Positions 1 through 64,000 of a stretch of DNA of 64,000 nucleotides are shown here, one piece after another (the stretch's first letter is position 1; every line of letters begins with the position of its first letter). The notes beneath the pieces are model-generated. The model worked only from the letters and a program-made list of their open reading frames with translations, did no database searches and was not told the origin of the DNA. A program made the position numbers and the translations under genes. The stretch comes from Anthoceros angustus (Eukaryota; Plantae; Anthocerotophyta), in the NCBI GenBank assembly GCA_010909165.1, contig VJWM01000025.1, forward strand, positions 2,976,001 to 3,040,000, read 5' to 3'.

Positions 1-525
1 TTAGAGATTGTTGTCACTTTCTCCCTATAATAGGTAGTTGGAGAGCTTTATAGCTAATGGCCTTGCTCAGTGCGTCTCGCACTGAAATTTGAGGCTTCAT
101 AAGTGGTAGCTAAACCCCTATGAATGAAGGGTTCGAAAAAGCATGCAGAAGATGCTTATTGGTGTTAAATACTAAAATGAGATTCAAGAAAATGTATTGT
201 ATTATTTACCGATAGGTAGTATTATTGGACCTCAAGATAGGTTTGTTTGGTTTTGACGTCACGATTGAGCGATCGAAGGGCTTTCAGGTTGGAACGGAAT
301 CGTTTAGGAAGCACGCGAATCTCAAAGTGGACCATAAGCAAAAACTTTGGGTTTCGTGTACAACAACCTTCGACTCCAGCATAAGTATTGCCATTGTTGG
401 TTTTTTTGCTGCTCTAGTAATGGTTGTTGCTACTCAGGTATCGGACTTGTGTCTTCACCACCGAGTGAGCCGTTGGTGCATTCACAGGTGTTGCTTGCCG
501 CTTGGCAATATTGTGGGGAGAGGTC

Positions 526-665
526 CACTACAAGTTACTTATTAGGTATGTGTCCAAATGGCTTAGGCCAAATGGATACACATATATAAGAACGCCGTGA
601 TTAAGCATCCTGAGCTTGGATCGGTACTTATGGGGTGCCTAAAGGGAGTGGATGCCCTTGTAGTG
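526..665. mobile_element. Miniature non-autonomous CACTA (En/Spm) element, 140 bp
   Basis: Termini CACTACAAG (526-534) and CTTGTAGTG (657-665). The 3-bp flanks gtc/gcc look like a TSD with one mismatch. An internal hairpin is present. Confidence 0.7.
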
Positions 666-1309
666 GCCTTCACACTTCATGTAGGTAGTACGCGGAGAAG
701 AGTTTCCACACTTCCCAACAAATCCTAGATAACAGGTAAAATAACAAACACTTACCAGTAGAATAACAAACACTTACCAAATCCTAGACAACGTAAAATA
801 ACAAACACTTACCAATAGGTAGAATAACAAACACTTACCAATGATCCTAGACAACAACTTAGACAATGTAGAATTCAAAAGAAACCGAGCATTCTTACGA
901 GAATCATGTCAAAAATATAAGAATATATGTATGTATCAAATCAATATGTTTGTAATGTATGAATCAATGAGTGTCTTAAAACCTTCCTCGCCCATTCCTT
1001 GTCATTCCCTGCCATTTCATTCTTGTCCCACCTGCTTCTCCGCCTGCTCATTCCCGCACTGACCGCCGTCAAAAGTTCCCAACTGCCTATGGAGTTAAGG
1101 AAAGCTCCCTCATCACGGTTCAATGCCAAATCATGTCACTCTAATTTTCGACAACCACCCACAAAGCCAACAATGCGCTTGCCATCGTTGTCAATGGCAA
1201 CTACAATGCGCTGCAACATTGCACAACCATAATGCCATCACCAATCTAGTAAGTATGTTGCGTGAATCGCTTTTTGCTTGGCGTTTGCTTGTTGTCTCTT
1301 TCTCCTATA

Positions 1310-1490
1310 GTAGGTAGTTGGAGCTTTCTTCCTATAATGTAGTTGGAGATTGTTGTCACTTTCTCCTATAGCGGAGGTTGGAGATTGTTGTCATTTTCTC
1401 CCTATTGCGTGTAGTTGGAGATTGTTGTCATTTTCTCCTATAGCGTGTAGTTAGAGATTGTTGTCACTTTCTCCTATAATAGGTAGTTGG
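1310..1490. repeat. Minisatellite of ~33-36 bp units (gtagttggagattgttgtcactttctcctata)
   Basis: Four to five imperfect tandem copies read directly from the sequence. Confidence 0.8.
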
Positions 1491-1961
1491 AGAGCTTTAT
1501 AGCTAATGGTTTTTGCTCGGCCTCGTGACCGAAATTTGAGGCTTCATAAGTGGTAGCTAAACCCTATGAATGAAGGGTTCAAAAGCATGCGTAAGATGCT
1601 TATTGGTGTTAAATACTAAAATGAGATTCAAGAAAATGTATTGTATTATTTACCGATAGGTAGTATTATTGGACCTCAAGATAGGTTTGTTTGGTTTTGA
1701 CGTCACGATTGAGCGATCGAAGGGCTTTCAGGTTGGAACGGAATCGTTTAGGAAGCACGCGAATCTCAAAGTGGACCATAAGCAAAAACTTTGGGTTTCG
1801 TGTACAACAACCTTCGACTCCAGCATAAGTATTGCCATTGTTGGTTTTTTTGCTGCTCTAGTAATGGTTGTTGCTACTCAGGTATCGGACTTGTGTCTTC
1901 ACCACCGAGTGAGCCGTTGGTGCATTCACAGTGTTGCTTGGCAATATTGTGGGGAGAGGTC

Positions 1962-2101
1962 CACTACAAGTTACTTATTAGGTATGTGTCCAAATGGCTT
2001 AGGCCAAATGGATACACATATATAAGAACGCCGTGATTAAGCATCCTGAGCTTGGATCGGTACTTATGGGGTGCCTAAAGGGAGTGGATGCCCTTGTAGT
2101 G
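1962..2101. mobile_element. Second copy of the mini-CACTA element (inside the duplicated unit)
   Basis: CACTACAAG at 1962-1970 and CTTGTAGTG at 2093-2101, with the same gtc/gcc flanks. Confidence 0.7.
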
Positions 2102-2573
2102 GCCTTCACACTTCATGTAGGTAGTACGCGGAGAAGAGTTTCCACACTTCCCAACAAATCCTAGATAACAGGTAAAATAACAAACACTTACCAACAGGTA
2201 GAATAACAAACACTTACCAAATCCTAGACAACAGGTAAAATAACAAACACTTACCAATAGGTAGAATAACAAACACTTACCAACAGATCCTAGACAACAA
2301 CTTAGACAACAGGTAGAATTCAAAAAGAAACTGAGCATTCTTACCAGAGAATCATGTCAAAAAATATAAGAATATATGTATGTATCAAATCAATATGTTT
2401 GTAATGTATGAATCAATGAGTGTCTTAAAAACCTTCCTCGCCCATTCCTTGCTGTCCCGGCCATTTCATTGCTGTCCCACCCGTTTCCTCTGCCCGTTCA
2501 TTCCCGCACCCCTGACCTGGCCGTCAAAAAGTTCCCAACTGTCTATGGAGTTAAGGAAAGCTCCCCTCATCAC

Positions 2574-2720
2574 GGTTCAATGCCAAATCATGTCACTCTC
2601 GTTACGGTTCCATGCCAAATCATATCACCCTCATTACGCTTCAATGCCAAATCATATCACCCCCATTATTGTTCAATGCCAAATCATACCACCCTCATTG
2701 TTGTTCAATGCCAAATCATC
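2574..2720. repeat. 32-bp tandem repeat (ttcaatgccaaatcat core), 5 copies
   Basis: The core recurs every 32 bp starting at 2574. Confidence 0.85.
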
Positions 2721-2833
2721 AATACTGTCCATGGGGTTTACTGCCTATGACACTGGAGCTAAGAACACCACATACCTGTCATACCGATCCATTGCTGGTC
2801 ATTCCCAGAGGCTAAGAGCTCCCTATACCTGTC

Positions 2834-3358
2834 TCACTCATTCATGTCAACCTTCTTTCTGTTGAATCCCAAATTCTCAGCCTCATTGCTGTTCGATCCC
2901 AAATTCTCAGCCTCATTGCTGTTCAATCCTAAATTCTCAGCCTCATTGCTATTCCATTCCAAATTCTCAACCTCACTGCTTTTCAATCCCAAATCCTCAT
3001 TACGCTCTATAGGATTGTTAAGTAGCAAATCTTCATCTGCATTAACCTTATCCATATTATGTAACAAGTCCTCAATACGCAAGAGGGGGGAGAGGGGCCA
3101 ATGTAGGTAAGACTACACATAGGGCATGTATCATTAGGGCAAAGGCAAGTGCCGCCGCAAATCATGTGGCCACTAGGTACATTCAACCTAGCCCTCAAAT
3201 AACGGCGGCATACGAAGCAATCAAGGATATCCAGCGCAAAGTCCATGGAATAGAATTGCTCCTGAAAGCGCAAAAAGGTATCACGACGCCCTGGTCCAGC
3301 TTGGGCATGAAGGGCAGCTGCACAAAGGACCGCCCCTCGGGCTTCTTCATTTTCCTCA
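2834..3358 (-). pseudogene. Degenerate RING-finger (C3HC4-like) coding exon followed by a 10-aa repeat tail
   Basis: Translation LDCFVCRRYLRARLNVPSGHMICGGTCLCPNDTCPMC. There is a candidate acceptor ttgtag|GATGAG near 3358. A frameshift at the G-run ~3085-3095 leads into LRIEDLLHN... and the repeats. Confidence 0.5.
2860..2995. repeat. 30-bp tandem repeat, ~5 copies (encodes NEAENLGxNS on the minus strand)
   Basis: aaattctcagcctcattgctgtt recurs every 30 bp. Confidence 0.85.
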
Positions 3359-5571
3359 TCCTACAAGGTTAAGGAAGGAAAACAAGAAGAAAAATTAGAA
3401 AACCATGGACAGAACTTTCCTCACGAAATAGATTCCATAAAAAATGACCACACGTTCTAGTTCTCTTACCACAAGGTAGGCTCTGGCCTCCACATTTTGA
3501 CGCTTTCTACAAGCTTGTGGTCAAAGAGTTAGCTAGAGGGAGTGTGCTAGGACTCCCTCAAGACCACAAGCGGAGCAAGCTGACAGAAATATGTTCTGTC
3601 ACCTTCATGAAGACTTGCAAAATGTGACGAGCTCAAGGCCATCTTGGAGTCGGCGAGGGCGAGAACGTACGAGTTGGAGGAGTTGCTGGCTCGCCGTCCC
3701 GACGCTGTTGAGCCTCGAGCTCCACTCGCTGACCCAGAACGCAAGGCCATGGTGAGGGAGCTGATCCTCCTGGGATATGTCGCTGGGGTGGATGGAGGCA
3801 AGCCTTACAGCCCTGCAGATGTCGTCACGTAGGTACCAGGCTTGTGGAGGGCACTCACGCTTGATTATCTCGATGCAGATTCATCCACTGACCGCTCCAC
3901 AAACTTGCCTTCCCGGCTGTACAGGAAAGAGAAGAAGACACGTATTGCAACGGGGTACCCACAGCCAGAGTGGTTCGGGAGTAGCGTCGTGGAGATTGTT
4001 CGCTGGTGGTGACGTATGTGCTGATTTCGCATCCAGATGCTTTTGGAGCAGAAGGTTGGGAAGATGATGGCCTTGGAGGTCTAGAGATCAGAGTTGCAGT
4101 CGAAGGTAGGTCGCAGGCCGATGCTCGTGGGGAGTGGTGCCAGATTTCTTCAGGTCGCTCCAGCTAACTCTTTCGGCCCGGGTGGCTTCATCGCTGTCCT
4201 CAGTCTCACCCGGGGGCGAGCTCTGTGCGACAAATTAGCCGTAAATAGCTATTATCGCTAATTAAAATATATATAATCCTGGTACATACATGGTACAGAG
4301 TAACAAAATCAAGAGACGGCGGAGCTTGATTGTCTTAGGCGACGAGTACTACTGCAGAAGAAACTGACAGAGAGAGCGTTTCTAGTGAAGTCAAGTTAAC
4401 GTGCGGAACTCAAAGACTTCCAAGGATATCCTTCAAGATTCAGCTCGGGAGATGGTGCGTTCCACACCAAAACCGGACAGAGATCACTAGCAGAGACTGG
4501 TGGGTTTGCACCTACAAGCCAGTGGCGAGCCTAATTCCTTTACCAGTTGTGAAAACAATGGGTAGTCCTTGGCCAGTCTGATCATGTCTCATGTCTGATG
4601 TCCTGGAGTCGAGATATGGTGAGTCCCTGATGGACACGGACAAATCTGAAGGAAAGCCACAAACTCATAATGTCCTATGTTTCGCTGAGTTGGACGACTC
4701 ATAATATTTGCAGACGTGTTGATCCAGACGAGACGGCCCGGCTTCAGAGACAGCTCTGTCTGGACATTGTACGGCTGGTTGTTCACAGCCCACGGCATTA
4801 GCATGGGAAAGCTGCTCTAGATCTTGTCCCAATGCGGCATCAAGCTTTGATGGAAATATAACTACTGTCAATGTTCATGTTCCATGTCATGTACACTTGC
4901 CGAGAATTTCGACAATGCCTGGCCCTGGGGCACCCCTCGCTGCCACCTATTGTCCTAGCTGCCACTTGGGTTCCAGACGCTACCACTTCCAAGGAGAAGA
5001 GAAGGACTTGCTACAGCTGGGTGTGAAGTCATTTGCGATTGAAAATTGCTGATCAATCTGGGTCATTGATCCACCGGCCTGGAGAGCAGCTGGAAACAGA
5101 AGTAAAGTGAGTACTGTAGTGAACGTCGGACCGAGCTCCAGAGAAGCATCTCTTGTTAGAGGCACGCGGCAGTGGGAGGAGTTCCAATATTACCCTCTAG
5201 CTTAGGTACGCCACATGTACGTCTACCTACGTACCGCCAGACTCCAGTCTCCACTGGCCTGTGATTCAATGCATGTAGCAAATCTGGTTATGGTAATCGA
5301 TATATCGAGACTCCTTGTCTCTGTTTACGGGCTGCAAACGATCGTGCATATGCTTTGACGTTGCAGTGTTGTTGAACATCACTGGAGATCGCAGACAGGT
5401 GTAGCAATTCAGGTAGCAATGCATGCTTCAGTCCACATATGAATTGCGATTCTGGCTTCAGCCTATTAATTGCGTTGTGGTCTTGCTGAATTGCTATTAG
5501 CTAGCATTGACGTGCCTACACAGTCTTGAGAGTTGGAACTTGGAACCGATTGTCCTAAAGAGAGGTAGACC

Positions 5572-8500
5572 ATGGCGTTCTCGGGCAGGACTATGGCAGG
5601 CTTGGCGCTAATAGTGGCCGTGAGTGATCGAGTTTACATTTCATGCTAGCTTTCCAGTCCTTGATGCAAGTTTGGAGTTCGATTAGTTTGTATCCGTGGT
5701 TGTTGTCGTATTGATTCGGGCTTTGTCCACTTGTGTTGTTGCAGCTACTAGCGATTGTTGCAGGGAGCTCTACAGGTTTGCCGGTGAGCGTACAGTGAAG
5801 TCTGGATAGACAGTAGTATTGTGGTTCGGGGGTGATTGTAGTAGGAATGGCATGGTGCGGTAGAAAATGCAGGCTGATTGTGAGAGTGGGTTTGATTATG
5901 TTGTGGGGATTCGCATGCAGTTCTTGTCAACCAGTCCGCGAAAGTTGTTGGTCGGCAATTACCGCCATTTCGAGTGCAACAGCAATGAGAAGTCGGGAGT
6001 GTGGGATCCTGCTGTGAGGGATAATGACCTGTCGGTAGACGACGATGCGAGGGACGTTCCTGGCTACGTCAAGTATACAAGTCCCAGGTCTATGAAGCTG
6101 GAAACCGAAGACGACTACTCTAAGAAGCCGGGTCAGGAGGAAAAGAAGGGAGAGGAGAAAAAGGAGGAGGAGGAGAGGCAAAAGAAGGAAGAGCCTAAAA
6201 AGAAAGAGGAGAAGAAAGAGAAGCAGAAGAAGGACGAGGACGAGCAGGAGACGAAGAAGGAAGAGGAGGAAAAGAACAAGGAGGAGAAAGGAGAGGAACA
6301 GAAGAAGAACGGAGAGAAACAGAAGGAGGAAAAGGAAAAGAACAAGGAAGAGAACAAGGGAGAGAAACAGGAGGAGGAGGAAAAGAACAAGGAGGAGGAG
6401 AAGAAGGGAGAGGAACAGAAGGAGGAGGAAAAGAACAAGGAGGAGGAGAAGAAGGGAGAGGAACAGAAGGAGGAGGAAAAGAACAAGCAGGAGGAGAAGA
6501 AGGGAGAGGAACAGAAGGAGGAGGAAAAGAACCAGCAGGAGGAGAAGCAGGGAGAGGAACAGAAGGAGGAGGAAAAGAACGAGCACGAGGAGAAGCAGGG
6601 AGAGGAACAGAAGGAGGAGGAAAAGAACGAGGAGGAAAAGAACGAGCACGAGGAGAAGCAGGGAGAGGAACAGAAGGAGGAGGAAAAGAACGAGCAGGAG
6701 GAGAAGCAGGAGAGGAACAGAAGGAGGAGGAAAAGAACGAGCACGAGGAGAAGCAGGAGAGGAACAGAAGGAGGAGGAAAAGAACGAGCAGGAGGAGAAG
6801 CAGGGAGAGGAACAGAAGGAGGAGGAAAAGAACGAGCACGAGGAGAAGCAGGGAGAGGAACAGAAGGAGGAGGAAAAGAACGAGCAGGAGGAGAAGCAGG
6901 AGAGGAACAGAAGGAGGAGGAAAAGAACGAGCACGAGGAGAAGCAGGAGAGGAACAGAAGGAGGAGGAAAAGAACGAGCACGAGGAGAAGCAGGGAGAGG
7001 AACAGAAGGAGGAGGAAAAGGAGGAGAAGCAGGGAGAGGAACAGAAGGAGGAGGAAAAGAACGAGCAGGAGGAGAAGCAGGAGAGGAGGAGGAGGAGGAA
7101 AGAACGAGCAGGAGGAGAAGCAGGGAGAGGAACAGAAGGAGGAGGAAAAGAACGAGCAGGAGGAGAGAGGGACAGAAGGAGGAGGAGGAAAAGAACGAAA
7201 AGAACGAGGAGGAGGAGAAGCAGGAGAGGGACAGAAGGAGGAGGAGGAAAAGAACGAAAAGAACGAGGAGGAGGAGAAGCAGGGAGAGGGACAGAAGGAG
7301 GAGGAGGAAAAGAACGAAAAGAACGAGGAGGAGGAGAAGCAGGGAGAGGGACAGGAGGAGGAGGAGGAAAAGAACGAAAAGAACGAGGAGGAGGAGAAGC
7401 AGGGAGAGGGACCGGAGGAGGAGGAGGAAAAGAACAAGGAGGAGGAGAAGCAGGGAGAGGGACCTGAGGAGGAGGAGGAAAAGAACAAGGAGGAGGAGAA
7501 GCAGGGAGAGAAGAAGGAACAAGAGGAGGAGGAGAACAAGGAGGAGAAGAAGGAGGGACAGAAGAAGGAACAAGAGGAGGAGGAGAACAAGGAGGAGAAG
7601 AAGAGGGGAGAGGAGGAGGAAAAGAACGAGGAGAAGGAGGGACAGAAGAAGGAAGAGGAGGGACAGAAGCAGGAAGAGGAGGAGAAGAAGGGAGAGGAGG
7701 AAAAGAAGAGGGGAGAGGAGGAAAAGAAGAGGGGAGAGGAGGAAAAGAAGAGGGGAGAGGAGGAAGAGAAGAGGGGAGAGGAACAGAAGAAGAGGGGAGA
7801 GGAGGAGGAGAACCAGGAGGAGGAGAAGAGGGGAGAGGAGGAGGAGAACCAGGAGGAGGAGAAGAGGGAGAGGAACAGAAGAAAAGAGGGAGAGGAACAG
7901 AAGAGGGAGAGGAGGAGGAGAACCAGGAGGAGGAGAAGAGGGAGAGGAGGAGGAGAACCAGGAGGAGGAGAAGAGGGAGAGGAGGAGAACCAGGAGGAGA
8001 AGAAGAGGGAGAGGAGGAGGAGAACCAGGAGAAGGAGAAGAGGGAGAGGAGGAAAAGAAGAGGGAGAGGAGGAGGAGAAGTGGGGAGAGAACAGAAGAGG
8101 GAGAGGAGGAGGAGAACCAAGAGAAGGAGAAGAGGGAGAGGAACAGAAGAAGAGGGAGAGGAGGAGGAGAACCAGGAGAAGGAGAAGAGGGAGAGGAAGA
8201 GGAGGAACAGAAGAAGAGGGAGAGGAGGAGGAGAACCAGGAGAAGGAGAAGAGGGGAGAGGAGGAAAAGAAGAGGGGAGAGAAACAGAAGAAGAGGGGAG
8301 AGGAGGAGGAGAACCAGGAGGAGAGGAGAAGAGGAGAGGAACAGAAGAAGGAGAGGAGGAAAAGAAGAGGAGAGGAGGAAAAGAAGAGGGAGAGGAGGAA
8401 AAGAAGAGGGGAGAGGAGGAAGAGAAGAGGGAGAGGAACAGAAGAAGAGGGAGAGGAGGAGGAGAACCAGGAGGAGGAGAAGAGGGAGAGGAGGAGGAGA

Positions 8501-9400
8501 ACCAGGAGGAGGAGAAGAGGGGAGAGGAACAGAAGAAAAAGAGGGGAGAGGAACAGAAGAAGAGGGGAGAGGAGGAGGAGAACCAGGAGGAGGAGAAGAG
8601 GGGAGAGGAGGAGGAGAACCAGGAGGAGGAGAAGAGGGGAGAGGAGGAGGAGAACCAGGAGGAGAAGAAGAGGGGAGAGGAGGAGGAGAACCAGGAGAAG
8701 GAGAAGAGGGGAGAGGAGGAAAAGAAGAGGGGAGAGGAGGAGGAGAAGTGGGGAGAGGAACAGAAGAAGAGGGGAGAGGAGGAGGAGAACCAAGAGAAGG
8801 AGAAGAGGGGAGAGGAACAGAAGAAGAGGGGAGAGGAGGAGGAGAACCAGGAGAAGGAGAAGAGGGGAGAGGAGGAAAAGAAGAGGGGAGCGAAACAGAA
8901 GAAGAGGGGAGAGGAGGAGGAGAACCAGGAGAAGGAGAAGAGGGGAGAGGAGGAAAAGAAGAGGGGAGAGAAACAGAAGAAGAGGGGAGAGGAGGAGGAG
9001 AACCAGGAGAAGGAGAAGAGGGGAGAGGAACAGAAGAAGAGGGGAGAGGAGGAGGAGAACAAGGAGAAGAAGAGGGGAGAGGAGGAACAGAAGAAGAGGG
9101 GAGAGGAGGAGGAGAACCAGGAGAAGGAGAGGGGAGAGGAGGAACAGAAGAAAAGGGGAGAGGAGGAGGAGAACAAGGAGGAGAAAAAGAGGGGAGAGGA
9201 GGAACAGAAGAAGAGGGGAGAGGAGGAGGAGAACCAGGAGAAGGAGAACAAGGAGGAACAGAAGAAGAGGGGAGAGGAGGAACAGAAGAAGAGGGGAGAG
9301 GAGGAGGAGAACAAGGAGGAACAGAAGAACAGGGGAGAGGAGGAGGAGAACCAGGAGAAGGAGAACAAGGAGGAACAGAAGAAGAAGGACAAATAGATAG
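5572..9400 (+). CDS. Secreted Glu/Lys-rich repetitive protein (3 exons: 5572-5619, 5745-5783, 5921-~9396)
   Basis: Two phase-0 GT-AG introns join MAFSGRTMAGLALIVA+LLAIVAGSSTGLP+FLSTSPRKLL..., giving a signal peptide. About 3.3 kb of GAG/AAG-rich repeats follow, with frame switches in purine runs. Confidence 0.7.
6130..9395 (+). repeat. Polypurine low-complexity tract of nested 15-48 bp repeats
   Basis: The top strand is almost free of T for ~3.3 kb. Units include gaggaggaaaagaacaaggaggaggagaagaagggagaggaacagaag. Confidence 0.95.
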
Positions 9401-9542
9401 CTTTCTGCATGATTGCATGATTACTGTATTCGTTACTACTATCCAAGCTGAATAAGCGCTCATGCCAGCTGAATTCACGCAGCTTTCAGTTTTCTAGCAA
9501 TCCACATACTTATAACCTGCCCGTCTATAATCTGCCCTTCAG

Positions 9543-10806
9543 AGAAGGGGCTAATTCCATCCAACCCGACACTCTCTTACTGCGGAATCGATTAGCTCAC
9601 ATAGCGATGAAAGAGCTGGTGTAGCTGCTGCATCTGCTGACTATGATGAAGATGGACGTGAAGAATATGCCTGGAGCACTGTATCATGCAGAAGTTGGGA
9701 CGTAATTGCAGGAAATTGTGTTACCATCGTGAACCACCCCTGTATGGTTCAATCGATACAGATGCATTTCTCGGCCGGAAGGTGGTCTCAGATCGCTTGT
9801 TTGACAATCAAGAAGGAAGGTTGGTAGTCTGAGTGTGCCCAGAGCTAGGTTTTTGACACATGATTGGTGAAGTCTTGCCACAACACTGTTAGTTGGTGCG
9901 CAGGTGGGTTGATCTTTCCGTCATTCGTATGAATATGGATGAGTCAAAAATGTGTGCTGGCCGATCAGTGTGCTGTGTTGACCGAAAGGGAACAGGCAGA
10001 ACTCAGCAATCAATGAATGAAATGAACCGATAACATAGAACTGATGCACTTACGTGTCAGGGCTCTCTCTCCTCTTGCAATTCTCATATGAACTTTGTTC
10101 ATTCTTCAGGTATGGCTTCTTTGTAGCCAACTATGGCGGTCTTATGAAGGTATGGGCTTTCTGGAATCGAAGAAACCTTGCATAATATTCCACACTGGGA
10201 TTTTCTATTGAATATTTGAGGTGTGCCTTCGCTTTGTTGGCGTCATGTCTACATACAAGAGCAGCTGTTTGGGCTATCTGAAGACAATTTTGTGGTGGAC
10301 ATGGCCCAAGGAGCAGGGCTTATAACTTATCCAGCTGGTGGCCGTGCACTTAATTCTCTTCCTCTTGTTTCTGACCATGACATGGATATTTTTGCTCGCA
10401 ACGAGGTAAACAGGTTGACAAGAAGCATTCATGAACTTAACATCATTCAGAGCTTGTATCCTTGTACTTAGCGGATATACTAAAAACGAAGCTCAAAACT
10501 GGCGTGTCGTCAGGGTGGGGCAAACTCTCTGTTTCGACACGAGGACGATGGTACAGGAAAATACGAAGAATGTGCTGGGGCGCTCGGGTAAGGAAAGCTA
10601 GCTAGTGTCCAAATAATATCAGAGGTCTCTGTTTAGAGTTGAGGGAAGGTTGTGGCACTTGTCAATTAGCTAAAGTTGCTTTGTGTTGCGGGCCTGGTCC
10701 TCGAGGAGAGGCCACACATACAGTCATTACTGCTGATTCTGACGATGATGGCTATGAGGAGCTTTTCTTCAACAATATCGGTTAGGGCAACAAGCTTTTC
10801 CGGCAG
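9543..10806 (+). pseudogene. CRTAC1-like (FG-GAP repeat / ASPIC-UnbV family) gene remnant with introns
   Basis: Colinear exon peptides: GVAAASADYDEDGREE; AFLGRKVVSDRLF; YGFFVANYGGLMK; DMAQGAGLITYPAGGRAL...DIFARNE; GANSLFRHEDDGT; TVITADSDDDGYEELFFNNIG*GNKLFRQ. There is an in-frame TAG at 10783-10785 and frameshifts. Confidence 0.75.
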
Positions 10807-11330
10807 GTACCCCTGATTCTGATCACTGGACAGTAGATAGGGGGGTTTTGGGTTTTTGCAGAACCTTCGACGGTTTAGTGTGCCTCCTGCACACTTCCGC
10901 GATGAGGGGATTCAGGATTCCAGGGATACTTTCCAGAACGATGTGGAGAACGTGGAAACGCCTGTGTCCTTAAGAACTCCTCCTACAAATTTCATTGCTG
11001 CTGGTTCATGGCTTCAGGCTTGGGGCCCTAAAATGTGGCAACACACAACTACGAGGGCCCGTCGTCCTTAAAATGCTCATCACCTCAAGGTAGTTGCCTG
11101 AATGAACCCAGTTTCCTCCTCCTGAGTTCCTACCTACTGGCCCTTCTGTCCACCAAGTCCTCAGGAACTATTGAAGCCGAAACTTGCTAAAGTCAAGCTG
11201 ATAAACTGTCACAGCACGCTTCCGACAAGTTCCGTTCCTTCTGGAAGTTAGTCCTTAAACAAAACAACAAAAAATGTGAGTCAACCGCTGAGAAGCAGCT
11301 TGCTGAGGACATGGCACAGTGGCCTTGAAC

Positions 11331-12647
11331 TCAAAGCCTCAAATTCGGCATGGGTTGGAAAACTTCCCCCACTCCAGCCATACTCTGGGGAACCTTTCGC
11401 CAGCAACGTCGAAGCATGTCGTAAGCAACAGGACAATCCACCTTCGTCGTCCTGAGACCACGAAACCACAACTCATAAAAGAAAACCACGAGATCCCCAG
11501 CAACGCGCACACACTTCAACCTCAAAGAGTGCGGCCTCAAAGCGGGGCAATGCCACATCCCACAGGTGCCCTGCACCCGTCTCCGTGCTCAGCCGCACAA
11601 GCCGCGGGGGAGTGCCGTAGACCGTCGAGTACAAGTCTCCATTGCACACCACAGGCGGCGGATCACTCATCTCGACCTCAGGGCTAGCTAAGAAGCCCTT
11701 CCACTCACCAGTGATGCTGCTGTACATGGCCAGGCCCTTAAACAATCGATCGGCTACAGGGAGCAAAAACTTGGGAAGTGGTCCAACAGGAGGAACATAA
11801 ACCTTGAAGCTGGGAATGCCTTCTGTTGCAGTGACTGTTCCCATCAACAGGACGACATGATGGCTCCAAACATTCTCAAGAATAGGCAAAACTTTGAAGC
11901 TTTGGTTCACAGGGTTGACCACACATATATGCATTCCCTCGTGTCGGCGATTGCTAATGCACATGAAACCAGTCGGTGAGCAATTGTGAAGTAGCGATTC
12001 CCAAGAATGGAACACCGCTGGTAAGAAAGACAGATCCACTTTCAAGCTCTTCTATACGCGCGGAATTGATACCAGTTCCTCCGGGGAATCATACGGCTTG
12101 AGATGGTATTCCTCTTCAGGCCAATACCTGTAGGCACATAGCGGATGCGGCGTCGTCCGCGAAAGCGAAAGGAGAAAGCTCCGCCGGGAAAACTCTGGAT
12201 TGGCGAGCAAGGCAAGCCAGGCCTTGCACACAGTTCGGCAGCGGGCCTGCGCTGCCGCCGGTAACCGCAACAGCACCTCTTCAACCACTTCCTCGGGCAA
12301 TGTGAGGCTGGCCTCAGAGCGCACCACAGTGCCTGCTGCTGCTGCTGCGCTGGTAAAGCCGTCATCGCCAAGCTCTTCCCCCACCAGGTAAAGTGTCAAA
12401 CGGGAGAAACAAGGTTCATGAACCAGGTCCGCACGCCCCTCGGAAGTCTCTTCATCACTCTCCTCATCACTGGGATGCTCGCCGACCGGTTGAGGCCACT
12501 CACGCAGCAAATTTTGAGGCCACATACGCAACATATTTGTTGACGCCAAATTCTCATCCCGCAAATCTTGAGGCCACATACGCAACATACTTGTTGCCGC
12601 AAAATTCTCAGCCCACGACCTGGGTAGGTTGTGTGGTGCGGAGACCA
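11331..12647 (-). pseudogene. F-box protein, disrupted
   Basis: F-box LPEEVVEEVLLRLPAAAQARCRTVCKAW. An in-frame TAG at 12052-12054 (PRV*KSLKVDLSFLP, W expected) is followed by an F-box-associated region (CVVNPV, YSSITGEW). A frameshift precedes the ...VAYD..RRCWRKVP...FQP tail. Confidence 0.75.
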
Positions 12648-13154
12648 TAGAAGGATACTCGTTTGGGGCCTGCAATCCTTCTCATGCTTCACCTACGGCC
12701 CTGGAAGCCAGTCTCAGAACTGCTCCACTTCAGAGGCCTCCACTTCCTGCACGAGAAACAAATTCAGCACCCCCTTCCAATGGACTGCAACTACCACCCT
12801 CCACAGGCCATCCTTCTAACTTGGGACTTCTACTGTGCCATCTTCTGAAATGGCGGACCCAGGGTGCCAAAACCATGGTCTGACTGGCGGGTGTGGGACG
12901 CCTCGAGAGAAGCGATGTATCAAAACGGCCACGGAAAACATACAATGGGTCGTGAAAAAATGTTTTTTCAGGTCTTTTTTGGTAGGGTTTAGTGTTGGCG
13001 TTGTGGTACACCATACAGGACACTCCAATGACATGTGGGTACCGGAGGCCGCTTCTAAACGCTTGTTAGGTCTCCTCTTGCCTGTCGGCTGGGAAGCGAG
13101 CTGGTCTTGAATATCCATCGCAGGCGACAGGAAGGAAGGGCGAATTGCTCCACC

Positions 13155-14546
13155 ATGGCGAAGCGTGGGTTGATGGAGCAGGATTTGAGCAAGTTGGAGG
13201 TGGACAAGCTGCATCCGCAGTCTCCAGAGGTGATCTCCCGGCAGGCAACGATAAATCTTGGAACAATCGGGCATGTGGCTCACGGGAAGTCGACGGTGGT
13301 GAAGGCCATCTCGGGAGTGCAGACAGTGCGATTCAAGAACGAGCTGGTTCGGAACATCACTATCAAGCTAGGTTATGCGAATGCGAAGATCTATGTCTGC
13401 GAGAACGAGAACTGTCCTCGGCCTGTGCGTTACAAGGCCTATGGCAGTGGCAAGGAGGACAGCCCACTGTGTGATGTGCCTGGGTTTGAGACCTCTCGGA
13501 TGAAGCTGTTGCGGCATGTGTCTTTTGTGGACTGTCCTGGACATGATATTCTCATGGCTACTATGCTCAATGGTGCTGCAATCATGGACGGGGCCCTGCT
13601 GCTCATTGCGAGCAACGAGAGCTGTCCGCAGCCACAGACTTCAGAGCATCTGGCTGCTGTGGAGATCATGCGTCTCAAGCATATTATTATTTTGCAGAAC
13701 AAAATCGATCTTATCCAGGAAAGCGTGGCAATGAACCAGCACGAGTCTATCCAGAAGTTTATTCAGGGTACCATTGCAGACGGTGCACCAATAGTGCCAA
13801 TATCGGCACAGCTGAAGTACAATGTGGATGTTGTATGCGAGTATATCGTGAACAGGATTCCCATCCCGGAGCGCAATTTTGTTGCTCCACCCAACATGAT
13901 TGTTATCAGGTCCTTTGATGTGAACAAGCCTGGAGCTGAAGTGGATGACATTAAAGGAGGAGTTGCAGGGGGCAGCATCTTGAGAGGTGTGCTGAAGGTT
14001 GGGCAGAAGATTGAGGTTCGGCCAGGACAGGTGACCAAGGATGAGAGTGGCAGCATCAAGTGCACCCCTATTTTCTCGAGGATCATCTCCCTGTACGCGG
14101 AGCAGAACGAGCTGCAATTTGCAGTGCCCGGTGGTCTCATTGGCGTCGGCACTACCATTGATCCCACTCTGACTCGAGCTGACAGGTTGGTTGGTCAAGT
14201 GCTTGGTGAAGTTGGGGAGCTACCAGAAGTTTTTGTTGAGCTTGAGGTGAACTTCTTTCTTCTTCGGCGACTGTTGGGTGTGAGGACTAAGGGCACTGAG
14301 AAGCAAGGGAAAGTTAGTAAGCTAACGAAAGGAGAGGTGCTCATGTTGAACATTGGGTCCATGTCAACTGGTGCACGGGTGCTGGCCGTCAGGAATGATC
14401 TTGCCAAGCTGCAGCTCACTTCACCGGTTTGCACAAGCAAGGGAGAAAAGGTTGCCCTCAGCAGAAGAGTTGAGAACCATTGGCGATTAATTGGTTGGGG
14501 TCAAATCCAGGCCGGAGTACAGCTCGACATCCCCCCAGTAGCATAG
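13155..14546 (+). CDS. EIF2G: Translation initiation factor eIF2 gamma subunit, single exon
   Basis: [37 protein letters not shown]-terminal WRLIGWG; uninterrupted ORF. Confidence 0.97.
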
Positions 14547-15388
14547 CCGAGTGAAGCACAACCTCAGCAAATCGAAGCAGAAGACAGGGACGGACAACTC
14601 TCAGGGCGAGCAAGGAAAGGAAAGGCTTTACTCGTTAGGTAGTATGTGGATAGGCCGAGAGTTACTCGGTACAATTTTTGTGAAGTGGCGAAGGAGACCT
14701 GGCTTTGTGTGTGTTTCCTTCGGTCAAGGCTATTTTGAGTTCATTTTTGTTATGCTTGTGTTTGGTGTGGCCGGAGAATTGAGCATGCTTGCATTGGTGT
14801 TGGCTTGGACACCCAGTCTTCCTAACCAGTTAGGGCTTGTACTGTGGTTCCAACCTCAGTTTCTCGCCGTTCCTGGGAGCGTTTGCGTGAAGACCTGGGC
14901 CTGTGGGTGAAGCAGAATGGGTGGGTCTTAAATGTACGTAAACACATGCTACATGTACGACGGGTAACGGACATGCATAATCCTGTAATCGGTATGGCAA
15001 GGCGCAACAACAGTCGGCGAATCCTAGGTTAGATTACTCATGTGTAGAAGAGGCATGTAGATCACTTGGACGGCACTTCCGTCTTAAGTCTACACACCTC
15101 ACCGACAAACACCTCAAGCAACAAATGTGTGCCACAAGCTATGCGAACAAAGTCCGCAGCAGGCGGGAGAGGTAAAATAGTGGAATGGAATGGTACACGG
15201 GGTTCAGTATTCACTAAGCAATCATAAACCTACAGTTCGGATCCCCTAGCAACACAAGAGATGTAATGGTTACAAATCAATACGAGACTGCACAGCACTG
15301 GCTACTTCTGGATGACGGCCACTAAAATGGATTTCGAACAAAAAAGAAAAATCTGAAAAGCCCTGCCTTGGTGGACTCCACAGTTTCA

Positions 15389-18300
15389 TCATACATAATG
15401 GTACGACAACTTCTTCTTCCCGAACAGACCCTTCTTCCAAGGGGTGGATGCTGATGGTTTGATGATATCTCCAAGGATAGACAGTACCTGTATTTGAGTA
15501 AACACAACATCAGAAACTGGACGTACACTAGCTGCTCACTTACCCTCCTGTTCGCTCTCATCTGATGGGAAAGAAACCAGATGAAGATTCGAAGACCAAC
15601 CTCACTAAATTCAGGTCTCTGCTTCGGGTCATGATGCCAGCATCGTTCAGCAAGTGCAGTGAGCTTTTCAGGCACTAGGGAGGGCATCACGGGCCTTAAC
15701 TGTCTGCTAGGTGAGTTTCATCAAATCAGACACGTGAACAAAGCACCTAAAGCCCGAGACATAAGGACCAGAACACCTTGCATCAAATTTTGCAGAAAAT
15801 GAATCTAAGAATTGGGTACATGCACAAACCTTTGAACAACGCCAATTGCAGCTTGCAGAGGTGTCAGGCCTGAGTAAGGTATTTCTCCAGTAACAACCTC
15901 CCTGGTGCAAGGGCAAAACAAAACATTATTTGTGTTACAAGGGAAAAAGCACATGAGATGCAATAAATCGCAAGGCGCAAGGCATCTACACCTCACCATA
16001 TCATTATCCCGTAAGAGTACACATCAGCCTTGTGGTCATAGGGCTTGTGCTCTAACACCTGGAATCCAAGACATGAAGCCGACTAAGGAGCCCTGCCAAG
16101 ATTTAAATAGATGTGACAAACAAACCACTTGACCAGTAGACTACCTCAGGAGACATCCATCTGTACGTCCCTGTTTCAGCAGTCATTTCCAAAGGCCAAT
16201 GCCCTGATCCAGAGCTTCCCACAGTAGATGGCTTTAAGCGAGCTACACCAAAATCACACACCTTTACCACCTGGACAAAAAGCACATCCTAGGAGGTTAG
16301 GAAACCCATGGAATGATCAAACAACCCAATTGGAGGCAGATGTCCAACTGTTGATAAAGAACATTACGAACTGAACACTTTGCTCACATCATGCTCATCA
16401 ATCAACAGGTTTGCAGCTTTCAGGTCTCGGTGAACAATCCCTCTCCTGAAAAAAGCAGGAAGTGCTGTCATTGTGGACCAAGAAAGAGATCAGGCAAAGT
16501 GCCAGTTTCCCAGCATCCCTCTTTTAGCAGTATCCATCAACATAATTTACTACCTGTGGAGGAAATCCATTCCCCGTGCAGCATCTCTCAAAACCTTCAC
16601 AGCTGAAGCAACATCTAAGCCACTCCCACGAGCTTGCATCACATCTCTAACACTGGAATGGATGCAATACCACACAACATGATAAGCAGATTGCACAACA
16701 GCTAACAACATCTACTATCATTGACCAGCAAAATGGAGAACTGAAACTGAGCACCTTCCACAGGATTGCACTTAAGGACAGCAGAATAAAATAAATTACC
16801 TCCCACCAGACATAAGCTCTGTCACTATACAAAGCCTGGGCCAGCACGAACATGCTCCAATAAATTGCACCAAGTTCTTGTGACGCACTAGTCTGCCAGA
16901 GCAAGCAGCACAAACTACAGGTCAACTTCACTCTTCTAAATTGCAGACAAAGTTAAGATGAAGCAAAACAAACAGAATCACCACCTCATGATTGAGACTT
17001 CCTGCTTGAACATCTGCAAAAGCTCGGCAGCTGGAGCGGGTCGCAAGACGCCAGAATCCGCATCAACATCTCCATCAAGCAAGATGATCTTAATGGCAAC
17101 ATCCTGGCTGAGATATGTGCCTCGATACAGGCGGCCTGAGGAGCCACCACCCAGCCTTTCGCCAATCACCAGCTGCACACATTTGGAAAGGAGAATAGAT
17201 AAATACAAAACCACTCTGCACACACTGCGGCATAGAAAGAGGAAAGTTTATCAACTTCACAAGCTTTAAGGAATCCAATTATATCAGAACAACGATTGCA
17301 GGAGAAGGGGCAAGGTGGTACATTGCTGTAATTAACTGCCCAATCCTCATAACCTATTGCTTCAGCAGCTGTCCGCAACTGAGCTTCAGTCGAAAGTTTT
17401 GAGCGCAAAGGAGGTGCCAAACTAAGCTCAGAGCTCAAAGTTCTTACAAATGCTTGCCTAAGTTCCTCGGGCTGCAAGGAAGTCGAGGGGAACATCAGCT
17501 GATGGGACTGCTTAGACACTGAAGCTTGATTCAATTGCAAATTAAGAGGGATAGGTTGGGCACTGACCTCTTCTCCCGTCCAGCCCTCAACAACAAATAC
17601 CTCCAAGGCCATGCCGTCTATGGTGCTAAAAGCATGGGCTTCCTGCACATTGTGACACTAGAGTTAGGGCATGTGCAGCCTAGGAGATTTTACTGTCGCA
17701 AGCCTCCAATCCAACAAAAAAATGACAAGCCCAAGTAAGGTGGAGATGGGTATTACCTTTATGTTAAGTTGAAGGGAAATGTTGTTCAGAGCTGACGTGA
17801 AAAGCTTTAGAATACCAGGCCGGTCAGAGGCAGCAAGCGTTATCTCAAAGCCGTAAGAGGGGCTTGACTCTTCAAGCCCACTTGAGTAGCCTTCATCGTC
17901 AATCTCTAGCGGATTGGTGAAGGACCCAAATGTGGGCCTAGAAAACGGAGATGCTGATCCAGGAGGTGTGTTCCTAGAAGCAGGACCACGAGATCCAGGA
18001 GAAGCTCGGGATCTTGCCTGTGGCCCAGCTGGATGGACCTTGGACTGACTACTACCACCTAGCAGGCCAGCCAAGTTTGAACATGAGCCAAAAGCTGGTT
18101 TGGGAATTTTGGGAATGGGGATTGCTCTCCTTCGAGACGTCACTTCTGGTTGTGAAGAAGTCTCCTCACTGGCCTCTGACGCGGAGGATCCACCAGGTAA
18201 CTGTACCTTCCGTACATGAATTTGTGGAAGGGGCACGACGCCCGTCGAGGCTGCATCGCCCTTCAGCTCTGCCTCCCCAGCCTCTCGAAGCAGTCGCATG

Positions 18301-19093
18301 TGCAGCAGAACATCCTCGTGCCGCTGCACATCGATGTTCAGCGCATACCTGCAGCAGCAGCAAGCAGCGTAACAAACATGAGACAACCACCAGTAACATA
18401 ACGGCCACGACGTCCGCTGCATTAACACAAAACCCTCATCCGGCAGCAAGTCCACATCACAGATTGCAGCACACGCCCACTTCCTACGTCCCAATTAGGT
18501 CAAACCGAGCTGTATCCTGTTCGCATCGACACTCGACCCAGCCATCTCACTCCACGGCCGGAAATCGGAGCTGCTTCTCGTTGCATCCCAACAACCAGCT
18601 CCGCAAGACCGTGCCGTCCTATGCTCCAGATTCTGACAAACCCCGCCCCGAGTCCCACACACCGTACCCCAATTCCCGTCCCCCGCACTCCAATTGGTTC
18701 AGGAAAGCAGGCGCACGCAGCTCACCTCGCTGGCAAGCGGGAAAAATGCGCTCGCAGATTGTTGCACACCTCCGCCCCGAAGCCGAGAGCGGTGACCCTG
18801 TCAACCACCTGCTTCACCACAGTCTCCCGGAGGTTGACAGAAATGAGGGAGTGGCCCTTGGTAGCGCGTTCCTGGTGCGAGCGTCCCATTTGCTTGGGCG
18901 AGAGGGCCAGCGAATTCAGCAGCCTGGAGACCCGCAATGCACATCTAGCGGAGGAAGAGGTGGAGGGGGAGCAGGGATGCGGCAGCTCGGACTCGATGTC
19001 TGGCTCCCCTCCGTCTTCACGTGCGGAGCTGCCATTGCTCAGGCTCTTGTCCACGGACCTGGTTCTGCGCCATCCCACCTGAAGCTGCACCAT
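15389..19093 (-). CDS. ACT-domain Raf-like Ser/Thr/Tyr kinase (STY8/17/46 family), ~12 exons
   Basis: Spliced peptides HFSRLPAR|[23 protein letters not shown] domain ([11 protein letters not shown]...NIK|[21 protein letters not shown]), [53 protein letters not shown]. Canonical GT-AG junctions. Confidence 0.92.
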
Positions 19094-20424
19094 CAGCCTG
19101 GCGGACTTCACGCAGAGTGGCTCACTCCCCCGCAGGCTTTCGCAGCAGCGACGGCAGCAGCAGAAGAGGAAGAAGCGGAAGAAGGGGAAGAAGCCGATGC
19201 TGAAGGTGGAGGGAGCGGTGTGCGCAGAGCCCAACGCGGCAGAGAAATCGTTCACAGGGACAGAAGGAAGCGGGGCGTGAAGGTGACGGTGACGAGCCCG
19301 GCGCGGCCATGGATGGCACATGCCAGCCGCGCAGCCATGCTGGTTGGTGGGCGATGGGCGGGCGCGGGCGCGTTCCAGGAAAGCGCGCACGCGTTCCGTT
19401 CGGCAGGCCAGGCCAGGCCCAAGCGCGCGAGGCGGATAGGCCTTAACCTTAACCCTCCCGCCTCTGTGGGGCCGCAGCCGCAGCCTTAACTTAGGCGCGG
19501 TCCCCGACAGACGCCACTTCCGGCGGGGTCTAGTCACACGGAGCCTGGATCGTGAACTCGTGAATCGTTGGCGACTTCGGTGGAACGTGAAGTCGGTGTC
19601 GAAATTCAGCTTTATTCATAACGGCTCGCGCTGAAGAGCTCGCTGCAGGGACAGGGAGTTCGGCGCCTTTCCTCCTTCCCCCTTCCCCCTTCCCAGGGCC
19701 GAGAAAGGAAACGGTGTTTACATTCAGAGATAGGCTCGCGAAGTCCGCGAATCGTGGTTTGTGAGACGTGAGGAGCAAGCAAGGGATGTCGTCCCTGTTC
19801 CCGCTCCAGCAGCAGCGGCGGGGCAGCGTCATCAGCGGCGGGGTCCGGTGCCGGAACCATCTGCTCGCCCGCCGGCATATTCGCGCGAGCACGCAAAGTT
19901 GAATGCGTTCGCCACGGTGCCAGCTGAGCGGCCGCCGCTCTTGGTGCATGCATTTGCATTTCCGGGGGCGCCTCGCAGGCGCACATTGCCTTCCCCACGT
20001 TGCGAGGCAGGCAGGCGGGCGCTGCAGACAGTGCTCGCACTGTAGAACCCGATAGGGGTTTTGCAACAGGGCCACGACTCCCGGGAGCAGTTGCGTTCGC
20101 AACCGCCTGTCGTGCCTGCCAGAGTCGGCCTGGATCTGCTGTCTGCTGATGCTGATACTGTGTGACGACGACATGCTCTGATCACCATTGTGATGTGATC
20201 CAGCGAGCTGATCGTGGGGACCCGGGAGGTGGAGAAGCTAGATGGATACATATTCACAGTCATGGATTCCGCGAAGGTAGACACAGTCACCGGGTTCGCC
20301 GGCGTCAGCTGCTACAGTTGGGAGGAAAAAGGGAGGGAGTGCAAACCCTAATTGTACAGATGACGGTGCTGCACGCAGCAGAAAAATGGAGTCTCCGGTG
20401 CCGCGTCGGCTATGAATGAATTGC

Positions 20425-22176
20425 CTAGTAAACCACTTGTGGCTCGAAATCCACGCAGTCCAGGGACCCGGACTCCACAGGAGTCATGAGGTACATGGCG
20501 ATGAGCTCTCCCACCAGGGCTGAAATGTGAGGGACTCTCTGCAGATTCTTGAGGAAGTCGGGTGAATCGCTGTTTCCGATGTCGATAAGCTTCTGGTTGA
20601 TCTCCACAAGGTGATCCAGCTTCTGCTGGAAGACGGGATTTTCCACGTCAAGCACAGCGGGGAAGATTCTTGCTGTGGTCTTGTTTGTCTGCGTGTCAGT
20701 GACGATGACCAGGGGTTAGAGGTAGGGTTCCAGGACGGGGTAAGGTGGGAGGAGATGGTTAGGATTCCGGTTACCTCGATGATAACGTGCATGTCGAAGT
20801 CGCGGGTGTTGAGGCCGATGCCCTCGTAGAAGGCTGTTCTCTGTGTATCGTTGAGGTACATTGTCACGTAGACCTGACGAGGGCGTACGCAAACAGGTTA
20901 GGGATGACGGACATGCAGGAGACTTTGCACATTCTAGCAGCAAGGGGTTAGGGCTGACGGATATGAAGAAGACTTCACATTCTGGCAGCAAGGGGGTAGG
21001 CAAAACGGACATGAAAAAGACTTCAACGTTCTGGAAGCTTACCGAGAGGCAGAAGAAACGGGACCAGAGCTTGGCCTTCCAGTCGTTGAGGAACTGAGGC
21101 TGAGCCTTGAGCAGGGCTGAGAAGAAGTCTCCGTGCCTGTTCTCATCCTGGCACCAGTTCTCGAAGTACTTGAAGATGGGATACAGCTGGTAGTCCGGGT
21201 TGGCCTTCAAGTGCCTGTAGATGGTGATGTACCGCCAGTAGCCTATCTTCTCAGACAGGTAGGTGGCGTAGAAGATGAACTGCGGCTTGAAGAAGGTGTA
21301 CTTCCGGGCCTTGGTCAGGAATCCAAGATCAAGAGCCAGATTGAAGTCCGACAAACCCTTGTTCAGAAACCTGCAGGTACGCAGTCCCATATCAGCGAGC
21401 TGCAAAGAGATGAACTTCACAGCCGAAAGTTAGGAAGGGCAGTCAGTGAGGTCAGGAATGTGCTCACCCTGCGTGTCGTGCCTCGTCCCTAGACATGAGG
21501 GTGAAGATTTCGGCAACGGTGGGGTTGGTCTTCTGCAGGACCACAATGTGAAGCAAGCAGCTTGAGGAAGGAATTTGCAACACTTTTACACAAGCAGGCC
21601 AAAAGGAAAATGCAGCAGAATGCACCAGCGGCAAGGCCTGGAAAGCGATACCTTCAAGCGCCTCCCAAGCTCCTTGTACAGCAGGAAGCCGGAGAACTCA
21701 GCGGTGCAGGAGCGCTCCAGAAACTCCACGAAAATCTGGCGCATGGGGCCCTGAATCTTCTCCGCCGCAGCCTTGAACTCGGGGTTCCTCACGAAGTGGG
21801 TCTGGTTGTAGTCCGTCTTGAACTCCTGCACCAGGGCTTCGAACTCTGCTTCGTTGAGGTTGGGATTGATCTGGGTGTTGAACATCCTCTCCATCTCGTC
21901 GAAGTCGGTAGTGTAGAAGCGGGGAGTGAGCAAGGTGTCCTTGGGCACCTCCTTGGAAGCTGACCGCGGCTTGTCCTTGACGAAGGAGTCGGCAGACATG
22001 GCAAGCACGCCCCTGTGGCCCCGCACCCGCATGCCCATGCTGCTACTGCTGCTGCCCATGAAGAGCATGCTACTGTTGCTGTTGCTGCTGCTGGCGTTGC
22101 AGCCCACATTCCTGCTGCAGCTGGCGCCAGCCAGCGCTACGGTGGCGGCCGCCTGTGCAGTGGCCATCGCTGCCAT
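20425..22176 (-). CDS. CHL27: Mg-protoporphyrin IX monomethyl ester oxidative cyclase (AcsF/CRD1/CHL27), 5 exons
   Basis: Transit peptide, then [59 protein letters not shown]. Confidence 0.97.
20915..21035. repeat. ~48-bp tandem repeat inside a CHL27 intron
   Basis: gacttcacattctggcagcaagggg...acggatatgaa occurs about 2.5 times. Confidence 0.7.
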
Positions 22177-22662
22177 AATCTTCTTCCTCGATTGCACCTG
22201 ATTCCACCGCGAATGCCAACACAGGCGACGTTCGCTCGCTCCTCTCTATCTCTCAGAAGGCTGCCGACCTACAAGAGCGGCTCGGGCTGGCTTCGGGACA
22301 GATTCCTGGTAGAGCTTGGATAGGCCACCAACGGCTGTGATGAGGTACTGACGATCTCATTCAGCGAATCCCAAGCCTCAGCCAGTTTTCCGAATATCCA
22401 ACCACTTAAAATCACGTCACATTAAATTGTACAGTAGATGATAAAGCAACTCATCGGCCTACGTTTCTGAGAAAATGCTCCTGAATCTGTTTACTTCCTT
22501 ATTACACTTACTAGGTACACAGACTCTTGCAGGGAGCTCACACCTACATACATACCTACACCTAGTACTTCTACTTGGGAAAATGTTGGCTACCGGTCCA
22601 TATTCTGATCTGCAACGGACACAGGACAGCGTAAAGAATGTTTAGGGGTCAGTCGGGAAGAC

Positions 22663-25600
22663 CTAATCTGATGCATCAGGCTCGTTCTTCTTCGAGGCAG
22701 CACGATGTATTGGAGTCGGATCTGCGAAGGGCTCCGGCGTCACTCTCAACATGTCGTTATTATGGTTACAAGGCGTGATAACCTGGTTTTCGGCAATTCC
22801 ACAAGTACTCCCTATGGTCCGCGAAGGTACAAGCGACAGCGCTCGTGGTCCAATGTCGACCAAATGTACAGAAGTTCTGGATGATCTCTCCGAAGCGATG
22901 TTCTGCGTCACACCACACAAGTCAGTAGCGTAAAACAAGTATATCGGGGCAGGGGGGAACACGATCTAGAAGTGACAAAGGTAGCAAAGTAGCGACAAGT
23001 AACAAGACTCCAGCGGGCATAACTCACAAGTCGGTGGGCCGTGCTACTATTCTTGACCGCACTTGTAGACCCTGTTTCATCATCAAGGTCTCCCAGTGCT
23101 CTACAAGACGGCCAAGATGCATTTGAAGCACTGTTTGCTGCTCCTGAATAAGGTTCAGGTATGCCCTCGATAAACAGTGAACCACTAGTTGAATCTCCGT
23201 CAGCCTGTTGCTCTGCCTCCTGCCAGGAGGTACTGAAACTGGGAAACATACTTAGTGCAGACAGATGATGCTCACGGGTAAGGACAGGACGGACTGGACT
23301 ATTGGAAGCCTGGCCCAGAAATGGTGCCTGCAGGAAACAGTTCTGGGTCGGTATCTGCAAGCCAAATACTGGGAAACGTGTGAGTGGGTCAGGGATGGCA
23401 GCTGAAAGCAAAGGGCTGAGGGAAGCTTGATGAGCAAAACTCATACTCTCAGCAGTACTCAGTGATGGGGATTCAAGGGGAAGCACAGAAATGAGGGGAG
23501 TTGAGGATGGAACAAAGGGCAACTCTTGGACAACGGATGGGAGGTGAGTTGTAGGGACTGAGTAGCGCAAAGCCGAAGCTCCCAGAGGGCAAGGGCAGTA
23601 ATAAGGAGCCAGAAGTGATCTGGATAAGGGGAACGATGCAGAAACAAGGGGCGGAATTGAGCAAGGGCTTAGTGCTGGCGGGCTGACAAAAGCTGGGAGC
23701 GGTGTGACGCTGAGAGGAGGAGATTCCGGTAAAGTGTGCGTCTCCAAGGAAACAGGTTTCCAGCTAAAAGTATCTCCACCTGTTGAACCTGGAATAGGTT
23801 GCACTGAAGTGTAAAGCCCTGCACTGTGACTTGTGAGTTGCCCAACGTCGCTTTCTTGGTTAGACCATATTGAAGTTCGGGTACTCCACGAGTTCTGCAT
23901 GCTGCCCACATCCAGCATGCTCCTTAAATTGCTCGTGCTGTATCCAACTGAAACACTCGAAGCACTTGTGACACATGCGCCGCTGCTGCAGACAGGGTCA
24001 CTACATCTTGGTCTTGTGACAACAGATGGCGCAAACCTTGAGCTCAAAGATCCCCCCGGAGGTGCAGACCGTGGCTGGTCAGTTAGAAAGTTTGCGAAAG
24101 TAGGGATAGCCATGGAGGTCCTTAGACCAAGCTGTGGAGTTGTATCACCAGGAACATAGTCCATGTGACCATGCAGGGGGCTGCACACTGGTATTCTCTG
24201 ATCACCTGACATACTCAGTGATGCTACTGGTTCTGACCTTCCCAAGCTAGAGGTCAATCTCTGAGGGGCTCCTCCAGCAGGAACTGAGACATTATAGGTA
24301 CTTCGGACATAACTTGCCAGTGAGTCCAACCGTGAATCCTGAATGCCAGTTAACTGTGCCAGCGTTGGCTGCTGATCCAGTAAATATTTCATCTGTCGGG
24401 TGAACAGTTTCAGACGGTTAGTGCAGGTGGCCCACTCAAACGATCACGTGGGGAAATAAAGAGCAAAATTACAGAACACGACAACCAGAATTACAGATCA
24501 CTTTGAACAAACTCTGTGCACAAAGCCGCAAATCAGAAATACCTTCTTAATCAATTCAGCACCCATAGCCTTTGATTTCTCTGATTGCCAAAAGTACGTA
24601 ATCTCCCCTTCATGTAACTTCAGGATGAAAGTCCTCCCTGATGAATCAGCAGGCAGTTCCTCCAAGGCAAGGGAGACAGGTTCCGAGTTTGGGCTGACGA
24701 CTGCAAGTCTCTCCAGTACTCCGTCATCACCGACATAGGACAGCCGTAACTCCGAGCACGGAAGCATGGTCAAGCTCAAATAGCCCCTGGAAGCAAGCAC
24801 CAGAAACATCAATGGAAAGGATTGTACGATTCATGCAGACAACACGAACCAAAATATCCCAACATGACAAGAAAAAGTACTATGGTGTCAAAATAGAACG
24901 GAGAAGATAAAAGGATTGCCACACACCTTGTATCCGTTGGCTGCAGGGTTCGTCCATGGCGCAGAACCTTGCCCACCCTTACTGAGACAAGAGGAGCACA
25001 CAAACAGCGGGCCAGTTGCTCCAGCTCACATTGTTGGAAGTGCTGTCAACAAGAAGGTCAACATGGTTAGAAGCTACCTGGGGAATGCATTCCAGTTTCA
25101 GGGAAAAATTTCAAGTATTTCGATTCACTTCCGGCAGTGGCGGCTGATGACAGCATGAAAGATGACGGGGGCACAATTTGACAGGAAGATTCGGACTTGC
25201 AATTAATTACTGTTTCCTGACGTCCCATAATTGGAAGCACAACCGTTCCGGCCAGAGATATCAACCCTGATCCATACCTGCCACAGAGAGGGGGTGTTTG
25301 CAAATTTCTTTGATCCATACCAGGCAAAGAGCTGCGTCTGTCAACTAGCCAGAAATAGGAATCTCATCTCATCGACTATACTTGAACATTCAGTGCAGGA
25401 CAACTCAAATGCAAGAAATGGCCATCATCCAACAAGTGCTGGATCTCAAAATCAAATCATGCCAAATCCATAAGCACCAACCATGCAAAAGCTAGGAAAA
25501 GCGAAAGTATGACTACACCCCCGTCTTGCAACGAGACATGTCCCTGAACATCTCTCCCTGAACCAGACAGACAACACAGCCCTTGCCTTCGAATGCTCCA

Positions 25601-26404
25601 AACAAGCGCGCTAGCCGCGGCAGGCTACCAGCCATGGGATGGAGCCAGAAGAGAGAAAACACAGACCTGCCCAAGATGAGTTAACAGGGGGCCGTCAGAC
25701 CCCAAGCACGACACATTCCACCGCAGCAACGGGTGTAAGCGCTCATCTTCGCGGCAGGCTCCCAGTACTTGCAGATCCAGAGCCTGCATCCAGCTGCGCG
25801 GTCCATCTTCCCTCTCACGGGCCTGCTGCATAACCACGTCCAACTCTCTTCCACCACTCAAAATATCACTCAAAAGGCCATCCCCTTCCAAGCCGCTACC
25901 AGGATCCGCCTCCACCGCACCCGCCACCCCGACCGAGACACTCCTTCTATTGTAATCGCTTCCCACGTCAATCCCACCCGTCCGCTCACCCCGCCCCATA
26001 CAGGACGCGTAACACGCTTCCACCGGCTGGCAGAACTGGTAATTCACACCCTGCGAGGAAGCGATCGCCAGGGCCACCTCTGCGGGCCGGATTGGAGGAA
26101 AGAAGGCATAGGAAACCTCAATTTGCAGCGACGTAACCGCCGAGGCGGCAGCAGCCAAGGACGCATCCGGCACCGGTAACTGCACCTCCACCAGGCTAGA
26201 GCCAGTCAGAAAAGACTGCAGCTGCGCAACGCTGCCAACCTGCTCCTGCTCCTGCTCCTGTTCCAGCAAGCCAGCTTCAGCATGCCCGTCCCCGGGCCCT
26301 TGCTCCCCTAAGATGCGGTGATCCACAGCGCCATCCTCCGCCTGTTTCACCGCGTCTTGGTTGCCCTGACCTTCCCCCACTCCTGCTCTTTTCTCTGATA
26401 CCAT
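22663..26404 (-). CDS. Uncharacterised conserved plant protein (multi-exon, internal boundaries approximate)
   Basis: Long exon ORFs with splice sites. The segments HPLLRWNVS and FILKLHEGEITYFWQSEKSKAMGAELIKK|MKYLLDQQPTLAQLTGIQDSRL resemble, from memory, an unnamed plant family with a PH/Pru-like region. A long Ser/Pro-rich tail follows. Confidence 0.65.
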
Positions 26405-27149
26405 TGCATCAGCTTCCTCTCGATTTGCGCTCCGCCACCATGGCGCCGCCTCACCTCTGCAACAGGAGGCACACGCACACGAAAACCCTTTCGTGAGACT
26501 CCGGTAATCGCAACACCGGCAGCGATCAGTCTTCGATTTGCTCTCAAATTCGCATCTCGACACGAGCGTCGTCCCAGGAATTTTCCATCAACCCAGGCTT
26601 GCAAAGCACGATTCGGCCTTGCACCGTGTGGAAGTGAAACAAGAGACGAGGGTTTGGGGGGATCCGTCGAGCTCTTACACCCATTCCATAATATAGTATG
26701 AAATGCGCCAGGAGCGACAGGTGGCCAGGCACTGCAGGCCCAGCTCATAGCCGGGCTCTCTCCCCTCTCCACTTCTTGCACTGGGTTGGCCGGTTCACAC
26801 ATGCTCACAGCTCCTAGGGCTTTGTTAGGGAGCTCCGTATCCAAATTGGAAATAACTCTACATCGATAGACTTGTAGTTACTTCATTATCAGGTCTGGTC
26901 TTCAATGTTATCATGAATTTATGTGAAAGTTATAAATAAGATGAGAGTTATAAAAACAGAAAAGAGGCAGGGTTTTTAAAATATTAGAATCTAGAGCACA
27001 TATGACATTGATATTGATTCTATAATTAGAGAATAATATAATTATAGCTTTATATAATATTAATGTATATATATTTATACTATTCCCTATAAAAAATTGA
27101 CCACCTAATATCGTTATAACAAGACCAGATAGTGAGAGCATCAATACTA

Positions 27150-27480
27150 CTTGCCTGGCCAAGTTTGGATTATTCTCAATAAAATCTTCTCCCAAAGCTT
27201 GCCACAAGCTCAAGTTTGGATTATTCTCAATAAAATCTTGTCCCAAAGCTTGCCACAAGTTCTGGATCTTAGGTGTATGATACTCCGCATATATGTGCCT
27301 AGTTCACATTTGGACTTTGCTTTGCATACACATGTAGAGCTGGGCCTGGAATTCAAGGTTGTGCATGCTCTTGTGGAACTTGGAACTGATAATTATTAGT
27401 CTAGAATTAGCAATGCTACAACTTGAAACTTGGAACTGATACTTATTAGTCTAGAATTAGCAATGGAACAACTTGAAACT
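27150..27480. repeat. Two short tandem duplications (51-bp unit at ~27160/27211; 50-bp unit at ~27377/27427)
   Basis: caagtttggattattctcaataaaatctt x2; aacttggaactgat..ttattagtctagaattagcaatg x2. Confidence 0.8.
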
Positions 27481-27704
27481 GCTAGTTGAGATTGGGGGTT
27501 TGTTATACATTCACATGTTGTAGTATTAAGACAAGCACACAAATTTATTTTAAGTCCACTAAGGATGGACATGCCGCCATGCTCAATTGTCAGGGAAACT
27601 TGCTCCATGGTCCGTTCCATTAGGCTACTAGCACCAGAGGCATTTCTCTCTAGGTACTCCATCTGGGTCCCCTTTGCCTGATTCAAATCAAACTATCATA
27701 CAAC

Positions 27705-27967
27705 TTGTACAAAGGGCATCCACTACCTCTAGGCACCCCATCTAAATACTAACCTAAGCGCAAGGTGTACCATCCAATCTCACTAAGCACCTCATCTAAG
27801 TCCTAATCTAAATGCAGGATGCATAACAATGACGTTCCTAAATGTGTGTCCATTGGCTTAAGCCATTAGGCTAATGGACACACATTTATAAGAATTTGGT
27901 AATTAAACATGCTGCGCTTAGATCGATACTTAGATGGGGTGCCTAAAAGGAGTAGATGCCCTTGGTG
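27705..27967. mobile_element. Degenerate foldback element of the same CACTA-derived family as 526-665
   Basis: Imperfect inverted arms of ~55 bp (27710-27765 vs 27905-27963, including a perfect taggcaccccatctaa/ttagatggggtgccta pair) and an inner hairpin at 27842-27885. Clear homology to 545-660. Confidence 0.65.
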
Positions 27968-30203
27968 CAAGTAGCTTAGACACACATGGTGCAAGTTGTT
28001 AAGTACAAGTCCCATAACGGAAATCCGTCCGGAGTGGACTTAAATAAAATTCTTTCTTCTTCTTCATTAGCGTATACCGTACCTCGAAGGGTGGTTCAAC
28101 AGGATAATGCCGAAATAATTATTTTTTGAAAAAAACAAGGTTCAACATAAATATTTATATTTTTCAAAAATTCAACATTTATAAAAAATAATTTTATCAA
28201 ATTTCAACATTTATTAAAATATATAGGTATATATAAAACTAATGGATATGTATAGATCTCCCCTAAATAGACCCTAATTTTCCACACAAACCCTAGTTTC
28301 CTTATTTTCGGCATCATAAACTCATAAATTTTTACCTATTCAACATTTTAAGTATAATAATTTCTGGATTTTCAACTTTTACTAATTTTAATTAATTAAT
28401 GCCGAATCACCCCTTGGGGTACGGGTACTCTTGATGTCCCGTCCGACAACCAGAGAAGATCGTCCTCCGTGATGACGTGGCCTTATAGGCCGTACCCGCA
28501 GCCCTCTATGGCCATCGGCCCATCGGGTATCCATGGGAAAGTTAGCTATCGATGTGCCGGCCGCCATGAGACGCTGTGTGTATGTATATATGTGGACGGA
28601 TTCGTCCGACACGCGACACGGTGTAAGCTTCGATTCTTGTCCTTTTCCGGTGAGGAAATGGGATTTGGATGAATGGGAGAGCTGGTTGTGATATGGAAGC
28701 AGCTGGGGAAGGTCCTGCTTGCTGAGGGTCGGGTCCGTCAAATTTCTTGGAAGGGGGGAGATGCAACAGCTCATCCACTTGGGGAGAAGTTTGATTTGAA
28801 CCAGGCAACCGGACAAGGTCCTGCTTGTTGAGACATCTGTGTGAGCTAAGGCTTCCAGTTTCGACTTCCTGTCACGAAAAAATGGCTGGACAGTTAAGGC
28901 AGGTAGAATTCCGTTCGAAGTGTGGCTGTGTGAGCTTCCAATGTCTCTAGGCTTGGCTTGAGGACTCCGATTAAAGAAGTGACTGATGAAGCAGGTCGTT
29001 TGTTTGAAGGATTACTTACTGTGTAGGCTTGGGCTCTCGACTTCCTACAAGGCTGTAAACAACTCCAAGAAAAAAAGAAAGGCCAAACTGATGAAGCAGG
29101 TCACCAGTCTTCAGGAAGGATGTGCGACACGTCGTCATACGAGACCAACAGAAGCAAGAGAACGTCATACGTCAACGGCAACAGGAACGTTAAAAGAATG
29201 GCCAATCTGATGAAGCAGGTCATCCGTTCGAAGGCTTGGCTGCAGGTGTGAGCTTTCAGTATCGACCTTCTGTGGAAGTCGGATTCGAAGGAAAGCCGAA
29301 ATGGAGCAGAAGGAGGAAGGCAAAGCCCTGAATGCATATGGTGAGCTCAGTATCCGTTTCAAGGTTCGCGTGCCATACAGACGCCAAGCTCATCAGTGAG
29401 ATTCTGAATCTTTGATTTCAAAAACGCAACAAGCAACAGTCTGAACAATGAACAAAAGGCAACAGGCAACAGTCTGAAGTTCCAACTCCTGCACACTGCT
29501 GGATTCAGATAGAGACCTGTGTGAGCTTCCATTCTCGACTTCCCGTGATCAAGAAGTCGGACAACAAGAATGATTTCGCGAGCGGATGACGCAGGTATCC
29601 GATCCAACCGCTCATCGCTTGAGAAGAGTAGGAGGAAACTAGGGTTGATCTCAACAAGACAAGTTGAGAGCCAAGGTTTACAACAGGAACGCCATGTCCA
29701 GGAATCGAAGCTTGCACATCTTTGCTTACAAATGTAGTAGGTATGTGATCATCCTCTTCTTTCTTGGAACATACATACAAGCATGTGCAGCTCAGGCGAT
29801 GGTTCTTGAAATCCAAGATACAGACGTTGTCCAGAATTGAAGCTCTCAGAGCGGTGCCAGCAGTTGGTGCATTCATGACTTCAAACCCTAGGCTAAGAGC
29901 TAGCTGTTTTGGAAAGCAGTAACCACAGTGGCGGCCTCTCCACATTGCTTCAAGAAAATGCTGTGTGTTGTGTGTGCGCTTCTTCACAGTACTGATGAGT
30001 AGGTATGTGTGTGTCTGCAGTGCCTACCGGTTTCTTCATTGAGTGCAGGAAGAAGGGATGTAAAAGAATGTTGCCGCTGCCGAAAGAATGTTTGCTGCTG
30101 CCGAAAGAATGTTTGCTGCTGCTGCTTCAAGAAGAGGAAGAAGCAGAAGAAGATGTCTCGGAAGCAGAGCGCTGGCTGGCTGTCTGGAGTGGCGATGGTG
30201 CAG

Positions 30204-31339
30204 CTAATAGTCATCGACGGGCCTGCCAGCCATGGTGTAGGCGGGGCCGTGGGGGCCTTTGAAGGGAGAGTAGGCGCCTGGGCCGGGAGTGTCCTCCTTG
30301 TTGTGGTCGTGGTTCCTGGCGCCGAGGCTGAAGGCGGGGGCGGAGCCGGGAGGAGCCTCGTAGGCGCCGGGGCCGGGGGTCTTCTCGCCGCGCCAGGGGT
30401 TGTACCTGCGGCCCATGGAGAAGGCGCCGGGGGAGGGCTTAGTGAGCGCCACCCGGGGGTTGTACTCGCTCGGGCCAGGCGTCTTGGAGGCGTGGGAGTG
30501 GTCGTTGCGGCCTGCCATGGAGTAAGCTGGCATGTCGGAGTCGTCTTGGACAGAGTAGGCGCCAGGGCCCGGGGTGTCGCTCCCCATGTGGCCCGTAGGC
30601 CTCCCGGCCATGGAGTAAGCAGGGCCTCCTCTCCGGGCGCGGGTGTCGTAGGTGCCGGGCCCCGGCGAGCAGTCGTCGCGGTGGTTCTTCCCGCGGCCGG
30701 CCATGGAGAAGGCGATGCCCTTGCTGTGGCGCGGGGAGTAGGCGCCGGGCCCGGGCACGTCGCTGTCCGCCTTGAGCTTGGTGCGGATACGCAGGCTGTA
30801 TGCGGGAGCTGAGGACTTCCTGTCAGGGTTGTAGGCGCCGGGCCGGGCATGTCGTCCCCGACGTGGTCCCCGACGCGGCCCGCCAGGAGAAGGCGGGCGC
30901 GCTCCGGGCCGCCTCGTACGCCCCAGGCCCGGCGTGATGGAGGTGTTGCTGGCTCGAGGGCGGGTGCGCATGGAGTAGGCCGGGCCGTCACGGCAGCCCT
31001 TGAGTGTAGGCGCCGGGCCCGCACGCCGCTCCTGTAGCCTTGGCTCCTGCTGCTGGTGCCCATGGAAGGCCGGGGCGCGTCCTTCGTGCAGTGGTCGTTG
31101 GCGGAGTAGGCTCCCGGGCCCGGCGCCCGCTGTGAGAGATTCACCACCGTCCGCCCGGACATGGTGTAGGCCGGGCCCCTCCCGGGCCGCGTGGGGGAGT
31201 ATGTCCCCGGCCCCGGCTGCGAGATGTCGTTCCTCGACCCGATCTTGCCTGCCATGCTGTATGCCGGGGGGGAGGTGCGCACCGCCATGATGTTAGCGTG
31301 GTAGGCCCCAGGGCCCGGGGTTCTCTCTCGGCGAGGCAT
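30204..31339 (-). CDS. ODF3/SHIPPO (PGPGxY STPG-repeat) sperm-tail/axonemal protein, intronless, with apparent frameshifts
   Basis: About 12 PGPG(A/T)Y repeats alternate with PA(Y/F)(S/T)M motifs. Several 1-bp deletions in C/G runs at ~30830-31030 break the frame. Confidence 0.85.
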
Positions 31340-32335
31340 TGTTTGATTTCTCTTGCTCTCGCTTGGTGGTGCTGTTCCTGTTTTTGCTTTGCCTCTAGAT
31401 CGCTGCCTCTGCTTCTGACCTCGCTGTTGTTTGTTGCAAGGATTTTGCAGATGTCAGGAGCAGGAGGAGCGCGTCATGAGTGGGAGGGAAGGATGCTTCT
31501 GCTTGTTGATGGGGTGTGGTGTATTGCGGCTCTTGTTGTGGGGCTGAGGGACAAGGTGATGTCATGTCTCCCATCTCCAGGGGGACGCGCACCTGGGGAT
31601 GGGACTGGAGTTCCCGCCATGGAGTTGTTGGGTTGCTGCACATGCATTTGCACCGCTGCCTGGATGCCTGCTTGCATTCCTCGCACGCAGGCGAGGGTGG
31701 TGCTGGTGCTGCGGGCGGTGGATGAAGGGGCCTGGATGGAGCATGCTGCTGATGATTCAGTTGAATCAGTTGCAACCGACTTGTGGACTGAAGGGCAGGC
31801 TGGTGCCTCGAAGCGCCGCAGGGGAGAGGAGATGCCATGTGAGATCACCCCCGTCTGCTGTTTCGGGTTTTCACATTGCCAATCCTGGCCTGGGGCTTCG
31901 CTTGGTCGGGTTTTTGCGTTCGTCTATGTATGTACTTGGCCTACTCTGTGTATAGACATTCGGAGCTAGGGCTAGCTAGGGTTTCCTGTTCACTTGTCAC
32001 TTCGGGCTTCCTTCTGCCTCACTGCCACGCAAGGGAAGCATAATAAGGTAGTGTGGACGAGGAAGGAAGCACTTTGCACGCCCATAGAGTGGAGGCAAGC
32101 TCACGTCTTTCCTCCTCCTGCCTGATTGCAGGTAGCGAAAATTGCCCTGGACTAGGTGGCATGTAGCCGTTTATGGTCCTTTCACTTCGAACTTCCTCAA
32201 TGAGCGGAGCCTGGAGTACACAGCAAGCCCCCAAACCCAAAATTGGGGTAGGAACGAAAGTAAAGAGTGCAGTGGATAGCAGGAATGGAGAAAACTCTAA
32301 GAGCAAGCAGCAGGCAAGGCTGTCTAACACCCTGC

Positions 32336-32964
32336 CTACAACTCCTTCGCTTTGTCTTGCTCCGCGGAGTGGAGCTTGAGGTAGTAGGCCGCTGCCAGCA
32401 GGGCCAGGGGCAGTGCAATCTGAAACACCTTCCAGAACCATCCAGAATCCGACGCTTTGCTTAGCTCAGGGGCCTTGGGTTTGGGTGCTACTGGAGCAAC
32501 AGCCTCCTCTGCCTCGCCAACCAAAAACTCTGCCAGTTGCTCCCTTGCTGCCACGCTGTGGCCGATGTCTTCGAACTCATCCGTTGCATCTTTGCCTGCA
32601 ACCAAGCACATATTTCCAGCCAAATTATGAACTTCCCTCAATCCACGGCAACCGCTCCGGACGGGAATGCGGAGCAGGAGGGAGACAGAGAAGCACAGCA
32701 ACCAAGCCTACTGAGGAGCCAGAATCTCACCGGCGCTCTCCACCAAAACCTCTTCCCCTCCCGGATGCTCCTCCAGAAACTTGGTCACGTTATAAACCTG
32801 GGAACACCGATGCAGCAGCAACAGATGAGCACCCTCAACTCCTCCAGATCTCCTCTCCACGGCCTACTGTCACGTTAGCGACGTACCTTGCCATGGACGA
32901 TGAACCAACAGTCCTCCCTGCTGGTATGCCGGGCAACCTCAGCCAACGAGATTCTGGACGCCAT
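32336..32964 (-). CDS. CB5: Tail-anchored cytochrome b5, 3 exons
   Basis: [26 protein letters not shown]|[22 protein letters not shown]|[14 protein letters not shown], plus a C-terminal TM segment. Confidence 0.95.
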
Positions 32965-33562
32965 CCCTGTCTCGCCTCCTCTCCAGCCAAAGGAGGCTGA
33001 AGAAGACGAGAGAAAAGCCTAAATTGACGACGTCCCGGAAAGGAAACCCCTCTACACCGCACCAGGCTCGAAATGGCACATTCCAAGGCTCAAAACGGGC
33101 GTTCCACGCTCTCCAGATCCAGATCCGTTGTATGCTCGGAGGAAGGCCTAATAGGCAAAGCAGACGAGTGAACTGGACGAACGGCCTCTCAAGGCTGGTA
33201 GGTAGATTCCAGGTAGAAAGAGAGAGAATCGATTGAGACTCGACACTGGGATCACGTTCTTCTGTCATAACCAGCCGGAACGGAAGTTTCAAGGATACTG
33301 CCTGCGGTGCACCCGGCATCTTCGTAGACGGAGATTCCGTGCAATGGACCAGTACCTGCCGCGTAGCCGGCACTCGCCCCCAGTTCACCGGCACGCCGCA
33401 CCGACAGCAACCAACAACCGTGGCTACTCAACAATCGGCAGCAAATTAGAAACCCCCCACCAGTCAAACACAGTCGGCCACCGGCAAAAAGTAAGCTACA
33501 ACTGCTGTATCTTCATGCAGCGTCTGTACAGATAGGAACAGGAAGACCCGTGAGGAGACTCA

Positions 33563-34909
33563 TCAACCGATGTCCATGGAACTACTGTCAGTGGCTACGC
33601 TAATAACTCTGTTCCGATATCTGCGAGCTGCTCTATCCCTCTCCGCACCCTTGTCCAGGTCTTCCATCGTGTCAGACTCCTCCACCTCTCCATGCAACCG
33701 GGGCTGCTCCTGTCCTGGCTCCTCAGAAAGATGAGATGCAACCTGCACGAGGGGGGGCTTGCCACCGTCGCTTCCCTCCCGCTTCCTGTCATACAGTGGG
33801 TCTGACGAGGGAGTAGTGGTCTTGGGAGCCGTGGCCTTTGCCCTGGCGATGAACATGAGGGACTTGGGAAGCTGTGCACCAGGCTCGGGCTCGGGCTCTG
33901 CCTGGTGTTGCGGGGCTCTGGTAAGCTGGACATCCTGAAGGGCTGCTCTGTTGGTGCTCTCCTCGTCCTCATCACTCCAGTCTAGGCTGTAGCACATGTA
34001 CTTTGAGGGGTTCCTCACATGGTCAGGGACCTTGCTGTACCTGTCTCTGGGTGGTAGACCGTCCTTCAACCTCAGTAACCCGAGCTCACGGGAGCTGGCC
34101 TTCTCCTCATCCACTGCAAATCTGACGTTCGTCCCCGCCTGGGGCTTCCCAGCCGCGTTACGCATGGCAGAGTCCAAGGAGCTGCTGCTGAGGCGGGGGA
34201 CCTTGGAGGCCCTCGTAGACAGGTGCTCCTCTTGCCCTACATCCCCATCGGACGCAGGTGCAGCAGATACCCCATCCTCTGCCATGGACGAGAAAGAACG
34301 TTTCCCTCCCCCATTCTTAGTTCCAAAATCTTCACCCAAACCGGTCGCTTCATCGAAGGGACTGATGTTTATCTCGTTCGACCAGCCAATGGCTCGATCC
34401 AAACCTTCAGCAACTCTGTCGAATTCATCCTCCTCTTCCTGCGAACCACCGTCGCAAAGCCAAGACATAAAACCATACTGAGCTACAATTAGGGTTACAG
34501 CCAATCAACGCCAAACAAGGACCCTTTCAACCAGAACATGCAGAATCAGAGCCACCTCACCAACCTCGAAATCAAGTGTGTCGTCCATGCCGATCATCTT
34601 CTTGCCGTACTCGAATTCCTGCTCCGGATCCTCTTCACGCCCAACCCCGACCTTCAATTGGTCGCAAGACACGGGCCGTTTCCGCTTTCTGGACCTGCCA
34701 TCCTGCTCTTCCTGCTCTTCTCCTTCCCCCTCTTCTTCCTCTTCCTCCTCTTCATCGTCCTCCGAGTCCAGATCATTCCGATGCTCAACGAGTACGCCTT
34801 CACGGCTGCTGCGAGCCTGTGCCAGGCCACTGACGCTCCAGGCGGGAGCAAGGCCAGCGTCCAGTGCCCCGAACACCTCCCGCACTCTGCTGCTGAAGGA
34901 GCTATCCAT
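33563..34909 (-). CDS. TSSC4: TSSC4-like protein (U5 snRNP assembly factor family), 2 exons
   Basis: N-terminal FSSRVREVFGAL..WS, an acidic tract and VPDHVRNPSKYMCYSLDW; intron 34439-34564. Confidence 0.7.
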
Positions 34910-35497
34910 AGCGCTCGTCTTCCAAATCGCTCACCACTTTCCTACCGTTCCCAAGGGATTTCACCACCACAGGGTGGTCTCTGATAGGACGTTCGGCTGA
35001 AACGTTGAAACGCAAATCACGCTTTACTGTAAGCACCTACAGATTTGCCTACCTATACCGGTAATGAAATCCTTTATCATATCTCGGTACCTACATGCCT
35101 GTAATGAAATCCTTTGTCATTATATCGGGAGAAGTTACATCGAAAAGGTTCTAACAAATTATCCACGCATCCACCATGTACCCTGGAGGCTGCTCATCAC
35201 CGACCTTCTCCCTGGGAGACATCTAAGTTTGGTTTACTGATGAGACCAACTACACGGCATTGAAACTGTAATAGGATCGACCGATGCACGTCTCGCCCGG
35301 CTGGTTTGCGGTGGCCAACTGAAAGTATCGCAGACCGCATTCGCGAAGATCAGACTTTATGTGCAGCATTAGGTCACAAAGGCCCGCATGGAAGTAGGGA
35401 CCGCATAGCCTCGAGACAACCCGAAAAACATTCACAAAGTCTCCAACCGTTGCGCTACAATCCTGCCGGGACAGTGAATCGTGAACTGCTCCCGATC

Positions 35498-36642
35498 TTA
35501 AACTGTGTACCGGTTCTTGGCTTGTCTGTCCTGTCTCCTGGCGTCATCCTGTCACATACACAGCTGATCAGGACTGCCGCAAAAACTTCCAAAAGCAATT
35601 TCAACTTCATATTGCTTCATAAATATTTCCGAATAAACGCTTGCCACTTACATGGAAGATGAACCCTATCTTCTCACTGAAATCCAAAAGATCCTTCCAT
35701 TGCTTCGCAATACTCACCTGGTGGACAATAGACAGTCAAGTCATGAAATCCAACCTGACTCTTCTCTCACCGCCAGGCAAAAGTAGGTTTCAGGCAAACA
35801 AAGGACATAGCTTAACACACCTGCGCTGTTTCATTCTGAGCATTCTTCGTCCACAAAGCAATTTTGTCTTGCTTGGCCCTCACACTCACAACACACCCGC
35901 AGATTTCTTCACCCTCATCAAACTGCTCTCCGATCATAGCCAATAGCTGTCCAATCAAACGCACGATGCATCATCAATAATCTGCTGTCGCGAGAACCAT
36001 AATCTTCTGTTACCAACCCGACACCTACAACATGGCTGCATTTCCCGCCCCACAAGGAGCACGAACAACACCAAGCCAGCCGGTGCCACCCTACTGCCAT
36101 CAAACCCTAAATCCACCACGACGTACCGTGTGGAGCCAGAAAGTGTCAAGGTTTGTCTTACTGCTCCTCGGAGCGCTGGCAGTCCACTTGCCTCCGCTAG
36201 CACATTTAGGATCCTCCCATTTCGGCTCAATGCCATACTTGAAACAGTGAAAATCGGCGCCCGCAACAAGCCGGCTCGGTTGCAGCATGTTATTGTACAG
36301 GCTGCAAAGCGGATCCAACAAACGTCAGAACTGGTGTCTGGACATAGTTCCAGCTGCGGTCACCATCCCAGAGCACGGCATTCAGCAGCCTTACCACCAG
36401 AAATCTTCTACCGTGCCGAAGGTGTACACAGGTCGCAGAGACGTTCCCCATGTGCTCTGTTTTTGCTTGCCGTTGGGGTTGTCGAACCAGAAGGTCCATG
36501 GTGAGTCGAGAGGATGCTTCTTGGGAGCATCCGGCACTGTAGATAGCTGCGCAGTCGCACCTACAACCTCACCATCTTCCACCTCAGTCTCCGGCTTGCC
36601 ACTGGCCACGTTCTCGACTTGTGCCTTTGCGACTTCCGCCAT
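35498..36642 (-). CDS. EIF4E: Cap-binding translation initiation factor eIF4E, 5 exons
   Basis: [61 protein letters not shown]. Confidence 0.96.
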
Positions 36643-36933
36643 GATCGTCCCCGGCAGCAAGTCCCTCCCGCCTGCGAGAACGAGAACTTCTGCAAGTGCT
36701 TCCCCCAGATATATAGACTCATTATATACCCGTGGTTAGTTAACTCACCGGGACGAGGTTCACTCTGGTCAGCATGCTTCCCTCTTGCATCAATCCAGCT
36801 CCTGCTGGCTATGGCTGCCTGGAGCCTTGAATTGGAGTCACGCCAGTGGCTGCCGGGCCCGTCATGGGGGCACATTTCCTGGACCCAAGAATGCCGTGGG
36901 GTAGAAGGTATTCCTGGAAGAGCTCCCTGTCGC

Positions 36934-39900
36934 ATGGCTTGGAGGAGCCAATTGTTGGCAAACATGGAAGCTGCGAGGTGCAGCACCAAGTCTGCAGGGA
37001 ACGAAAGGGAATTAGTGCCTGGAACCGTGAGCAGGCTGTGCCAGCAGGGCCATGTCACGGAGGCCGTCCAGGCTTTGGGAGTTTTGGTAGAGGCAGAGTG
37101 GTTTATTTCCAGGTCTCTATTTTACACAGTCCTGAAGAGATGTGTGGGAAAGAAGGATCTTATTCTGGGTCGCCGCGTCCATGCATTCATTGTGAAAACT
37201 GGGTATGAGTCGGATACGTTCCTGGGCAACCACATCCTGAGAATGTATGCTTCTCATGGTATGTGGCAGGAGGCGGTGGATGTGTTCAGCATGGTTGCTG
37301 AACCAGATGCCTTCATGTGGACTTCCATGATATCTGCAAATGTTAAACAGGGGCGATACGCAGAGGCCATTCACTTGTATCAGGAGATGCGGAGGTCAAG
37401 TGTGAAGCCAGATGGTCATGTGTTTGTGGCAGCCCTTCAGGCTTGTGCAAGGGGATCGGACTTGAAAGCTGGGCAGCAGGTGCATGCTGATATGCTGGCT
37501 AGTGGCGTTCAGTCTGATGTGTTTGTTGGTAGTTGCTTGGTGGACATGTATGCAAAATGTGGCAGCTTGGAAGACGCTCGAAGAGTGTTTGAGGGACTTG
37601 GTGAGAAAGATGTGGTGATGTGGAATGCGATGATAGCAGGGTATTCTCAGAAGGGCATGGGCCAGGAAGCCCTGCGTCTTTACAGTTCTATGCAAGAAGA
37701 AGGTGTGGCTGTCCCTAATTCTGTGACATATATTTCTCTCATGCAGGCTTGTGCGAGTGTGGGCGGCCCAGCGTTGGAGAAGGGGATGCAGCTTCAGACA
37801 CAAATTTTTGAACAAGGACATCAGGCCAATGTGTTTGTAGCCAGCAGTTTGTTGAACATGTATGCCAAGTGTGGCAGCTTGGAAGACGCTCGGGAAGTGT
37901 TTAATGCACTTGTAGAGAAAGATGTGGTGATGTGGAATACTATGATAGCAGGGTATTCCCAGAAGGGAATGGGCCAGGAAGCCCTTCGTCTTTACAGTGA
38001 TATGCGAGCAGATGGCACGGTGGAACCCAATTGCGGGACATTTGTGTCTCTCCTGCAGGCATGTGCAAGTGTGGGTACCCCAGCGCTGGAGAAGGGGAAG
38101 CAGCTTCATGCACAAATCAGAGAACAAGGACACCAAGCTGATGTGTTTGTAAGCAACAGTCTGGTAAACATGTATTCAAAGTGTGGCAGCGTGGAAGACG
38201 CCCAGAGAGTGTTTGAGGTACTTGGTCAGAAAGATGTGGGGACGTGGAATGCCATGATATCAGGATATGCCCAGGAGGACATGGGCCACAAAGCACTTTG
38301 TCTTTACAGTGCTATGCAAGAAGAAGGAATGGCTGTACCCGACGCCGTAACATTTGTCTGCCTCCTGCAGGCATGTGCAAGTGTGGGCTCCCCAGCTTTG
38401 GAGATGGGGAAGCAGCTTCATGCGCAAATCAGAGAACTAGGACATGATGCTGATGTGTTCGTATCCAGCAGTTTGGTGAATATGTACTCAAAGTGTGGTG
38501 GCTTGGAAGATGCTCGGAGAGTGTTTGAGGGACTTGATAAAAAAAATGTGGTTACATGGAATGCCATGATATCAGGGTATGCCCAGCTGGGCATGGGCCA
38601 GGAAGCACTTTGTCTTTACAGTGTCATGCAAGAAGAGGGCATAGCTGTACCTGATCCTGTGACATTTGTGTGCCTCCTGCAGGCTTGTGCAAGTTTGGGC
38701 ATGCAAGCTTTGGAGAAGGGGAAGCAGCTTCATGCGGAAATTAGAGACCGAGGACATGAATCTGATGTGTTTCTCGCCAGCAGTTTGGTGAACATGTACG
38801 CAAAGCTTGGCAGTTTGGACGAAGCTCAGAGACTGTGGGAGGGACTTGATCGAAAAGATGTGGTGACGTGGAATGCCATGATAGCAGGGTATGTCAAGCA
38901 GGGCCAGGGCCAGGAAGCCCTTTCTCTTTACTGTGATATGGAAGAAGGCATGCCTGTACCTGACTCTGTGACATTTGTTTGCCTCCTGCAGGCATGCGCA
39001 AATGTGGGCTCCCTGGCGCTGGACAAGGGGAAGCAGCTCCATGCACAAATCAGAGACCAAGGGCATCAGGCAGACGCGTTTGTTGCTAGCAGTCTGGTGA
39101 ACATGTATGCGAAGTGTGGCAGCTTGGAAGATGCTCAGAGGATGTTTGACGGACTTGGTGAAAAGGATGTTGTGACTTGGAATTCCTTAATTGGTGGGTA
39201 TTCCCAGCAGGGCATGGGCCAGGAAGCCCTTCGTCTCTACAAGGCTATGCAAGAAGAAGGGATCGCTGAACCTGATCCCATTACATTTGTGTGCCTTCTG
39301 CAAGCGTGTGCAAGTGTGGGAAACCCTGCATTGGAGCAGGGAAAGCAACTTCATACACTAATTAGTGAAGAGGGACACGAATCTGATGTTAATGTAGCCA
39401 ACAGTTTGGTGAACATGTATGCCAAGTGTGGGAGCTTGGAAGATGCTCGGAGAGTGTTTGAGGGACTTGGTCAAAAAGACGTGGTGACGTGGAATGCTAT
39501 GATATCAGGGTGTTCCCAGCAGGGCATGGGACAGGAGGCCCTTCGTCTTTACAGTGCAATGCAAGAAGAAGGATTGACTGTACCAGATTCTGTGACAATT
39601 GTGTGCCTCCTGCAGGGATGTGCGAACTTGGGCTACCCAGGATTGGAGAAGGGGAAGCAGCTGCACACAGTGATTGCAGAACAGGGGCTTCAAGCTGATG
39701 TGTTTGTTGCCAGCAGTTTGATCAATATGTATGCAAAGTGTGGCAGCTTAGAAGACGCTCAAAGAGTTTTTGAGGGACAATGCCAGACAAGTGTGGTGAT
39801 CTGGAATGCCATGATAGCAGGTTATTCCCGGCAAGGGATGGGCCAAGAAGCTCTTCGTCTTTTCAGTGCCATGGAAGAAGAAGGCATTGCCGTGCCAAAT

Positions 39901-41343
39901 GAGGTCACATTTGTGTGCCTCCTGCAAGCTTGTGCACGTGTGGGCACCCCAGCTTTGGAAAAGGGAAAGCAGATTCATGCGCAGATCATAGAGCAAGGAT
40001 ATCAATGTGATGCTTTTTTAGCCAACAGTGTGGTAAATATGTATGCAAAGTGTGGGAGCCTGGAAGATGCTCATAGTGTATTTGAGGAGCATGGGAACAA
40101 AGATGTGGTGACATGGAATGCCATGATATCAGGGTGTGTCCAGCAGGGCATGGGGCAGGAAGCCCTGGGTCTTTACAGTGCGATGCAAGAAGACGGCATG
40201 TCTGTGCCCGACTCCGTGACATTTGTGTCCCTCCTGCAGGCATGTGCAAGTGTGGGCACCCAAGCTCTGGAGAAGGGTAAGCAGCTTCATGCCGAAATCA
40301 GGGAACGAGGATACCATACCAATGTGTCTGTTGGCAACACATTGGTTGACATGTACTCAAAGTGCGGCAGCCTGGAGGACGCTCAGAGAGTGTTTGAGGG
40401 GCTTTCTGAAAAAGGTGTGGTGGCTTGGAATGCTTTGATTGCTGGGTATTCCCAGCAGGGCATGGGGCAGGAAGCCCTCTATCTCTACAGTGCTATGCAA
40501 GAAGATGCCATGGCTGTACCTGATTCCGCAACATTTGTGCACCTCCTGAAGGCGTGCGCAAATGTGGCAGCTTTGCATCCTGGAAGACACCTCCATGCCC
40601 AGATTGAAGAACAAGGGCTCCAAGTTGATGTCGTTGTAGCCAACAGTTTGATAAACATGTATGGAAAGTCTGGGAGCATGGCTGATGCACAGCAGGTGTT
40701 TGGTGCATTGCCTGAACGAAGTGTGGTTGCCTGGAATGCGCTTATTGTAGGATACAGCCAGCAAGGAGACAGTGATAAGGTCTTTGACTCGGTTATCAGA
40801 ATGGGAGAGGATGGCATACAGCCAGATGCCATCACGCTCCTAGGTGTATTAGTGGCATGCAGTCATACTGGTCTGTTGCACAAGGGGCAAGAGTGCTTGG
40901 AGTCTATGAGCACACACTACGGCATCACCCCCAGCTTGGAGCACTACAGTTGCGTGGTGGATCTCCTGGGCCGAGCAGGCCGACTGGATGAGGCACTGGC
41001 ATTGGTGAATACAATGCCTGTAGCACCTGACACTGTGGTTTGGCATACTCTCTTGGGGGCTTGTCGGAAGTGGAGCAATTTGGAGGTGGGATGCCGTGTT
41101 TTCGATCAAGCATTATCACTGGAACGGAAAGATCCTGCAGCATATGCGTTGATGTCCAACATATACAATGGTGCCCAGATGTGGGAGCAGGCACTGAAGA
41201 TGCAGGAGAGGAGAGTAAGAATGGGTGCATGGAAACAGCCGGGTCAGAGCTGGTGGACAGACATGGATGGAGTGGTGCATAGTTTCTTGGTCGGGGACAA
41301 CAAGAGCCAAGCAAGCCTCAATGAACATGCATTTCCTGAATGA
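36934..41343 (+). CDS. PLS-class PPR RNA-editing factor, ~38 PPR motifs + E1-E2 + WW-type PG box, no DYW deaminase (E+)
   Basis: Intronless. L-S, then 11 P-L-S triplets (~104 aa/312 bp period), then P2-L2-S2, E1, E2 and KQPGQSWWTDMDGVVHSFLVGD, with a stop 16 aa later. The start could also be the ATG at 36811. Confidence 0.95.
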   Translation: MAWRSQLLANMEAARCSTKSAGNERELVPGTVSRLCQQGHVTEAVQALGVLVEAEWFISRSLFYTVLKRCVGKKDLILGRRVHAFIVKTGYESDTFLGNHILRMYASHGMWQEAVDVFSMVAEPDAFMWTSMISANVKQGRYAEAIHLYQEMRRSSVKPDGHVFVAALQACARGSDLKAGQQVHADMLASGVQSDVFVGSCLVDMYAKCGSLEDARRVFEGLGEKDVVMWNAMIAGYSQKGMGQEALRLYSSMQEEGVAVPNSVTYISLMQACASVGGPALEKGMQLQTQIFEQGHQANVFVASSLLNMYAKCGSLEDAREVFNALVEKDVVMWNTMIAGYSQKGMGQEALRLYSDMRADGTVEPNCGTFVSLLQACASVGTPALEKGKQLHAQIREQGHQADVFVSNSLVNMYSKCGSVEDAQRVFEVLGQKDVGTWNAMISGYAQEDMGHKALCLYSAMQEEGMAVPDAVTFVCLLQACASVGSPALEMGKQLHAQIRELGHDADVFVSSSLVNMYSKCGGLEDARRVFEGLDKKNVVTWNAMISGYAQLGMGQEALCLYSVMQEEGIAVPDPVTFVCLLQACASLGMQALEKGKQLHAEIRDRGHESDVFLASSLVNMYAKLGSLDEAQRLWEGLDRKDVVTWNAMIAGYVKQGQGQEALSLYCDMEEGMPVPDSVTFVCLLQACANVGSLALDKGKQLHAQIRDQGHQADAFVASSLVNMYAKCGSLEDAQRMFDGLGEKDVVTWNSLIGGYSQQGMGQEALRLYKAMQEEGIAEPDPITFVCLLQACASVGNPALEQGKQLHTLISEEGHESDVNVANSLVNMYAKCGSLEDARRVFEGLGQKDVVTWNAMISGCSQQGMGQEALRLYSAMQEEGLTVPDSVTIVCLLQGCANLGYPGLEKGKQLHTVIAEQGLQADVFVASSLINMYAKCGSLEDAQRVFEGQCQTSVVIWNAMIAGYSRQGMGQEALRLFSAMEEEGIAVPNEVTFVCLLQACARVGTPALEKGKQIHAQIIEQGYQCDAFLANSVVNMYAKCGSLEDAHSVFEEHGNKDVVTWNAMISGCVQQGMGQEALGLYSAMQEDGMSVPDSVTFVSLLQACASVGTQALEKGKQLHAEIRERGYHTNVSVGNTLVDMYSKCGSLEDAQRVFEGLSEKGVVAWNALIAGYSQQGMGQEALYLYSAMQEDAMAVPDSATFVHLLKACANVAALHPGRHLHAQIEEQGLQVDVVVANSLINMYGKSGSMADAQQVFGALPERSVVAWNALIVGYSQQGDSDKVFDSVIRMGEDGIQPDAITLLGVLVACSHTGLLHKGQECLESMSTHYGITPSLEHYSCVVDLLGRAGRLDEALALVNTMPVAPDTVVWHTLLGACRKWSNLEVGCRVFDQALSLERKDPAAYALMSNIYNGAQMWEQALKMQERRVRMGAWKQPGQSWWTDMDGVVHSFLVGDNKSQASLNEHAFPE

Positions 41344-42235
41344 AGAACGAACTTCTCACATCTTGCCTTTTCAGTCCTTCGGTTGTCAACTGAGTTCTTT
41401 CGACGATATTCCTATCTTGCCTCCTCACCCACATCCGGTTAACCACTTCACTTCTTTTGATGCTGTTCCCTTTGATGTATCCATCCGGGCTGCATGGTGC
41501 TTTTTTAGCATGTGCACATCATAGAAAGCACAAATTTCAAGATCATGGCATGCGAAAATGGTAAGATAATGGCGTCCAAGACGATTTGTGGCCGGGAGGC
41601 AAAGCAATTGTATGCTGGGCAGCTTTGGTAACAGCAAATGAGCAGAAGAGGTCAGGAGTCAAAATCTAGGACAAGTCTTAGTTCCACTCATTCTGATTTA
41701 GTGAGGTAGAGATCAGGACTGGAGCGGAGTGATGCAGAGATCATCAAGTAGCGGAGAGAGATTGAGATTTGCCATCTAAGTAAACACGAGGAAACGAGAG
41801 CATGCGCGGTTCCCAACGCAGCACTACAGCAAGTTGGAACGTCGTTTTGGAAAGCAGCTCCGGTTGCAGAAACAGCATCAGAAACTATGCCTGCCTGGTG
41901 AACGTTAAGATGCTCTGAAATAACTTGTGCTCCCTCTCTTGGATCGTAGGCACGCCATCGTCTGGTCCCATCTGGTGTACCTTGTATGTTCCAATGTGCA
42001 TATGATATGCTCTCTGATGCTGTGGACACCCTTCTCAAGGCCGCATTACCTTTGTCTGAGATCACAAATTCGACGAAGAACTGTCCGGACACTGCAGCGC
42101 GAAGACTGTGGACGACCTCAAGCTCCTACAGGTCCACCGAAATACGTGAAGATCTCGGTTCCCGCCACGAATGGAAAGGATGGCGTCATTCTCACGTCCT
42201 TGACATGAAGATTCTCATTAGCCCAGCCCATACAT

Positions 42236-42483
42236 TAAAGTAATGCGAACTTGAACACAAAAGGATGATTTCATTGATGAGCGCAAGCGCTATTTATACA
42301 GAGTGTGAGTGTGGCGGTTGTAACCGCTGGGCATGTTGAGTGCCCATAACCGTTCTCACATAACGGCGACGAGGTAAATGCTACTAGCATGCTATCTACC
42401 ACACTCAATGCCTGCTTATGTCACAGCGTGTGAACGGTGCCCTAAGAGGTGCGTACCAGCGCAGACAGCGTCAGGTCACAACA
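42236..42483 (-). repeat. 3' LTR
   Basis: Direct repeat of 47868-48115, preceded on the minus strand by the PPT gagggggag (42484-42492). Confidence 0.97.
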
Positions 42484-42842
42484 CTCCCCCTCGCTGCAAG
42501 CTGGGCGCAGTCGAAGCTGAGTGATGTCGAAGATGGCTTCAATTCCCTATGCTGGCCTTCAGCTGGTTTTGAGCGTCTTAGCTGCAGTATGGTGGCTTCT
42601 CCAGCTGAGGTCTCTCGTCGTCGATGCCATTGCTGACAGAGTGACGGAGATCTCAAGAACTGAAATGGCCAGGCATAAAAAGCTGAAAGAAAACTCCGCT
42701 CGCGTGAGACGTAGGCATAAGGCTTCACAGTCTGAGAACAATTCAGGATGGCGTTGAAATAACCCCTCCCGGCGGACAATGAGGATGTTGTATACTGAGA
42801 TACTGGCCGCTCAGAACCCCAGCTGTTTGAGCTGTGAAATCT

Positions 42843-45800
42843 TCAGTGTCCTTTGCCTGGAGCCGGAAGATTTGCTCCCCCTCCATGATAAGTCTCTCGT
42901 GCTGTTAACCCTATGGCCTGCACATGCCGCTCGTGAGGTGCCTTTGAGAGTCCTTTCGTGAGCAAGTCGGCGGTGTTGTCCTCCGTTGCTACGTAGCTGA
43001 GGGTGACTTGCTTGCTGCTCACAACTTGCCGGATGAAATGGTGTTGTATCTCGACATGCTTAGTCCTAGCATGCAGCACAGGGTTGAGTGTCATCGCAAT
43101 AGCTGATTGATTGTCGCACTTGAGTACTGTGGGTTGATACTGCTCTTCGTTGATGTCATGCAGGAATTGTCGTATCCAAAGAATCTCCTTTGCTGCCAGT
43201 GAGGTTGCGGCATACTCTGCCTCGGTGGATGAGAGGCACACCGTGGGCATCTTCTTGCATGCCCAGGAAACAAGTGAGCTGTTGATCATTGTACAGTATG
43301 CAGCAGTCGACTTTCTCGCATCGGGATCGCCAGCCCAGTCTGCATCTGAGAAACATGTGAGTACAAGCTTGCTGCTGTTATCTGACCTGTAGGGCAGTCC
43401 GAGGGATCTGGTTCCTTTTAAGTATCTGAGGATTCGTTTGACGCATGTCCAGTGGGCTTTACCAGGATTGGAAAGATACCTAGATGCTATATTGACGGCT
43501 TGAGAGATGTCTGGACGTGTCCAGATTGCTAAGTACAGCAAACTACCTACAGCTTCACTATAAGGTATGGACCTCATTTCCTCAACTTCTTCGGGTGTAA
43601 CTGGACAATCTTCTACTGACACTTTCTCACCTGCAGCTATGGGTGTAGTGACAGGTCTGGCATCTCTGAGGTTGAACCTGTCCAGTAACTGGTCTACGTA
43701 ATGCTGCTGGTGAATGAAGAAGGAATGGTCTGCTGTGTTCCTCTCGAACTGGACGCCTAAGGCATACTTCAGAGGGCCTATATCGACAATCTCGTACTCT
43801 TTGGCAAGTAGATCTTTTACATACTGAATGATCTGTGGGCAGCTGCCAAAAATAAAATTATCATCGACGTACAGGGTTATTATAACAAAATGCTCTTTCT
43901 GTCTAAGAAGGTAGACACTTGGGTCTGCAGCTAGAGGTGAGAAGCCAGACTTCTTTAAGTACAGGTCTACAGTTTCATTCCATACCTGAGCGGACTGTTT
44001 TAGTCCGTAAAGAGACTTCATAAGCTTACAGACCTTCTTGCTGTCCTTAATGTAGCCAGGGGGCTGAAGCATGTAGATGTCTTCATTGAGTGTACCATAT
44101 AGGAAAGCAGTTTTCACGTCGACTTGATGGATGTCCAGGCCGTGGAGGGCTGCGAGGGCTAAAAGTATCCGGATTGATGTCGACTTGACAACGGGGCTGT
44201 AAAGTCGGTTCTCCTCGTAGTCAAAGCCGGGGACTTGGCTGAAGCCTCGGGCAACTAGCCTTGCCTTGTACCTTGATACAGTGCCGTCTGGATTCAGTTT
44301 CTTTCTGAATGTCCATTTGCATGATATTGGCTTGCGGCCTGGTGGTAGGTCGGTGAGTATCCATGTTTTGTTGGCAATCAATGAATCATATTCAGATTTT
44401 GCTGCTGCTGTCCACTCGGGGGTCTTGAATGCTTCCTCAATTGACTGAGGCACATCCTGCATTTCAATTGCTGACATTGCTTGATGTAAGGCCACATTGA
44501 CCTGATGAGTGTTCTGCTGTTGCTGTTGTACGTCCTCTGGAGCTGGATCTGGAGATAAAGCAGCAGAGGCTCTACCAGTGGTTGAGTCTCCAGGCCAGTG
44601 ATAGGCATCCTTCCAGCTAGATCGAGGAGGACGGTGACGGGTAGACCGTCTAAGTGGGGGCTCAGCAGGCTCAGAAGGTAAGGGTTCCTCCGGTACAGGG
44701 TGCTGGTCAGGTTCAGGGACATCTGGTAAAAAGGGTTCTAGCAGTTCTGGTTGAAGTAATGGCTGACCTATATCTTGTGGTGCAGGTGGTATTGGTGCTG
44801 GGACAGGACCCGGTGGCTAGGCTGGTGGAGGTGCTTGAATTGGAGCCTGATGACCTGTTTGGCCTTGCACATCAACATATTCGTAATCTGTTGGGTTATA
44901 AGTGTCCCCCTCAAGGTCAGAAAGGGAAGAAGGTGAATGACCATGAAGACGAGGAGCAGGGAGAGGTGTGGAGCTGGACACTGATTGCAGATAAGTGTTA
45001 AGCAAGAGGGCTTCATGGAAGTGAACACTACGGGATAGAGTTACCTGACGAGTGGAGGGATCAATCAAGCGATAGGCTTTAGATTGGTCAGAGTAACCGA
45101 TAAACAGCAGCTTCTTACTTTTGTCGTCCCATTTCTTGCGTAGGTCAGCTGGGATGTGGGCGAATGCTGGGCTGCCAAAAATGCGGAGATGTGATATACG
45201 GGGCTTTTGCCCTGTCCAGCGCTCATATGGAGTGACACTTAAAAGCTCCTTTGTTGGCAGTCGATTCTTGATGTAGTTTGCTGTTGAGACAGCCTCAGCC
45301 CAGTATCCTTGTGTGAGGCCGGCCAGCTTGAGTAATGATCGAGAAATTTCCAGCAATGATCTGTTAAGCCTTTCGGCAAAGGGATTCTGTGTTGGCGTGT
45401 ATGGTACTGTGAGCTGCCGGGTGATGCCCTTAGCTGTGCAGTACGCCTGAAAGGAGTGGCTGATATATTCGCCGGCATTGTCAGTTCTGAGAGTGCTGAC
45501 TGGAAGTCCAGTGTGCCGTTCTGCCATGGCGACAAACTCCTGGAAGCATTGGAGGGCCTGGTCCTTGTGCTTAAGAAAGTAGATGTGGCTATACCGGCTC
45601 CATTCGTCCAGGAAGGTCAGAAAATAAGAATGGCCACCGAAAGAGGTTGTGCTCATGGGGCCACAGATGTCTGAGTGCACGACTTCAAGCAAGCGTTTTG
45701 CTCGTGTGGGTAAGGGATCATTAAAAGGTGACTGATTCAGCTTTGTGTATTGGCAGATTTCACAGTACATGTCTGGGGACATCTTTGCTGAGATTGGATC

Positions 45801-47354
45801 TCTGTACATGGCAGGGTTTGACAGGGAGTTGAGGTAACGAGAACTCATGTGACCAGCTCGACAATGCCAAAGGAGGGAGTCCGACTTGGATAGAGACTTA
45901 GAAGATGACTTTTGGGCATCTACCAACAGGGAAGTTGACTGGATGTTTAGGAGATAAAGATCGTTGAATGGGAGACCGTGTGCAAGAGTGGTTCTGGAAG
46001 GGTCATTAAGTTTGTGAATAAGACAGTGATTACCCTGGAATGTGATGACCAAGTTGTGCTCGGTTGCCAATTTGCGTACTGATAAGAGGTTCTTTGTCAT
46101 GCTGGGAACGTGCAGAACTCCGGTGATGAGAAGGTGTTCGCCGTTTGAGAGCTGCAGTGAGACGTTGCCGGTGCCTGCTACTGCCAGGGCGCTGTCGTCT
46201 CCTAGAAGGACATGCTGATGTGCTGGTGAATCGTGGTAAGATTCGAAAGCCTCCTTGCTGCAGCAAATGTGAGTGGTTGCACCCGAATCCAGGAACCATC
46301 TGTTTTCTTCTGTCCTGGTAAGTGTCAGGCATACAGCGAGCACAGATGTAGGTGAAGTTGTCTTGACACTGGTGAAGTGTGACTCATTTCTAGGTGCATC
46401 GCGGCGTGGCTCGCCGGCAAGTTTCTTCCTACACTCATTCTCGTAGTGCCCGGGAATTCGGCACCAATTACAGGGGCCTTTGGTCCTCTTGTCGGGCTGT
46501 CTGCCGCCACTGGAGAATGATTGGGAAGAGGGTCTTCGTGCCTGGAAGTTGCTGCGGCCGCTGCCTCTCCTGGCTCCGCGTCCTCTTGTGGTAAATAACG
46601 CGTGAGTGCTCGACGGTGCTGACTTGTGATTTGCAGTTCTGCTGGACTCCTCTTCAAGAAGGGCTGCAACCACCTCTGTGAGCGTGTAATTGGGCTGCTG
46701 TCCTGCTGCAGTTGCATTAATAGCTGCTCGGATTGCTGAGTTCTGTGCGCTGATAAATGTTCTGTACGCAGGTGGCAAGGAGGTTAGGAGGGCCACTGCA
46801 GCTTGGTGTTCGGAGATAACGGTACCTCCTGAAGCCAGCTTTGCTCGGAGAGATCGAAACAGGTTCACATGCTGTTCGACTGTGTCCGAGTCCTTCATTC
46901 GTAGTGAATAAAACTGTCTGGTTGCGTTGATTAAGGACATGCTGCTTTGGGCCTGAAACATGTCCTTGAAGGTCCTCCAGATGGCGTTGGAAGTGGTTTG
47001 GCCACTTGTGTGGTGCATCATGCTCTTGTCGATGGCTGAGATCAAGATGCTACGGGCGCGCTTGTCCTTTTTAATCCAGGCTGCAACTTGATCAGCAGTT
47101 GCAGGAGGATTTGCAGTGATGGAGGGTTGGGCGACAGTACCGTCGACTATCCCCATGAGATCATGCTCTTCTAGCAGCGCGGTGATGCGCATCTGCCAGA
47201 TGTCATAGTCGCTTCCTGTGAAGCGGTCTCGGTCTCGGAATTCGACCTTAGTTGTATTCACGATTTGAGTCATGGGTGTTCGCTGTGCAAGATGGGTGAG
47301 TTTCTTGGCGAGCAACTTGGTTGTATGCTGACCTAAAGGGTCGAAATGGGGCAT
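42843..47354 (-). CDS. Copia Gag-Pol polyprotein, one frame, interrupted by a single TAG at 44817-44819
   Basis: CNWCRIPGHYENEC knuckle; WFLDSGAT protease; WHCRAGH...CEIC and HSDICGP/TDNAGEY/ERLNR integrase; PLRRSTR; YKARLVARGF, LYGLKQS, LYVDD RT; SDADWAG, CDNQSA RNase H. Start at ATG 47354 or 47273. Confidence 0.95.
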
Positions 47355-47855
47355 TCGCCACCTCAAAGTGCATTTGATTCGTTGTTGATGTGTTCTGGCA
47401 GGCTGGAGATGGCAACGACAAGGGCCTCCATCTGCGATTTTATTAGTACTAGCTGACTCTTGAGGTAATCCTCGGATGAGGTTACGGGATTACGGAATGC
47501 TGGCGAGGTCGCACTGCTGCGGTATGGAGGTAGGATCGTCACTCTGTGAATTTTTGATGGGCCTCTTACTTCAGGTCGAGAGCTTGACTGGCTGATGAAA
47601 GTGTCTGCACAACGGGCGCAGATCCGCTCCGGTGGTGTTGAGAGTTGCACTCGGCGAGGTGGTGAGCGCGCAATTCTGCTCGGGGCGTTCCTGCTGGGGG
47701 CGAAACTCGCTGGGGTGCGTCGCCGAGGCATGGTAGCCTACTTAGGATCGATGAAGTTCGCTGCCGTTGCTCCGGGCGCGCTCCATGCTGAATGGCTGTT
47801 GGAAGCCAGGCGCGGGGCGCGCTTGAGAAGCCGAACGGGGCGCAACTTGAAGATG

Positions 47856-47867
47856 GCTCTGATACCA
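47856..47867 (-). promoter_or_regulatory. Primer-binding site complementary to initiator tRNA-Met
   Basis: TGGTATCAGAGC immediately after the 5' LTR. Confidence 0.95.
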
Positions 47868-48115
47868 TAAAGTAATGCGAACTTGAACACAAAAGGATGA
47901 TTTCATTGATGAGCGCAAGCGCTATTTATACAGAGTGTGAGTGTGGCGGTTGTAACCGCTGGGCATGTTGAGTGCCCATAACCGTTCTCACATAACGGCG
48001 ACGAGGTAAATGCTACTAGCATGCTATCTACCACACTCAATGCCTGCTTATGTCACAGCATGTGAACGGTGCCCTAAGAGGTGCGTACCAGCGCAGACAG
48101 CGTCAGGTCACAACA
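47868..48115 (-). repeat. 5' LTR (TG...TA termini; TATAAATA inside)
   Basis: Direct repeat of 42236-42483, abutting the PBS. Confidence 0.97.
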
Positions 48116-48204
48116 TACATGGCTGCCATACTTCAGCTGTAGTCATTCAAACGCACTGAAGAGTGAGCATAGCGAGTCACATGTTAGAGAGAGGGGCTGC
48201 TGTC

Positions 48205-50075
48205 ATTTCTTCTTGATAATTATATTTTATTGAGGGAAACAACGATAAGGAACAACCCATCCAGCAGCAGGGGACAAACCAAGTGGGATCCCAGGGGTCA
48301 AGATGAAAACCGAGCACTAAGCTCCTTACCTTAAGTTCCCTGCGCTTCTAGAATTTTATATGCAAGAACAACAAATGGCTTACAAACTACCGAGGAAGAG
48401 GAAGAAGCGTCACCAGCCGTCATTGCCTTGTGAAGGATTGTCGTCGAGAGGGTCCTTTCAAGGGCAATGGAGACTCGCTGTCTGAAGTGAGCTGTAAAAT
48501 GAGAAAGGGACAACCCTGCGCCATGCCTGCAGGCGTGGTAGGATTTGACACAAGACTTGAGAAATTTATTGAAGTCTGCAGCCATTGCCCCATACCTTTT
48601 GAGTATGAGCACAATAAAGAAGTGGCCCGCTTGCATCCCGCTGTACTTCTTGACTTTGAGAACCGCAACACCAGTGGATGCCCAACCAAGATGGTTGGTG
48701 ATAACTTGAGCGGAGATGGTATCTCAAGCAAGGTCAGTAACCACCATGTCCGCCACCGAAACCTGATCACCACGGACAAAGTACAAGTCAGCCCTGATTG
48801 AGCAATCTGTTTGAAGAGTGTACCCTTGCTCCCTCCAGGCCATGTAACCGCTTTCACAAGCTATGTCAAACATGACATCGCAGATAGCGTCGTGGGTGCC
48901 GATGCAATCACCCCATAGGGACAACGAGCAAGGTGTACCCTAGAGTCATCGAGGGCCGAGCCGCAACTGCATGTAAGGAGGGAAGACACCACAAGCTGAA
49001 GCAGGCTAAGACGGATTCGCATTGTACTGGTGAAGGTGGTTGGTGCGATAACAAAACCCATACACATGGACGAGCTAGAAGCCAAGTGTCTGAGCCCTTA
49101 CCAAAACAAGAGCAAAGCTGAGCCCTCGTGGACCTGGGGATGGAGGGGTACAGGAGGACAAACTGGAAAGCCTGGCCAAGCTGCTTCTAAAGCAACAACA
49201 CCTGCAACCCCTAGAAACCATCGAAGATGAACGTCGAGAAAGAATGAAATTCCCGCTGAGCATCCACATGAACCATTTCCTTGGCCTGCCTCAAGGAAAT
49301 TTGGAGAGAGAAGGTTCCTCCTCCACACTAGATACAAGATCCTCCAAAAAGGGCCTGTCCTGGAAGATGAAGCGAGAGGCCAGGAGCTATTATGGGCCCG
49401 CAGTTTAAAAAAGCCGTAGGGAAAGAAACCTCCAGTGAGAGTAGGCCGATGCCCCCAAACTGCACTGGCATGGACGCTTGCCAGAGCGCCAAATCACCCG
49501 CAAGGCACTCGAAAGCCCCTGGGGCCATGATATCCCTAAGAGTATCCATAATCTTGCTTTCAAACCCCTGCAGTGGAGACAGGAGAACCGGAGACGGGAG
49601 AACATGCGGATGAGGTAACCAGGGCGCCTAGTGAAGCAAGAGGAAAGAATTCCGAAGGCCAAATGAGCATCCCCCAATGGAGGGAGGTCCTCGATATGGG
49701 ACAGGTCCTCCACGAAAGCCTGGTCCAAGAAGGTCCCGATGAAGTGAGGGGAGCCAAAGGGGACCCCCAAAATCCGTAGACCCGAGGCTGGAGCAATCTT
49801 CCCAACAGGGAACTGCAAGGTGTGGAGGATAACCAGCGGGAACCAGACACGGTACTTGAAGAGCTTGACCTTCAAGCCGACCAAAGAAAGCTCATGAGAG
49901 AAGTGCTGGAAAGCCTCCTTGACCTTATCCAAGGCCCAAGGATGTGAGAGTCGTCTGCCAGTCTACAAGAAGACATAGTCGCACAGAGAGGAAGCAGCCC
50001 TGGAAAGGGCCCTGTACTGGGTGATGGCAAAAAGGGCACTGCCGAGAGGGTCACCTTGCCTGGCACCTATGGCTC
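48205..50075 (-). mobile_element. 5'-truncated, decayed RLE-type (CRE-like) non-LTR retrotransposon, copy 1
   Basis: RT motifs RQGDPLGSALF, LADD, LGVPFG, QASMPVQFGGIGL; knuckle CSCG...HLARC; THDAICD; RADL, DMVVTD, LKRYG, FRQRVSIAL; AATAAA near the 3' end. Confidence 0.85.
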
Positions 50076-50811
50076 ATTCCAAGACGAAAACAAGAAATCT
50101 TGAAGAGACGTTCCTGTGCTGATTTCTTGTTGTGGGCATGTTGACGTCTCTGCTTGTCACAGTCCACATTGAAGAGACATCTCCTTTCCCTCACCTCACC
50201 TTCATACATACCACCTTCAAAGATTTAATAGCCCTCAATGTGCTCTCTCCTATGGTTTTAACCATTAAGTGGAAGCATCAAGTACATTTGTTTGTGTGTA
50301 GCCAGCCATCGGGGTGCTCTCTTGGATGTCCCACCAAATAGGTGGAATGATTTAAGTAGTTTGTACAATGACAACATGAGACGATCAATATGCATAGATG
50401 GGAATTCCTATTACAGCGAGGACAACCCACATTCGAAGTACATAGTCTGAAAATTGCTCGTGTCAACACCGTGTGCAGGGAGAAAGGCACCACACACGAT
50501 AGGGGAGACTTACCCGTTCTAGGCTTTAGAACAACCGATGTGCAATGTGAAAGCTTGAAGTTTTGAGCGGGTTTTCATTTGAACACATTGCGGCCTTAGT
50601 GAACGTGACAAGGCGTTCAGGAATCAAAGTTTATTGCACGTCTTAGCTCCAAACTATTACATGCAGGACGAGATCCGAAAGTTGTGAAAGTTCTTCACCG
50701 ATGGACCGAGTCCCTGACCCTGACAGTCAGACCTGCATCTTTGCTTTACAAGCCTGTTTCTCTGTTGTAGTTGATCCGGCTCCAACTGACGGCTCCGTAA
50801 GCTAAACGTTC

Positions 50812-52339
50812 TTAGCTAAGCGGAGGGAAGAAAACGGGATCTTGGCTGTGACGCTGGCGGAATGTCTTCTCCGCGTCGTCGTCCAAATTCAGTGCTGCCC
50901 GGAGTACTGCTGGTGACAGTGCCTTGAAGATAGAAGTGCTGCCGGCAAGATTGGTGAAGATTGGCCTGCATACGCAACAACTCAAACCCTTAGCTGCCAT
51001 AGAACAATATTTTCGAGCACGATGCATTGAGTCCATGCACGAATTCCAAGGTTAGAGCTGAAGAAGTCGAACTTCTGTGTGGTGATGATGGAAAACCACT
51101 GCAATCCCTGGCCTCCTGCCCGCTTGGAAACGATGTAGAAGCGAGGAACGATGAAGAAATCCCCCGCCGTGAGCTGGAAGTCCACAACCCGCTTGCCTTT
51201 GTCGCTCACGATCTGCACGTGCCCGCTCCCTCGCACAATGTAGGTCACCTGGAATGCAGAGTCCGCGGAGTAGCCCGGGGACACTTGACCGCCCTGGAGA
51301 TACCCATGGCCATGATTTGATCAAGAGATGGCCAGGATTTCATCAAGAAAGCTTCATGTCATGACGGCATCGATTCCGAGTGCAGACTTACCGGGTCCAG
51401 CTCCACCAAATCGGATCCGAGCTGGATGTGTTCGAGGATGGGGAGGACGTCGCTGGTGATGGGAGCCACTCTGCCCCCGCCTTTGACGTCGGGGTATTTC
51501 TTGGCGTCCTTGGCGCTGTAAATGAACTCCCCATACGCAGGGGCGTAGGAGGTCTCGGGAATGTTGCCTTCACGATCGGGTGCGGCTTCCAGAATGCTGC
51601 GGTGATCACGATCCGAGAGCTGCACCAGGATGGCGCCCTTCTGATTGTCCTCCACCTGCTTCACTAGCGTTTCATTCACGTCCCAGGCCTGTGCCAGGAA
51701 ATCGGGAGAGAAGCCATGGACAACGGAGGTGCGGCCCGCGAGAGTGGAGTCCGTGAACTGGCCGGTGCGGTGCGCCTTGGAAGTGTCCCCGAGGCTGATA
51801 ATGGCGAGGTTGGAGGAGGCAGGGTTGTACCACCAGGAGACGGATCCCACCGGGAGCGCCACAACGTCGCCTGCTTCCACGCTCCGGACGTACTGCTGTT
51901 GAGTTCCCGGGAACACCACCCCGACGATCGCTTGCCCTGCTTGTGGGAGGCAAGAAATTTTTCATCAATCCTGGTGTGGAAAATCTTTCAAGCATGGATG
52001 CGGGCTAACATTTGTGGATGTCGAATTGAAATGATGGAAGATTGTTTGATCACCTTCGATGACGTAGTGGAGCTTGGGGGAGTCGGAGTATGCTGGTAGG
52101 GCAAGGCTCCGGGAGAAGAGAGTGAGCTTCGACGCGGCCACACCGGCGAGGAGGATGAGGGGCTGGGAAGAGGCTTTCCACACCTCGATTGTGCCTGCCT
52201 CCGTCTTGAAGCTCTCCACTGCCCGCTTCGGGTCCAAGTCCAGCTGCCCTACATCGATGTCGTCGTTGCTGGCTATTCCCGCTGCTTGAGACAGAAGGAT
52301 CAAGAGCAGGCTTGTCAGAATGCGCATGCCGCCTGCCAT
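50812..52339 (-). CDS. 11S globulin/legumin-like bicupin with signal peptide, 4 exons
   Basis: LALPAYSDSPKLHYVIEG|, AGDVVALPVG..WWYN, GDTSKAH..GQFT, DSAFQVTYIVRGSG.VQIV, FIVPRFYIVSK, WFSIITT, PIFTNLAG.TS..KALSP.VL; hydrophobic N-terminus MRILTSLLLILLSQAAGIA. Confidence 0.9.
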
Positions 52340-52989
52340 GGATGCTGTGCTGTGGTGTACTGGTGCACACCAGCTCGGCATTCACGAAATATATCCGGGT
52401 GGCCGGCCCGACATGGCCAGTGTTATGGAGCAGCAGGAGCAGGAGCAGGAGGAAGGCCGTACTTGGGTGAGTGTGATGACGTCCATGTCCGGGCGGGTGG
52501 GTGGTGGCAGTGCTGGAGCAGCTGGAGTGGATGTATGTACACGCCTGACGCCCTCAGGTACCGCTGCTGGTGGCAGCATGCCAGGCTTCAGTACTGGATG
52601 ATGACAGTGGTGGTTGTCGTTGCGTTGCACTTCTGCTGAGCTCTTCTCAAGGCCCCACCCAACAACTTCCACCTCACCATTGCCTGCCGACCACGGCTGT
52701 CTCGACAGTTCAGCACTGGTACGCGGATGGATTCAATGATACAAGTCTTGCGGGGTCTCCCAGGTTGATAGCACAATCTATGAGGCAGAGAATCTTGAAC
52801 GTATCCATATACGTTGTACAACCCTCTGAGAAGTGCAAGCACCTGCGACGCCATGGGCTTCTGCGCTCAGAACACAAGTGCCAAAAGCTACATGACAACG
52901 TTCCTTGTACATAAGTTGCAAGCGCCAACTCGAGTGCTTGCTCCTTACTATGTAGTCAATTCCCACACAGATCGGTACTTGTACATGAC

Positions 52990-53018
52990 CACGTGTCACT
53001 CGGTTGGCCAACCACGTG
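52990..53018. promoter_or_regulatory. Pair of G-box/ABRE-like elements upstream of the cupin gene
   Basis: CACGTGTC at 52990 and CCACGTGG at 53012, ~650 bp 5' of the cupin ATG. Motif match only. Confidence 0.35.
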
Positions 53019-53286
53019 GTGAAAAGGTGGTCAAAGTTGGTCAAAGTTGCAGGGTTTTCTAAGCACAAGAGAAGGTTGGGTAGTCCTAATGAAACTTAGT
53101 AAGTCGTTGGAACTTATCCAGCTGTATGTAAGTATTCCGACTAGTGACCTTGTGTCGATCGTCTACAAACAATCCTCTATTTTAAACTTTTATTATAATT
53201 AAATAAAATTTTTCAAAATAATTATATATATCAAATATACAAGACATAAATATAAGATTGGGGTGCGAGATTCTAAGTCTCCATAT

Positions 53287-55076
53287 ATTTCTTCTTGAAT
53301 TATGTTTTATTAAGGGAAACAATGATGGGGAAAAACCCGTCTAACAGGGGACAATGAAGGTGGACCCGGGGTCAAGGTGAAAAGGAGCGACTAAGCCTTA
53401 CCTTAATTTGCCTGCTGCTCCTAGAACATCATATGCAGGAAGAACAAATGGCCTGCAAACTACTAAGGAAGAGGAAGAAGCGTTACCAGCCGTCATCGCC
53501 TTGTGCGAGATTGCCGTCAAGAGGACCCTTTGAAGGGCAATGGAGACTCGTTGTCTAAAATAAGTTGTGAAATGAGAAACCCTGCGCCATGCCTGCAGGC
53601 GTGGTAGGATTTAGCACAAGACTTGAGAAATTTATTGAAGTCTGCAGCCATTGCCCCATACGTTTTGAGTACGAGCAGAATAAAGAAGTGGCCCGCTTGC
53701 ATCCCGCTGTACTTCCTGACCTTGAGAACCGCAACACCGGTGGCAGCCCAACCAGGATGGTTAGTGATAACATGAGCGGAGATGGTATCTTGAGCAGGGT
53801 CAGTAACCACCACGTCCACCACCGAAACCTGATCACCATGGACAAAGTATAAGTCAGCCCTGACTGAACGATCTGTTTGAAGAGTGTACCCTCGCTCCCT
53901 CCAGGCCATGTAGCCACTTTCGGAAGCTATGTCAAACATGACATCGCAGATAGCATCGTGGGTGCCGATGCGATGAGCCCATAGGGACAACAAGCAAGGT
54001 GTACCCTAGAGTCATCGAGGGCCGAGCCGCAACTGCATGTAAGGAGGGAAGACACCACAAGCTGAAGCAGGCTAAGACGGATTTGCATCGCAGTGGTGAA
54101 GGTAGTTGGTGCGATGACAAAACCCCATACACATGGACGAGCCAGAAGCCAAGTGTTTGCGCCCTTACCAAAGCAAGAGCAAAGCTGAGCCCTTGTGGAC
54201 CTGGGGATGGAGGGGTCCAGGAGGACAAACTGGAAAGCCTGGCCGAGCTGCTTCTAAAACAACAACACCTGCAACCCCCTAAAACTATCGAAGATGAAGG
54301 TCAAGAAAGGAGGAAATTCCCGCTGAGCATCCACAAGAAAACATTTCCTTGGCCTGCCTCAAGGAAATTTGGAGAGAGAAGGTTCCTCCTCCACACTAAA
54401 CACAAGATCCTCCGAAAAGGGCCTATCCTAGCAGATGAAGCGAGAGGCCAGAGCATGAGCTGTTAGGGGCCCAATTGCTTAAAAGAGCCGTCGGGGAAGA
54501 AACCTCCAGTGAGAGTAGGCCGATGCCCCCAAATTGCACTGGCGTGGACGCTTGCCAGAGGGCCAAATCGCCCGCAAGGCACTCGAAAGTCCCTGGGGCC
54601 CATGATATCCCTAAGAGTATCCATAATCCTCCTGTCAAACCCCTGCAGTCGAGATAGGAGGACTGGTGACAGGGGAGCATGCGGATGAGGTAACCAGGGC
54701 GCCTAGCGAAGCAGGAGGAAAGAATTCCGAAGGCCACCTAAGCAACCCCCAACAGAGGGAGGTCCTCGACAGGGGACAGTTCCTCCGTGAGAGCCTGGTC
54801 CTGAAAGCTCCCGATGAAAGTTAGGAGAGCCGAAGGGGACCCCCAAAATCCATAGACCCAAGGCCGGAGCAATCTCCCCAACAAAGTGAGGAGGATAGTC
54901 GACGGGGACCAGACGCGGCACTTGGAGAGCTTGACCTTCAAGCCGACCAAAGAAAGCTCATGGAAAAAGAGCTAGAAAGCCTCCTTGACCTCATCTCTAG
55001 CCCCAAGGATGTAAGAGTCGTCTGCGAGGGACGGGAAACACAGTCGCGCGCAGAGGAAGCAGCCCTGGAAAGGGGT
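53287..55076 (-). mobile_element. RLE-type (CRE-like) non-LTR retrotransposon, copy 2
   Basis: Colinear DNA homology to 48205-50010; SLADDSYILG, RIGTHDAICD, VRADLY, DVVVTDP, KVRKY, LKTYG; same 3' end (atttcttcttga). Confidence 0.88.
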
Positions 55077-55299
55077 ATGTAGTGGGCAATGACATACCTT
55101 TCTTGAGTATTTTTATTGTTTATATTGTTAAAATTTATTCTTTGTGTTTTTGTCCAAACTCGATATACTTTACATTAAATGAAGATATCCAACACATAGG
55201 AACGTATCACACATTAGGGTCGTTAATCAAAATACTTTGGTATATTATAAGGCTAGTGGAATGAAGACTTTATAAACTTTGCACATATAGAAACTCCCA

Positions 55300-55560
55300 T
55301 ATGCACTGTGGTGGGGGGAACAAACCACTAAATGGCCTGAGAACTAGCCTCTGCAATTGTCTACCCTGAAGTTACCTACCACCCCCCAAATGTTGTAGCC
55401 AAAGAGAAGGGCTTACTTACTAGCGAAGCTGAAGATGCAGCCTCTCCCACATTCGAAATAGCCCTGTAAATAGCAGTTGCCAAGGCCCTTTAAAGGGGAT
55501 GAATAGACGTTGCCGAAGAAGGCCACCACGCACGAAGAGGGAGACCTACCCTATTCTTAT
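55300..55560 (-). mobile_element. Older 3' fragment of a related RLE-type element, copy 3
   Basis: RQRL...L*RALATAIYRAISNVGEAASSASLVSKP aligns with copy 1 RQRVSIALERTLSTTILHKAMTAGDASSSSSVVCKP; shared ggggaacaaacca in the 3' UTR. Confidence 0.6.
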
Positions 55561-56697
55561 AAGAGTAGTTACATGTTGGATATTTTGGCCGTAAGCTATT
55601 AACATCAATTATACCATATACAAACATGTCAAATATTTTGGGAACATATAAAAAATATCAAAATATATTTGACTTACGGTAATCTAACATCCAACAATGG
55701 ATCTAGAGCCAACCTTGCCCAATTTACTTAGACCATAAAGAAATTTGAACTATGATTAGGACCCACAAGGATCCTTGACTCCGGCAACTCACCAAAACAT
55801 AGAGGAATAAGATCTATGATTAGGACCCAACTCATTGGAACAAAGAGAAATAAAATCTATGATCAAGACCCACAAGGATCCAGACAAACAAACCAGATGA
55901 TATTTAGACAAACAAACCAGATGATACTTACTTGTCAAACCCAACTCCGTTGGGGCTATAGAGGAATAAGAATCATGATTAGAACCTATGAAGGTCCTTG
56001 ATGCCCCAACTCACTAGACAAACAAACTAGTCAAACTATCCACATATTCATATAATTTATTTCTAACAATCAAAATGACCATATATTCACATAATATGTT
56101 TTTTTAACAAGGGTCCCGCACACATGATATATAATGGGGAAACTATCTACATATTCATATAATGTATTTGTTTTCAAAAAAGCCTACTGGGCCCGATTCT
56201 CGCTGCTATGGGGTATATAATGGATTTTTTTCTTAAAGCCTACTGGGTCCGATTCTCGCATGATCTTGAATTGCAATGACACCTTCGGATTTGCCCGACG
56301 AAATTACAAATCCCCTTCAATCCGCCAGAGTAAATAAACTGTTTTCATAATTCTATACCATGCATTTTATACAACGCCCCGTAGTAGGGCTGGCTGGTAC
56401 AATGGCTGAACTCTGAAGGTTGTTTTACAACAGACAACCCGTAGGGCTTTCACGACACTGCGGCCCCTTTGGACCATGATATAGGTGATGGATAACACAC
56501 CATCAAAGTAATGACCCGTCCGAAGACCGCTTGACCGCCGAGTTCTGGGTGTTAGTCCTAAGGGGAAGTCTGGATTCGAGACCGCGGAGTTCCAAAAAAC
56601 TCACATCTGGGTGTCAGTCCTTAGGGCGAGTCTGGATTCGTGAGTGGATTTCGCTAGGGGGAGCCTCACTTTTCTACACTTTGTAGACAGAGCAATA

Positions 56698-59600
56698 CTA
56701 GCAGAACATAAACATGCGGTTCTGGGAAGCCCGCATCTTTTGACTTCGGGGACTGCCGACAATACGTTCAAGCTGCAGACGACGTCAAAAGGCCCCAGAT
56801 TAACACCAACATGCAAAACTGCCAACTATAACAACCTACTGCTGTACATCTAAATCATCGCTCACCTGTAAGTTATCAAACCGAGAAAACAACAGAGTGC
56901 AGGAAGGACTTGCAACTCCTTCGAGCATGTTCAGCATCTGTGTAATTCAACAGATTAGTTAAGAGCAGACAAGAGAGAACTGGCTAAAAACCAATGTAGA
57001 GATATAATTTCTCCAGGAAAGTCGAGTGGCAGCACTGGAAAGGTCAATCACGACAAACTACCTCAAAGTAAAATTTCGCGTTGTCAGGCACAGAGTAGAA
57101 GATCAAGTCGCGTATCCCACGTATCTGCAAACCGACAAGGCCAAGGGGGTCAACTAGAGTCCGAAATCTCCGCGTATAATTTGAGATGTACTCCGCTCCC
57201 CCCATGTACCTTATAACGGTGGTGAAAGTGGGCACGCTCAGTGTACAACATGATTTTCCGTTTTCCATGGTAAAACCAGGCACGGCTTCGAGAGATATCA
57301 CTTTGCTTGGTGTATCTGTTGAAAAAGACAATTTCTCAAAATGTGTACTTGACGGTCTGAAACTTCTAGACATATGCAACAACAACAACCGCAAAACTGT
57401 CTGAAAGTTCCAAGGACTTGATGGCGACAGCTTACTCTGCCAAACAACAAAACGAGGCCTTTTGAGCTCGCAAGAAATTCCGCACGCGCACGAAGTCAAA
57501 ATATGAGGGGATGAAAAGCATGATACCTCCCTGCATACCATGGGAGTTTTAGGTGAAACCATTTAGCGCTGGACAGGGTCTTGAGATTTGGCGGCACATC
57601 ATCAAACGGATAGGAAAGCTGGAAACAGAAGTTCTGACCTGCAACTCGACTTTCATCCTAGGAAATACCTTTTAAGACAGAAACCCAGCCATTATAATGA
57701 GACTTTCACACCTCATAACACGTCAAGAATGAAACGCATGCACGATAGGAGGTAGTTGGGTCTATGACATTACCTGCTTGACAAAGAATTCAAAGCGAGC
57801 ACTGTCAAGGTCTATGAAGTTTTGGCAGTCAACTCGTTCAAAAACCTGGATGATAAAACGACCAGGTCAGTAATATTTTCGAAGCCCCTGTGATTTTTCA
57901 TTCACAGTCTTTCATCTGTACCTGGCGCACTTGAAGCAGCACTTTTGACAGCACACCACTGTAGGTGGAGAGCAACTTTACCTGCAAGTCTTACGATAAG
58001 TGCCCCAAAACGAACAAGCAATCAACGGATGGAGCAACAAGCCCCATATCCATCAGTGAAATATGCAAGCTACAACTGAACACGAAATAAAGAACAGCCC
58101 AACAATCATGACACTTACTTTGCCAGCATGGTTAACACAAGACCTTTGGAAGAGCGCATTGACAGCTGCAAATTTCATACGTTCATCAGGAGTCACAACT
58201 TAAGAGGCAGGCTCCTGAAACTTTGCCAGCATGGTTAACACAAGACCTTTGGAAGAGCGCATTGACAGCTGCAAATTTCATACGTTCATCAGGAGACACA
58301 ATTTAAGGGGCAGGCTCCTGAACGAAGATAACAGGATCCAATCTAACCTGAATGGGCAAAAGGTGCCAGGAGTATCGTCTGCCGGTAGAAACGAGCGTGC
58401 CCATCCAGACACCTGAACTTAAGAGGATCAGATCCTGCGGCATTTCTACCCAACCAGGAAGCAGAATACAACTTAGATAAGGCAGAGCCGCACAAAGGAA
58501 CACATGTACCATTCTCGCACTCGCATCAAGTCTGTCCCATGCTGCTGGCTTGGTATTTTGTTCAGATGATCAAAAATCGTTACCACAAAAGACCAGTTCT
58601 GCATGGGGAAACATTCAGGGAATACAGTCAGCCGCCATGACAGTCTCCCAGGACACAAAAGAACTCTGCAACTGGCATCAAAATGAGCAGGGATACCTGC
58701 ATTAAGATAACGTCTATGTAGTCCAAAACTAAAATCTGCACATAGACAACGAGCTCAGATCAGTACTTTGGTACATGTTTGCCCAGCATTCAAAATGAAA
58801 TAATCTTAAAATTAACATAGACTGGGTAAGACGAACACCTCAATAGAAGACAGGAAGTCAATGTCTTTTCCTTTCTCACTTTCTGCTTCACCTATGCTCT
58901 GTGAAGGGCCAAATGAGCATCCTTAGTTGACTGGTGCTAAAATGTATACAATGGTTCTAATTAGAGAGCCACCGATAATGCACTTACAGTTATGAGTCCT
59001 AACGGTGATGCCACTATAACATCTGACGAATAGAAGTCACTGTAGAGCTTGATACTCTGTCTGAAAAAGAGATGCCCCAGGCTCAGCAAATAAATACAGT
59101 CAAAACAGAAAAAGATCCTGAACGAAAAACAGCCGGCCTCACCACCTGGTAAGCTTCATGCCAATTCGAAAATGGTCATCATTGTTTGCACTGAAAAGTG
59201 CTCGAAAATCAGAAGGCTTTCCCGTCACCAGTCTTTCTTGTTCAACAACATCTTCAGGATCCGGTTCTTCTACCCCAAAGTCATCAAAGAATCGCTGCTT
59301 ATGCTCCACGCTGGCCTAAGAGATGACAACATTAGATTGTTACCTGATAGAAAACCACTTGTGACGGTGTCACATACAAGGTCATACATGCATACCTTTT
59401 GAGAGGGAGGAGCCAAGTCCAGCAGGCGAGATACCACCTTCAAAGCAGTACTTCTCAGTGGCAACAGGATCAGAACCTGTGCACACGCACAAGCTCAGTG
59501 ATGGTTAGCAAGAGAAGGTAAACTGCCTTTGTGACTGGATTGGGTATTGACAAATACCTTTGGACGAGTGAATCCTTGATCCCGAGGTGATTCGACTGAA

Positions 59601-61156
59601 GCTCTCTTGGAAGCAATCGATGTTTGATGGTGAAGCTTTTCATTGTTTTTAGTAACGAGGTCTTTTGTCTTCATGAGATGGTTAAGCTGGAGCACCATCA
59701 TGAGTGAAAAACAATAAGAGGCCAGAATGTGCATCATGACAATCGTATGAGGCGGCTAAGAATGGGAGCTGGCAATTGGAAAGTTGTAGGAAAGGGTAAG
59801 GGTACCACGTGCAGAACATAAGCATCCATAATACTGAGATCTTCCTTCTCATCGGGATACCCCAAACGTCGGGAGTGGAGAATGTCCTGATAACTCCGGC
59901 CTGCCAATCTCCACCCACGAGGAGGAGGTCAGACTGCTTCTATGAGCCACTGAAGTGCAGCCAACATTAAATCACAGCATATCATGTCCAAAGCGCCCTT
60001 ACAAAGAGCGAAGAATTGGGACTGTTGTTCTGAGACAAAGTCACCCCACTGCGCCTGTCCATGCTGCTCTTGCCAATGCTTTTGCAGTCGCAACTTCACT
60101 CCACTGTTTGCCAAGTTCTTTCCAGCCTGGATGCACATCAACGAGCAGGGAGCGTAAGGACAGCAGGGTATGCGTATCCCAGAACCAACAGGCGTGAATG
60201 AAGTACCTCCACTGGGTGTGAAGCACTAGCAGACCATTTCGCCCCATGCAATCCTGCCGCAGGGAATTCTTCAGAGAAGACCTGCGTCTCTTGTAATTTT
60301 GCAATTTCAGCCTCATTTATGACGTGCTCAAAGTGAAGCCTGAAGGGACTGCCACACAAACCATCGATTCAGTCCAAATTCCCACGCACCAGTGAACGCA
60401 TGCCCCATGCCCCGTCCCTCGGAATAATCACTTACTCAGTACTGCTCCCAGCGTCCTTCCCACTGGCGACTCTATCAGCATCTTCTTGTTCGCCATCCTC
60501 GGCAGCTTCTTGCTCGCGATCCTCTGCATCGTCTTGCTCGCTATTGTCTGCACCTACTCGCTCCTTCATCCCGCTTTCCTCCATACCAAGCTTCATTGGG
60601 CCCGTTCCCTCACTATCTGTCCGGACGAGACGACCATTGGACGCATTTGGCGTACCGTGGTCCTCAATTTCGTCTGAATCAGGGTCATCCTCGCTTTCTT
60701 CCGAAGCATGATTATCTGCCTCCCCTTCCCCTTCACCTTCACCTTCATCCTCGCTGCTGCTGCTACTACTGGCACCCTGCTCTTCCCGCTGCCTGTACAA
60801 ATCACGAACTTACCGTCACCCGACATTCGATCATTCCTCAGTCCCCTTTCACCCCATCTCTCCCCTGAATCATCCTACCTCCGAGCATACGCCTGTGCAA
60901 AGAACCCACCACCGGATTGCATCGACTTTGGTTGCAATAACTGCACGAGCGTAGTGTAAGCCCCAGCTGGCTCCTCAACCGAAGTCCCGACATTTTCCTC
61001 ATCTTCCTCAACCTTCCCAACGTCCCTTGTGGGAGGCTCCTCGAGTTTTTTGTCAGGCGGCTTGGGAGAATCGGGGCGGCCCCGCTTCTGCCTTCCCGGC
61101 CCTCCTCCTTTTGCGCCGCGGAAGGGCCTCTTGGATCCTCGCCATCGGCCAGCCAT
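56698..61156 (-). CDS. UTP25: U3 snoRNA-associated protein 25 (UTP25/DIEXF/NOF1), multi-exon
   Basis: Acidic N-terminus, [58 protein letters not shown]|LERIVG...FMFC*. Confidence 0.93.
58119..58322. repeat. 103-bp tandem duplication containing a UTP25 exon
   Basis: The 47-nt exon is present at both 58119-58165 and 58222-58268; the intronic parts differ by ~3 nt. Confidence 0.92.
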
Positions 61157-61376
61157 GTCCACCTTCGCGGACAAAAATACGAGGGATTAGACAGCAGGGT
61201 TTATGCTAGGTCTTCATTCAGAGGAGTTTGTGCTATAGGTTTATAGATGTTACTATATCTGGAGTTTGTGCTATAGCATATAAAGAAGAAGAAGAATATA
61301 AAGGTTTATGCATGTTATTATGTATGGTAGATAGCAGTTCCCGAGATGGGAAGTTGGACTCAGTCTAGACAGGCCT

Positions 61377-62314
61377 CTACCAGTCGATTCCCAGGCCGTT
61401 GGTAAGGAAGAGATTGTCGAGGTGCTGGGACACGACTGTCGCTGCGTCTGCGAACGACTGAAGGTCCTGCCGGGCAGAGGCCTCTGCGAGCACACAGTGC
61501 AACAGGATGAGGATGAGCCAAGGCGTGGCTTCAGAAGGAGGCAAGCCTGGAGAAGGAGAAAGGCGGGAAAAACGCAACTCACCGTCTTCGCCGAGCTTCT
61601 TGAGCAAGTGCGATGTGGAAGGCAGCACGAAGAGGCCGAGGCCGACAGCCTTCCTGATGGCCCAGCTGTGGTGCGCGGCGAACACCTCCTGGTAGGCTTT
61701 GGCAGCCGGATCTCTGAGCGACTCCTGCTTCGGCCTGCATTGCATTGTTGACGCACACACAAGACCTGGCGGGGCTCAGAATCGCGGATGATGCATGTGT
61801 GGAGTCAGGGAAAGGGAGAAGGGAAGGGCTCTGCTCACCCTGCGGCAAGAATTCCTTTGAACAGCACCCGGACCATGTCGATGCCGCGCTTCACCCGCAG
61901 CAGGTTCCTGGTGTGGCTCCCCGCGATCCTGACGCTACCGGCAGCCATGTCGGCCCGGAGCACGGCGGGCAGGGTGTCCAGTTGCTGCGAGGCTTGAAGC
62001 AGATCCTCTACCTACAGGATTAGGATCAGGACCAGGATCAGATCAGCCGTTTGGTAGCAGCAGCAGCAAATGCAGGCAGGGAAGGCAAGGCAAGTCAAGG
62101 CAACAGCAATTGAGATTGTAATCCTGACCTTGGAGGTGTAATCCTGCTCCGCGAACTTGAAGGCCACGCCGAGGCAGGCGAAGAGGACGGACACCCGGGC
62201 GCAGGCGAGGGAGAAGGGACGGAGGCGGAGCACGGGGTCGGCGTCTTGCTGCAACTGGCCCGCCAGGTCGGAGAAGGAGTCGGTCATGGCCTTGAGCGGT
62301 GGAGGCGCTGCCAT
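61377..62314 (-). CDS. ACD11: ACD11-like ceramide-1-phosphate/glycolipid transfer protein, 4 exons
   Basis: LGVAFKFAEQDY..KV, AGSHTRNLLRVKRGIDMVRVLF, FAAHHSWAIRKAV, LGIDW*. Confidence 0.93.
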
Positions 62315-62694
62315 GTCGCCGGGCATCGAATTGGAGCGCAGCAGAGCAGCACGGGAATCGGGCGTGACTCAGAACGTGTTGTTTGTTGCTCCCGGCCGCC
62401 TTGTTTGATAAAAAATTAGAGGTCCGACCCGCTCGGGAGGTCTCCTCGTGAAGCCCACGGCATGGCGGTCATATATAGGGTTGGAGGGAGCTCCTCACGC
62501 GGTGCCGGCCGCTGCTCGGGCATTGAATCATCCTGCACCTACCAAGTTCAAGCCCGTTTCTGCCCGCGCGTCTCGGTGGATCAAGGCCAGCCAGCCGTGC
62601 TGCACTCATCTCCCTGCCAGAAGACGCAGCCACAGCCAGAAGAAGTAGAGCCGGAAGCAAGAGGCAGGAGCGCGGAGGAGCGGGAGCAGCAGCT

Positions 62695-63887
62695 ATGGCG
62701 TCCAACGCGGTGTCCATGCTTGGGCTGGTGCGCATTCCTGCTGCTCCGCTTCCCGCCGCGGGCTGCGCGCAGCATAGGTTCAATGCACCGGGGCCGCTTC
62801 CGGCAGTGGCCCTGGGGAGCTCGGGGAGGAAGGCTGCGGCCGCGCCCGGGGAGCCTCTGAGGCAGAGGCTCTCCAACAAGTCCAGATTGGTGGCCAGCGG
62901 CTACGACTACGATGCGGAGCCGGTGCTGCCGGCTCACGAAGCCGGGGAGTACATCAAGGGGGCTGCCACAGCCGTGGCGGAGGAGGTGACCGGAGTGAAG
63001 GAGCTGAAGCAGAGCCTGGTGGACTCCTTCTACGGCACGCAGCGTGGCCTGCGCGCTAGTAGCGATACTCGGGCCGAGATCGTGGAGCTCATCTCGCAGC
63101 TTGAGGCCAGGAACCCGACGCCGGCCCCGACAGAGGCCCTGTCGCTGCTGGACGGCAAATGGATCCTTGCGTTAGTCGTCTCTCCGTTGCTCGCCTAGCC
63201 TTCTTCATATCTTCCGTCTGTTTGTTGTAGGACATGCGTTCTCATGTGCTGCCGTTGCTGCTGCAGGTACACATCCTTCTCGGAGCTCTTCCCCTTGCTG
63301 GCCGCAGGAAGCTTGCCCTTGGTGCAGGTGGGAGAGATCAGCCAAACCATTGACTCCTCCGCGCTCACAGTGCAGAACTCCGTCACCTTCACCGGCCCCC
63401 TGGCCACCACGTCCTTCAGCGCATCAGCCTCGTTCGAAGTCCGCAGCCCCAAGCGGGTGCAGGTAGTCTTCAATGCACACACCATCAGCTGGCTGCCTTC
63501 GTCATGTCGTCCTCAAACTTGTGCCGGCCTGTATGACGCAGCGGTGTGATGTATGGTATGGTATGTGCTTTGCAGATCAAGTTTGAGGAAGGAATCATTG
63601 GCACGCCACAACTGACCGACGCCATCGAGATCCCCGAGAGCGTGGAAGTCCTTGGCCGGAAAGTCGAGCTGGCGCCTATCAGGAGCATACTGACTCCGCT
63701 CCAGGATGCCGCCACCACCATCGCCAAGACTGTGTCCGGCCAACCGCCTTTGAAGTTCTCCCTTTCGCGCGCCGAGTCCCAGTCCTGGCTACTCACCACG
63801 TTCCTGGACGAGGATCTGCGGATATCCAAAGGAGACGCCGGGAGCGTCTTCGTCCTCATCAAGGAAGGCAGCCCATTGTTGCTCTAA
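62695..63887 (+). CDS. FBN1: Plastid fibrillin/PAP (FBN1 type), 3 exons
   Basis: Transit peptide; [37 protein letters not shown]; LDGKWILA|YTSF; [10 protein letters not shown]|IKFEEG; [14 protein letters not shown]. Confidence 0.95.
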
Positions 63888-64000
63888 TTTTCTCCATCGT
63901 GACCAGGCTTCCAGACCGAGGCCCTCGCTATACACCTACATCTTGGCCTCGTCTGTCACTGGAAGACTTGCAAGTGACCAGTGTGTGTAATATATCATTT

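Follow-up and report, generated by a model that had tools for sequence, protein, structure and literature searches.

A window of 64,000 nucleotides (64 kb) from the hornwort Anthoceros angustus contains seven colinear exon remnants of a CRTAC-family FG-GAP propeller gene at positions 9609-10806 of the forward strand. The stretch is very probably an ordinary unprocessed, intron-containing partial pseudogene that works as nothing and has its parent elsewhere. It has the hallmarks of that class, namely introns at the parental positions, disabling lesions and a relative that very probably resides in the same genome. A sequence-only reading of the same DNA had described a dead CRTAC1-like gene copy, either acquired horizontally or patchily retained; the identification and the decay hold, and the history of the gene requires revision.

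Full-length plant members of the family match the stretch by tblastn with E values of 1e-27 (P0004), 5e-31 (P0008) and 4e-33 (P0017) and have no credible match in the rest of the 64 kb, where all others have E>0.05. A three-frame reading of 9400-11100, together with the tblastn matches, recovers CRTAC1-like peptides at the place and in the order described earlier. A weak recurring tblastn match at 46256-46306 (-) arises by chance, out of frame, within the protease/gag region of a copia-type retrotransposon (46150-46420, -; ...WFLDSGATTHICCSKEAFESY...VLLGDDSALAVAGTGNV). Across all six frames of the window there are two Dx[DN]x[DN]G motifs, both at the pseudogene (9639 and 10735). When the exons were searched one at a time with phmmer against 177,635 PDB sequences, segment 9893-10030 had "Cartilage acidic protein 1" (9etn_A, residues 127-162, E=0.015) as its sole match and segment 10606-10782 had residues 316-337 of the same entry as its best (E=0.017), the two matches being colinear. 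Segments 9555-9824, 9662-9829, 10220-10468 and 10484-10588 gave no CRTAC1 match in PDB, and Pfam searches of each exon segment singly, too short on their own, returned nothing relevant and no FG-GAP domain. The fifth exon (query 10220-10468), searched with phmmer against 1.84 billion proteins, gave 10 matches at E<=0.001, including a 490-aa protein of Spirogloea muscicola that is 62% identical across the exon (P0004) and a 287-aa fragment (P0008). Both of these long matches carry FG-GAP_3 and FG-GAP when tested. Seven others are short ORFs (62-162 aa) representing fragments of the same exon, most of which run on into the flanking intron, and an 878-aa match (P0010) is an unrelated repetitive protein. 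ESM Atlas look-alikes of this exon were noise only, with methyltransferases at 0.85. The significant and colinear similarity places the stretch within the CRTAC family.

All exon remnants lie on the forward strand. E1 (9615-9665, AGVAAASADYDEDGREE) encodes a blade with a Ca-type DxDxDG motif and carries 6 extra nucleotides, inserted in frame, compared with the expressed paralogue described below, with homology to the transcript beginning at 9617. Intron 1 (9666-9739; 74 nt, phase 0) has the borders TA..CC, both splice signals being lost, and corresponds to the intron that follows residue 168 in Sphagnum. Previously taken for a frameshift, the switch of frame from the first peptide to the second is this intron without its GT and AG; a real frame break does exist further downstream, at a missing 91-nt exon. 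Read in frame 3, positions 9665-9755 (+; ...SCRSWDVIAGNCVTIVNHP...) resemble WD40 proteins in PDB (5mzh_A, E=0.007; FBXW7, E=0.03), which is probably a chance resemblance, and intron 1 may alternatively include filler DNA from a WD40 gene. E2 (9740-9819, LYGSIDTDAFLGRKVVSDRLFDNQEG followed by R) has a diverged first ~16 nt and a 3-nt indel relative to the transcript, and is followed by intron 2 (9820-9903, GT..AG). E3 (9904-9999, WVDLSVIRMNMDESKMCAGRSVCCVDRKGTG followed by R, with the piece WVDL...CAGRSVCCVDRKGTG) had been overlooked, so that the six exon peptides reported earlier are present and the count becomes seven. Intron 3 (10000-10109, AA..AG) has lost its donor. E4 (10110-10149, YGFFVANYGGLMK) ends at a GT donor and is followed by intron 4 (10150-10264, GT..AG), E5 (10265-10405; 47 codons, ...YPAGGRALNSLPL...DIFARNE, with AG and GT at its flanks) and intron 5 (10406-10513, GT..AG). 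Three family-invariant residues are altered in E5. E6 (10514-10587, GGANSLFRHEDDGTGKYEECAGALG) also ends at a GT donor, and a gap of 82 nt (10588-10669, GT..AG) then stands in place of two introns and the 91-nt exon. E7 (10670-10806; ...GPGPRGEATHTVITADSDDDGYEELFFNNIG-stop-GNKLFRQ) has lost ~25 codons internally and ends at a GT donor (10807) that leads to no downstream exon in the window. The exons are thus mostly bounded by GT-AG sites, as had been noted (introns 2, 4 and 5, the 82-nt gap after E6, and the donor after E7), and the copy corresponds to roughly residues 154-415 out of 564 in the Sphagnum protein.

The lesions are numerous. A TAG stop at 10783-10785 falls inside the FFNNIG motif (FFNNIG-stop-GNKLFRQ), and the reading frame is broken because the ancestral 91-nt exon following E6 (Sphagnum residues 312-341, the "HGRG/CRG" blade) has been lost. 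Two introns, 1 and 3, no longer have functional splice signals. The C-terminal third of the plant proteins, including UnbV_ASPIC (PF07593), is unmatched anywhere in the window, and exons before about residue 150 and after LFRQ are absent from the 64 kb. The stop, the missing HGRG segment and the missing C-terminus had all been recognized from the bare sequence. Among ~107 residues that are invariant in ten aligned streptophyte proteins, 17 are altered in the window copy, with E1 read in colinear register. What is left does not amount to a full propeller: two Dx[DN]xDG calcium motifs remain, and the fragment has neither the N-terminal blades, nor that of Sphagnum residues 312-341, nor any past residue 415. 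Its ends show no terminal repeats, whether inverted or direct, which led us to reject transposon capture as its origin.

A spliced relative of the fragment was found in the one public sequencing run seen to contain part of the stretch (X1, from 2019; 71,256 contigs, 29 Mb, recorded as "RNA?"), the Logan contigs of which were compared with window positions 9400-12700. Several contigs are 100% identical to the window over 10959-12700 and X1 therefore derives from the same species. A contig of 5005 nt at a depth of 45.5 matches the exons alone, with 33 differences listed over 402 nt (~92% identity). Its exon joints span introns 2, 4 and 5, at GT..AG, as well as introns 1 and 3; between 10580 and 10711 it has 224 nt against 130 in the window, accounting for the missing exon and codons. 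The contig extends at least 255 nt past the match at both ends; the 30 nt upstream of 9617 translate to PLEDPDRKAI, extending the family consensus TPLEDPERRAIGVAAGD, and 30-mers from both flanks of the match are absent from the window. The length of the contig greatly exceeds that of the coding region in its relatives (~1.5 kb). At all four visible conserved-site differences the contig, and not the window, has the family residue: E rather than G at 10311, the T of YPTGGR rather than A at 10334, V rather than N at 10352-3, and the N of DFDNDG rather than D at 10744. This pattern is that of a constrained, expressed parent and an unconstrained copy. Because this spliced contig holds the parts missing from the window, we infer that it derives from an expressed paralogue in this same genome, and an intact paralogue very probably exists elsewhere in it, as the sequence-only reading had anticipated. 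The hornwort parent protein was missing from the matches of two word searches with full-length queries, which covered lengths of 270-857 aa and 349-1110 aa, and JGI metagenome contigs do not contain a 30-mer taken from its transcript.

It is highly unlikely that a live gene, or a portion of one, resides here, whether as a truncated and divergent paralogue, as exons taken up by a neighboring gene, or as a transcribed pseudogene regulating its parent by antisense or small RNA. Most splice sites are intact and an X1 contig at a depth of ~2 seems to span the fragment including its introns, but that contig may reflect either weak transcription or DNA carry-over, and no spliced form of the locus itself occurs among the X1 contigs. 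Moreover, the stop lies in the most conserved motif, the frame is broken, two introns are dead, no gene start or end is present within 64 kb, and invariant residues that the parent keeps are altered. In our reading the fragment has no function.

We propose that a piece of genomic DNA bearing seven middle exons of the plant's CRTAC-family gene was duplicated here, presumably at the DNA level, and then decayed. The parent is predicted to encode a leaderless, bacterial-type core of ~455 residues consisting of an FG-GAP/VCBS Ca-binding beta-propeller and UnbV_ASPIC, without an EGF domain. The fragment cannot form a propeller: UnbV_ASPIC is entirely gone, as are approximately the first two blades, a single inner blade and those at the end. 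It is further disabled by the premature stop, the frame break and the dead splice sites.

The family to which the parent belongs was delineated by two word searches of a database that includes NCBI and UniRef, the first using P0004 as query and the second a profile built from ten plant proteins (A1). The same twelve streptophyte proteins top both searches, and comprise members from Klebsormidium nitens, Spirogloea (two), Sphagnum balticum, Ceratodon purpureus, Physcomitrium patens, Adiantum and Ceratopteris, one EukProt transcriptome sequence and three Logan transcripts. They are mutually 62-70% identical. Ranked below them are ~1,600-2,000 bacterial proteins of ~455 aa from Thermostichus and other cyanobacteria, Chloroflexota and Armatimonadota (46-58% identity), many of which are named "CRTAC1 family protein". 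FG-GAP, FG-GAP_3 and UnbV_ASPIC (PF07593) are present in all listed matches save three truncated plant gene models. The Sphagnum protein (P0014) matches 9etn_A over its residues 96-560 (20-498 of CRTAC1) with E=1.2e-100, and the membership of the plant proteins in the CRTAC family is therefore firm, in keeping with the original assignment. All significant matches are of this type with UnbV_ASPIC, and DEX1-like, NERD1-type or other plant FG-GAP proteins were not among them; the stretch is accordingly not a relic of an ordinary plant FG-GAP gene such as DEX1. Pfam detected no EGF domain in any plant or bacterial member listed, and the combination of EGF-like calcium-binding domain and signal peptide that marks vertebrate-type CRTAC1 was not found, identifying the plant family, to judge from its domains, as the EGF-less, CRTAC2/bacterial type.

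No seed-plant member occurs among the matches listed in the two word searches, which agrees with the earlier remark that none is known from angiosperms. In a database including NCBI and UniRef, a seed-plant orthologue would outrank the bacteria. The suggestion of patchy retention is thereby upheld, the family being present in non-seed streptophytes and not found in seed plants. The implied novelty of a plant member is not, as the Physcomitrium patens protein (A1XF86_PHYPA, P0020) already bears the name "Cartilage acidic protein 2" in UniProt; the Adiantum member is called "ASPIC/UnbV domain-containing protein". Moss and fern models (P0013, P0014, P0016, P0019, P0020) have a Ser/Arg/Ala-rich N-terminal extension of 55-95 aa that looks like an organellar transit peptide, and the Klebsormidium model (P0021) has one of ~160 aa with a hydrophobic stretch. 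Some plant models start MF.D.S like bacterial members (leaderless, ~455 aa).

A maximum likelihood tree (LG+C20+F+G4; 46 rows, 463 columns), unrooted and built without animal sequences, has the twelve streptophytes on one side of a 100/98 branch, with fern, moss and charophyte subclades recovered, and bacteria on the other, the cyanobacteria not forming one clade. The nearest neighbor of the streptophyte clade is P0135, which shares its source transcriptome study with P0012 and is probably a second eukaryotic paralogue; as its branch lies beyond those of every other streptophyte sequence, this paralogue may be old. Runs SRR8128902-7 of that study contain two divergent CRTAC-like transcripts, L003/L004 (P0135) and L005/L006 (P0012), with AT-rich 3' UTRs. 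Intron positions were read off the genomic loci of the genes from Sphagnum and Klebsormidium (L001 and L002), onto which their exons were mapped. The Sphagnum gene has introns after residues 168, 194, 226, 239, 286, 311, 341 and 415, and all seven borders in the window copy coincide with Sphagnum positions (168, 194, 226, 239, 286, 311 and 415). Klebsormidium has introns at three of the same places, namely after YGGxMK, after A(Y/L)G and after LFRQ. The gene with its introns is therefore older than land plants, and the CRTAC family is vertically inherited in streptophytes.

These observations refute a scenario in which the hornwort lineage recently received a bacterial CRTAC-like gene, for instance from cyanobacterial symbionts, with subsequent intron gain and decay; we now regard it as extremely improbable. 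The motifs are indeed of bacterial type and hornworts do host cyanobacteria, but the window exons are nearer to plant proteins (60-81% identity per exon) than to bacterial ones, the introns are shared with Sphagnum and Klebsormidium, and the streptophytes form a single clade. The horizontal acquisition raised by the sequence-only reading fails as an event of this lineage, since streptophyte algae, mosses and ferns have the gene by vertical descent, the very distribution named there as incompatible with it.

The only surviving form of the lateral transfer idea concerns the family and not the window locus: the whole streptophyte CRTAC family may have come from an ancient bacterial donor (a cyanobacterium, possibly the plastid endosymbiont, or a Chloroflexota-like bacterium), gained introns and later been lost in seed plants. 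We consider this origin plausible and hold it tentatively, at somewhat less than even chances. At equal database size the Sphagnum protein scores 557 bits against Thermostichus proteins and 341 against vertebrate CRTAC1, although this closer bacterial similarity could reflect faster change in vertebrates. The compact forms ANYGGxM and FFNNIGxxNRLF are common to plants and every bacterial member checked, CRTAC1 having insertions there, and their description as bacterial in type was correct. Bacterial members are leaderless, several plant models have a transit-peptide-like N-terminal extension, and streptophytes are the only eukaryotes among the ~2000 matches listed. Against this origin, the streptophytes lie beside, not within, the sampled cyanobacteria in a tree that has neither root nor animals, and the cyanobacteria do not form one clade in it. 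Simple plastid inheritance also predicts members in other Archaeplastida, of which none was found. On balance the comparisons are suggestive of an ancient ancestry for the whole family that may be bacterial or plastid-related. A fuller version, in which streptophyte CRTAC is a bacterium-derived (perhaps cyanobacterial, plastid-targeted) Ca-binding propeller that seed plants lost and that survives solely in charophyte algae, bryophytes and ferns, and in which the hornwort parent may bear an extra part, strikes us as rather unlikely to be correct in its entirety.

The neighborhood of the pseudogene is heterogeneous. Upstream lies a purine-rich (GAR/AGG-type) repeat array of ~3 kb (window 5867-9400, array 6324-9374) with nested periods of 21, 48, 57, 78 and 190 nt and a GC skew of ~+0.7; it maintains a 1177-codon open frame (+) of E/K/R/G runs, and the array stops ~200 nt short of the pseudogene. 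Immediately downstream is an F-box protein gene (11473-12675, -; also given as 12052-12675; F-box E=9e-8), which is probably expressed given the identical X1 contigs that cover it. Positions 13107-14546 (+) comprise an uninterrupted 479-codon ORF with GTP_EFTU, GTP_EFTU_D2 and eIF2_C (E down to 4e-33), the full eIF2-gamma architecture; intron-less in a plant nuclear genome, it may be a retrogene. A 451-codon ORF at 29984-31339 (-) encodes a SHIPPO sperm-tail PG-rich repeat (E=2e-12), as would suit a plant whose sperm are flagellated, and together with the F-box gene it fits a non-seed land plant.

The window locus itself is one more decayed gene fragment and of little importance. The family behind it is of modest interest: in non-seed streptophytes CRTAC/ASPIC is an expressed gene of long standing, with introns, that is apparently missing from seed plants and is much nearer to the leaderless bacterial form than to CRTAC1. 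Work on CRTAC/ASPIC has dealt almost exclusively with the vertebrate protein of cartilage, lung and neural tissue. The abstract of a 2010 paper by Redruello and colleagues is said to list "bryophyta". A literature search found no paper treating plant CRTAC, the traces being the UniProt name and the title of Redruello et al. 2010. If the bacterium-derived reading is true, the pseudogene points to an unstudied, lineage-restricted plant protein.

Among known systems, the streptophyte CRTAC proteins (A1XF86_PHYPA/P0020, Sphagnum P0014, Klebsormidium KFL_000120540/P0021) are the closest to the window copy, having the same exon order and intron positions and sharing the blade motifs GVAAGDFDGDG, CAGRSVC.VDR.G.G, FFVANYGG, YPTGGR, GGPNFLF and DFDNDGYEELFFNNIG..NRLFRQ. 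Unlike them, the window copy lacks residues 312-341, ~25 more and UnbV_ASPIC, and has a stop and dead splice sites. Bacterial "CRTAC1 family proteins" (NCBI naming) resemble the plant proteins in core length, motifs and Pfam domains but are intron-less and without an N-terminal extension, and their identity to the window exons (32-64%) is below the plant figure. Vertebrate CRTAC1/ASPIC (9etn_A) and teleost CRTAC2 have the fold family and domain order (propeller and UnbV_ASPIC) of the plant proteins; CRTAC1, however, is secreted, with an EGF-Ca domain and insertions after ANY and FFNNI, whereas plant and bacterial forms are compact, without EGF and with no signal peptide in the models seen. Compared with transposon-captured gene fragments, the window copy has no terminal repeats. 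Like unprocessed plant pseudogenes, it combines introns at parental positions with partial coverage, a stop, a frame break and relaxed constraint.
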